Part shown: positions 1 to 31,396 of the stretch, piece after piece | Layout: every line of letters begins with the position of its first letter | How positions within the stretch are numbered: the first letter of the stretch is position 1 | Assembly (NCBI GenBank): GCA_037441385.1 | Contig: JBBISH010000081.1 | Coordinates: 1 to 31,396 of the forward strand | Direction of reading: 5' to 3' | DNA length: 31,396 bases | Origin: Myxococcales bacterium | GTDB taxonomy: Bacteria > Myxococcota_A > UBA9042 | Position numbers and translations under genes: made by a program | Notes under the pieces: model-generated | Database searches by the model: none | What the model was told of the DNA's origin: nothing | What the model saw: the letters and a program-made list of their open reading frames with translations, nothing else

Positions 1-2
1 CC

Positions 3-3000
3 GACTGCGCCGGCAAAGACGACGGCGACCTGTGCAACGGCACGCTGTTCTGCGACAAACCCACCGGCAGCTGCAAAATCAACCCGGCGACCGTGGTCGT
101 GTGCCCCAGCGTCGACGACACGGCCTGCAGCAAGAACGTCTGCCAGTCCAAGACCGGCCAGTGCGCCATGGTCGCCGCCAGCGACGGCGCGGCCTGCGAT
201 GACCAAAACCCGTGTACCGCCAACGACCACTGCGACAAGGGCCAGTGCGCCGCCACCGCCAACACCTGCGTCTGCGCCAGCGACGCCGACTGCGCCAGCA
301 AGGACGACGGCGACCTGTGCAACGGCACGCTGTTCTGCAAGGCTGGGACCTGCCAGCTGAATCCCGCCACCGTCGTCAACTGCAGCAGCAGCTTTGACAC
401 CGCCTGTCTGCAGAACCAATGCGACAAGAAGGCGGGCACGTGCGCGATGCACCCGGTCAATCAGGGCCTGCCCTGCAGCGACGGCAACCCGTGCACCGCC
501 GCCGAGACTTGCCACCTGGGCGAGTGCAAAAGCGAAAGCAACCTGTGCGAGTGCCAGGCCAACGCCGACTGCGCCGCCAAAGACGACGGCAACTTCTGCA
601 ACGGCACGCTGTTCTGCGACAAATCCAGCGCACCCTACGTCTGCGCGGTCAATCCGGCCACGGTGGTGGCGTGCAAGTCGGTCGACGACACCTTCTGCGT
701 GGCCAACCAATGCCAACCCAAGACCGGGCTTTGCGAAATGACCGCCGTGCACCAAGGCCTGGGCTGCACCGACAACAACCCGTGCACCACCGCCGACGCG
801 TGCAAAAACGGCGCGTGCCAGGGCCAGATGGCGGACTGCCAAGACGACCAGGACTGCACCGTGGACCAGTGCGACCCGGTGCTCGGCTGCCTCAACAAGG
901 CCGACGCGGGCAAGTGCAACGACGAGAACCCATGCACCGTGGACAGTTGCAGCCCGGTCGCCGGCTGCCTGCACAAGCTGACTCTGGGCCCCTGCGACGA
1001 CGGCAACGCCTGCACCAGCGGCGACACCTGCGACGGCATCACCTGCGCGGGCAAGCCCAGCCTCTGCGACGACAAGAACCCCTGTACCACCGATAGTTGT
1101 GTGCCTGCGACGGGCTGTGCCCACGCCGCCAACACCTTGCCGTGCGACACCGGGTTGCCCTGCACGCCCATCGGCACCTGCGACGCCGGCGCTTGCGTGG
1201 CCGGGCCAAGTCCACTCTTCACGGTCCTTTTGGACGGAAAGGCCGAGGATCAGGTGGCCGCCGTCGTGGCTGGCGAGCTGGGCAGCGTCACCACCGTCGG
1301 CTCCACCACCTCGCAGGGCAAGGGTCAGCACGACGTATGGCTGGCGCGCATCTCGGCCGGGGGCAGCGTGCTCGGCCAGAGCACGATCGGCACCAGCGCC
1401 GACGAGTGGGCTCTGGGCGCCGTCGTCAGCAGCAGCGGCGGCGGCCTGGCGGTGGGGCGCCTGCAACCGGGACCTGGCGGCGGCAGCGACGGCTATTTGG
1501 TGCGCTTTGGCGCGGACTTGCAGGCCCAATGGAAACAGGTGGCCGGCGGCAGCGGCGACGATGAATTGCGCGCGGCGGCCTGGCTGCCCGGTGGCGACGC
1601 CATCGCGGTCGGCAAGCGTGGGGGCCCGGGCGGCGGCACTTGGTGGGCGGTACGCGTCTCGGCCGTGGGCACCGCATTGTGGGAAAAGGACTTGGGAATC
1701 ACGGGGTCGGCGCGCGCGGTGGCGGTCGACGCGGGCGACAAGATCTACGTGGCGGGCACAGTCGCCCAAGCCGACGGCAGCTCGCGCCTGGGCGCCGCGC
1801 TGATCGGCCCAACGGGCGGCATCGTCTGGCAAAAAGTGCTCACGGTCGCCGCAGGCGGCGCCGAGGCGGTGGCGGTCCTGCCTGGCGGCGACGCGGTGGT
1901 GGGTGGCTGGCAGGGCCCTGACTTTGACGATGCGCGCCTGGTTCGCCTTGGCGGCGACACGGGCACGGTGGTCTTTGACCTGCTCTACGGCGGCGCGGGA
2001 TCCGGAGTGTTTTCGGCCCTGAACGTGCGCAACGACGGCACGGTCGCCTTTGCCGGCCGCCGCGGTACCGACGCTGGGCCACAACTTTGGGTCGGGCGCA
2101 TCGATCTGTTGGGCAAGTTGGTCTGGGACCGCATGACTGGCGCGGCACTGGCGGGCGAACTGCCCGCGCTGGCCGTATTGGCGGGCGACGAAAACGTCCT
2201 GGCCACAACCTGGCAAGCCAGCGACACCCAGGGGCTAGCCGGCCGCGTGGTCCGCACGGATCCGTGGGGCTATACCACCTGCACCGATCAGGGCGACTGC
2301 GCCGGCAAAAAGGCCAGCGACTGCAACGACAACAACCCCTGCACCCACGATTTGTGTCAGGCCGTCTTGGGCTGCAGCCACCAGGTCAATGGCCTGCCGT
2401 GCGACGACGGCAACGCCTGCACCACCCAGGACACCTGCGACCAGGGCCAGTGTGCCAAGTTCTCATCGGGCAGCTGCGACGACAAAAATGCTTGTACCAC
2501 GGACGTGTGCGACAGCGAGGGTGGCTGCAGCCACAGCCCCGCCAGCGGCGCCTGCGACGACGGCAACGTCTGCACCAAGGGCGACGTGTGCGCGTTGGGT
2601 CTGTGCAAGCCCGGCACGTTCGACACCTGCGACGACGGCAACAGTTGCAGCGACGACACCTGCGACGCCAAGAAGGGCTGCGCGCACACGCTGAATTCGT
2701 CGCCCTGCCAGTCGGGCAACTGCACCTACGGCGACGTGTGCAGCGGCGGCTTCTGCGCCTCGTCGGGCAAGCCGGCGTTCTTGGACAAGTGGTTCGGCGG
2801 CGCGTTCAACGACCGCGCGCAATCCTTGGAGCAGGTGGGCGAAGACGGCTTCGTCTTGGGCGGCGAGACCTATCCCACCGCTCACCCCGACGGCTTGATC
2901 ACCCGCGTTGACGCCCAAGGCAACAAGCTGTGGGACGCCACGGTCGTGTACGCCGCCAACGCGGGCGATGACTACGTCCGTTCCGTGGTGCCCACCCCCT

Positions 3001-4223
3001 TTGGCTTCATGGCCGGCGGCTACACCAACGGCTGCAGCTACCGCGCCTTGCTCGCCCGCCTCGATCCAGACGGCAAGGTCAAGTGGGTCAAGACCCGCTC
3101 GCCCTCGGCGCCCAGCGACGGCGACTGCTGGGACGGCCAAGAGCGCGGCGCGCTTTTCGATCTGGTCGACGGCGGCGACGGCTCATTCGTCGGCGTTGGC
3201 TGGCGCACCCACGTCAACTGGACCGAGACGCGCGGCTGGCTCCACCGCATCGACCAGGATGGCAACGCCATGAGCAACCAGTACTACTTGAACGGCGGGG
3301 GCAACACGTCGTCGCTGCAAGGGGTCGAGCGCGCCAGCGGCGGCGGCTACATCCTCGCAGGCTACACCAACGTGACCTCGGCCGGCGGCTGGGATGGCTT
3401 GTTGATTCGCACCGACGGCGCGGGCGCGACCCAGTGGTGGGCCCGCTATGGCGGCAAGGGCAACGACGTCTTGACCGACGCGGTCCCGGCGCCCGACGGC
3501 GGCTTCTATGCCTTTGGCTACACGGCCTCGCTGGGCGCGGGCCTGGAAGACGGCTGGGTCGTTCGCGTCAGCCAAACCGGCGCGCAGCTTTGGCAAAAGA
3601 CCTACGGCGGCTCGGCTTCGGACGCCTGGAGCTCTGGACGACTTTTGCCCGGCGGCAACTTGGTGGTCAGCGGCAATACCCTGTCCAGCGGCGCCGGCGG
3701 CCAAGACGCGTGGCTGGCGGGCCTGGACGGCCAAGGCAACCTGCAGTGGCAAAAGACCGTGGGCAGTGCCAACGACGACGTGTGGAGCGATGTCCGCGTG
3801 CTCAAGAGCGGCGGCTACGCGCTGGCTGGCTACGGCTATCAACCCAAGGCAACTCAACAGGATATGCGCTTGCTGCTGAGCGACGCTTTTGGCCACCTGA
3901 CCTGTGCCGACGCCGGCAGCTGCTTTGCCAATGTCAGCGCCGACTGCGACGACGCAAACCCGTGCACCGCCGACAGCTGCTCCCCGCAGAGCGGCTGCAC
4001 GCACGTCAACGCAACCTGGGCCTGCAGCGACGGCGACGCCTGCACCACCGGCGAACTCTGCGCCGCCGGCAAGTGCAGTGGCGGCGACAAGGTGGTCTGC
4101 GACGACGGCAACCCTTGCACTACGGACAGTTGCGACCCCGGCAGCGGCTGCACCACCAGCAAGGCGGCCGACGGCACGGCCTGCGGCACGGGCAAGCTCT
4201 GCGCGGCGGGGGTTTGCAAGTAG
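3..4223 (+). CDS. Large Cys-rich repeat surface/secreted protein with two beta-propeller-like domains (5'-partial)
   Basis: The frame is open from base 3 (DCAGKDDGDLCNGTLFCDK...), so the true start lies outside the window. Many CxDxNxCTxDxC and CNGTLFC repeats flank two Gly/Trp-rich propeller-type regions (about 1200-2270 and 2780-3895, W-x-K-T-Y-G-G-type blades). Confidence 0.85.
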   Translation, partial: DCAGKDDGDLCNGTLFCDKPTGSCKINPATVVVCPSVDDTACSKNVCQSKTGQCAMVAASDGAACDDQNPCTANDHCDKGQCAATANTCVCASDADCASKDDGDLCNGTLFCKAGTCQLNPATVVNCSSSFDTACLQNQCDKKAGTCAMHPVNQGLPCSDGNPCTAAETCHLGECKSESNLCECQANADCAAKDDGNFCNGTLFCDKSSAPYVCAVNPATVVACKSVDDTFCVANQCQPKTGLCEMTAVHQGLGCTDNNPCTTADACKNGACQGQMADCQDDQDCTVDQCDPVLGCLNKADAGKCNDENPCTVDSCSPVAGCLHKLTLGPCDDGNACTSGDTCDGITCAGKPSLCDDKNPCTTDSCVPATGCAHAANTLPCDTGLPCTPIGTCDAGACVAGPSPLFTVLLDGKAEDQVAAVVAGELGSVTTVGSTTSQGKGQHDVWLARISAGGSVLGQSTIGTSADEWALGAVVSSSGGGLAVGRLQPGPGGGSDGYLVRFGADLQAQWKQVAGGSGDDELRAAAWLPGGDAIAVGKRGGPGGGTWWAVRVSAVGTALWEKDLGITGSARAVAVDAGDKIYVAGTVAQADGSSRLGAALIGPTGGIVWQKVLTVAAGGAEAVAVLPGGDAVVGGWQGPDFDDARLVRLGGDTGTVVFDLLYGGAGSGVFSALNVRNDGTVAFAGRRGTDAGPQLWVGRIDLLGKLVWDRMTGAALAGELPALAVLAGDENVLATTWQASDTQGLAGRVVRTDPWGYTTCTDQGDCAGKKASDCNDNNPCTHDLCQAVLGCSHQVNGLPCDDGNACTTQDTCDQGQCAKFSSGSCDDKNACTTDVCDSEGGCSHSPASGACDDGNVCTKGDVCALGLCKPGTFDTCDDGNSCSDDTCDAKKGCAHTLNSSPCQSGNCTYGDVCSGGFCASSGKPAFLDKWFGGAFNDRAQSLEQVGEDGFVLGGETYPTAHPDGLITRVDAQGNKLWDATVVYAANAGDDYVRSVVPTPFGFMAGGYTNGCSYRALLARLDPDGKVKWVKTRSPSAPSDGDCWDGQERGALFDLVDGGDGSFVGVGWRTHVNWTETRGWLHRIDQDGNAMSNQYYLNGGGNTSSLQGVERASGGGYILAGYTNVTSAGGWDGLLIRTDGAGATQWWARYGGKGNDVLTDAVPAPDGGFYAFGYTASLGAGLEDGWVVRVSQTGAQLWQKTYGGSASDAWSSGRLLPGGNLVVSGNTLSSGAGGQDAWLAGLDGQGNLQWQKTVGSANDDVWSDVRVLKSGGYALAGYGYQPKATQQDMRLLLSDAFGHLTCADAGSCFANVSADCDDANPCTADSCSPQSGCTHVNATWACSDGDACTTGELCAAGKCSGGDKVVCDDGNPCTTDSCDPGSGCTTSKAADGTACGTGKLCAAGVCK

Positions 4224-4224
4224 C

Positions 4225-4605
4225 ATGTTGCACGGCCACGGGCTCGCGGCCCTTTTCGAGTTCGCCTTCCGCCTGTCCGTCCTGCCAACCGTGGTGGGGG
4301 GCAGAGTCGCCCTGCGCTGGCTTGCCCGCGACCTGCCGGACCGCCAACGCGCGGTGCACTTCGCCACGGTCGAGCAGTTCCGCTGGAACGGGTGGTTCGA
4401 TTGGCGGGCGTGGGCCGTTGGCTTCACTGGCCTGTTGACCACAACCGGCGTCTTTGTGCTCTTCAACGAGAAGTTGCTGAGTTTTGAGGCGACGGGCCCC
4501 CTTGCGCTGGCAACGCCGATCGTCTGGAACAACCTGTGGATCGTGCTGCTTGCGCACCGCGACATCGCCCGGCAGGCCCACGCCGATTTCGAGCGGGGTG
4601 CTTGA
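4225..4605 (+). CDS. Small hypothetical membrane protein (126 aa)
   Basis: ATG 1 nt after the upstream stop. Hydrophobic segments (WAVGFTGLLTTTGVFVLF; PIVWNNLWIVLL). No recognised family. Confidence 0.5.
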   Translation: MLHGHGLAALFEFAFRLSVLPTVVGGRVALRWLARDLPDRQRAVHFATVEQFRWNGWFDWRAWAVGFTGLLTTTGVFVLFNEKLLSFEATGPLALATPIVWNNLWIVLLAHRDIARQAHADFERGA

Positions 4606-4720
4606 ACCATGGGCAAGGGGCGCTACTGCCTTGGGCCGGCATGGCCTTGCCTTGGCCGATGTGCCGTCTGGACGCAGCACTCCGCAATCCCCACTCCGAA
4701 TTGGACCAGCTCGCCTACCG

Positions 4721-5836
4721 TCATCGCGCCGCGGCCGACCGGAAGAAGGCCATGCGCTCGGCGTCCATCGGATGGCTGGCCAGCGCGATCGGTAGCTGGT
4801 CCCGCACGTCGTCGGCGTCTCGGTCGTCGTCCGCGTTCGCGTGCTTGGCGGCTCCCGTCGGGCGCCAATCGTGCAAACGTTCAAATAGTTGCACCATGGC
4901 CTCGGGCGACTGCCCGGCCGTGCGCAGGATGACGACGGCTTCCGCGTCGGCCTCGCGTTCGAAGTCCCGCGAGTACGCCATTTCCGCCAAAAGCGCTGGC
5001 GCGCCCGCCAGTAGCGTGCTGAAGTCGCCGAGAGCCACGCTGGTCAACGCCGAGATCAGGGTCGATTGCACCAGGGTGCGCATGCCGTGGCGGTGACGCA
5101 GGTGGCCATACTCGTGGCCCAGCACACCCAGCAAGACCTCCTCGCGATCGCTCAGGAGATTCACCAGCGCGTCGGTAACCACGATGCAGCCACCGGGCAA
5201 GGCGAAGGCGTTTGGCCCCAGCACGTCGACGGCCTTGAAGAAGCGAACATCCACGGGCTGTCGCTCAGCTGGGGCATAGCGTTGCTCCACGGCCGCTCGC
5301 AACGCTGCCCGCAATCGCTGTTGCCGTTCGTGTGGGATCTGGCTGGGCTGCAGCCAGCGGCCTTCAAACGCCTGAAGCGCGACTTGGCCCACCAATTGGT
5401 CGGCGCTGTCTGGCAAAAGCGCCACCGTGCCGCGCGCCGCCCACGGGATACCGATCTGCCATGCGAACAGTGCGAACAACAGCAACAGGGCCGTAACCCC
5501 AGCTACTGCACGCCAATCCTGTTGCGCCCGCACCACCCAAGACTCGCGGTGGCCTTGCGCGGCAATCCAGGCGTCGTAGGCTGCGGCATCGTCGAACCGC
5601 AGGTGGCCGCCGCCAGGCAGGTGTGCCACTCGCCGGCCGTGACGGGTGCGCTCAGGCCAGCGTACTCGACCCAGCGTCCACCGCGAGGCAACCGCCCCAT
5701 CCTCGGCCTCGGCGACCAGTTCGTCACCCATGACGCGGACTTGTACCGCACGGCCGTGCGCCTCGCGCCCGTCGTAGTGCAAGGCCGGCAGTGCGCCCCC
5801 TGCCGAGGGCTGGGTCATGGGTTGCGGTTCGGTCAC
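4721..5836 (-). CDS. M48 family Zn metallopeptidase
   Basis: PNAFALPGG, HEYGH (HExxH), YSRDFEREAD and terminal SHP motifs, one TM helix. Directly downstream of the YjgN-family gene, a familiar pairing. Confidence 0.9.
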   Translation of the reverse strand: MTEPQPMTQPSAGGALPALHYDGREAHGRAVQVRVMGDELVAEAEDGAVASRWTLGRVRWPERTRHGRRVAHLPGGGHLRFDDAAAYDAWIAAQGHRESWVVRAQQDWRAVAGVTALLLLFALFAWQIGIPWAARGTVALLPDSADQLVGQVALQAFEGRWLQPSQIPHERQQRLRAALRAAVEQRYAPAERQPVDVRFFKAVDVLGPNAFALPGGCIVVTDALVNLLSDREEVLLGVLGHEYGHLRHRHGMRTLVQSTLISALTSVALGDFSTLLAGAPALLAEMAYSRDFEREADAEAVVILRTAGQSPEAMVQLFERLHDWRPTGAAKHANADDDRDADDVRDQLPIALASHPMDAERMAFFRSAAAR

Positions 5837-5846
5837 CGTGGCGTTC

Positions 5847-7016
5847 CTAGAGGCCCACGTCGAAGCCCATTAGGTCGCTGGCCGCGTCGCCCGCGGCGTC
5901 GATCTCGCCCGGAGTCTCGGTCGATACCAATTGCTCGGGATCGATCCGCGTCTCGAGCGACATCGCCTCGACGCGCAGCTTCAGCGTGCGGATCGCGGCA
6001 AACGGGAAATAGAAGCCAAGCGTCAACACGATCAGCACCCAGTTCTTCAGGTTCAGCCAGGCCAGCGAGCGCGCTCGGAGTCGGCTGAATGTCTTGAAGT
6101 GCTGACTTTGCGTATGGTTCCAGACGGCGTTCTGCATTCGAGCGACGAACCAAGGGTACATCACGATTTGGAAGGCGACCACGAACGCCGCCATAGAAAG
6201 GGCAGTCGCGGCGAAGCCTTGGGGGCCCTTGGCTCCGCTGCCTTGGGCGCCGGCCAACATCACCACCGCAATCAACAGGGCCACGCAAAGGAAGCTGGCG
6301 ATCATCGAGACGCCAAAGCCGCGCAGCCCCAGCCCAAACACTGAGCCAAGCTTCAAGCTGAACTCACTCCGCTCGCCAGCAAAAGCGAAGTGGTTGTGCT
6401 GGTAGCGTTTCGCGACCCATAGCATCCAGGGCGTTGCTACCACCAAGGCCAGCAAGGTGATCCAGTACAGGGGCCCCGGTACCTGAGGGTGGTCGCCCGC
6501 GGCCGGCCCCTGCAGCGTTGCCGCGACCACAAAGAGGAACGACGGGAAGCTTGCCGGCAGCAGCGTCGCATACGCCCCCGCACGGGTGCCAAGGAAGCGG
6601 CCGCGCAGGCCCAGCCAGCCCGTGTTGCCAAGGCGAAAGCGCAGGGCCGCGTGCCACAGCGTCGGCCATGCCAGCGTCAGCACAACCAAGGCTGCAATCG
6701 TGGCAATGGGCGAAATGCGGCTGAGCAAGGTGTACAGTCCCATCGACAGGCCGACGATCAGATAGCCGCGCAGCATCCGCTTGGGGTCGCCGTGGAAAGA
6801 CAGCGGGTAGCCACCGATTTCAGTATTCGCGTGGAAATACGTGAGCTTGCGCACCTTGGCGAACGGGTAGTACAGGCCGACCGTGAAGATCGTGAGCACC
6901 AAGTTCACAATCCAGATGCGGAAATACTCACTGCCCGTGCCGACAAAGCGAAATTCAAGCGTGCGCGGTCCGACCGGGGTCTCGGGAACCGCGGGCTGTT
7001 CGGGCGGATCTTCCAC
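5847..7016 (-). CDS. YjgN/DUF898 family inner-membrane protein
   Basis: F-x-G-T-G-S-E-Y-F-R-I-W-I-V-N-L-x-L-T-I-x-T-x-G-L-Y-Y-P-F-A N-terminal signature with an internal repeat (LIVLTLGFYFPFA), multiple TM helices, acidic C-tail. Confidence 0.9.
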   Translation of the reverse strand: MEDPPEQPAVPETPVGPRTLEFRFVGTGSEYFRIWIVNLVLTIFTVGLYYPFAKVRKLTYFHANTEIGGYPLSFHGDPKRMLRGYLIVGLSMGLYTLLSRISPIATIAALVVLTLAWPTLWHAALRFRLGNTGWLGLRGRFLGTRAGAYATLLPASFPSFLFVVAATLQGPAAGDHPQVPGPLYWITLLALVVATPWMLWVAKRYQHNHFAFAGERSEFSLKLGSVFGLGLRGFGVSMIASFLCVALLIAVVMLAGAQGSGAKGPQGFAATALSMAAFVVAFQIVMYPWFVARMQNAVWNHTQSQHFKTFSRLRARSLAWLNLKNWVLIVLTLGFYFPFAAIRTLKLRVEAMSLETRIDPEQLVSTETPGEIDAAGDAASDLMGFDVGL

Positions 7017-7135
7017 GATGGGCCTCCTTGGGTGGCGGTGGCGGTCGCTGGCTGGGTTGTGGCATCAAGCCAGACGACCGTGCGGATGCTGTGTCAACGG
7101 TAGCATGCCGTCGGTCGCCGCGGTAGCGCATCTGT

Positions 7136-7266
7136 TCCTGCGTCCGTTCGAGTCGGCTCGACGCCGCCGACAGTTCCTCGGGCTGAAGGCGGGAGCCCGG
7201 TCCCATTTCCCCAGTGGCAGAGCCAGTCCGCGAAGCTGTTTGGGCGTGAATCCACGGAGGTCCGCG
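7136..7266 (+). mobile_element. Degenerate full-length copy of the 132-bp MITE-like element
   Basis: Aligns almost without gaps to 9203-9334 (ccgt.c..atcggctcga ... ggcgtgaatc). Flanks are TGT/TGA. Confidence 0.7.
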
Positions 7267-7416
7267 TGACGCACCTAGCCGCCCCCTGCGGCCTGCACTC
7301 AAAGCGGCTCGATGGTGAACAAATGCCCTCCACTTGCCCAAGGGGTCGTATTGCACTCGACACTCCATTCGGCCCGGTACATACTGCTGCGACCGCCCCC
7401 GGTTCAAGAGGCTCCA

Positions 7417-9036
7417 ATGCTCAGCGATAATGCCAAGGCCCTGGCTGTGGCCACGGCAATTGTGACCGCTGGCGGCGCGGCCATCTGGACCTTGGCTCAG
7501 CGCCACCGCACGGCCAGCAGCGAGGACCGAGTCCTGACAAAGGACGAGTTCAAAGAGGTCAAAACGACTCAAGAACGCGAATGGCGGGTGGCGTCGGAGG
7601 CTGTGCTCGCCCCAGCCCCTGCGGCCAGCGGCGATGGCCTCCTGGGTCCCGACGGGGCGGACGGCTACGGCTACTCGCGGCGCTACGTGGATGCTCTTGG
7701 CCTGCGAACCATGCTGAAGGCCAAGAACTTCAAAGATATCGAGCGCCTGGTGGGTGCTTGGCAAAATCGTTTCGAGACGGATTGGCACGCGGAGCAGTGG
7801 GTCGTCGACGCTATCGCGGCGCTTTCGGCACCCGAACCGGAGTTGGAGCCCATTCTCAACGAGTGGGTGACCACCCGCCCCGGTTGGCTGCCGCTTACCG
7901 TGCGCGGCAAGTGGTGGCTCGACGTGGGCCAGCGCCGCCGCGGTGCCCGTTGGGCTCAAGACACTGCCAAGTCGGATTTCGAGTCGATGCACCGCGCCAT
8001 GGACCAGGCGCGCGCGGATCTGGGCGCTGTCGCCAAACACCGAACCCGCGTGCTGCCGGCCTTGATTGCTTCTGCCTGGGTCGAGATGTTTGCAGGGGGC
8101 CGCACCGCACGCGACCAAGCCATCGACGCGGCCATCGCCAACTGCCCCGCCTGCTTCTTCCCGCGCATGTTGCAGCAAAGCAGCCTGGAGCCGCGGTGGG
8201 GCGGGTTCAACTGGCGCATGCGCTTGGCCGCTGCCTCGGCTCCCACCGAAATGAACCCGCGCCTCAAGGTTCTGCGCGGCTTTGCCGACGCTGACGAGGC
8301 CGACATGGCCGTGCAAGACGAGCACCTGCCAGAGGCTTTGGCGGCGATCGATCGCGCCTTTCTTGCCGGTGAGTCGCCGATGTTCTTCATGGATCGGTCC
8401 GAGATCCGCTCGCGCGCCGGCCAACACGACGGCGCCATCGCCGACGCGCGCCGGGCCGTAGAGCTGCGGCCCGCCTTTGGCCCCGGCCACACCGCCTTGG
8501 CCAAGGCGCTGCTCCGGGCCGGTCGGCTGCAAGAGGCCGTGCCGGTTTGGCGCACGGCGATGCAGTTCGACGCGACCGCCACGGGCAACAAATTCGTCAA
8601 GGAAAACCTGGCGGCAGAGCTTGTCAAACAAGCTCAGGCCAAGCGCCAAGCCGGCGACCTCCGCACCGCTGTGGAATTGGTCGAGTTGGCCGCCGCCGTC
8701 TGGCCAGAGGACTCGGCCGTGCAAATCAATCGGCTGCACATCGTTCAGGCGCAGCCAACGCCCGCGCCGGCCGCCACGGCCGAAGACGAGTTCCGCGAAG
8801 TGCAGCGCCGCGACTACCAGCTGGCCCGCGAGCGTAAATTCGAAGAGATCTTGCCGCTTTGGGGCGCCTACCTGACCAAGCATCCATCGGACGGGCGTGC
8901 GTATCTCGAGCGCGGCGGCACCTACTACCATCTGCGACGCTACCCAGAGTCGCTCGCCGATGCCAGCAAGGCCTGCGCCTTGGGGGTCGACGAGGGCTGT
9001 CTGCGCGCCCGTCAGCTGGGGCCGCAACAGCGCTGA
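7417..9036 (+). CDS. DUF4034-like domain plus TPR repeat protein, N-terminal membrane anchor
   Basis: ATG at 7417 with AGAGG upstream. N-terminal TM segment, RGARWA and PRWGG motifs typical of DUF4034 proteins, C-terminal TPRs (AYLERGGTYYHLRRYPESLADASKAC). Confidence 0.75.
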   Translation: MLSDNAKALAVATAIVTAGGAAIWTLAQRHRTASSEDRVLTKDEFKEVKTTQEREWRVASEAVLAPAPAASGDGLLGPDGADGYGYSRRYVDALGLRTMLKAKNFKDIERLVGAWQNRFETDWHAEQWVVDAIAALSAPEPELEPILNEWVTTRPGWLPLTVRGKWWLDVGQRRRGARWAQDTAKSDFESMHRAMDQARADLGAVAKHRTRVLPALIASAWVEMFAGGRTARDQAIDAAIANCPACFFPRMLQQSSLEPRWGGFNWRMRLAAASAPTEMNPRLKVLRGFADADEADMAVQDEHLPEALAAIDRAFLAGESPMFFMDRSEIRSRAGQHDGAIADARRAVELRPAFGPGHTALAKALLRAGRLQEAVPVWRTAMQFDATATGNKFVKENLAAELVKQAQAKRQAGDLRTAVELVELAAAVWPEDSAVQINRLHIVQAQPTPAPAATAEDEFREVQRRDYQLARERKFEEILPLWGAYLTKHPSDGRAYLERGGTYYHLRRYPESLADASKACALGVDEGCLRARQLGPQQR

Positions 9037-9202
9037 GTGGGGCGTCCTGCTTGGGGCACGTAGTCCCCAGTGCGAGCACCGGGTTCCAAGCGCGTTGGGC
9101 GACAAGGGCCTGTGTCGGAGCAACTCGATCGTTCACGTGCGCGCAGGACGGCGCGATGCCCTGTAGGGGCGCGCACCCACCGGTTGCCTGGAGTGCGACT
9201 CA

Positions 9203-9334
9203 TACGATTTCCGTCCAAATCGGCTCGAAAACTTCGACAATTCTTCGGGCCCGAACCGGGGTCCCCGCCTGATTCTCGCCGGTTGCAGACCGGGTCAGAG
9301 GAACCGTACAGGCGTGAATCAGACGGGGTTCGTA
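9203..9334 (+). mobile_element. 132-bp MITE-like element, intact, TCA target duplication
   Basis: Flanked by TCA at 9200-9202 and 9335-9337. Imperfect TIRs tacgatttccgtccaaatc / tacgaaccccgtctgattc. 116/132 identical to the reverse complement of 20960-21091. Confidence 0.9.
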
Positions 9335-9389
9335 TCACCCAGCACCAGGAACAGGTCCCGACCAAATCGACTAGATTTTGCACGGGCCC

Positions 9390-10175
9390 CTACATCCCCG
9401 GCCGCAAGATCGAACCCACCGTGCTGAGCGGCTCAAAGCGGACATCCAGCGACACCCGCACTGCGGTCGCCGACGTGTTGGCCCAGGCGCAGTGGATCGC
9501 CTGCGCGCCGAACAGGACCACGTCGCCGGGCACCACGGGTCCAGTCGCCCAGGTTGCCTCGCGCGGCACGTCGATTCCTTGCATCGCATCGCGCTGCGGC
9601 CACTGACCCAAGGTGTGCGACCCAGGAACCACGCCCAAGGGGCCAACCTCGGCCGGGGTGTCGGTCAGCGGCAGCCACGCCGTCCACATCCTTGGACAAT
9701 CCGGTAGGTAGAAGGCATCGCGGTGCGGACGGGTGGTGTGTTCCGGGCTCCCAGGCAGCTTGATCCAGCAGTGGTTGGCCACCGCCACCCCGGCCGGTTC
9801 GCCATACAACGTCTTCAGTACGCCGAGCAACTGCGGACTGTGCACCAGCGCCAGAAAATCGGGATGAGCGCCGACTTCGCGCTGCAGGTCGATCCAGTCG
9901 GGGTCGTCCCAGCCGCGACCGGTCAAGCGGACTCCGGGCTTGGCTTGCCACGTACTTGGGTTGTCTGGCGCGGGCAGTACCCACCCCAGCGCCTCGCACC
10001 GGTGGCGCACCAGCGCCCGCACCGCCGCGATCGCCGCCGGGTCCAGCAGGCCTGGAAGGTATAGGTAGCCGTCTTCGTTGGCGATGGCCAGCAATTGTTC
10101 AGGACGGGGCAGGGCTTGCGTCGCATCGCGCAGCGGCACGGTGGGGTAATGGGCAGCGAGCAGCAAGTCGGTCAT
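9390..10175 (-). CDS. Phytanoyl-CoA dioxygenase (PhyH) family Fe(II)/2-oxoglutarate oxygenase
   Basis: TRPHRD (HxD), WTAWLPL, GPLGVVPGSH, PGDVVLF..IH, RVSLDVRF. Confidence 0.9.
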   Translation of the reverse strand: MTDLLLAAHYPTVPLRDATQALPRPEQLLAIANEDGYLYLPGLLDPAAIAAVRALVRHRCEALGWVLPAPDNPSTWQAKPGVRLTGRGWDDPDWIDLQREVGAHPDFLALVHSPQLLGVLKTLYGEPAGVAVANHCWIKLPGSPEHTTRPHRDAFYLPDCPRMWTAWLPLTDTPAEVGPLGVVPGSHTLGQWPQRDAMQGIDVPREATWATGPVVPGDVVLFGAQAIHCAWANTSATAVRVSLDVRFEPLSTVGSILRPGM

Positions 10176-10193
10176 GGGCGGCCTCGGCGAGCG

Positions 10194-12023
10194 TCACGGT
10201 TGGCGCGGCGTCTCCGCGCCGTGCGGCGGTTGCATCAGCGGGTGAGCGTGCGCCGCCAACTGCACGGTCGCGCCCACAGCAGGCAAAGGCCAGGGCTGCA
10301 GCGTCGCGCCATCCCATGCAACCCAGCGCAGCGACGGATCTTCTAGGGCAACGCCAAACCGGAACATCACTTCGGTAGGTATTCCGTCGCGGACCTCCCG
10401 CACCTGCGCGGTGGCCGTCGCGCTCGCAACCTGATCGCCCACCGCCATGGGCAAGTCGGCGGAGCGCAGAAGCAGCGAAAAGTCCTGCCCATAGAAGCCA
10501 GCGGCATCGCGCACCACCACCGTTTGCCGGTCCGGTCGCGACACGGTCAGGTCATGGGTGCCCAGGCCCAGCAGATACGTGCCCTGCGGCACCGCGCGGT
10601 CGCGCCCTTGGGCGGCCAGTGCGGCGCGCAAGTACAGGGTATACAAGACGTCTGGCAGGTTGACCACGACCAGTCGCTGCTGCGCCACGGCAGGTTCGCT
10701 GGGGATGAGCCGCAGCAGATCCGTGATGCCCACCTCGGTGCTCGGCGACTGCCGCACCATCACCAAGAACAGCAGCGGCGAAACGAGCAGATGGATGCCG
10801 CCCGCCCAAATCGCAAAGGTCGCCAGGAGGCGCCGCCGCTCGTGCCCGGCTGGTTCGCGCCACTGCGTCACGGCCAGGGCCACCAGACCCACCAAGCCGA
10901 ACCCAGGCACCAGCGCCAGCCGCGACGACGGGAAGGTGGCACAGAGCGGCACCGCCGACAGCAGCGCCCCCAGGGCCAAAAAGCGAGCATTGGCCTGACG
11001 TTTCAACACCGGCCACAGCGCCCCTGCGGCGACCAGCAGGGCCAGCGCGGCCACGGCTGCCATCCCCAGCCGCGGTCCCACCCCGACCAGGGGCCACAGG
11101 TCCGGACCCGCGCCGCCCAACTCAGACCCCAGCAGGAGCAGCAGATGCGTGGGTAGCGCTCGCACAAACGCCATGCTGCCGGGCTGCAGGTACAGCCCCG
11201 AGCCATGGGCGCCAAAATCGCCGGCCACGTAGGCCGCCAGCCACACGCCCCCTACGCCCAAGTAAGGCGCCAAGGACCGCAGTCGCTGCGCCAGGTTCCC
11301 CGACTCCAATGTCACGACGTGGGCCAGCAAGAAGGCCGCGGTCGCCAGCGCCACCTCGCCCGCAGCCAGTCCGGCGGCCAAAAAGAGCGGCGCCGCGACC
11401 GCCGCCCGCCGATCCCCGTGCAGCCGGGCGCGGTGGTGCAAGAGCAGGGCGGTCAGGCCCAAGGCGGCAGCCATCACCGCGTTGCGATTGGCCACCCAGG
11501 CCGCGGCCATGCCGTGGGTGTAGTCCGCCGCAAAAAACAGCGCCGCCAGCCCGGCCGCCCAGCCACCGACAAGCCGCCGATACAAGGCGGCCGCCACGGC
11601 GCACAGCGCCGCATACCACAGCGCCGACTGAAGGTGCGCCACCCACGCGTGCTCGGCCCACAGGCGCGCATCCAGCCAGTGCGACAGCGAAGCCAGCGGC
11701 CGAAAGTGGCGGGCGTAGCCATTCAGTTCGGCCCACCAGACGCCGTAACCCTGGTCGATTCCTGCCGTTCCTCGTGCCGCTTGCGGGAAGAAGTGGAACA
11801 CATCCCAGGGCGCGGTCTGCAGTTCGGGCAAGCGCGGGTCGCGCAGCAGGTTGGCGCGGAGCAAATGGTCGTCGGCCATCCAGCCCAGGTCCAGCGCCGT
11901 CAGCGTCAGGATCAAGCCGAGCAGGGCCGCCCAGTACCAGGGCCGCGGGCCGTCCAAGAATTGCCGAAACCGTCCGCCCCGAACCGCCGCTGCATCCTCG
12001 TTGTCCACGTCGTCCTCGCCCAT
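10194..12023 (-). CDS. Polytopic membrane protein, GT-C/PMT-like glycosyltransferase candidate
   Basis: About 10-12 hydrophobic segments, with ADDH after TM1, HFRP and W-V-A-N-R-N motifs resembling GT-C-fold loops. Start uncertain (ATG 12023 or GTG 12008). Confidence 0.65.
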   Translation of the reverse strand: MGEDDVDNEDAAAVRGGRFRQFLDGPRPWYWAALLGLILTLTALDLGWMADDHLLRANLLRDPRLPELQTAPWDVFHFFPQAARGTAGIDQGYGVWWAELNGYARHFRPLASLSHWLDARLWAEHAWVAHLQSALWYAALCAVAAALYRRLVGGWAAGLAALFFAADYTHGMAAAWVANRNAVMAAALGLTALLLHHRARLHGDRRAAVAAPLFLAAGLAAGEVALATAAFLLAHVVTLESGNLAQRLRSLAPYLGVGGVWLAAYVAGDFGAHGSGLYLQPGSMAFVRALPTHLLLLLGSELGGAGPDLWPLVGVGPRLGMAAVAALALLVAAGALWPVLKRQANARFLALGALLSAVPLCATFPSSRLALVPGFGLVGLVALAVTQWREPAGHERRRLLATFAIWAGGIHLLVSPLLFLVMVRQSPSTEVGITDLLRLIPSEPAVAQQRLVVVNLPDVLYTLYLRAALAAQGRDRAVPQGTYLLGLGTHDLTVSRPDRQTVVVRDAAGFYGQDFSLLLRSADLPMAVGDQVASATATAQVREVRDGIPTEVMFRFGVALEDPSLRWVAWDGATLQPWPLPAVGATVQLAAHAHPLMQPPHGAETPRQP

Positions 12024-12037
12024 TCGAATGAGTCGAC

Positions 12038-13894
12038 CTACTGAGCGGCGGACGTATCCATTCGCGCCAGCAGGTCCAGCAATTGTCGCGTAGTGAACGG
12101 CTTGCACAAGTAGCCGTCGAACTCGCCATCGGCCACGGTCTGCGTCACTTCCTCGGCCGAGTGGGCCGTCAAGGCCACCACCGTGGTGCGCCGGCCCGTA
12201 CCGCGCTCGCGGTGGCGCAGTTCGCGGGTGGCGTCGGCGCCGTCCATTTCTGGCATCTGCAAGTCCATGAGAACGATATCAAATCCCGCATTTTCCAGCA
12301 CCTCCAGGGCCGCCTTCCCGTTGCCCACTACCGTGACGCGATGTCCGGCCTTGGCCAGCATCAGGCGCGCGATCTCGGCATTGACCGTGTTGTCCTCGGC
12401 CAAGAGCACGTCCAGCGCGCGGCCCGGCTCCACCGGCTTGAGTGGCGGCGTCGCGGGCTCCAGGGCGGCCGGCTCGCCGCGCTGCGGCAGGGCCACCAGG
12501 AAGCTGCTGCCTTGGCCGACTACGCTCTTTACGGTGATCCGGCCGCCCATGGCGGCGACGAAGCGCGCCGAGATGGCCAGCCCAAGGCCGCTGCCGCCAA
12601 AGCGCCCAGCGACAGAGGAGTCGGCCTGCTCGAAAGGTTCGAAAATGGCCGACAACCGATCCTGGGCGATACCGGCACCGGTGTCTGCGACCAGGAACTC
12701 CAAGTGGACGCCCGCCGGTCCGGTGGCGAGCTGGACTTGGATCGTGACAAGACCGCCCGGCGAAAACTTTAGAGCGTTGTCGATCAGATTGTTCAAGACC
12801 TGCCGCACGCGGAACGGGTCGCCATAGGCGGCCACCGTGGCGGGGCACGGCAGCACTTGCAGGTCGCAGCCGCGCTTGACGGCCAACGGCGCCAGGGCCG
12901 CGGCCAGTTCGCGAACAAGTTCGGCGGCGTCAAAACGTACCCGCTGCAGCTGGGGCTGCCCCGCTTCCAGCCGCGAGAATTCAAGCACTTCGTTGACTAC
13001 GCTCAGCAGCCCCGTCGCGCTGCCGTACACGCTGGCGAGCCGGTCGTGTTGGGGCCCAGGAGTGCTGTCGGCCAATGCAAGCTCGGTCATGCCGATGATG
13101 CCGTGCAGCGGCGTGCGGATTTCGTGCGACATCCGCGCCAAAAAGGCGCTCTTGGCCCGCTCGGCCGCCATGGCGGCGGTGCTCCTTTGCTCGGCGGTCT
13201 GCAGCGCATCGGACAGGCGTTGGTTGGTCCCCTGCAGCTCGGAATTCTGGCGCGCAATGGTCGCCCGATCCAGCCAAGACCGCCGCTGGCGGCGGAACCC
13301 CAGGCGCGCCACGATCGACCCGGTGGCCGACATCAGCAAGGCGTCGGTCGCCAAGCTCGCACTCTCGGCCCGCCAACCATCCGGGTGCAGAGCTAGCGGC
13401 ACCAGCATGCCCAGCAGACCCGCAGCGAAGATGGCGGTCGACCACCACGCCGGCACTTTGAGCGCCAAACTCAAGAACAGGACGGCGGCTACGTAGTAGC
13501 CCATGGTCGGTTGAAACCAGCCAAACCAGCCCAGCAGCAGCGCCATGATGTGGAAGATCAGGCCAAGCCAAATGGCGAGCGCGGCAGCCCCCTTGTGCGC
13601 GTCAAGGCGGCCGCGGGTCACGGCGCGGTCCAGGGGCCACAGCGCGGCGCATACGAGCACAGCCACCACGCGCGTTGTTCGGACCAGCGGCAAAGCTTGG
13701 CTGGCCAGTGGCCGGTCTATGCTGGCCACCACCCACGGGTCCAGCGCCAAGAACGCCAGCATCGTGCCGGCAATGCAGATTGCCAGACCGCGCACCAGCA
13801 GCCGATGCTCGGCGACCACCTGCACGGCGAACCGGGCCGCCGGTGGCTCGGGCGGCTCCAAAGCCGGGTTGGGCTGGCTGGCGTCCGCTTGCAT
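12038..13894 (-). CDS. Membrane hybrid sensor histidine kinase (HisKA-HATPase-REC)
   Basis: Multi-TM N-terminus, AKSAFLARMSHEIRTPL H-box, NLIDNALKF, DTGAGI, GGSGLGL, receiver EDN...LMDLQMP...KP. ATG 13894 has GAGGG upstream. Confidence 0.92.
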   Translation of the reverse strand: MQADASQPNPALEPPEPPAARFAVQVVAEHRLLVRGLAICIAGTMLAFLALDPWVVASIDRPLASQALPLVRTTRVVAVLVCAALWPLDRAVTRGRLDAHKGAAALAIWLGLIFHIMALLLGWFGWFQPTMGYYVAAVLFLSLALKVPAWWSTAIFAAGLLGMLVPLALHPDGWRAESASLATDALLMSATGSIVARLGFRRQRRSWLDRATIARQNSELQGTNQRLSDALQTAEQRSTAAMAAERAKSAFLARMSHEIRTPLHGIIGMTELALADSTPGPQHDRLASVYGSATGLLSVVNEVLEFSRLEAGQPQLQRVRFDAAELVRELAAALAPLAVKRGCDLQVLPCPATVAAYGDPFRVRQVLNNLIDNALKFSPGGLVTIQVQLATGPAGVHLEFLVADTGAGIAQDRLSAIFEPFEQADSSVAGRFGGSGLGLAISARFVAAMGGRITVKSVVGQGSSFLVALPQRGEPAALEPATPPLKPVEPGRALDVLLAEDNTVNAEIARLMLAKAGHRVTVVGNGKAALEVLENAGFDIVLMDLQMPEMDGADATRELRHRERGTGRRTTVVALTAHSAEEVTQTVADGEFDGYLCKPFTTRQLLDLLARMDTSAAQ

Positions 13895-14133
13895 CGGGCC
13901 CTCACTGCCGCCGCTGCCGGCCCGCCGTGCGCCGGATCGGCACAGGCGCCCCGCTCCACGCGGCCGGAATTGGTCCAGCCAGGCCAATGTGCGCCTGTGT
14001 CCGGCGGCCCGTCAAGTGCTCGGCCGCTGCCTGCACGCCGACCGGAACGACGCTCCGGTTCGTGTCACGGTTTCGCATCGGCCCTGCGGCCCCCGATTGA
14101 CGCCGCCGCTGGGCCGGAGTAGGTAGTGCGCTG

Positions 14134-15093
14134 ATGATGTCCGTGGTCGCCGTGGCTCGCGCTCGACTGGTCCCCGCACTTGCGGGCATGGCAGCGGTGC
14201 TTGGCTGTGCACCCACCCCATCTCCACCACCGGTTGCCGCCAGCCAGGCGGCGGTGCAATGGCCCGACCGATGCGCGCCGGGGACTGAGCGCCCCGACCG
14301 CCTGCGTTTTGGCCATGCCCTGGGGCACGGCACCGAGCGAATCGCCCACGGCTACGACCGGGTAGGTGCCGAGTTGTCGGCCCAATTGGGCCTGCCGGTG
14401 GCGGTGACCGCGGCGGCAGACTACAACGCGCTGGTCCAAATGATTGGCCACGGGGCCGTCGATGTGGCGGTATTGCCGCCGGTGGCCTTCGTCCGGGCCC
14501 GCGAGCAGTTTGGCTGCCTGGGTTTGGCGGCCACCTTGGTTGGCGACGGTTCGGCCTACTATTCGGGCTACTTGGTGGCTCGCCGCAACGGCCCGGTGCA
14601 GACGACGCGCGACTTGCAGGGCCAGCGCATTGGTTTCGTAGACGATTTGTCGGCATCAGGCTGGCTCTTCCCGCTGCGGCGCTTGCTGGCCGACGGCATC
14701 GATCCCCGCGCCCAACCCAACCGGGCCGTGATGCTGGGCGACCACCAAGCGGTCATTCGCGCGACCCTTGCCGGCGAAGTTGCCGCCGGCGCTTCGTTTT
14801 TTGGCGCAATTCAGCGCGCCCGCGCCGATGGTCTGGATGTGGGCGAGCTGCGGGTGATCGCCTTGACAGGTCGCATCCCCTACGACGCTGTGGTCGTGCG
14901 GCCCGGTCTCGACGCCGCCCTGGCCGAACGCGTGGCTACGGTGCTGCACGGCCTGAATGCGAGCACGCCGCAAGGTCGCGCTGCGCTGGCGCCGCTGGCC
15001 AACATCGATGGGTTTGCCAAGTCCAGCGGCGGCCACTACTCCAGCGTAATCGAGGCCATGGCCTTGTTGGGCGCGCCCGGGGGGCAGCCGTGA
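14134..15093 (+). CDS. PhnD/PtxB-type phosphate/phosphite/phosphonate substrate-binding lipoprotein
   Basis: Lipobox VLGC, AADY, YYSGYLV, DDLSASGWLFP, GDHQAVI and IPYD motifs of the PhnD-like family. Confidence 0.85.
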   Translation: MMSVVAVARARLVPALAGMAAVLGCAPTPSPPPVAASQAAVQWPDRCAPGTERPDRLRFGHALGHGTERIAHGYDRVGAELSAQLGLPVAVTAAADYNALVQMIGHGAVDVAVLPPVAFVRAREQFGCLGLAATLVGDGSAYYSGYLVARRNGPVQTTRDLQGQRIGFVDDLSASGWLFPLRRLLADGIDPRAQPNRAVMLGDHQAVIRATLAGEVAAGASFFGAIQRARADGLDVGELRVIALTGRIPYDAVVVRPGLDAALAERVATVLHGLNASTPQGRAALAPLANIDGFAKSSGGHYSSVIEAMALLGAPGGQP

Positions 15094-16436
15094 GCCTGCG
15101 TGCGCGCATCGTCGCCTATTGCATGGGCCTGTGCTGCGCCACAGGGCTGGTGCTGGGCACGACGCTCACGATGCTGCAGTGGTCAACGCAAGAGTCCGAA
15201 ATTAGCCTGCGCGCGCGCACCTTTGCAGAGACTGTGGCGACGGCCACCGCTGCCGACCTGGCGGCGATGCGCATCGAGCAGCTCGACCGGGTGGTCAACT
15301 CACTGGTCGAGCGCAACCTGGCCGAGCTCGACATCCGCTTTGTCGCGGTGGTCGACAGCCAGAACCGCGTGCTGGCCCACAGCGACCATCGCTTCTACGG
15401 TCAGCTCGCCGATGCCAGCCTCCTGGGCGGGGCCAGCCCGACCCAAGGCGACGGCGTGCTCGACAGCGTCTGGCGCGGCGAGTCTGTAGTGGTCGCCACC
15501 CACACCGTGGCCAGCGCGGTGGCGGGTCGACCGGGTCTGGTGTGGGGCAGAGTAGTGGCCGGCGTGGGCCGCGCGCGCTTGGAAGAGGCGCGGATGCGGG
15601 CCGTGACTGTGACCGCCATCTTGGTGGTGGCGACCCTGGTCGCCTTGGGTCTGCTGCTCTATGGTTTGCTCGAAGTGCGCCTGGTGCGGCCGATTCGCAG
15701 CCTGACTCATCTGGCCCGGCGCTTGGCCGAGGGCGAGTTGTCCAGTCGCGCTGCCTCTGGGACGGCCGACGAGATCGCCGTGCTGGGCGCCGCCCTGAAC
15801 GACATGGCCGAGCGGATGGCCAACCACACCGCCCACCTCGAGGCCGCGGTCGCCGAGCGCACCGCGCGCCTGGAAGAAGCCAATCAGCAACTGGCCGCCG
15901 CCAATGCAAGCTTGCAGTCGCTTGCCAGCACCGACGCGATGACCGGTCTGCCGAATTTCAGGCAGTTTCGCGCCAGCCTGGCCGGCGAGGTCGAGCGCAG
16001 CCGCCGGTCGCACCAGCCCTTCTGCCTGCTGATGATCGACGTGGACCACTTCAAGAACTGGAACGACCGCTTTGGCCACCCGGCCGGGGACGAAGTGTTG
16101 CGCCAGCTGGGTGCGTTCTTCCGCGAGCGGGTCCGCCGCACCGACATACCGTGCCGCTATGGCGGTGAGGAATTCGCTATTATTCTCACCGGTACGGACC
16201 TGGCAGGTGGCGAGTGGGTGGCCGCGAAGCTCTGCGCCACTGTGGAGCAGGCCCACATCGGCGGTCAGCCTGGCATTGGCGTAACGGTCAGCATCGGCGT
16301 GGCGGCTTGGCCCGACCACGGCGACAGCGCCACCGCGCTGGTGGATGCCAGTGATGCCGCCCTGTATCTGGCCAAGCTGGGGGGGCGCAACCGTGCGGCG
16401 GTGGCCCAGTCGGTCAAGCAGGATCCGCCAAGCTGA
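15090..16436 (+). CDS. Membrane diguanylate cyclase (TM-sensor-TM-HAMP-GGDEF)
   Basis: Two TM helices, HAMP (RPIRSL...DEIAVLGAALNDM), TDAMTGLPN, DVDHFK..ND..GH..GD, RTD I-site region, YGGEEF active site. GTGA overlap with the upstream gene. Confidence 0.93.
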   Translation: MSLRARIVAYCMGLCCATGLVLGTTLTMLQWSTQESEISLRARTFAETVATATAADLAAMRIEQLDRVVNSLVERNLAELDIRFVAVVDSQNRVLAHSDHRFYGQLADASLLGGASPTQGDGVLDSVWRGESVVVATHTVASAVAGRPGLVWGRVVAGVGRARLEEARMRAVTVTAILVVATLVALGLLLYGLLEVRLVRPIRSLTHLARRLAEGELSSRAASGTADEIAVLGAALNDMAERMANHTAHLEAAVAERTARLEEANQQLAAANASLQSLASTDAMTGLPNFRQFRASLAGEVERSRRSHQPFCLLMIDVDHFKNWNDRFGHPAGDEVLRQLGAFFRERVRRTDIPCRYGGEEFAIILTGTDLAGGEWVAAKLCATVEQAHIGGQPGIGVTVSIGVAAWPDHGDSATALVDASDAALYLAKLGGRNRAAVAQSVKQDPPS

Positions 16437-16526
16437 GGGCAGCCGAGCATTGCCCGCGCGCGGGCAGTTCCCATTGAAGGCGCTGCCGAGGAAGCGCACA
16501 CTTTGGCAGAGCTCTGGAGGAATGCC

Positions 16527-18589
16527 ATGACCGCCCGATCGTTGCGCCTTGTCCTTGCCCTGGGAGCGCTGACCAGCACCATGGTGGCTGCGCAGTCCCT
16601 TGCCTGTGGGGGCTGTTTTTCGCCGCCGTCGGCCGACACCAAACAGACCGTGGTGCAAAACGCCGAGCGCGTGCTGTTCTTGCGCGACGACAAGACCAAG
16701 TTGGCCACTGTGTGGATTGAAGTCCTCTACGCGGGGTTGGCCCAGGATTTTGGCTGGGTTTTGCCCCTTCCCAAGGTGCCCGTGGTCTCGACCGGGCCGC
16801 GGGCCGTATTCGATGCGTTGGACCAGCGCTTGGGCTTCCGCGTGGCGGTGCGCCAGCTGCCCAGCGAGAATTGCCGCGATCCGCACCAGGGTTGCGTGCC
16901 AGGCAACAGCAAGGACGCCAGCGCGGCGATGGATGTCGCCCCACCTGATTTGCAGGGTGGCGCCGAGTGGGACGACTACAATAACCCCAAAGTCGACGGC
17001 GTGGACGTGCTGGCCCACGGCTTCACCGGCCCCTACGAGTACTCCGTGATCAAGGGCACGGAGGCGGCCAAGCTGTACGAGTGGCTGACCAAGGCTGGCT
17101 ACGCCACGCCCGAAAAAGCCAAGCCGATTCTACAGATTCATGCCGACAAGGGCGACGTGTTCCTGGCGGTCAAGCTGCAAAACGGCCAGGGCGTGCAGGC
17201 GATCAAGCCCATCGTGCTCCAGATGGACGACGCCGAGCCGTGCGTGCCGCTGCGACTGACGGCCATCGCCGCGCAAGACGACATGACCGTGACGGTCAAC
17301 CTCGCCGGGAGCGGCCGGGCGGTGGTCAAGAACTACTTTGACGTGGTGGTCAACCCGCTGCGGCTGCTGCTTTTGGACGCGAAGACCCCCGTGCCGTGCT
17401 TGCCCGACGCGGCTCCGGGCAGCGCTTGTCATGTGCCCAGCAACTACGCGCAAGTGCTGGCAGCCGCCATCGACGAAGCCGCTGGCCACGCCTTTGTGAC
17501 CGAGGCCTCGCTGCCCTCTGCCGCCGTGGGCAAGCTGTCGCCGCTGCTGGACCTGGATCTGGGCTCGCTCAAGTCGGCCAAAACACTGCTAGATGTCGCC
17601 AACTTCTTGGCCGTCTCGCCGCTGCCGCTGGATGACGATGTGGTGGCGGCCATCGCCGGGCCGGTGGGCCAGACCGGGCTGTTCATGGGCCAAACTGCCG
17701 CGGACACCCTGGCGTCGCTCAAGGCTTGCGGGCTGTACTGGAAGAAACCCAACGCTGTCGACAGCTGCACCAGTGGCAAGGTCACGCTCAGCAAGACCCA
17801 GACCGAGAAGGCCAGCGTCAAGGGCGACGCGATGGCCGCCAGCCTGCAGTCCTCCATCATCGACCCGCTGTTCAAGGTGAGCGCAGCGATCGCGATGTCG
17901 GCCCGCACCAGCCGATTGGTGCTGCGGATTTCGCCTGGCGAGATGGACCGCGATCCGGTGTTCGCTTTTTCGGCGACGCTGCCCGAGGTCAAGCCGACGC
18001 GCAATGTGCAGAAGAACACTGTGTGCATGCAGGGTTGGGCCAACGGCGACCAACGCACGCGGCTGTCCATCGACACGATGGGCTCGTGGCTGCTGGGCAA
18101 CACGGCCATCATCGACCCGCTGTTTGGCAAGACGCCGGCGGCGTGGATCGTCAACGTGCAAGACGAAGCCGGCGAGCCGCTGACGGTGGCTGCCGGCGAC
18201 ATCGCCAAGGTGGATCTGGCCATCGCCGGTGCGCTGCCGGGAGCTCCCAGCCTTCCCAAGGACTTGGTGCTCGCCCCCGCGACCGTGTGGACGCCGCCGA
18301 ACAGTGACGCGGTGCTGACCAAGGCCGGGCCGTGGATCCAGCCGGCGAATTGCACGCCCAAGCCCGGTTGGGTCAACGGCCAATTGCCGCCGCAGGGTCA
18401 GGTGGTCGACCCGCCTGTCAGCGACGCCGGCAGCAACGGCTCCCTGAGCGACACCAGCGGCGGCGCGGGAGCGGCGGGCACCGGCTCCGTGGCCCCGGCC
18501 ACTTCGTGCACCAGCCAGCGCACGGCCCCGCTTTGGCCCTGGGGGCTGCCGCTGCTGCTGGCAGTGGGGCTGCTGCGGCGACGGCGCGC

Positions 18590-18593
<4 letters not shown>
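16527..18593 (+). CDS. DUF2330 domain surface protein with MYXO-CTERM-like C-terminal anchor
   Basis: GGAGG RBS, signal peptide then CGGCF, FGWVLPLP, FLAVKL and PCVPLRLTA motifs, C-terminal SC...hydrophobic...RRRRA tail. Confidence 0.85.
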
Positions 18594-19258
<665 letters not shown>

Positions 19259-19339
19259 ACCGGCGACCCGTTGCTGCGCACTTGTCTAGCCGTGGCGCTT
19301 TCCGGTCGTCGCTCAAGCCGCCAACTGGCGCGCAAGTGG

Positions 19340-19416
19340 CACTAACTCGACCCAATTCGCGCCTCTACGGCTTGCCTGACCCGTTCTGCGACCGGCGAGA
19401 ACCAGGCGAGGTCCCC
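19340..19416 (-). mobile_element. Partial copy of the MITE-like element (hairpin half)
   Basis: attcgcgcctctacggcttgcctgacccgttctgcgaccggcgagaaccaggcgaggtcccc matches the first about 77 nt of 20960-21091. Weak similarity resumes near 19470-19515. Confidence 0.75.
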
Positions 19417-19664
19417 AACGCCGGCTCCAGGTCCACACCTGGTACCCGGCCCAGAGCGCCGACCTTGCGCACCACCAAAATCTGCGTCACGTTCAGGTCC
19501 CGTGTGTACGCAACGGTCGCCGTTCGCGTATCCTGATGCGCCGGCAAGACCTGTCTCAGCGACGGCTGCAGGCAGGGTTGGCCGTCAAGGCGGACCACGA
19601 GACGAATCCACGGGTTGAAAAGGGGGCGGTGGCGCAACGGCGTGCCCCCCAAGGTTGGGTACAG

Positions 19665-20396
19665 ATGGCCAACGTGGTGCCTGGTGCGCTGGAACGGCTG
19701 CCGTGGGACAGCGAGCATTTTGGCTTTGGCGTGGCTCGTTGGCAGGCCGGCGAGCCCGACGAGACGGAGCTGCAGGCGGCGCGGCAGCGCGGTCTCGATC
19801 TGGGAATCGCCTTGGTGTACCTGAGTTTGCGTCCTGATCACGCGGCCGGCGAGCAGGCGCTGCGCGCGGTTGGCGCGGCGCTGGTCGACCGCAAGACCAA
19901 CTTGGCCAAGCCGTTGGACGCGGCGCCGGTCTGGCCCAACGAAGTCGTCGAGTTCATGGGCACCTCGCCCACTTCTGCCTTGACCGAGTTGGCCCTGGCA
20001 AGCGGCATTCGCTCGCGCTATCTGGTGGATCCGCGGATGCCGCGCGAGTGCTTCCAAACGCTGTATCGCCTGTGGATTCAGCGCTCGGTCGCCCGCCAGA
20101 TTGCCGACGCGGTGCTAGTCGTGCCCGGCAGTCAGGTCGAAGAAGGCCTGGTGACGGTCAAGGCCGAAGGCGATGGGGTGGCTCGCATCGGTCTCATCGC
20201 GGTGGATGCCCGCTGCCGTGGCCGGGGCCTGGGCAGCCAACTCATGCGCGCGGCTGAGTGTTGGGCGGTGCAGCGCGGTTGCCGGCGCATGGAAGTCGTC
20301 ACCCAGGGCGACAATCAAGAAGCGCTGGCCCTGTACTCGCGCCTTGGCTACCGCGTGGATTGGACGCAGCACGTGTGGCATTGGTGGCTAGCTTGA
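19665..20396 (+). CDS. GNAT acetyltransferase, WecD/RffC (dTDP-fucosamine acetyltransferase)-like
   Basis: LERLPWDSEHFG, SRY..DP, LY..WI..S, IGLIAV..RGRGLG and V.TQ..N..A..LY...GY are WecD-family motifs. Start approximate. Confidence 0.85.
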   Translation: MANVVPGALERLPWDSEHFGFGVARWQAGEPDETELQAARQRGLDLGIALVYLSLRPDHAAGEQALRAVGAALVDRKTNLAKPLDAAPVWPNEVVEFMGTSPTSALTELALASGIRSRYLVDPRMPRECFQTLYRLWIQRSVARQIADAVLVVPGSQVEEGLVTVKAEGDGVARIGLIAVDARCRGRGLGSQLMRAAECWAVQRGCRRMEVVTQGDNQEALALYSRLGYRVDWTQHVWHWWLA

Positions 20397-20462
20397 CCAT
20401 GCAACAGGGCGGGCCGCCTCGCAGAGCCGCCGCGTACGGCCAAGGATGCGTCCCGCAGATGA

Positions 20463-20867
20463 CTACTTGCGGGCCGACTCAGGCCGCGCGGCGATGGCCA
20501 GGTAGCGCAGAACCATCGATTTTTCCGGTTCGGCGAGTTTGGCCTTGCCGGCCATGCGCTCGACGTGGCCTTCCCAGGCTGAGGCAGAGAACTTGGCCGG
20601 CGGGATGGCGACGTGGCAGCCGCCACAGTGCACCACATACGAGCGCCGGCCGCGGTCGAGCTGGGCCTGGTTCGCGTCGGGCCAGCGGGCCTGGGCGCGC
20701 GCCACATCGGCCGACGACGCCTGCGGGATGGCGCTGGGGCCGCAGCCGACCAAAAGCACGCCGAGCCCCCAGCCGCAGGCAAGGGCACGGCTGCGCGCGC
20801 TCGGGAATCGGCCCAAGACGAACGCAGAGCCCAGTGGTTTGCAGAACCAGTCCAAGGTGTCGCGCAT
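20463..20867 (-). CDS. Small monoheme cytochrome c lipoprotein
   Basis: LLVGC lipobox, CGGCH heme-binding motif, W..HV.RM distal Met candidate. Confidence 0.8.
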   Translation of the reverse strand: MRDTLDWFCKPLGSAFVLGRFPSARSRALACGWGLGVLLVGCGPSAIPQASSADVARAQARWPDANQAQLDRGRRSYVVHCGGCHVAIPPAKFSASAWEGHVERMAGKAKLAEPEKSMVLRYLAIAARPESARK

Positions 20868-20889
20868 GCGCAAATCCCGCCGCCTGTTG

Positions 20890-21155
20890 TACGTGCTCCG
20901 TCCGAAGCGTAGCGAAACTCCCCGCCCTACAGCGGGCCCGAATTGGGTTCCCCGTCTAATACGCACCCCACCTGATTCGCGCCTGTACGGCTTTTCTGAC
21001 CCGTTCTGCAACTGGCGAGAATCAGGCGGGGACCCCGGTTCGGGCCCGAAGAATTGCCCGAGTTTTCGATCCGATTCGGACGGAATTGGTATAAATCTCG
21101 CCGGTTGCAGGACAGCTGTCCAAGTCGTCCAGGCGCGATTCCGCTGGGGTTCGCC
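20890..21155 (+). mobile_element. Older MITE copy (20890-20959 plus 21095-21155) split by a nested copy
   Basis: The left part aligns without gaps to the first 70 nt of 9203-9334 and the right part to the remainder. Rejoining at one TAA gives 131 bp. Confidence 0.8.
20960..21091 (-). mobile_element. 132-bp MITE-like element, intact, TAA target duplication, nested
   Basis: TAA at 20957-20959 and 21092-21094. TAC...GTA ends. 88% identical to the copy at 9203-9334 in the opposite orientation. Confidence 0.9.
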
Positions 21156-21965
21156 CTAAAGGTGGATACCCATCAGGATGCGGCCCTGAAAACGCTCGAA
21201 GTCGTCCAGGTTCAGGCCCCGACCGGCCGGCACCGCGCTGCCGTAGCCCATCCACTGGGGCAGGGCCGACACGGCCATCCAGGCGTTGCCGCGCGACCAA
21301 CTCAGCACCGGGCCGGCAAACAGCGCGCCGTGCTTGAGCTCGTTCTTGGCGCCGGGCGCCTCGGGCTCCACGATGTTCGAGTTGACGGCCTCCAGGCCGA
21401 TACTCCAATTGTCGCGCACAAAGTAGGCAACGCCCGCCATGGCGTGCAGCTTGTGCTCTACGATGTTTTCGGCGTCGTTGCGTTCGAACTCGTACACGGC
21501 GTTGCACGCTAGGTGCAGATTGCCGATCCGCTTGTCCAGCAGCAGCTTGCCCTCCAGCTCCAGCTCGTCCGCGCCCAGCGTGCCTTCCAAGTACACCGCC
21601 GAGCCCACCGTGTCGGCCACCGCGTCGCTCAACTTGTACTTCCACTCGGACGAGATGCCCTTGTGATTACTAGCAGTTGCGATGGTGTCGCCCGCGCGCA
21701 TCCCCTCGACGCCAAAGTTGATGTACAGCGCGGTTTGCAGATTCTCGACCACGCCCACCTCGAACTCCAGACGGTTGTCGATACCGGTGTAGTAGCGGTC
21801 CTTGCCCAGGCGGGCGGTGGCCCAGGGCTCGACCTCGATCACCCCGGGGGCGAGCACATTGGTCTCGTAGGTGTAGGTGAAGTGGCGCTCGTTGGCGTGG
21901 GCCGCGGCAGCCAGGCCGAGCACGGTCGCGCTGGCGGCAAGGGCGGCAAGAAGGGTGCGGAGCAT
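21156..21965 (-). CDS. Putative outer-membrane beta-barrel/porin (DUF6662-like)
   Basis: Signal peptide ending AHA, mature N-terminus NERHFTYTYET..L.PG..EVE.W.T.R, alternating amphipathic beta-strands throughout, terminal strand RILMGIHL. Confidence 0.75.
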   Translation of the reverse strand: MLRTLLAALAASATVLGLAAAAHANERHFTYTYETNVLAPGVIEVEPWATARLGKDRYYTGIDNRLEFEVGVVENLQTALYINFGVEGMRAGDTIATASNHKGISSEWKYKLSDAVADTVGSAVYLEGTLGADELELEGKLLLDKRIGNLHLACNAVYEFERNDAENIVEHKLHAMAGVAYFVRDNWSIGLEAVNSNIVEPEAPGAKNELKHGALFAGPVLSWSRGNAWMAVSALPQWMGYGSAVPAGRGLNLDDFERFQGRILMGIHL

Positions 21966-22005
21966 GGTGCGCGATCCAGGCCGCCAGTTTCGGCGGCGTG
22001 GACGA

Positions 22006-22034
22006 AGCATAATGAAAATGATTTTCATTGTCAA
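22006..22034 (-). promoter_or_regulatory. Sigma70 promoter TTGACA-N17-TATGCT with a Fur-box-like operator in the spacer
   Basis: -35 at 22034-22029, -10 at 22011-22006. Perfect 9-1-9 palindrome AATGAAAAT-G-ATTTTCATT at 22011-22029 in an AT-rich island 40 nt upstream of the porin start. Confidence 0.85.
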
Positions 22035-22091
22035 TATCAGTTGTCACAGAGCTGTGGCGGGCCCGTGGCGAGCGCTAACCTGCTGACGATA

Positions 22092-22151
22092 TATGACTCT
22101 TGAGCTGATTGACCCTGTACGGTTTCCGAGACCCGGCCCGCGGGCGCGAGA
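22092..22151 (-). mobile_element. Degenerate MITE fragment (hairpin half)
   Basis: ctgattgaccctgtacggtttccgagacccggcccg...gcgaga resembles ctgattcacgcctgtacggttcctctgacccggtctg...gcgaga. Confidence 0.6.
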
Positions 22152-22206
22152 CCGGGGTACAGCGCGGCTGGAGCCCGTTCGCTGCCGCGGTTTGCTCAGG
22201 GAATCA

Positions 22207-22271
22207 TTCCAGTTCCGTCCGAATCGGATCGAACATCTGGGCGTTTCGCCGGGCCCGAATCGGGGTGCGTA
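22207..22271 (+). mobile_element. Short-form (65 bp) MITE, TCA target duplication
   Basis: TCA at 22204-22206 and 22272-22274. Keeps both termini of the long form but lacks the internal hairpin. The right TCA is the TGA stop of the adjacent kinase gene. Confidence 0.85.
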
Positions 22272-24281
22272 TCAGTAATTCGTCTTGCCGGTTGCGTCCC
22301 TAGCGCCGTGCGTCACGCTCTTGACCACTTCGGCAAGCTGCGCCAGCGAAAACGGCTTGGGCAACACGGCCGAGAAGCCGAAGGCCGCCGGGTCCGCCAT
22401 CACTGGATCGGTGGAGTAGCCGCTGCAAACAATCGCCTTTACATCGGGTTGTACACTGCGCATCGCCGCAAGGGTCTCTACCCCGCCCATGCCGCCATGC
22501 ACCGTCAAGTCCAGGATCACCACGTCGAACGGCGTGCCGGACTCCACGGCGTCGCGATGCGCCTCGACCGCGGCGTTGCCCTCGGCCGCGACGGCCACTT
22601 TTGCGCCAAGTCGCTCTAGGATGGTTTGGGTGGCGCTCAGCACCAGGGGCTCGTCGTCCATGACCAGGACCCGCAAGGACCCGACGAAGTTGATCGAGAT
22701 GCCCGTGGGGCGTTCCGCATCGCTGGTCGGATCTTCGTTGCTTGCCTGCAACCAGAACCGCATCGTGGTGCCCAGGCCCACGGCCGAGCTGGCCTCGATG
22801 TGGCCGTCGTGGCGCTTGATGATCGACAACACCGTGGCCAGACCCAGGCCTGAGCCGCGGCGCTTGGTCGAGTAGTAGGCGTCGAACACGCGCTGCAACT
22901 GAGGACCCGTCATGCCTGGGCCCGAGTCACTGACCTCGACGCTGACGCAGCGGCCCAAGTGACCATTGGGCCCCTCGACCTGGCCGGCCGCGCAGTTGCG
23001 CATGCGGACCGTGATCACACCCGAATTGGGCACGGCCTCGGCCGCGTTGACGAACAGGTTCTGGAATACCTGGCCGACCTGGCCGGCGTCGCCCGCCACT
23101 GCGCACAGGTCCGGCTCGATATCGAACTCGGCCACGACGCCAAAGCGGGGCAGGCAGTACGCGGCGGTGTCCCGGGCAATTTTCTCCAAGCTGATCGGCG
23201 CCTTGATCGGGCTCCCGCCGGCGGCAAATGTAATGAGCTGCTGGGTCAGCTCGCGGGCGCGCATCCCGGCGAGTTCGGCTTGCCGCAACAGCGTCGCCAC
23301 CGAGTCGTCGCCTTCGATCATCGCCGTGGCTAGCGAAAGATTGCCCATGATGGCTGCGAGAATATTGTTGAAATCATGTGCAATTCCGCCGGCAAGCGTC
23401 CCCACCGCCTTCAGCCGCTCCATGCGCAAGACCGTCTCTTCCAGGTTCTTGCGGTGGGTCACGTCCAGCACGAACAGGGCCAAGCTATGCGGCTTGCCGT
23501 CCGAATACAGCCAGGAACCATTGACTTGGCCCCACACTGGCTGCTGCGCTGCGTGGATGAGCCGCCAATCTTGGCCTGCGGAAGCTGCTGTGCCACCCAC
23601 CGCCTGCGACGGGTCGAGCATGGCCTCGGCCGCGGCGCAATCATCCGGGTGCACGAAATCGAGCAGACTCCTCCCGGTGAGCTGTTCGGCGGTCTGACCC
23701 AGCGTGCGCGCCAGGGCAACATTGGCCCGCGACACCATGCCCTCGGGCGAGACCAACGCCTGGCCGATTGCGCCGGTGTCAAACAGCACGCGAAAGCGCT
23801 CTTCGCTCTCTGCAAAGGCCTTTTCGGTTCGCTGCCGCGAGGCAAGCTGTTCGGCAAAGCCATCCACGGCGATCACTTCGCCGTTTTCGTTCCAGATTGG
23901 CACCAACGAGAACAGCACATGCACGATTGCGCCGGTCTTGGTGTTGGTCCGCTGCCCTTCAAAGCGAATGAAACCCTGGCGCTTGAGGTCCGGGTGACCA
24001 TAGATGCGGGCCGCGGCCTCGGCGCGCTCTTTGGGATCGTCATAGTGTTGCATGACCGAGACGCCCAGCACGTCGTCCGCGGTGTCGTAGCCGAACATCT
24101 GCGCAAAGGCGTTGTTGGCGCGGGTGACTTTGCCGGTGCGGTGGTCGATGTTGAAGTAGCCCAGATGCAGGCGATCAAAAGCGGCCCAGGCCATTTGCGC
24201 GTCGGACTGCGCCTCGGACTGCGCCTCGGACTGCGTGTCGGCGGCTCCCGTAGTGCGACCCTGGGCGGGACCTGTGACCAT
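22272..24281 (-). CDS. Cytoplasmic PAS-PAS hybrid histidine kinase (CckA-type H-box, REC)
   Basis: Two PAS domains (ANNAFAQMFGY; VHPDD), LAGGIAHDFNNIL, NLFVNA, DSGPG, GSGLGL, receiver DDE...ILDLTV...KPF. GAGG 6 nt before ATG 24281. Confidence 0.92.
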   Translation of the reverse strand: MVTGPAQGRTTGAADTQSEAQSEAQSDAQMAWAAFDRLHLGYFNIDHRTGKVTRANNAFAQMFGYDTADDVLGVSVMQHYDDPKERAEAAARIYGHPDLKRQGFIRFEGQRTNTKTGAIVHVLFSLVPIWNENGEVIAVDGFAEQLASRQRTEKAFAESEERFRVLFDTGAIGQALVSPEGMVSRANVALARTLGQTAEQLTGRSLLDFVHPDDCAAAEAMLDPSQAVGGTAASAGQDWRLIHAAQQPVWGQVNGSWLYSDGKPHSLALFVLDVTHRKNLEETVLRMERLKAVGTLAGGIAHDFNNILAAIMGNLSLATAMIEGDDSVATLLRQAELAGMRARELTQQLITFAAGGSPIKAPISLEKIARDTAAYCLPRFGVVAEFDIEPDLCAVAGDAGQVGQVFQNLFVNAAEAVPNSGVITVRMRNCAAGQVEGPNGHLGRCVSVEVSDSGPGMTGPQLQRVFDAYYSTKRRGSGLGLATVLSIIKRHDGHIEASSAVGLGTTMRFWLQASNEDPTSDAERPTGISINFVGSLRVLVMDDEPLVLSATQTILERLGAKVAVAAEGNAAVEAHRDAVESGTPFDVVILDLTVHGGMGGVETLAAMRSVQPDVKAIVCSGYSTDPVMADPAAFGFSAVLPKPFSLAQLAEVVKSVTHGARDATGKTNY

Positions 24282-24396
24282 CTGCATCCTCGCTGGGCAT
24301 AGAGAAGCCCGCCGGCGACCTTCCAGTCTAGCCAATGCCCACGGCCTTAAGGCTACGGCCCCGAGTAGACAGCGTCAATACCTGCTCAGCGCACTG

Positions 24397-24420
24397 CGTG
24401 CACCTGTCCGTGCACCTGTC
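24397..24420. repeat. Perfect 12-bp tandem direct repeat (CGTGCACCTGTC)x2
   Basis: Seen directly in the intergenic region upstream of the PAS kinase. Confidence 0.8.
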
Positions 24421-24443
24421 CAACCCGCCCTTGGGCGCCGCCC

Positions 24444-24509
24444 TACGGCATCCGTGGAATTCGGCCCAAAAACTTCTGCAATTCTCGTGGCTCGCCCCTG
24501 GAGTGCGTA
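24444..24509 (+). mobile_element. Short-form (66 bp) MITE, degenerate
   Basis: tacggcatccgtggaattcggcccaaaaacttctgcaattc...ggagtgcgta is colinear with 22207-22271 and with the termini of the long form. Confidence 0.7.
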
Positions 24510-24562
24510 TTGCAGTCAAGCCGGCGGCCCCGCGCCGCGCGTCACCTTGCCAGTCCTGTTGG

Positions 24563-24694
24563 TACGCACCCCGCCGGATTCACGCCCAAACGGATTCTGT
24601 GACCGGTTCTACAACCGGCGAGAATCGGGCGGGGACCCCAGTTCGGGCACCAAGAATTGCCCCAGCTTTCGCTGCAATACGGACGAAGCTGACA
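24563..24694 (-). mobile_element. 132-bp MITE-like element
   Basis: Ungapped match to 20960-21091 (tacgcaccccgccggattcacgcc...ggcgagaatcgggcggggacccc...). Flanks are TGG/TGA. Confidence 0.88.
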
Positions 24695-24755
24695 TGAGTT
24701 GACCATTTGCCCAGGTCTGCTTGCTTGGGGCGCTAGGATCACCCTTCTGGCTGGG

Positions 24756-26378
24756 CTACGCCACCTGGATATGGGCAAACTTTTCGCGCAATTGACGCTT
24801 GAGGACCTTGCCCGTGGCGCCCAGGGGCAGGGCATCGACGAACTCCACGGCGTCGGGCAGCTGCCACTTGATGATCCGCGCCTCCAAGAACGTCAAGAGT
24901 TCCGCGGCCTCTAGCTCTGCGCCGGGCGCCCGCACCACGATGAGCAGGGGGCGCTCGGTCCACTTGGCGCTGGGTACGCCGATCGCCGCAGCCTGGGCGA
25001 CCTTGGGGTGGCTCATCGCGGCGTTCTCCAGGTCGATCGACGAGATCCACTCGCCGCCCGACTTGATGACGTCTTTGCTGCGGTCGGTGATTTGCATGTA
25101 GCCGTCGGCGTCGATGGTGGCGATGTCGCCCGTGTAGAACCAGTCGCCGTCGTGGTTTTCGTCGCGGTCGCGGTGGAAATAGGCGCTGGCGACCCACGGG
25201 CCGCGCACTTGCAGGTGGCCGGGGGTTTCGCCGTCGTGCGGCAAGATCCGGTGGTCGTCGTCGACCAGGCGCAGGTCGATGCCATAGATGGGTCGCCCCT
25301 GTTTCTTCTTGATTTCAAGCAGGTCGGCGCTGTTCAGTCCGGCGTGCTTGGGCAAGAGCTGGTTGGCGGTGCCCAGCGGGCTGGTCTCGGTCATGCCCCA
25401 GGCGTGGATGACGCGGGCGCCGTGGTCGCGCTCGAAGGCCTCGATCATGCTGGGCGGACAGGCGGCGCCGCCGATCGTGACTTTTTGCACGCCGTGGAGT
25501 GTTGCGCCGACTGATTTGCAGTGGTTGAGCAGGCCGAGCCACACCGTGGGGACGCCGAGCAGGCTGGTCACGCGCTCTTGCTCGATGAGCTCCAACAGGT
25601 TCTTGCCGTCGAGTCCCGGGCCGGGCAAGACGAGCTTGCTGCCGACCATGGCGGCGGCATAGGGCACGCCCCAGGCGTTGACGTGGAACATCGGCACGAC
25701 GGGCAGGGTCACGTCGGCGGCGCAGAGGCCCAGCGAATCGACCATGGCGACCGCGTACGAGTGCAGCACGGTCGAGCGGTGCGAATACAGCACGCCCTTG
25801 GGATTGCCGGCGGTGCCGGACGTGTAACACAAAGCGCTGGCTTGGTTTTCGTCGAGCTTGGGCCAAGCGAACTCCTCGGGCTGGCCGGCGAGGAGGGATT
25901 CGTAGTCGCCCAGACCCGGCAGCTGCAGGTCGGCGGGCAAGTGTTCGGCAGCCGTCAGCGCGATGTACCGCTCGACCGCCAGGCCCTGGTGAGCGACGAA
26001 CTGGGCCAACTTGACAAACGTCAAGTCAAAGAACAGCAGCTTGTCCTCGGCATGGTCAACGATGTAGCGCAGTTGGTCGGTGGGCAGCCGCGGGTTGATG
26101 GTGTGCAACACCGCGCCCATGCCCGAGACGGCAAAGTACAACTCCAGGTGCCGCTGGGTGTTCCAGCCCAGGGTGGCGACGCGGTCGCCGGGCTGGACGC
26201 CCAGGGCCTGCAGGGCGTGCGCCAGCTGCCGGGCACGCTTGGCGACTTGGCCCCAGTTGGAGCGCACGATGGGGCCCTCGACCGTGCGCGTGATGACCTC
26301 GACGCTGGGGTGGAAGGTAGCGGCAAACTCGATCTGACTCGAAATCAGCAGCGGTTGCTGCATCATCAACCCAAGCAT
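24756..26378 (-). CDS. Medium/long-chain fatty-acid--CoA ligase (AlkK/DmdB-like)
   Basis: YTSGTAGNPKG, VVPMFHVNAWG, WGMTE, TGD, DRSKDVIKSGGEWISS and TGKVLK adenylate-forming motifs. GGGAG RBS. Confidence 0.93.
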   Translation of the reverse strand: MLGLMMQQPLLISSQIEFAATFHPSVEVITRTVEGPIVRSNWGQVAKRARQLAHALQALGVQPGDRVATLGWNTQRHLELYFAVSGMGAVLHTINPRLPTDQLRYIVDHAEDKLLFFDLTFVKLAQFVAHQGLAVERYIALTAAEHLPADLQLPGLGDYESLLAGQPEEFAWPKLDENQASALCYTSGTAGNPKGVLYSHRSTVLHSYAVAMVDSLGLCAADVTLPVVPMFHVNAWGVPYAAAMVGSKLVLPGPGLDGKNLLELIEQERVTSLLGVPTVWLGLLNHCKSVGATLHGVQKVTIGGAACPPSMIEAFERDHGARVIHAWGMTETSPLGTANQLLPKHAGLNSADLLEIKKKQGRPIYGIDLRLVDDDHRILPHDGETPGHLQVRGPWVASAYFHRDRDENHDGDWFYTGDIATIDADGYMQITDRSKDVIKSGGEWISSIDLENAAMSHPKVAQAAAIGVPSAKWTERPLLIVVRAPGAELEAAELLTFLEARIIKWQLPDAVEFVDALPLGATGKVLKRQLREKFAHIQVA

Positions 26379-26464
26379 GGCAGGCTCCCTGTCGGCCGCG
26401 ATGGCGACGACCGCGAGCCTACGGGCCGCTTGGGGCAGCGGTCAAGCCGCCGTTGCTCCGGCGC

Positions 26465-26696
26465 GACAGAAATGTGGGGGGCATTTTCTACTGCCGCATT
26501 GCAAAGGACTTTCTGTCCGCCTGGCCCTCCCGGCCCGGCGAGTAGAGGTTGGGGGGCATTTTCTGAAGCCGGTGTTCCGGCTCCCGGCCGGAGTGACGTT
26601 GTTGCGGCGCGGCCGCCGGTTCGGGCAAACCTCGCGGCTGCGGCAGGCGAAGTCGAACAATTCCGAACGGTAGAAAATGCCCCCCATCTTTCCGTC
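26465..26696. repeat. 27-bp inverted repeat pair with a third internal copy of the core TGGGGGGCATTTTCT
   Basis: Arms 26465-26491 and 26670-26696 match at 24/27. A third direct core copy lies at 26550-26564. Confidence 0.85.
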
Positions 26697-26700
26697 TGCC

Positions 26701-26728
26701 TTGACCCAAATACCCTCGCGCGCATACT
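26701..26728 (+). promoter_or_regulatory. Possible sigma70 promoter of the ubiquitin-fusion gene (TTGACC-N16-CATACT)
   Basis: Near-consensus hexamers about 40 nt upstream of the start codon. Confidence 0.4.
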
Positions 26729-26770
26729 GACGGGGCACTGGTCATGTGCGCGACAAGGTGGAGCATGGCA

Positions 26771-27580
26771 ATGGCATCGAACTGGGCTGGTCGCCGCTTG
26801 GTGGCGGCGGTGGTGGCACTAGCGGGCACGTGCACGGCCGTGATGGCCGTGGCGATGCCGATCTACGTCAAGACGTTGACCGGCAAGACGATTCCCCTTG
26901 ATGTGGCCCCCAGCGAGTCGATCGAGGGCGTCAAGGCGATGATTCAAGCCAAAGAGGGCTACCCGCCGGCCGCGCAGACCTTGATGTTTGCCGGCAAGAC
27001 CTTGTTGGAGAACCACACCCTGTCTGACTACAACATCCAGAAAGAGGCGACGCTGAACCTGATCATCGATTTCTGCGTCGCCAACGCCGTGGTCTGCACG
27101 GCCGCCGACGACTGCCACACCGCCGGCACCTGCGCCCCGGCTACCGGACTCTGCAGCGCCGCTACCGCCACCGACGGCACCGCCTGCAGCGATGGCGACG
27201 CGTGCACCAGCGCCGATCAATGCCTGGCCGGCCTCTGCAAAGGGACGGCGGTGCCGGGGTGCGGCGACGTCGACGCGGGCGCAACTCAACCGGATTCTGG
27301 GACTATGGACGCGGTCACCAGCGCCGACGCCAGTACAGCTACTGCGGCGGATGCGTCCGCCGACCCGGACGGGGGCGCCTCTACGGCCCCGCTCGCCGAT
27401 GCCCCAAGTGGAGACGGCAAAGGAGCGCAGGATGCCGCCTCGTCCCCGGCCGAGAGCGGCGGCGACTCCGGGTGCCAGGCAGCCACCGGGGCGGGCAGCT
27501 GCGGCACGTGGCTGACCCTTGCCTTGCTGGGGGCGATGGTGGTGCGGCGGCGTGCCGACCGGCGAGTCGCGTGGCCGTAG
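26771..27580 (+). CDS. Secreted, surface-anchored ubiquitin-domain protein (signal peptide, ubiquitin, Cys-rich repeat, linker, MYXO-CTERM-like tail)
   Basis: GGAG 7 nt before ATG 26771 (alternative start 26765). Ubiquitin domain 26855-27067 [17 protein letters not shown]...FAGK...[26 protein letters not shown] repeat. GC...[15 protein letters not shown] tail. Confidence 0.92.
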
Positions 27581-27651
27581 CCTTGTCTGTGCCGTCTGCC
27601 GGCCGTGCCGTTTGGCTACCCGGACGCGGTGCGGACAGCCCTCAATCTGCT

Positions 27652-28143
27652 TCAAACGGACGCCGGCTCAAAGCGGCGCGGCGGCGGCGGCGACGCCTTC
27701 TTGAACAGGCCCGCCGCGATGCTATAGCCGAGCAGGGTGCCAAAGCCCATCTGCGTCATCAAGCCCAGCAGGTCGGTGCTCTGCCATTCTTGCATGACCT
27801 TGCCGTCTTCGATCCGCCGGGTGAACTGCCCGATAATCACCACATTCTTTCCCGTGGCCGGCGCGCCCATGAACTTGCCCGTGTTCTTGGCACGGGTCAC
27901 GAACCGGATGCTGACCAGGTCACCCTCGGCGATGACATGCGTGAATTCCATGGTCATTTCAGTCATGGCGTCTTTGAGCGCCTGCATGAAGCCGATGTAT
28001 TCGTCGCGGCTGTACACCGCGCTGTCGCCGGTGTAGGTGAAGCCGCTGTCCAAGAGCCCGTCGAGCTCCTTCCACTGGCCGTTCAGGATGGCCCGCGACA
28101 CGGCCAGCGCGGTGGACTTGTTGTTTTCGAGCGTTGTAGGCAT
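27652..28143 (-). CDS. SnoaL-like ester cyclase (NTF2 fold)
   Basis: IAEGDLV, G.FMGAPATGK.V, R.EDGK...W...D.LGLM.QMG. Strong AAGGAGG RBS. Confidence 0.88.
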   Translation of the reverse strand: MPTTLENNKSTALAVSRAILNGQWKELDGLLDSGFTYTGDSAVYSRDEYIGFMQALKDAMTEMTMEFTHVIAEGDLVSIRFVTRAKNTGKFMGAPATGKNVVIIGQFTRRIEDGKVMQEWQSTDLLGLMTQMGFGTLLGYSIAAGLFKKASPPPPRRFEPASV

Positions 28144-28166
28144 TGTTCCTCCTTGAGTGTGTCACT

Positions 28167-28195
28167 AACTTATCGTGGCGCACAATGATTGTCAA
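28167..28195 (-). promoter_or_regulatory. Sigma70 promoter TTGACA-N17-TAAGTT for the SnoaL gene, with a putative MarR operator ATCGTG-N3-CACAAT
   Basis: -35 at 28195-28190, -10 at 28172-28167. Imperfect palindrome at 28172-28186 between the divergent marR-family and snoaL-like genes. Confidence 0.7.
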
Positions 28196-28216
28196 GCACA
28201 ACGATTGGAATCCACG

Positions 28217-28675
28217 ATGAGCAGTCCGAACCTCGACGACCTTCCCGCCGCCTTGTCGCAGCACGCCGGCTACCTGCTGGTGCGGTTGGGCAAGCACGCA
28301 CAGCGCCTGTTTTCTTTGGCTATTTCGCCCGTAGGCTTGCGGCCCGGCCACGCCGACATCTTGTTGTCGCTGGCTGCGCGCGGCGCTCTGGCGCAAGTCG
28401 AGCTTGCGCAATTGCTGAACATCGAGCGGGCGCACTTGGTGGGCCTGCTGGACCAGCTAGAGGGAATGCAACTGCTGTTGCGGCAAACGGATCCCCACGA
28501 TCGTCGCCGGCACGCGGTGCGGTTGACCCTGCAGGGCGAGGCCGTGGCCGAGCAACTGGCGGCGATCGCGAACACCGTCGAGATGCAGGTGCTGGCTGGC
28601 TTGAGCGACGCCGAAGCCAGCGTGTTCCGCACGCTTCTGCAGCGGCTGGCCCGCGATGCGGACGAGGGCGATTGA
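28217..28675 (+). CDS. MarR family transcriptional regulator
   Basis: Q.ELA..L.IER..LV..LD.LE...LL.R..DP.DRR...V.LT..G winged-helix signature. Confidence 0.93.
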   Translation: MSSPNLDDLPAALSQHAGYLLVRLGKHAQRLFSLAISPVGLRPGHADILLSLAARGALAQVELAQLLNIERAHLVGLLDQLEGMQLLLRQTDPHDRRRHAVRLTLQGEAVAEQLAAIANTVEMQVLAGLSDAEASVFRTLLQRLARDADEGD

Positions 28676-28823
28676 CGGGCTCTTGCAGGCCAACTGGGAC
28701 TCATGGCCACCAGCCGGTCCGCGCGGGCTCGGCCAGCACCGGCGCGTCGCGGTCGCGCTGTGCACGAGCAGACAGCGGCGGCGGAACTTGCCACGCCCCA
28801 GGAAACCTGCGCAAAATTGCGCC

Positions 28824-29531
28824 ATGCGCAGCTTGCCTTTGTCCGTTGTCCTGCTCACCTTCGCCGTCACCGCCCAGGCTGGCTGGACCCAAGAGCCGGT
28901 CCGGGCCGTGCCGGGGCCGCAGGCCGCCACCAGCGAGGCCGGCGCTACGGCTGCCGCACCGCCCCCCGTCGACGTGGAATCGGTGGCGAAAGCGTTGCGG
29001 GATCAAGGGGCAACCGGCTTTGTTCCCGGCAATATCCGGGTGGTGGCAGAGGCTGGGCCCAAGGCGATGGCGGCTTTGAACAAGCTGCGCGCCCACACCA
29101 GCGGCCGCGCGTACTTGGTGCTGTGCGCCCGCGGCACCGAACTGGCGCCCCTGCAGGCGGCCTTCGCGCAGCGGCTCGGGCTTGTGGGGCGCGACGTCTT
29201 GGTGCTTTCGACCGCTGCGGTCTGGTCGGTCTATGCTCCGGCCGCGCCGGCAGATGTGCTCGCGCAGCTTGAAACCAAAGCGGCCGACCCGCGCGGTGGC
29301 CGGGCCTTCGATCGCCTGGAGGCGCTCTTGGCGGCCCTGCCTGCGGCCATGCAGCCTGGGGCGATTGCCGAGCTTCCGCGCCCTGCCAGCCCAGTTCAAA
29401 CCAGCGCGCCAGCGGCGACAACGGCGGACGACAAGACCTTACTGCTAGTTGGCGGGGCCGCGCTGGGCGCCTTGGTGGCCCTCGCGGCAGTGGCGATTGG
29501 GTTCCTGCTGGGCCGGCGCACGCCCAAGTAG
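28824..29531 (+). CDS. Hypothetical exported protein with C-terminal membrane anchor
   Basis: Signal peptide ending AQA, small alpha/beta domain, Pro/Ala/Thr linker, C-terminal TM followed by RRTPK. Confidence 0.7.
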   Translation: MRSLPLSVVLLTFAVTAQAGWTQEPVRAVPGPQAATSEAGATAAAPPPVDVESVAKALRDQGATGFVPGNIRVVAEAGPKAMAALNKLRAHTSGRAYLVLCARGTELAPLQAAFAQRLGLVGRDVLVLSTAAVWSVYAPAAPADVLAQLETKAADPRGGRAFDRLEALLAALPAAMQPGAIAELPRPASPVQTSAPAATTADDKTLLLVGGAALGALVALAAVAIGFLLGRRTPK

Positions 29532-29533
29532 GG

Positions 29534-29589
29534 GCCTGGTACACCAATTCTCGAGTTCTTTCGGGGTTGCCGACGCCAGTGTACCAGGC
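29534..29589. repeat. 11-bp perfect inverted repeat GCCTGGTACAC...GTGTACCAGGC
   Basis: Arms at 29534-29544 and 29579-29589, just after the stop codon and between convergent genes. No U-tract. Confidence 0.6.
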
Positions 29590-29722
29590 GGCGCTAGCTG
29601 CGCGTCGGGGTGGCAGGGCCGGGGGGGCCAAGAGTGCGCGGCGCGCCCCCATTCCTTGCTGAAAGGGCTAGGCCTGCACAGCTTTCGAAAGGCGAAACCC
29701 GACTGGACTTCGATTCGTAGTC

Positions 29723-31396
29723 CTAATTCGCGCGGCAAGCCGTCAGCTGCAAGTACGGCATGCTGACGTCGACGGCCGATAGGCCGGTGCTCGCCGAGCT
29801 GAAGGCGCCGATGTCGGTGTCGTGCGTATGGGCGCCTGCGGCCGCCGAGTTGAAGGCCGGGATGTTGACGTCGTGGGTGTGGGCGCCGTCGGTGCTCGAG
29901 GCGAACGCGCCGATGTTGACGTCGTGCGTGTGGGCGCCCGCGCCGGCGGTCGAGTGGTAGGCCTGGTAGGGGCCATTGTCTTTGCCCCAGCTGGGCCCCG
30001 TACCGCCCGAAACGTTCCAGTCGTCTTGCAGCGTGTAGATGGGGTGAGTGTGGTCGCCCACGCCGGTGGTGGTGGTATTAGGCGGATCGATGGTGTGCGC
30101 GTGGGCGCCGGCGTTGGTCGAGGTCGTGTTCGGCGGATCCACCGAGTGCACGTGGTCGCCCACGCCGGTCGAGGTGGTGTTGGGCGGGTCGATGGTGTGC
30201 GTGTGCGCCGGCACGTCGGTGATCTGTCGCAGCGCCTTGTCGCCCAGAGCCGTGCCCACCGTGGCGCCAACGGTGCCACCGGCGTTCAAGCCAATGACCA
30301 CGCGACCGCGCAGGGGGGTGTACTCGGTCCAGCCCGAGGGGCACGGACCGGCAAAGAAGGCAATCATGCCGGTGGTGAGCATACCGGCGCTGCCCACCCA
30401 GTCGGTGGCGATGCGGCCGTGCTCGATCTTGGGCATCGCGTAGCGCAGCCACGACGAGTCGCCCCCAGAGGCCTGACCCGAGCCATACACGCGCATGTAG
30501 GCCGCGACCTTGGTCGACGAGGTCAGCTGCACCGAGACCTGCACGCGCTTCCACGTCTGGTCGGTGTTGGGGATGGCCAGTGTCGTGCTGGTGCCAAAGC
30601 AGTCGAGCTTGACCTTGGCGTTGGTGCCGGTGCTGTCGGGTCGGCGCACGTACGTGGAGCAGGTGACCCAGACGTTGGCCTCGTCGGCGATGTTGATGTG
30701 GCTATTTAGCGTGAGCGACTCGCTGGTGCCGTCGCCGGTGCTGCGGAGGTCGACGCCCCAGGTGCCCACGCTCTCGTTCACCAGCGTACTGCCTTGTGCG
30801 GCGTTTGCGTCGGCCAAAGACAGCTTGGCCAGCTTGTAGTTGACGGCGGTGACGTCGACGCTGCAGTTGTCGGGGATGCCGTTGCCGTCCAGGTCGGCCA
30901 AAGTGGGGTTCGTCACGGTGTTTTCACCCACTGCGCCCAGCATCGCCGCTGCCGCGCAGCCCCATTTGCCGCCACTGTACTGCAGTGTTTCGCCGTCTTT
31001 GCAGGCCTCGCCCAGCTTGGCCGCGGTCACCGCGCCGTCCTTGATCATGCCGGTTGTCACCGCGGCGGACTGGCCTTCGTTGACGTACTGCCCATCGGCG
31101 TAGACCGTGTCCAGCGCGAACGTGCCGCTGGCCAGCGTCAGGCCCGTGCCATTCTTGTAGACCAGGGTGGTCGCGCAGGTGACCTTGCCCGCCGCGTCGA
31201 TGCCCGTGACGGTATCGCCCGCCTTGCACGCCTGGTTCGAGGTGGCAAAATCCGTGCCGCTGTAGGCTTTGGGGTCGCGCAGGTGACCTTGCCCGCCGCG
31301 TCGATGCCCGTAACGGTGTCGCCCGCCTTGCACGCCTGGTTCGAGGTGGCAAAATCGGCACCACCGTAGGCCTTGGGCGCTGCGCAGGTGACTTTG
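29723..31396 (-). CDS. Phage tail-fibre-like protein (collar domain plus HxH needle), 5'-partial, with a 1-bp frameshift near 31272
   Basis: Collar motif GMIAFF...CPSGW...LRGRVVIG, seven HxH motifs, terminal MPYLQLTAC. Upstream 35-aa repeats (KVTCAxPKAYxGxDFATSNQACKAGDTVTGIDAAG) continue to the window edge in a shifted frame. Confidence 0.8.
   Translation of the reverse strand, partial: QSHLRSAQGLRWCRFCHLEPGVQGGRHRYGHRRGGQGHLRDPKAYSGTDFATSNQACKAGDTVTGIDAAGKVTCATTLVYKNGTGLTLASGTFALDTVYADGQYVNEGQSAAVTTGMIKDGAVTAAKLGEACKDGETLQYSGGKWGCAAAAMLGAVGENTVTNPTLADLDGNGIPDNCSVDVTAVNYKLAKLSLADANAAQGSTLVNESVGTWGVDLRSTGDGTSESLTLNSHINIADEANVWVTCSTYVRRPDSTGTNAKVKLDCFGTSTTLAIPNTDQTWKRVQVSVQLTSSTKVAAYMRVYGSGQASGGDSSWLRYAMPKIEHGRIATDWVGSAGMLTTGMIAFFAGPCPSGWTEYTPLRGRVVIGLNAGGTVGATVGTALGDKALRQITDVPAHTHTIDPPNTTSTGVGDHVHSVDPPNTTSTNAGAHAHTIDPPNTTTTGVGDHTHPIYTLQDDWNVSGGTGPSWGKDNGPYQAYHSTAGAGAHTHDVNIGAFASSTDGAHTHDVNIPAFNSAAAGAHTHDTDIGAFSSASTGLSAVDVSMPYLQLTACRAN
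31173..31396 (-). repeat. Tandem 105-bp coding repeat (one unit is 104 bp)
   Basis: gcgcaggtga recurs at 31173, 31277 and 31382 (spacing 104 and 105). Confidence 0.9.

What the first reader, a model, noticed from the sequence alone, without database searches (positions are those of the whole stretch)
26771..27580. Eukaryote-like ubiquitin displayed as a surface-anchored protein in a probable myxobacterium
Seen: residues encoded at 26855-27067 align without gaps to human ubiquitin 1-71 with 47/71 identities (66%, manual count), far closer than ThiS/MoaD-type bacterial beta-grasp proteins. A signal peptide ending A-V-A would leave ubiquitin Met1 as the mature N-terminus. The RLRGG tail is replaced by a Cys-rich repeat, an Ala/Asp/Ser/Thr linker and a GC...TM...RRR tail. 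Established: the Gly-Gly end is needed for E1 activation. Bacteroides fragilis BfUbb is a signal-peptide-bearing, GG-less ubiquitin that acts as a secreted antibacterial. MYXO-CTERM tails mark myxobacterial surface proteins. Inference: a horizontally acquired ubiquitin repurposed as a tethered surface module, for example a contact-dependent BfUbb-like weapon, a mimic or decoy towards amoebae, fungi or other eukaryotes, or an adhesin. I do not know of a characterised protein with this architecture.
Basis: partly seen in the sequence, partly recalled or inferred. Interest (0 to 1): 0.93.

Follow-up and report, generated by a model that had tools for sequence, protein, structure and literature searches.

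The report
Surface-tethered ubiquitin in a myxobacterium
A myxobacterium-like organism encodes a predicted surface protein tipped with a eukaryote-type ubiquitin that can no longer be attached to other proteins, one diverged example of a seemingly undescribed habit, seen in many bacterial groups, of displaying ubiquitin outside the cell.

Summary
ORF 26771-27580 encodes a signal-like peptide, ubiquitin 1-71 (47/71 identical, no gaps), a ten-cysteine repeat native to this genome, a linker and a MYXO-CTERM-like tail. The tail is below the NCBIfam cut-off, but it matches the genome's own tails, and the genome encodes a myxosortase core and a type II secretin.

The gene is not a one-off. Four of 106 class relatives, and 62 of 72 examined genome loci from many phyla, place ubiquitin Met1 directly after a signal-like peptide. 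Most have lost Gly-Gly. Their partners are anchors and stalks (autotransporter, IPTL-CTERM, T9SS, SLH, dockerin), with no enzyme domain seen. Codon use is host-like and dN/dS is low.

This copy is unusually diverged: none of 18 core residues changed, but 24 of 53 others did, including the Ile44, Ile36 and Phe4 patches.

Best reading (0.5): a non-conjugatable, surface-displayed binding domain, re-tuned away from faithful mimicry; the partner is unknown. A BfUbb-type weapon is unlikely, since the protein is tethered and lacks the defining disulfide.

I found no paper on the class. This scan noted it three times before on other DNA. Read support for the junctions is unchecked.

The parts
26760..26763 (+). 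Shine-Dalgarno-like GGAG, 7 nt before the ATG at 26771 (a second in-frame ATG lies at 26765)
   Evidence: sequence
26771..26854 (+). Predicted Sec/SPase I signal peptide (28 aa) ending A-V-A
   Evidence: hydropathy; same rule met by 73 of 87 related domains and by 9 of 293 internal Met controls; no SignalP run
26855..27067 (+). Eukaryote-type ubiquitin domain, residues 1-71, predicted mature N-terminus; tail 72-76 and Gly-Gly absent
   Evidence: (47/71)
27068..27262 (+). Ten-cysteine repeat module of a type abundant in this genome's large exported proteins; probable disulfide-bonded stalk
   Evidence: tblastn hits on dozens of own contigs; alignment with three repeats at window 81-4094, 38-48% identity; no Pfam hit; fold model unusable
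27263..27469 (+). Ala/Asp/Ser/Thr/Gly/Pro-rich low-complexity linker (69 aa)
   Evidence: sequence; disorder inferred
27470..27580 (+). MYXO-CTERM-like sorting tail: GC, second Cys, short hydrophobic helix, RRR cluster, stop
   Evidence: TIGR03901 14 bits, below cut-off 20; rank 23 of 34,888 tails with a genome-specific profile
26465..26696 (.). Upstream intergenic repeat element with 27-nt terminal inverted repeats (MITE/REP-like); probably not specific to this gene

Best explanation
The protein is a surface-displayed, non-catalytic binding module. (1) Shown in sequence: signal-like peptide, ubiquitin 1-71, Cys stalk, linker, Cys/helix/Arg tail. (2) Inferred from the published MYXO-CTERM model: Sec export, signal cleavage leaving ubiquitin Met1 free, Cys lipidation, myxosortase cleavage and type II secretion to the outer face. 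(3) Inferred: ubiquitin is held by its C-terminus at the tip of a stalk, the geometry of a mono-ubiquitylated surface protein, and cannot be activated by E1 or released at Gly-Gly. (4) Inferred: across the class the ubiquitin itself is the payload, kept near the eukaryotic sequence because it is recognised by an outside partner, most plausibly ubiquitin-binding proteins of microbial eukaryotes. (5) Inferred for this copy: the fold is still under selection but the classic interaction patches have changed, so it now works like a natural ubiquitin variant with an altered or weakened specificity (adhesin-like). The partner is not identified.
For: Sorting machinery in the same genome: 12 TIGR03901 hits over cut-off (150 of 257 candidates scored), myxosortase core NF040914 108.6 bits over cut-off 100, GspD 439 bits over 351; pathway from PMC11980579 (passages). 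Layout recurs: 4 class relatives with signal + ubiquitin + large repeat proteins; 62 of 72 examined loci; 64 of 73 signal-bearing domains lack Gly75-Gly76. Of 49 partner regions scanned, 22 hit an anchoring or display family at E<=0.001 and none hit an enzyme or toxin domain over cut-off. 12 of 68 complete members carry 50 aa or less after ubiquitin. GC3 of the ubiquitin segment tracks the rest of its gene (r 0.94, n 57, range 0.15-0.97) while median identity to eukaryotic ubiquitin stays 0.90. dN/dS is 0.04-0.16 in 6 of 6 measurable close pairs outside this class. This copy: 0 of 18 core and 24 of 53 other positions changed, Fisher p 0.0003. Positions 39, 40, 42, 49, 51 vary far more when the RLR tail is lost (0.31 vs 0.03; other surface 0.09 vs 0.07), and all five are changed here.
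Against: No partner, expression or localisation is shown. The tail is below the family cut-off. None of 36 genomes of the same family has a ubiquitin match, so the gene is patchy. dN/dS against class relatives is 0.25-0.43 and 8 of 24 changes are to Ala/Pro/Gly, which fits relaxed selection under GC pressure as well as re-tuning. The class statistics come from the 80 best of at least 581 hits and from a pattern that fixes residues 50-59, so conservation is overstated; kin are not independent. Core and patch residue lists are recalled, not computed from a structure.
Confidence: 0.5

Rival explanations
1. Faithful ubiquitin mimic or decoy: the displayed domain still binds eukaryotic ubiquitin-binding domains, deubiquitinases or ligases of protists or fungi, for attachment or to alter handling after engulfment.
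For: Most class members are about 90% identical to eukaryotic ubiquitin despite host-like codons. This copy keeps L8-T9-G10, 6 of 7 lysines including K48 and K63, and 55-64. BfUbb interferes with eukaryotic E1 in vitro (PMC3352274, passages).
Against: I44M, H68N, V70I, R42T, Q49T, I36Y, L71I, F4Y, Q2P and T14P alter the three best-known binding patches; only 2 of 72 related domains are further from ubiquitin. R72, R74 and Gly-Gly are gone.
Confidence: 0.17
2. Passive module: a small, very stable, fast-folding N-terminal cap that helps folding or export, or protects the mature end from proteases, with no specific partner.
For: Met1 is kept in 72 of 72 aligned domains and always sits at the predicted mature end; here only the core is conserved, and Pro at position 2 would resist aminopeptidases (recalled).
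Against: Many members have almost nothing to assist: ubiquitin alone, or ubiquitin plus a short anchor or a barrel. Surface residues are conserved in most members, which a mere cap would not need.
Confidence: 0.14
3. Decaying passenger: a recently captured class gene whose surface is drifting and which has little function in this lineage.
For: Not found in 36 of 36 same-family genomes searched; long branch; dN/dS 0.25-0.43 against class relatives; repeat element just upstream.
Against: All 18 core residues, the reading frame, ten paired cysteines and both targeting signals are intact; codons are fully host-like.
Confidence: 0.09
4. BfUbb-like antibacterial: the domain is shed or passed by contact or vesicles and inhibits a periplasmic target such as a PPIase in competing bacteria.
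For: Like BfUbb it is a signal-bearing ubiquitin starting at Met1, lacks Gly-Gly and is similarly diverged (BfUbb 63%, PMC3352274; here 66%). Divergence of the surface could reflect a new bacterial target.
Against: BfUbb acts as a free 76-aa protein imported by ButCD and needs a C-terminal disulfide. This domain has no Cys in 1-71; its first Cys (position 74) aligns with the host repeat. None of 73 signal-bearing relatives has Cys in 1-76. Bovine ubiquitin had no activity against the B. fragilis strains tested (PMC5705921). No conserved neighbour or immunity-like family among 122 flanking ORFs.
Confidence: 0.07
5. Assembly chimera or eukaryotic contamination.
For: The genome is a 221-contig assembly; read support across the junctions was not checked; some hits are contaminant-like polyubiquitin scraps.
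Against: In-frame fusion to a host-type signal, repeat and tail; host GC3; bacterial neighbours; the same repeat type on the same contig; the same layout in four independent class genomes; 24 substitutions that no ordinary eukaryotic ubiquitin would carry.
Confidence: 0.03

Closest known systems
BfUbb / BoUbb of Bacteroides fragilis and B. ovatus (PMC3352274, PMC5705921, PMC11467351, PMC11901371; passages read)
   Same: Eukaryote-derived ubiquitin in a bacterium; SPase I signal placed so that the mature protein starts at ubiquitin Met1; no C-terminal Gly-Gly; similar divergence (63% vs 66%).
   Different: BUbbs are free 76-aa diffusible toxins with a C-terminal disulfide, imported by a SusCD pair and binding a periplasmic PPIase. 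This protein has no such cysteines and is fused to a stalk and a surface anchor.
MYXO-CTERM surface proteins such as TraA (TIGR03901; PMC11980579 and 10.1101/2023.06.07.544157, passages)
   Same: N-terminal signal, distal domain, Cys-rich repeats, disordered linker, Cys/helix/Arg tail; myxosortase and type II secretin in the genome.
   Different: The distal domain is ubiquitin; the word ubiquitin does not occur in the main text of PMC11980579. The tail is below the family cut-off.
Eukaryotic ubiquitin and its precursor fusions (polyubiquitin, ribosomal fusions; PF00240)
   Same: Sequence and, by 66% gap-free identity, fold; ubiquitin precedes a fused partner.
   Different: Eukaryotic fusions keep RLRGG and are cleaved there (recalled). 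Here the tail is gone, the protein is exported and three binding patches are altered.
Bacterial ubiquitination systems (Bil and related operons with E1, E2, JAB and Ubl; PMC11601603 and PMC11601596, listing and one term search only)
   Same: A ubiquitin-fold protein in a bacterium.
   Different: Those are operons with conjugation enzymes. Here there is no Gly-Gly, the protein is exported, and the flanking genes are an AMP-binding ligase and a SnoaL protein.
Secreted ubiquitin extension protein of the nematode Globodera rostochiensis (as described in the discussion of PMC5705921)
   Same: Signal peptide followed directly by ubiquitin, used outside the producing cell.
   Different: Eukaryotic, with a 12-aa extension that is cleaved off in the plant; not anchored.

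Membership tests
Ubiquitin family PF00240 | Score above the Pfam gathering cut-off | tested here: met
   72 bits vs 25.4; 47/71 identity
Conjugatable ubiquitin/Ubl modifier | C-terminal Gly-Gly, free or releasable | tested here: not met
   residues 72-76 are DFCVA
Bacterial ubiquitination operon (Bil-type) | E1, E2 and JAB genes beside the Ubl | tested here: not met
   neighbours are AMP-binding and SnoaL; ThiF and JAB hits lie on other contigs; no PF00179 match in the genome, but that search had no positive control
BUbb toxins (BfUbb/BoUbb) | SPase I signal with mature start at ubiquitin Met1 | tested here: inconclusive
   A-V-A after a hydrophobic stretch by heuristic only; no SignalP or N-terminal sequencing
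BUbb toxins (BfUbb/BoUbb) | Free 76-aa mature protein | tested here: not met
   170 further residues with stalk and anchor follow the domain
BUbb toxins (BfUbb/BoUbb) | Intramolecular C-terminal disulfide needed for PPIase binding | tested here: not met
   no Cys in residues 1-71; Cys at ubiquitin position 74 belongs to the ten-Cys host repeat; feature
BUbb toxins (BfUbb/BoUbb) | Kills related bacteria through SusCD import and PPIase binding | not testable with these tools
   needs experiments
MYXO-CTERM protein (TIGR03901) | Score above the curated cut-off | tested here: not met
   14 bits vs 20
MYXO-CTERM protein (TIGR03901) | Tripartite tail: invariant Cys motif, hydrophobic helix, Arg cluster at the C-terminus | tested here: met
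   GC at residues 234-235, helix about 247-258, RRR 259-261; rank 23 of 34,888 tails with the genome's own profile; definition
MYXO-CTERM protein (TIGR03901) | Cognate myxosortase and type II secretion in the genome | tested here: met
   NF040914 over cut-off (the narrower MrtX model is below cut-off); TIGR02517 over cut-off
MYXO-CTERM protein (TIGR03901) | Processing and surface localisation | not testable with these tools
   needs experiments

The most novel reading that the evidence does not exclude
Bacteria from many phyla have repeatedly grafted eukaryotic ubiquitin onto whichever surface-display system they own, to present a pre-ubiquitylated-looking surface to microbial eukaryotes. In some lineages, including this myxobacterial class, the domain has been released from mimicry and evolved as a natural ubiquitin-variant binding scaffold with new specificities.
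Probability: 0.3. Interest if true: 0.9.

Novelty: new variant of a known kind. Interest (0 to 1): 0.7.

Why it matters
The papers read describe eukaryote-like ubiquitin as present in only a few bacteria (PMC5705921). That points to an untested extracellular role of ubiquitin at the interface of bacteria and their neighbours. Cultured carriers named (Ruminococcus albus, Saccharibacillus, Dyella, Neptunomonas, Pseudovibrio) make it directly testable. This copy marks the diverged end of the class and is a natural ubiquitin variant with remodelled binding patches.

Tried and rejected
Whole-proteome homologue search: the 120 listed hits were almost all multi-repeat or eukaryote-type ubiquitins, so it said nothing on bacterial fusions. 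Donor inference: a tree of 78 domains of 71 aa had 4 of 76 nodes at support 0.9 or more and put diverged sequences together, so no donor or monophyly is claimed; an earlier tree script gave no answer. Fold of the Cys module from a 4-sequence alignment: mean pLDDT 44, not used, no fold search. Conserved gene neighbourhood: 122 flanking ORFs of signal-bearing loci gave scattered housekeeping families, one ThiF, no E2 or JAB (one ORF per side, trimmed to 420 aa). Lipoprotein reading of the signal (L-A-G-T-C21): Thr at -1 does not fit the usual lipobox (recalled); not excluded for this phylum. Tat export: RR occurs here but in only 9 of 73 relatives. Searches returned errors; three literature queries therefore never ran.

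Full report
Observation. The ORF 26771-27580 is open for 269 residues with a GGAG motif 7 nt upstream. Residues 29-99 match ubiquitin 1-71 without gaps; I counted 47 of 71 identities on the PDB alignment. PF00240 scores 72 bits against a cut-off of 25.4. Ubiquitin positions 72-76 are replaced by the start of a ten-cysteine module, followed by a 69-residue low-complexity linker and a GC/helix/RRR tail. The first 28 residues look like a Sec signal ending A-V-A; this rests on hydropathy and the -3/-1 rule, not on SignalP.

Is it genomic? The window is one whole contig of a 6.6 Mb, 66.9% GC assembly, 90.9% complete and 1.2% contaminated. GC3 of the ubiquitin segment is 0.87, and five neighbouring genes give 0.81-0.89. 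The cysteine module has tblastn matches on dozens of the genome's contigs, including three repeats in the large protein at window 3-4220 with 38-48% identity. The flanking genes are an AMP-binding ligase and a SnoaL protein. One run holds all sampled words of the region but may be the source of the assembly. Read support across the junctions was not checked. A chimera is unlikely given the in-frame host-type parts and the independent relatives below.

The anchor. The tail scores 14 bits on TIGR03901, under the cut-off of 20. The genome has 12 hits over that cut-off (150 of 257 candidates scored). A profile built from those 12 ranks this tail 23rd of 34,888 ORF tails at E 0.0049, among tails of the same design; ranks 1-10 are training sequences. 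The genome encodes a myxosortase core over cut-off (the narrower MrtX model is below cut-off) and a type II secretin. By the model in PMC11980579 (passages), such proteins are exported by Sec, lipidated on the Cys, cleaved by myxosortase and moved to the surface by type II secretion; the lipidation step is predicted in that paper, not shown.

Distribution. This is the only PF00240 match in its genome. None of 36 same-family genomes has one; 10 of 107 in the class and 14 of 401 in a phylum sample do, counting this genome. Of the nine other class matches, four (L006, L007, L008, L014) have a signal-like peptide directly before ubiquitin Met1, no Gly-Gly, and large extracellular repeat regions. 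Three are ubiquitins at the end of a short protein with an N-terminal extension (two ending Gly-Gly), one lies at a contig edge and one is a fragment. I left out seven polyubiquitin or tiny-contig loci as likely contaminants and one duplicate. Of the 72 examined, 71 hold a full domain and 62 have a signal-like stretch plus small residue directly before Met1; the same rule passes 9 of 293 internal methionines. The record titles span Bacillota, Pseudomonadota, Verrucomicrobiota, Bacteroidota, Actinomycetota, Synergistota and others (phylum assignment of the names recalled).

What ubiquitin is fused to. Among all 73 signal-bearing domains held, 9 keep Gly75-Gly76 (4 terminal) and none has Cys in positions 1-76. 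I scanned 49 of the 73 downstream regions against Pfam. At E<=0.001, 12 hit the autotransporter barrel, 3 IPTL-CTERM, 2 the T9SS sorting domain, 2 dockerin, and 1 each SLH, choline-binding and OmpA; four of these 22 are under the family cut-off. Others hit stalk repeats, 12 hit nothing, and none hit an enzyme or toxin domain over cut-off. Of 68 complete members, 12 carry at most 50 residues after ubiquitin. So different lineages attach ubiquitin to their own display system, and ubiquitin is often the only obvious payload. Flanking genes are not conserved: 122 neighbours gave one ThiF and no E2 or JAB.

Selection. GC3 of the ubiquitin segment follows the rest of its gene (r 0.94, n 57, range 0.15-0.97), yet median identity to a reference built from named eukaryotic records is 0.90. 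Of eight pairs from outside this class, six give dN/dS 0.04-0.16 and two are saturated at synonymous sites with pN near 0.03. These numbers are biased upward in conservation, because the hits were the best 80 and the search pattern fixed residues 50-59.

This copy. It differs from ubiquitin at 24 positions, and only 2 of 72 relatives are more distant. None of 18 core positions and 24 of 53 others changed (p 0.0003; core list recalled; reference position 23 set to Ile as). The Ile44, Ile36 and Phe4 patches each keep 1 of 4 residues, while 6 of 7 lysines, L8-K11 and 55-64 are kept (patch lists recalled). Positions 39, 40, 42, 49 and 51, which flank the C-terminal tail in the ubiquitin structure (recalled), are changed at a rate of 0.31 in 51 members that lost the RLR tail and 0.03 in 20 that kept it, while other surface positions do not differ (0.09 vs 0.07; kin not independent). 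All five are changed here, and the class relatives share changes there. This fits repacking of the face once read by E1 and deubiquitinases. Against an adaptive reading, dN/dS with class relatives is 0.25-0.43 and a third of the changes are to Ala, Pro or Gly. The tree was unresolved, so no donor is named.

Mechanism. Most likely (0.5) the protein displays a folded, non-conjugatable ubiquitin at the tip of a disulfide stalk as a binding module whose specificity has moved away from that of ubiquitin. Rivals are faithful mimicry (0.17), a passive cap (0.14), a decaying passenger (0.09), a BfUbb-like toxin (0.07) and an artefact (0.03). The architecture, codon fit, sorting genes and substitution pattern are shown; export, display and any partner are inferred.

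Comparison with what is known. BfUbb shares the signal, the Met1 start and the loss of Gly-Gly (PMC3352274, PMC5705921; passages). It is a free toxin imported by ButCD, targets a PPIase and needs a C-terminal disulfide (PMC11467351, PMC11901371; passages); two of those defining features fail here. The Nature Microbiology 2024 BfUbb paper was seen only as a citation. The methods of PMC11467351 mention a search for BfUbb homologues in other bacteria, so such hits may have been seen; a term search of its three held supplements found nothing on them. Searches for the tethered class returned no describing paper: searches gave no papers, and the listings showed none (20 of 28, 20 of 66 and 3 of 3 listed). 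Three further queries failed, and the library lacks most subscription journals. PMC11601603 was only term-searched and PMC10892293 read in passages; neither passage set describes the class.

Earlier notes of this scan reported the same signal-plus-ubiquitin class three times on other genomes. I had reached that reading before the look-up, and their agreement is not independent evidence. What this locus adds is a MYXO-CTERM-anchored form, four class relatives, and a copy whose binding patches have been remodelled on an intact core.

Verdict. Real, bacterial and part of a widespread class that I could not find in print; function untested. New variant of a known kind; interest 0.7.

Noticed in passing
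window 26465-26696: 232-nt intergenic element with 27-nt terminal inverted repeats; folds with z -4.9; its core 15-mer occurs 60 times in the genome. MITE/REP-like, directly upstream of the ubiquitin gene.
   Followed up: partly
window 20960-21093, 24563-24685, 19340-19462, 9202-9335: A second, about 134-nt palindromic intergenic repeat family with 356 blastn matches in the genome, some 100% identical; possibly an active miniature mobile element.
   Followed up: partly
window 3-4220 (+): Open-ended protein of at least 1,406 aa made of the same Cys-rich repeat type as the ubiquitin protein's stalk.
   Followed up: partly
window 29723-31333 (-): Protein cut by the contig end with repeated His-x-His motifs and a tail-fibre-like C-terminus by eye; no Pfam or NCBIfam hit.
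   Followed up: no
L010:1204-1725, L012:1318-1725, L013:1-516: Three class relatives encode a short protein in which an N-terminal extension precedes a ubiquitin ending RLRGG, RKRGG or RLRKI; L010 looks exported yet keeps a terminal Gly-Gly.
   Followed up: no
L028, L034, L051, L060, L064: Tandem pairs of signal-plus-ubiquitin genes, in most cases one near-canonical and one diverged copy.
   Followed up: no
L035:2333-2869: The only ThiF/E1-like gene among 122 neighbours lies upstream of a ubiquitin-IPTL-CTERM gene.
   Followed up: no
L007:2585-3844 (-): A reverse transcriptase gene lies just upstream of the class relative's ubiquitin fusion gene.
   Followed up: no
L023 and L098: Two records titled as archaea carry near-canonical ubiquitin as an internal domain without a signal directly before it.
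   Followed up: no

Follow-up and report, generated by a model that had tools for sequence, protein, structure and literature searches.

A eukaryote-type ubiquitin at the head of a predicted surface protein in a probable myxobacterium

A single gene in the stretch of DNA analysed here (31,396 nucleotides, hereafter the window) encodes a true eukaryote-type ubiquitin domain that lies directly behind a signal-peptide-like leader, is without the terminal Gly-Gly, and is followed by a Cys-rich stalk, a low-complexity linker and a tail of the MYXO-CTERM kind. The same architecture is conserved in a second organism, and the protein belongs to a larger class of bacterial leader-ubiquitin proteins. 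We think it probable that it is a head-stalk-anchor surface protein in the style of TraA, the ubiquitin serving as the head by which the protein would recognise or bind a partner on another cell.

Gene and sequence context

The coding sequence occupies 26771..27580 of the forward strand (269 amino acids plus stop), and an identical 269-residue product is held in a public protein collection as P0001. In the ORF listing the frame, on the same strand, spans 26744/26771..27580; ATG 26771 was taken as the best start, in preference to the in-frame ATGs 26744 and 26765, because of the spacing of a Shine-Dalgarno-like AAGGTGGAG (26755..26763, forward strand), read from the sequence 7 nt before it. Further upstream on this strand, at 26701..26728, is a putative sigma-70-like promoter, TTGACC-16 nt-CATACT, which is a consensus match (1 match versus 0.1 expected in shuffles). 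Rfam and terminator scans around the gene gave nothing credible, and an ESM Atlas search returned no usable match. The neighbouring genes, which Pfam assigns to an acyl-CoA ligase, a SnoaL-like protein and MarR, give no hint of function.

Third-position GC (GC3) is 0.83 over the whole gene and 0.78-0.89 in the neighbouring genes. Over the ubiquitin segment it is 0.86, equal to the flanking genes, so that the low total GC of this segment (0.57, versus 0.71-0.74 in the rest of the gene) reflects its amino-acid content.

Leader and ubiquitin domain

Residues 29-99 (26855..27067, forward strand) correspond to ubiquitin 1-71. Pfam PF00240, a search that a preliminary description of this DNA had suggested, matched residues 31-99 with an E of 3.3e-20 (72 bits against a 25.4-bit cut-off). 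With phmmer against the PDB, where single-ubiquitin chains score an E of about 1e-24, residues 29-99 align to ubiquitin 1-71 without a gap, and 47 of 71 identities (66%) were counted on the match line, the same number that had been counted manually before. The AlphaFold2 model has a pLDDT of 93-97 across residues 29-99 and predicts a beta-grasp fold that Foldseek superposes on solved ubiquitins in the PDB (rmsd 0.6 A over 72 columns, TM 0.94-0.96). The earlier identification of a eukaryote-type ubiquitin is thus borne out by profile, alignment and model alike.

The domain retains L8 and the lysines K6, K11, K27, K33, K48 and K63; its hydrophobic patch reads M44, N68 and I70, and T42 replaces R42. 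At positions 72-76 the sequence is D-F-C-V-A instead of RLRGG (D-D-C-I-A in the homologue P0057, described below), as the preliminary description had recognised, and the chain continues straight into the Cys-rich module, to which the Cys at position 74 belongs. No exposed Gly-Gly is present, the leader is signal-peptide-like, and among the 23 window ORFs scanned with Pfam there is no E1, E2, E3, JAB or ThiF-type protein. Because the domain is without Gly-Gly and its predicted site is extracytoplasmic, it could be neither activated nor conjugated, and binding would be its sole possible mode of action.

Residues 1-28 (26771..26854, forward strand) are a predicted type I signal peptide, assigned by eye and by comparison with related ORFs. 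The n-, h- and c-regions are visible in it, with RR, a hydrophobic core and A-V-A before Met29 and without a canonical lipobox; AlphaFold2 models a helix at residues 5-26. The leader of P0057 ends in A-L-A before MQIF, which is the same junction. Cleavage here would leave ubiquitin Met1 as the mature N-terminus, in agreement with the earlier proposal. A lipoprotein leader was considered and rejected, since the A-G-T ahead of the sole leader Cys does not make a lipobox and P0057 lacks this Cys.

Stalk, linker and C-terminal tail

Residues 102-164 (27074..27262, forward strand) form a candidate disulfide-rich module consisting of one 8-Cys unit of a ~55-residue extracellular repeat and a bracketing Cys pair, and all 10 of its Cys are invariant against P0057 (10/10). 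BLASTP aligned it with the repeats of window ORF1, a giant Cys-rich protein, at 41-48% identity (E 1e-9). ORF1 scores 127.8 bits on Dicty_CTDC (PF00526), a model with no match on the ubiquitin-headed protein at E <= 1; on DUF7107 (PF23416) the latter reaches 15.2 bits against a gathering score of 24.6. The 8-Cys unit also occurs in tandem in P0241, and a representative-library search with residues 96-269 found it in 3648 representative proteins, giant multi-repeat proteins dominating and no further ubiquitin fusion appearing among the 150 matches listed. Seven repeat proteins were submitted to DUF7107, of which three, the phmmer matches P0353, P0354 and P0391, passed at 30-35 bits and four had no match above the cut-off. 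P0353, a repeat protein homologous to the stalk, itself ends in a MYXO-CTERM (24.9 bits). On these comparisons the stalk is homologous to repeats of proteins that pass the DUF7107 and Dicty_CTDC models. AlphaFold2 modelled it at low confidence (pLDDT 44-55). The Ala/Asp/Ser/Thr/Gly/Pro-rich linker that follows (residues 165-230; 27263..27460, forward strand) is predicted to be disordered, with a pLDDT mostly <50, and is poorly conserved against P0057. The Cys-rich unit and low-complexity linker of the preliminary description were therefore both recovered.

The tail (residues 231-269; 27461..27577) is of tripartite, MYXO-CTERM-like construction and, on the forward strand, comprises Cys235 (27473-27475) and Cys244 (27500-27502), a hydrophobic helix W247-V258 (27509-27544) that is short and free of charged residues and of Pro, and the Arg cluster RRR, residues 259-261 (27545-27553), 8 residues from the end. 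AlphaFold2 places a helix at residues 245-263. These parts agree with the features listed for MYXO-CTERM, namely, at the very C-terminus, an invariant Cys within a motif, often with a second Cys close by, a TM helix that lacks charged and Pro residues, and an Arg cluster (10.1101/2023.06.07.544157; PMC11980579). The TIGR03901 model, however, gives the window tail 14.0 bits (E 0.048, residues 230-261), below its 20-bit cut-off, and gives the P0057 tail 25.6 bits, above it. The earlier assignment to MYXO-CTERM thus stands for the design of the tail and falls short for its score on the model. A GlyGly-CTERM assignment was rejected (12.3 versus 15.5 bits, Gly-Gly motif absent). No myxosortase (mrtX) or T2SS gene lies within the 31-kb window, and the MYXO-CTERM model, run on 20 other ORFs of the window, had no match at E <= 0.01.

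The host is probably a myxobacterium, as had been supposed. This call is based on the best named matches of one flanking gene, the acyl-CoA ligase (Aggregicoccus 75%, a Myxococcaceae MAG 74%, with an Acidobacteria match at 71%), and on the tag of P0057, true TIGR03901 matches being confined to Myxococcota in the curation by Haft (10.1101/2023.06.07.544157).

A second organism with the same layout

P0057 (268 amino acids) has the same five-part layout and is 56% identical overall and 74% identical within the ubiquitin domain; it has kept all 10 Cys of the stalk and one Cys of the tail. It alone shares the architecture among the 120 matches listed for the whole protein, which eukaryotic polyubiquitins dominate; with residues 98-269 as query four proteins passed, two of them with ubiquitin including the query, and only P0057 had the exact combination. 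In a ubiquitin-domain tree the two copies form a long branch of their own (SH-aLRT 97).

The lower total GC of the ubiquitin segment might be taken as the mark of an assembly chimera, in which a fragment of eukaryotic ubiquitin was joined to a bacterial gene, or of an ORF that is not expressed. We regard such an artefact as extremely improbable, and the gene as no chimera, because the same junctions recur in an independent homologue at 56% identity and GC3 is uniformly host-like. The frame is also continuous behind its Shine-Dalgarno and promoter-like sites, and the 87 analogous fusions described below come from other genomes, including complete replicons such as Arcobacter sp. 15-2, Pseudomonas danubii and the R. 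albus 7 megaplasmid.

Related proteins in bacteria and archaea

A scan of bacterial and archaeal genomes with the pattern AM[PQ]I[YF]VKT found 429 ubiquitin-encoding stretches, and the best 80 of these by similarity, with 87 ORFs, made up the analysed set. Every one of the 87 ORFs (87/87) has exactly one ubiquitin, at the N-terminus; a hydrophobic, signal-peptide-like leader directly precedes its Met1 in 83, and GG at positions 75-76 is kept in only 9. The residue at -1 is Ala in 84/84, a figure largely imposed by the search pattern and not independent evidence, because the pattern demands Ala. An autotransporter barrel is found in 16 of the 87, other ubiquitin partners are IPTL-CTERM, OmpA, SLH, choline-binding, Ig-like, NHL, GLUG and sortase-type tails, and MYXO-CTERM-like and Synerg-CTERM-like tails are also among the anchors. 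The closest analogues in layout are a protein of a Polyangiaceae MAG (L023), in which ubiquitin is followed by a Gly/Ala/Ser linker and Cys...TM-RRRR, one of a Myxococcales MAG (L040), with >1400 residues of Cys-rich repeats behind the ubiquitin, and four proteins with IPTL-CTERM (L016, L052, L054, L079).

Judged by such predicted parts, a leader with a single N-terminal ubiquitin and a surface anchor is a widespread bacterial pattern, and the architecture is no isolated case. The class as such is apparently unstudied; RefSeq names the member on R. albus 7 pRUMAL01 'ubiquitin family protein'. The supplementary tables of PMC11467351, which give the top 100 bacterial homologues of the Bacteroides fragilis ubiquitin BfUbb, may already include some members, and the phrase 'one of a few bacteria' in the 2017 paper (PMC5705921) is contradicted by our scan.

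The ubiquitin always comes first after the leader and is joined to very different passengers, in which it resembles a generic module. Ubiquitin fusions are established laboratory expression and folding aids, and the domain could accordingly be a passive N-terminal cap, that is, a plug or spacer that folds fast, resists proteases and keeps exported proteins soluble, without a specific ligand. We consider this very unlikely. Some 10 of the 87 ORFs lack any passenger, ubiquitin being the only globular domain of a minimal protein made of leader, ubiquitin, short linker and TM/Arg tail (L026 twice, L032, L035, L038, L042, L045, L075, L078, L079), and the window protein itself has just a 63-residue stalk. 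Nor would a mere fold constraint hold exposed residues as constant as they are, with a conservation of 100% at K27 and K29, 99% at K6, 94% at K63 and 90% at K48. The ubiquitin-coding segments are under purifying selection: over 3734 pairs median pS was 0.874 and median pN 0.117, and the 649 pairs for which dS was finite had a median dN/dS of 0.065. If the ubiquitin were only a folding cap, the result would still be a useful correction of annotation, as RefSeq gives one such protein 'protein ubiquitination' GO terms.

Identity was measured against a near-canonical bird ubiquitin repeat, the first repeat of one fish polyubiquitin isoform being diverged. Median identity of the class is 88.9% (n=86, range 71-97%), a figure inflated because the loci were selected by an exact N-terminal motif and as the top 80 by similarity. 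The window copy (66.7%) and P0057 (69.4%) are the most diverged of all examined, the minimum of the other 86 being 71%. Both are changed at E18, D21 and K29, which are 98-100% conserved in the others, at E51 (94%) and at R42 and Q40 (77-78%); H68, conserved in 92% of the others, is N in the window copy, a change absent from P0057.

Ubiquitin GC3 follows the GC of the locus (r = 0.89, n = 88). A phylogeny, another suggestion of the preliminary description, was built from 72 columns; 71 of its 95 inner branches are unsupported, and it is a star in which the eukaryotes are interspersed. It gives neither a donor nor a number of transfers, and the window copy with P0057 is its only supported pair. 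The proposal of horizontal acquisition is likely to hold in a deep sense, because the architecture is widespread in bacteria; neither the host-like GC3 nor the star tree points to a transfer, direct or recent, by which this genome would have received the domain from a eukaryote. With leader plus ubiquitin as query, tblastn returned 3 plasmid records and no phage record, so that these searches point to neither a plasmid nor a phage as the vehicle. Clustering of neighbour genes over the 80 loci found no real neighbour common across phyla, and Pfam matched none of four recurrent lineage-specific neighbours (0/4). The two largest neighbour clusters were discarded as artefacts, since they consist of shadow ORFs antisense to the ubiquitin gene.

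A eukaryote-like protein sequence despite saturated synonymous sites, in genes whose codon composition tracks each host, would be the expected outcome if eukaryotic partners exerted the selection. Record titles place the carriers in settings where protists commonly graze (rumen and gut, freshwater, marine, soil), and recombinant BfUbb binds human E1 in vitro (PMC3352274). The surface ubiquitin might then be a mimic or decoy for the ubiquitin-binding proteins that amoebae, ciliates, fungi or hosts possess, altering, for example, uptake or digestion. For the window protein we judge this quite unlikely: the class conservation figure is inflated by locus selection, the two copies at issue are the most diverged and are altered at otherwise conserved positions, and the ubiquitin machinery is cytosolic, whereas a protein at the surface or in the phagosome lumen is topologically outside. 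Faithful mimicry of eukaryotic ubiquitin is thus argued somewhat against because the window copy is the most diverged examined.

A broader reading, which we put forward as doubtful, is that near-eukaryotic ubiquitin at the tips of surface proteins is a widespread bacterial and occasionally archaeal strategy, long maintained by strong purifying selection because the interaction surface of ubiquitin itself is what acts. The ubiquitin may in that case engage the recognition machinery of eukaryotic grazers or hosts, or it may be a general handle for extracytoplasmic chaperones of the PPIase type, BfUbb then perhaps being a weaponised offshoot and the myxobacterial ubiquitin-stalk-MYXO-CTERM form an offshoot for kin or prey recognition. 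The window gene would then open one way into a biology of extracellular ubiquitin that has gone unrecognised in prokaryotes. In the scan, ubiquitin directly behind an export signal occurs in hundreds of bacterial genome stretches, in many phyla and with most of the common surface-anchoring devices. Should the heads bind defined partners, they would make up a new class of surface ligand, one derived from the most conserved protein of eukaryotes, and would bear on predator-prey, host-microbe and kin-recognition biology.

Proposed route to the surface

The protein would be exported by Sec and cut by signal peptidase I after A-V-A, which would free ubiquitin Met1 as the N-terminus, and the 10-Cys module would fold oxidatively into a rigid spacer. 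A myxosortase, a CPBP protease of the MrtX type, would then recognise the Cys/TM/Arg tag and remove its TM-Arg portion, leaving the protein attached through Cys, presumably by a lipid anchor, after which the protein would be moved to the outer face of the outer membrane. Fused to the stalk from position 72 on, the ubiquitin would be the most distal domain, ~165 residues from the anchor. For this rather diverged copy we think a bacterial envelope protein, comparable to the periplasmic PPIase that BfUbb binds, a likelier partner than a eukaryotic ubiquitin receptor.

Comparison with known systems

BfUbb of Bacteroides fragilis is made with a signal sequence of 28 residues, is 63% identical to human ubiquitin, lacks GG and ends in a region with a Cys (PMC3352274), and BfUbb and BoUbb of B. 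ovatus are, to go by PMC11467351 and PMC5705921, the only bacterial ubiquitins with a tested function, the binding of a periplasmic PPIase after SusCD import. The antibacterial activity that comes of this binding needs a C-terminal disulfide. The window protein shares with BfUbb a eukaryote-type ubiquitin at about the same identity (66%), a type I signal peptide of 28 residues, predicted here, that would leave Met1 at the N-terminus, and the combination of no Gly-Gly with a Cys near the ubiquitin C-terminus. Myxobacteria, moreover, are predators that exchange outer-membrane material through the MYXO-CTERM protein TraA (PMC3325183). The head could on these grounds be an antibacterial weapon like BfUbb that knocks out an envelope protein on which competitors or prey depend, for instance a periplasmic PPIase, and that is delivered by contact, by outer-membrane vesicles, by outer-membrane exchange or by proteolytic release from its tether.

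We think such a weapon unlikely here. BfUbb, with ~76 residues, is untethered, passes into the medium and is encoded on a low-GC island, whereas the window protein has a further 170 residues of stalk, linker and Cys/TM/Arg tail, would be 241 residues long when mature, is probably tethered, and belongs to a high-GC probable myxobacterium with host-like codon usage. Its Cys74 is one of the 10 stalk Cys and probably forms a disulfide within the stalk, import by SusCD is a mechanism of Bacteroidota, and our literature search found no killing data for any ubiquitin from outside Bacteroides. No immunity-like or PPIase gene adjoins the ubiquitin-headed gene in the Pfam scan of the window ORFs, and the class has no conserved neighbour.

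The reading of the protein as a surface-displayed recognition head has its nearest model in TraA of Myxococcus xanthus, the prototypic MYXO-CTERM surface receptor, for which a type I signal sequence, a PA14 head, Cys-rich repeats that possibly form a rigid stalk, and MYXO-CTERM are described (PMC3325183). MrtX cleaves the MYXO-CTERM tag in a Cys-dependent manner and is required for surface anchoring (PMC11980579), and the myxobacterial form is attractive for experiments because tools exist for both TraA and myxosortase. The two proteins differ in the head, where the window protein has ubiquitin in place of PA14, in the stalk, which here is a single unit of another Cys-rich repeat with DUF7107 and Dicty_CTDC as its nearest Pfam models and with no match to TIGR04201 at E <= 1, in the tag, which is sub-threshold on TIGR03901, and in the neighbourhood, where Pfam found no adjoining traB-like gene. 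They share the same order of parts, from signal sequence through globular head and Cys-rich stalk to a MYXO-CTERM or MYXO-CTERM-like tail.

The ubiquitin gene and its product

The open reading frame at 26744..27580 (+) contains three in-frame ATGs. The preferred start, at 26771 (+), lies 7 nt downstream of AAGGTGGAG at 26755-26763, with a sigma-70-like match (26701-26728, +) about 40 nt upstream of the ATG, and the public protein collection holds the exact 269-aa product starting at 26771 (P0001). Pfam identifies a ubiquitin domain in P0001 (PF00240, 72 bits against a cut-off of 25.4 bits, E 3.3e-20) and a second, weaker Rad60-SLD match; no ThiS- or MoaD-type match appeared in the scan. In a search of all PDB sequences, residues 29-99 aligned without gaps to ubiquitin 1-71 with 47/71 identities on the match line, which reproduces the count in the preliminary description. 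AlphaFold2 models the same residues at a pLDDT of 93-97 (57 sequences behind the model), and in this region the model fits known ubiquitin structures at 0.6 Å over 72 columns. The presence of a ubiquitin domain, of the eukaryotic rather than the ThiS/MoaD type as first proposed, is thus confirmed far beyond chance.

The leader (residues 1-28) carries two Arg and a hydrophobic core, for which the model gives a helix (5-26), and has A-V-A before Met29, where the ubiquitin domain (29-99) begins. D-F-C-V-A replaces RLRGG at ubiquitin positions 72-76, so that both the RLRGG tail and the Gly-Gly required for activation are missing. A Cys-rich module with 10 Cys (102-164) and a linker rich in Ala, Asp, Ser, Thr, Gly and Pro (165-230; pLDDT mostly <50) follow. 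All of these parts had been described beforehand and are present. The tail (231-269) consists of G-C...C-G-T, a hydrophobic segment of 12 uncharged residues, RRR and 8 further residues. According to Haft's preprint, MYXO-CTERM is made up of an invariant Cys, to which a second Cys often lies close, a transmembrane (TM) helix that lacks charged and Pro residues, and a cluster of Arg (10.1101/2023.06.07.544157). The P0001 tail has this three-part design, as had been claimed, yet it scores only 14.0 bits on the NCBIfam MYXO-CTERM model (cut-off 20) and 12.3 bits on GlyGly-CTERM (cut-off 15.5).

A homologue on a different contig, P0057 (268 aa), repeats this five-part layout in full and in sequence, with 56% overall identity and 10/10 stalk Cys kept. 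In P0057 the leader closes with A-L-A just ahead of MQIF, and the tail, at 25.6 bits, is above the MYXO-CTERM cut-off. GC3 is 0.86 in the ubiquitin segment, 0.83 in the whole gene and 0.78-0.89 in 14 neighbouring genes, so the lower total GC of the segment reflects amino-acid content and not foreign origin. An artefactual fusion is very unlikely on both grounds.

Host and neighbouring genes

Genes for an acyl-CoA ligase, a protein of SnoaL-like type and a MarR regulator neighbour the ubiquitin gene. The best named matches of the ligase, whose gene is divergently transcribed, are a 'Deltaproteobacteria' MAG (76%), Aggregicoccus (75%) and a Myxococcaceae MAG (74%), with Acidobacteria close behind (71%). 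Taken with the MYXO-CTERM of P0057 and a GC content of 67%, the ligase matches make a probable myxobacterial host a reasonable reading. No myxosortase gene lies within the window, and 0/20 other scanned window ORFs carry the MYXO-CTERM tag. Two genes downstream, a 291-aa ORF without a family match (28656-29531, +) starts with a hydrophobic leader and has, towards its C-terminus, a TM segment and then G-R-R-T-P-K, without a Cys motif; it may encode a further anchored envelope protein.

The Cys-rich stalk

The Cys-rich module is 41-48% identical (E 1e-9) to repeats of the ORF at 3..4223, which scores 127.8 bits on Pfam Dicty_CTDC. This 5'-open ORF (3-4223, +) encodes a giant protein of secreted type (1406 aa or more), in which many such repeats flank Gly/Trp-rich segments with a beta-propeller look. 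A search with residues 98-269 returned 4 proteins only, namely the query, P0057, P0241 and the fragment P0242; P0241 (378 aa) is built of tandem copies of the stalk unit, each of ~55 residues and 8 Cys. When residues 96-269 were searched exhaustively with HMMER, 3648 representative proteins matched at E <= 1e-3, some of them reaching 7521 residues and up to 72 copies. Three of seven scanned stalk-unit proteins passed DUF7107 (Pfam), the other four having no match above cut-off, and of the six among these seven that were scanned against NCBIfam too, one, P0353, ends in MYXO-CTERM (24.9 bits). On the strength of these searches and matches, the C-terminal two-thirds of P0001 is, as judged from sequence, a surface scaffold of an ordinary myxobacterial type that has just one stalk unit.

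A class of ubiquitin-headed proteins

An alignment of P0001 and P0057 was run against 185,579 species-representative genomes. It matched 480 stretches, 429 of which encode a ubiquitin relative; the 80 best (most similar) of these loci were kept, and contain 87 ubiquitin ORFs. All 87 pass PF00240 with one N-terminal copy each. At least 14 residues precede ubiquitin Met1 in 84/87 and a hydrophobic core in 83/87, with A 64, V 15, T 2, S 2 and L 1 at -3; Ala at -1 in 84/84 is largely built in, because the scan pattern AM[PQ]I[YF]VKT demands it and misses genes with other junctions, while a second pattern, HTLSDYNI, fits only a minority with His54. The leader exceptions are L038, cut by a contig end, and three tandem genes of an Acidimicrobiales MAG (L019:1922-4075), each continuing for ~150 aa to ...F-T-G; since the start rule found no leader there, their gene starts or export route may differ. 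GG is kept at positions 75-76 in 9/87.

Downstream Pfam partners, counted at E <= 1e-5, include an autotransporter beta-domain (16/87), IPTL-CTERM (3/87), OmpA (2/87) and SLH (2/87), besides choline-binding and Listeria-Bacteroides repeats, GLUG, YDG/MBG, Ig-like, cadherin-like, NHL and SdrD-B. In the NCBIfam scan, covering 21/87 ORFs, IPTL-CTERM passed in L079, L054 and L035, and 'Choice-of-anchor U' in L048, L054, L015 (twice) and L067. About 10/87 are minimal (leader, ubiquitin, short linker, TM/Arg tail). Two myxobacterial-labelled MAGs carry MopE-type Cys-rich repeats after ubiquitin (L040, Myxococcales) and a Gly/Ala/Ser linker with Cys...TM-RRRR (L023, Polyangiaceae). Isolate or complete-genome carriers include Paracidovorax valerianellae, Pseudohaliea rubra, Dyella humi, Pseudomonas danubii, Arcobacter sp. 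15-2 and Ruminococcus albus. The window gene thus belongs to a wide and apparently undescribed class.

In a Verrucomicrobia MAG (L071:2429-3427), one protein carries a cyclophilin-like domain (PF18050, E 4.6e-26) behind its leader and ubiquitin, of note because the target of BfUbb, the secreted ubiquitin of Bacteroides fragilis, is a PPIase. Leader-ubiquitin heads also occur in an archaeal Methanothrix MAG, where the head sits on an SdrD-B/DUF11 surface protein of 1491 aa (L053:806-5278), and in a Prochlorococcus single-cell assembly contig, where it sits on an autotransporter (L028:9965-11254); both contigs are possibly mis-binned or contaminant. In Synergistaceae (L002:10022-12256) the head precedes Listeria-Bacteroides repeats, LRRs and a ...G-C-G-G-C... 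/ TM / K-R tail, which by eye resembles a Synerg-CTERM tag; no model of that type matched it in the NCBIfam scan. The R. albus 7 plasmid pRUMAL01 (L081, 387760-388500) encodes a leader-bearing member to which RefSeq automatically assigns the GO terms protein ubiquitination and modification-dependent catabolism; neither is likely to apply to an exported protein.

The neighbour analysis found no conserved gene indicating a partner. Its two largest clusters were antisense ORFs over the ubiquitin gene (26819-27655, -, in the window; many loci), rejected as genes since they are shadows of the conserved sense sequence. A conserved ~330-aa protein without a Pfam match adjoins the ubiquitin gene in six loci (L014, L025, L049, L052, L056, L058; e.g. 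L056:8774-9763, -), comprising five ubiquitin-autotransporters and one IPTL-CTERM form (L052), from Methylophilaceae and Burkholderiales-type MAGs and from others that bear the labels cyanobacterium and Bacteroidota; this protein may be a functional partner.

Evolution of the ubiquitin segments

Ubiquitin-segment GC3 tracks locus GC (r = 0.89, n = 88; hosts of 29 to 72% GC). Over 3734 between-locus pairs the median pS was 0.874 and the median pN 0.117, and the median dN/dS was 0.065 where dS was finite (649 pairs). The class genes are resident and under strong purifying selection, composition shifts inflating pS. That the ubiquitin is a passive cap is weakened by this very low dN/dS and by the minimal ubiquitin-plus-anchor proteins.

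Against a near-canonical eukaryotic repeat, 86 bacterial domains have a median identity of 88.9% (range 71-97%); the two lowest values are the window copy (66.7%) and P0057 (69.4%). Both have changed E18, D21 and K29 (98-100% conserved among the others) and E51 (94%), and both have lost R42 and Q40. The tree pairs them on a long branch (SH-aLRT 97), the rest being unresolved with eukaryotes interspersed. The tree gives neither donor nor date. The proposed horizontal acquisition is likely at an ancient level, but a direct or recent transfer from a eukaryote finds no support, and GC3 is not foreign.

Comparison with known systems

Secreted bacterial ubiquitins are already known, and one class member carries the RefSeq label 'ubiquitin family protein' (L081). 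In agreement with the preliminary description, no account of ubiquitin-headed surface proteins was found in a full-text search of the main texts of largely open-access papers, a result that reads as 'not found', not as 'not published'; a supplementary list of bacterial BfUbb homologues (PMC11467351) may name some of the class. The word 'ubiquitin' occurs 0 times in Haft's preprint on MYXO-CTERM (10.1101/2023.06.07.544157).

BfUbb and its B. ovatus counterpart BoUbb, the only bacterial ubiquitins known to have been tested, bear signal peptides, lack GG and, once imported, bind a periplasmic PPIase that is essential (PMC5705921, PMC11467351); in vitro, BfUbb binds human E1 as well (PMC3352274). 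A role as eukaryote mimic may hold for the class as a whole. For the P0001 head we lean towards a bacterial partner, because it has drifted at surface positions kept by the rest of the class. Lacking Gly-Gly and lying outside the cytoplasm, the head would act by binding only.

TraA, a Myxococcus xanthus surface receptor, comprises a type I signal sequence, a PA14 head, Cys-rich repeats that have been suggested to form a rigid stalk, and MYXO-CTERM (PMC3325183); Cys-dependent cleavage of its tag by the myxosortase MrtX is required for surface anchoring (PMC11980579). The parts of P0001 follow the same order, with ubiquitin in place of PA14, which suggests that ubiquitin forms a head, carried by a short disulfide stalk and flexible linker and tethered through a putatively myxosortase-processed tail. 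By analogy, then, the window gene would encode a secreted bacterial ubiquitin that shares its putative export leader, absence of GG and proposed action through binding with BfUbb and BoUbb (PMC5705921, PMC11467351), and is tethered in the fashion of TraA.
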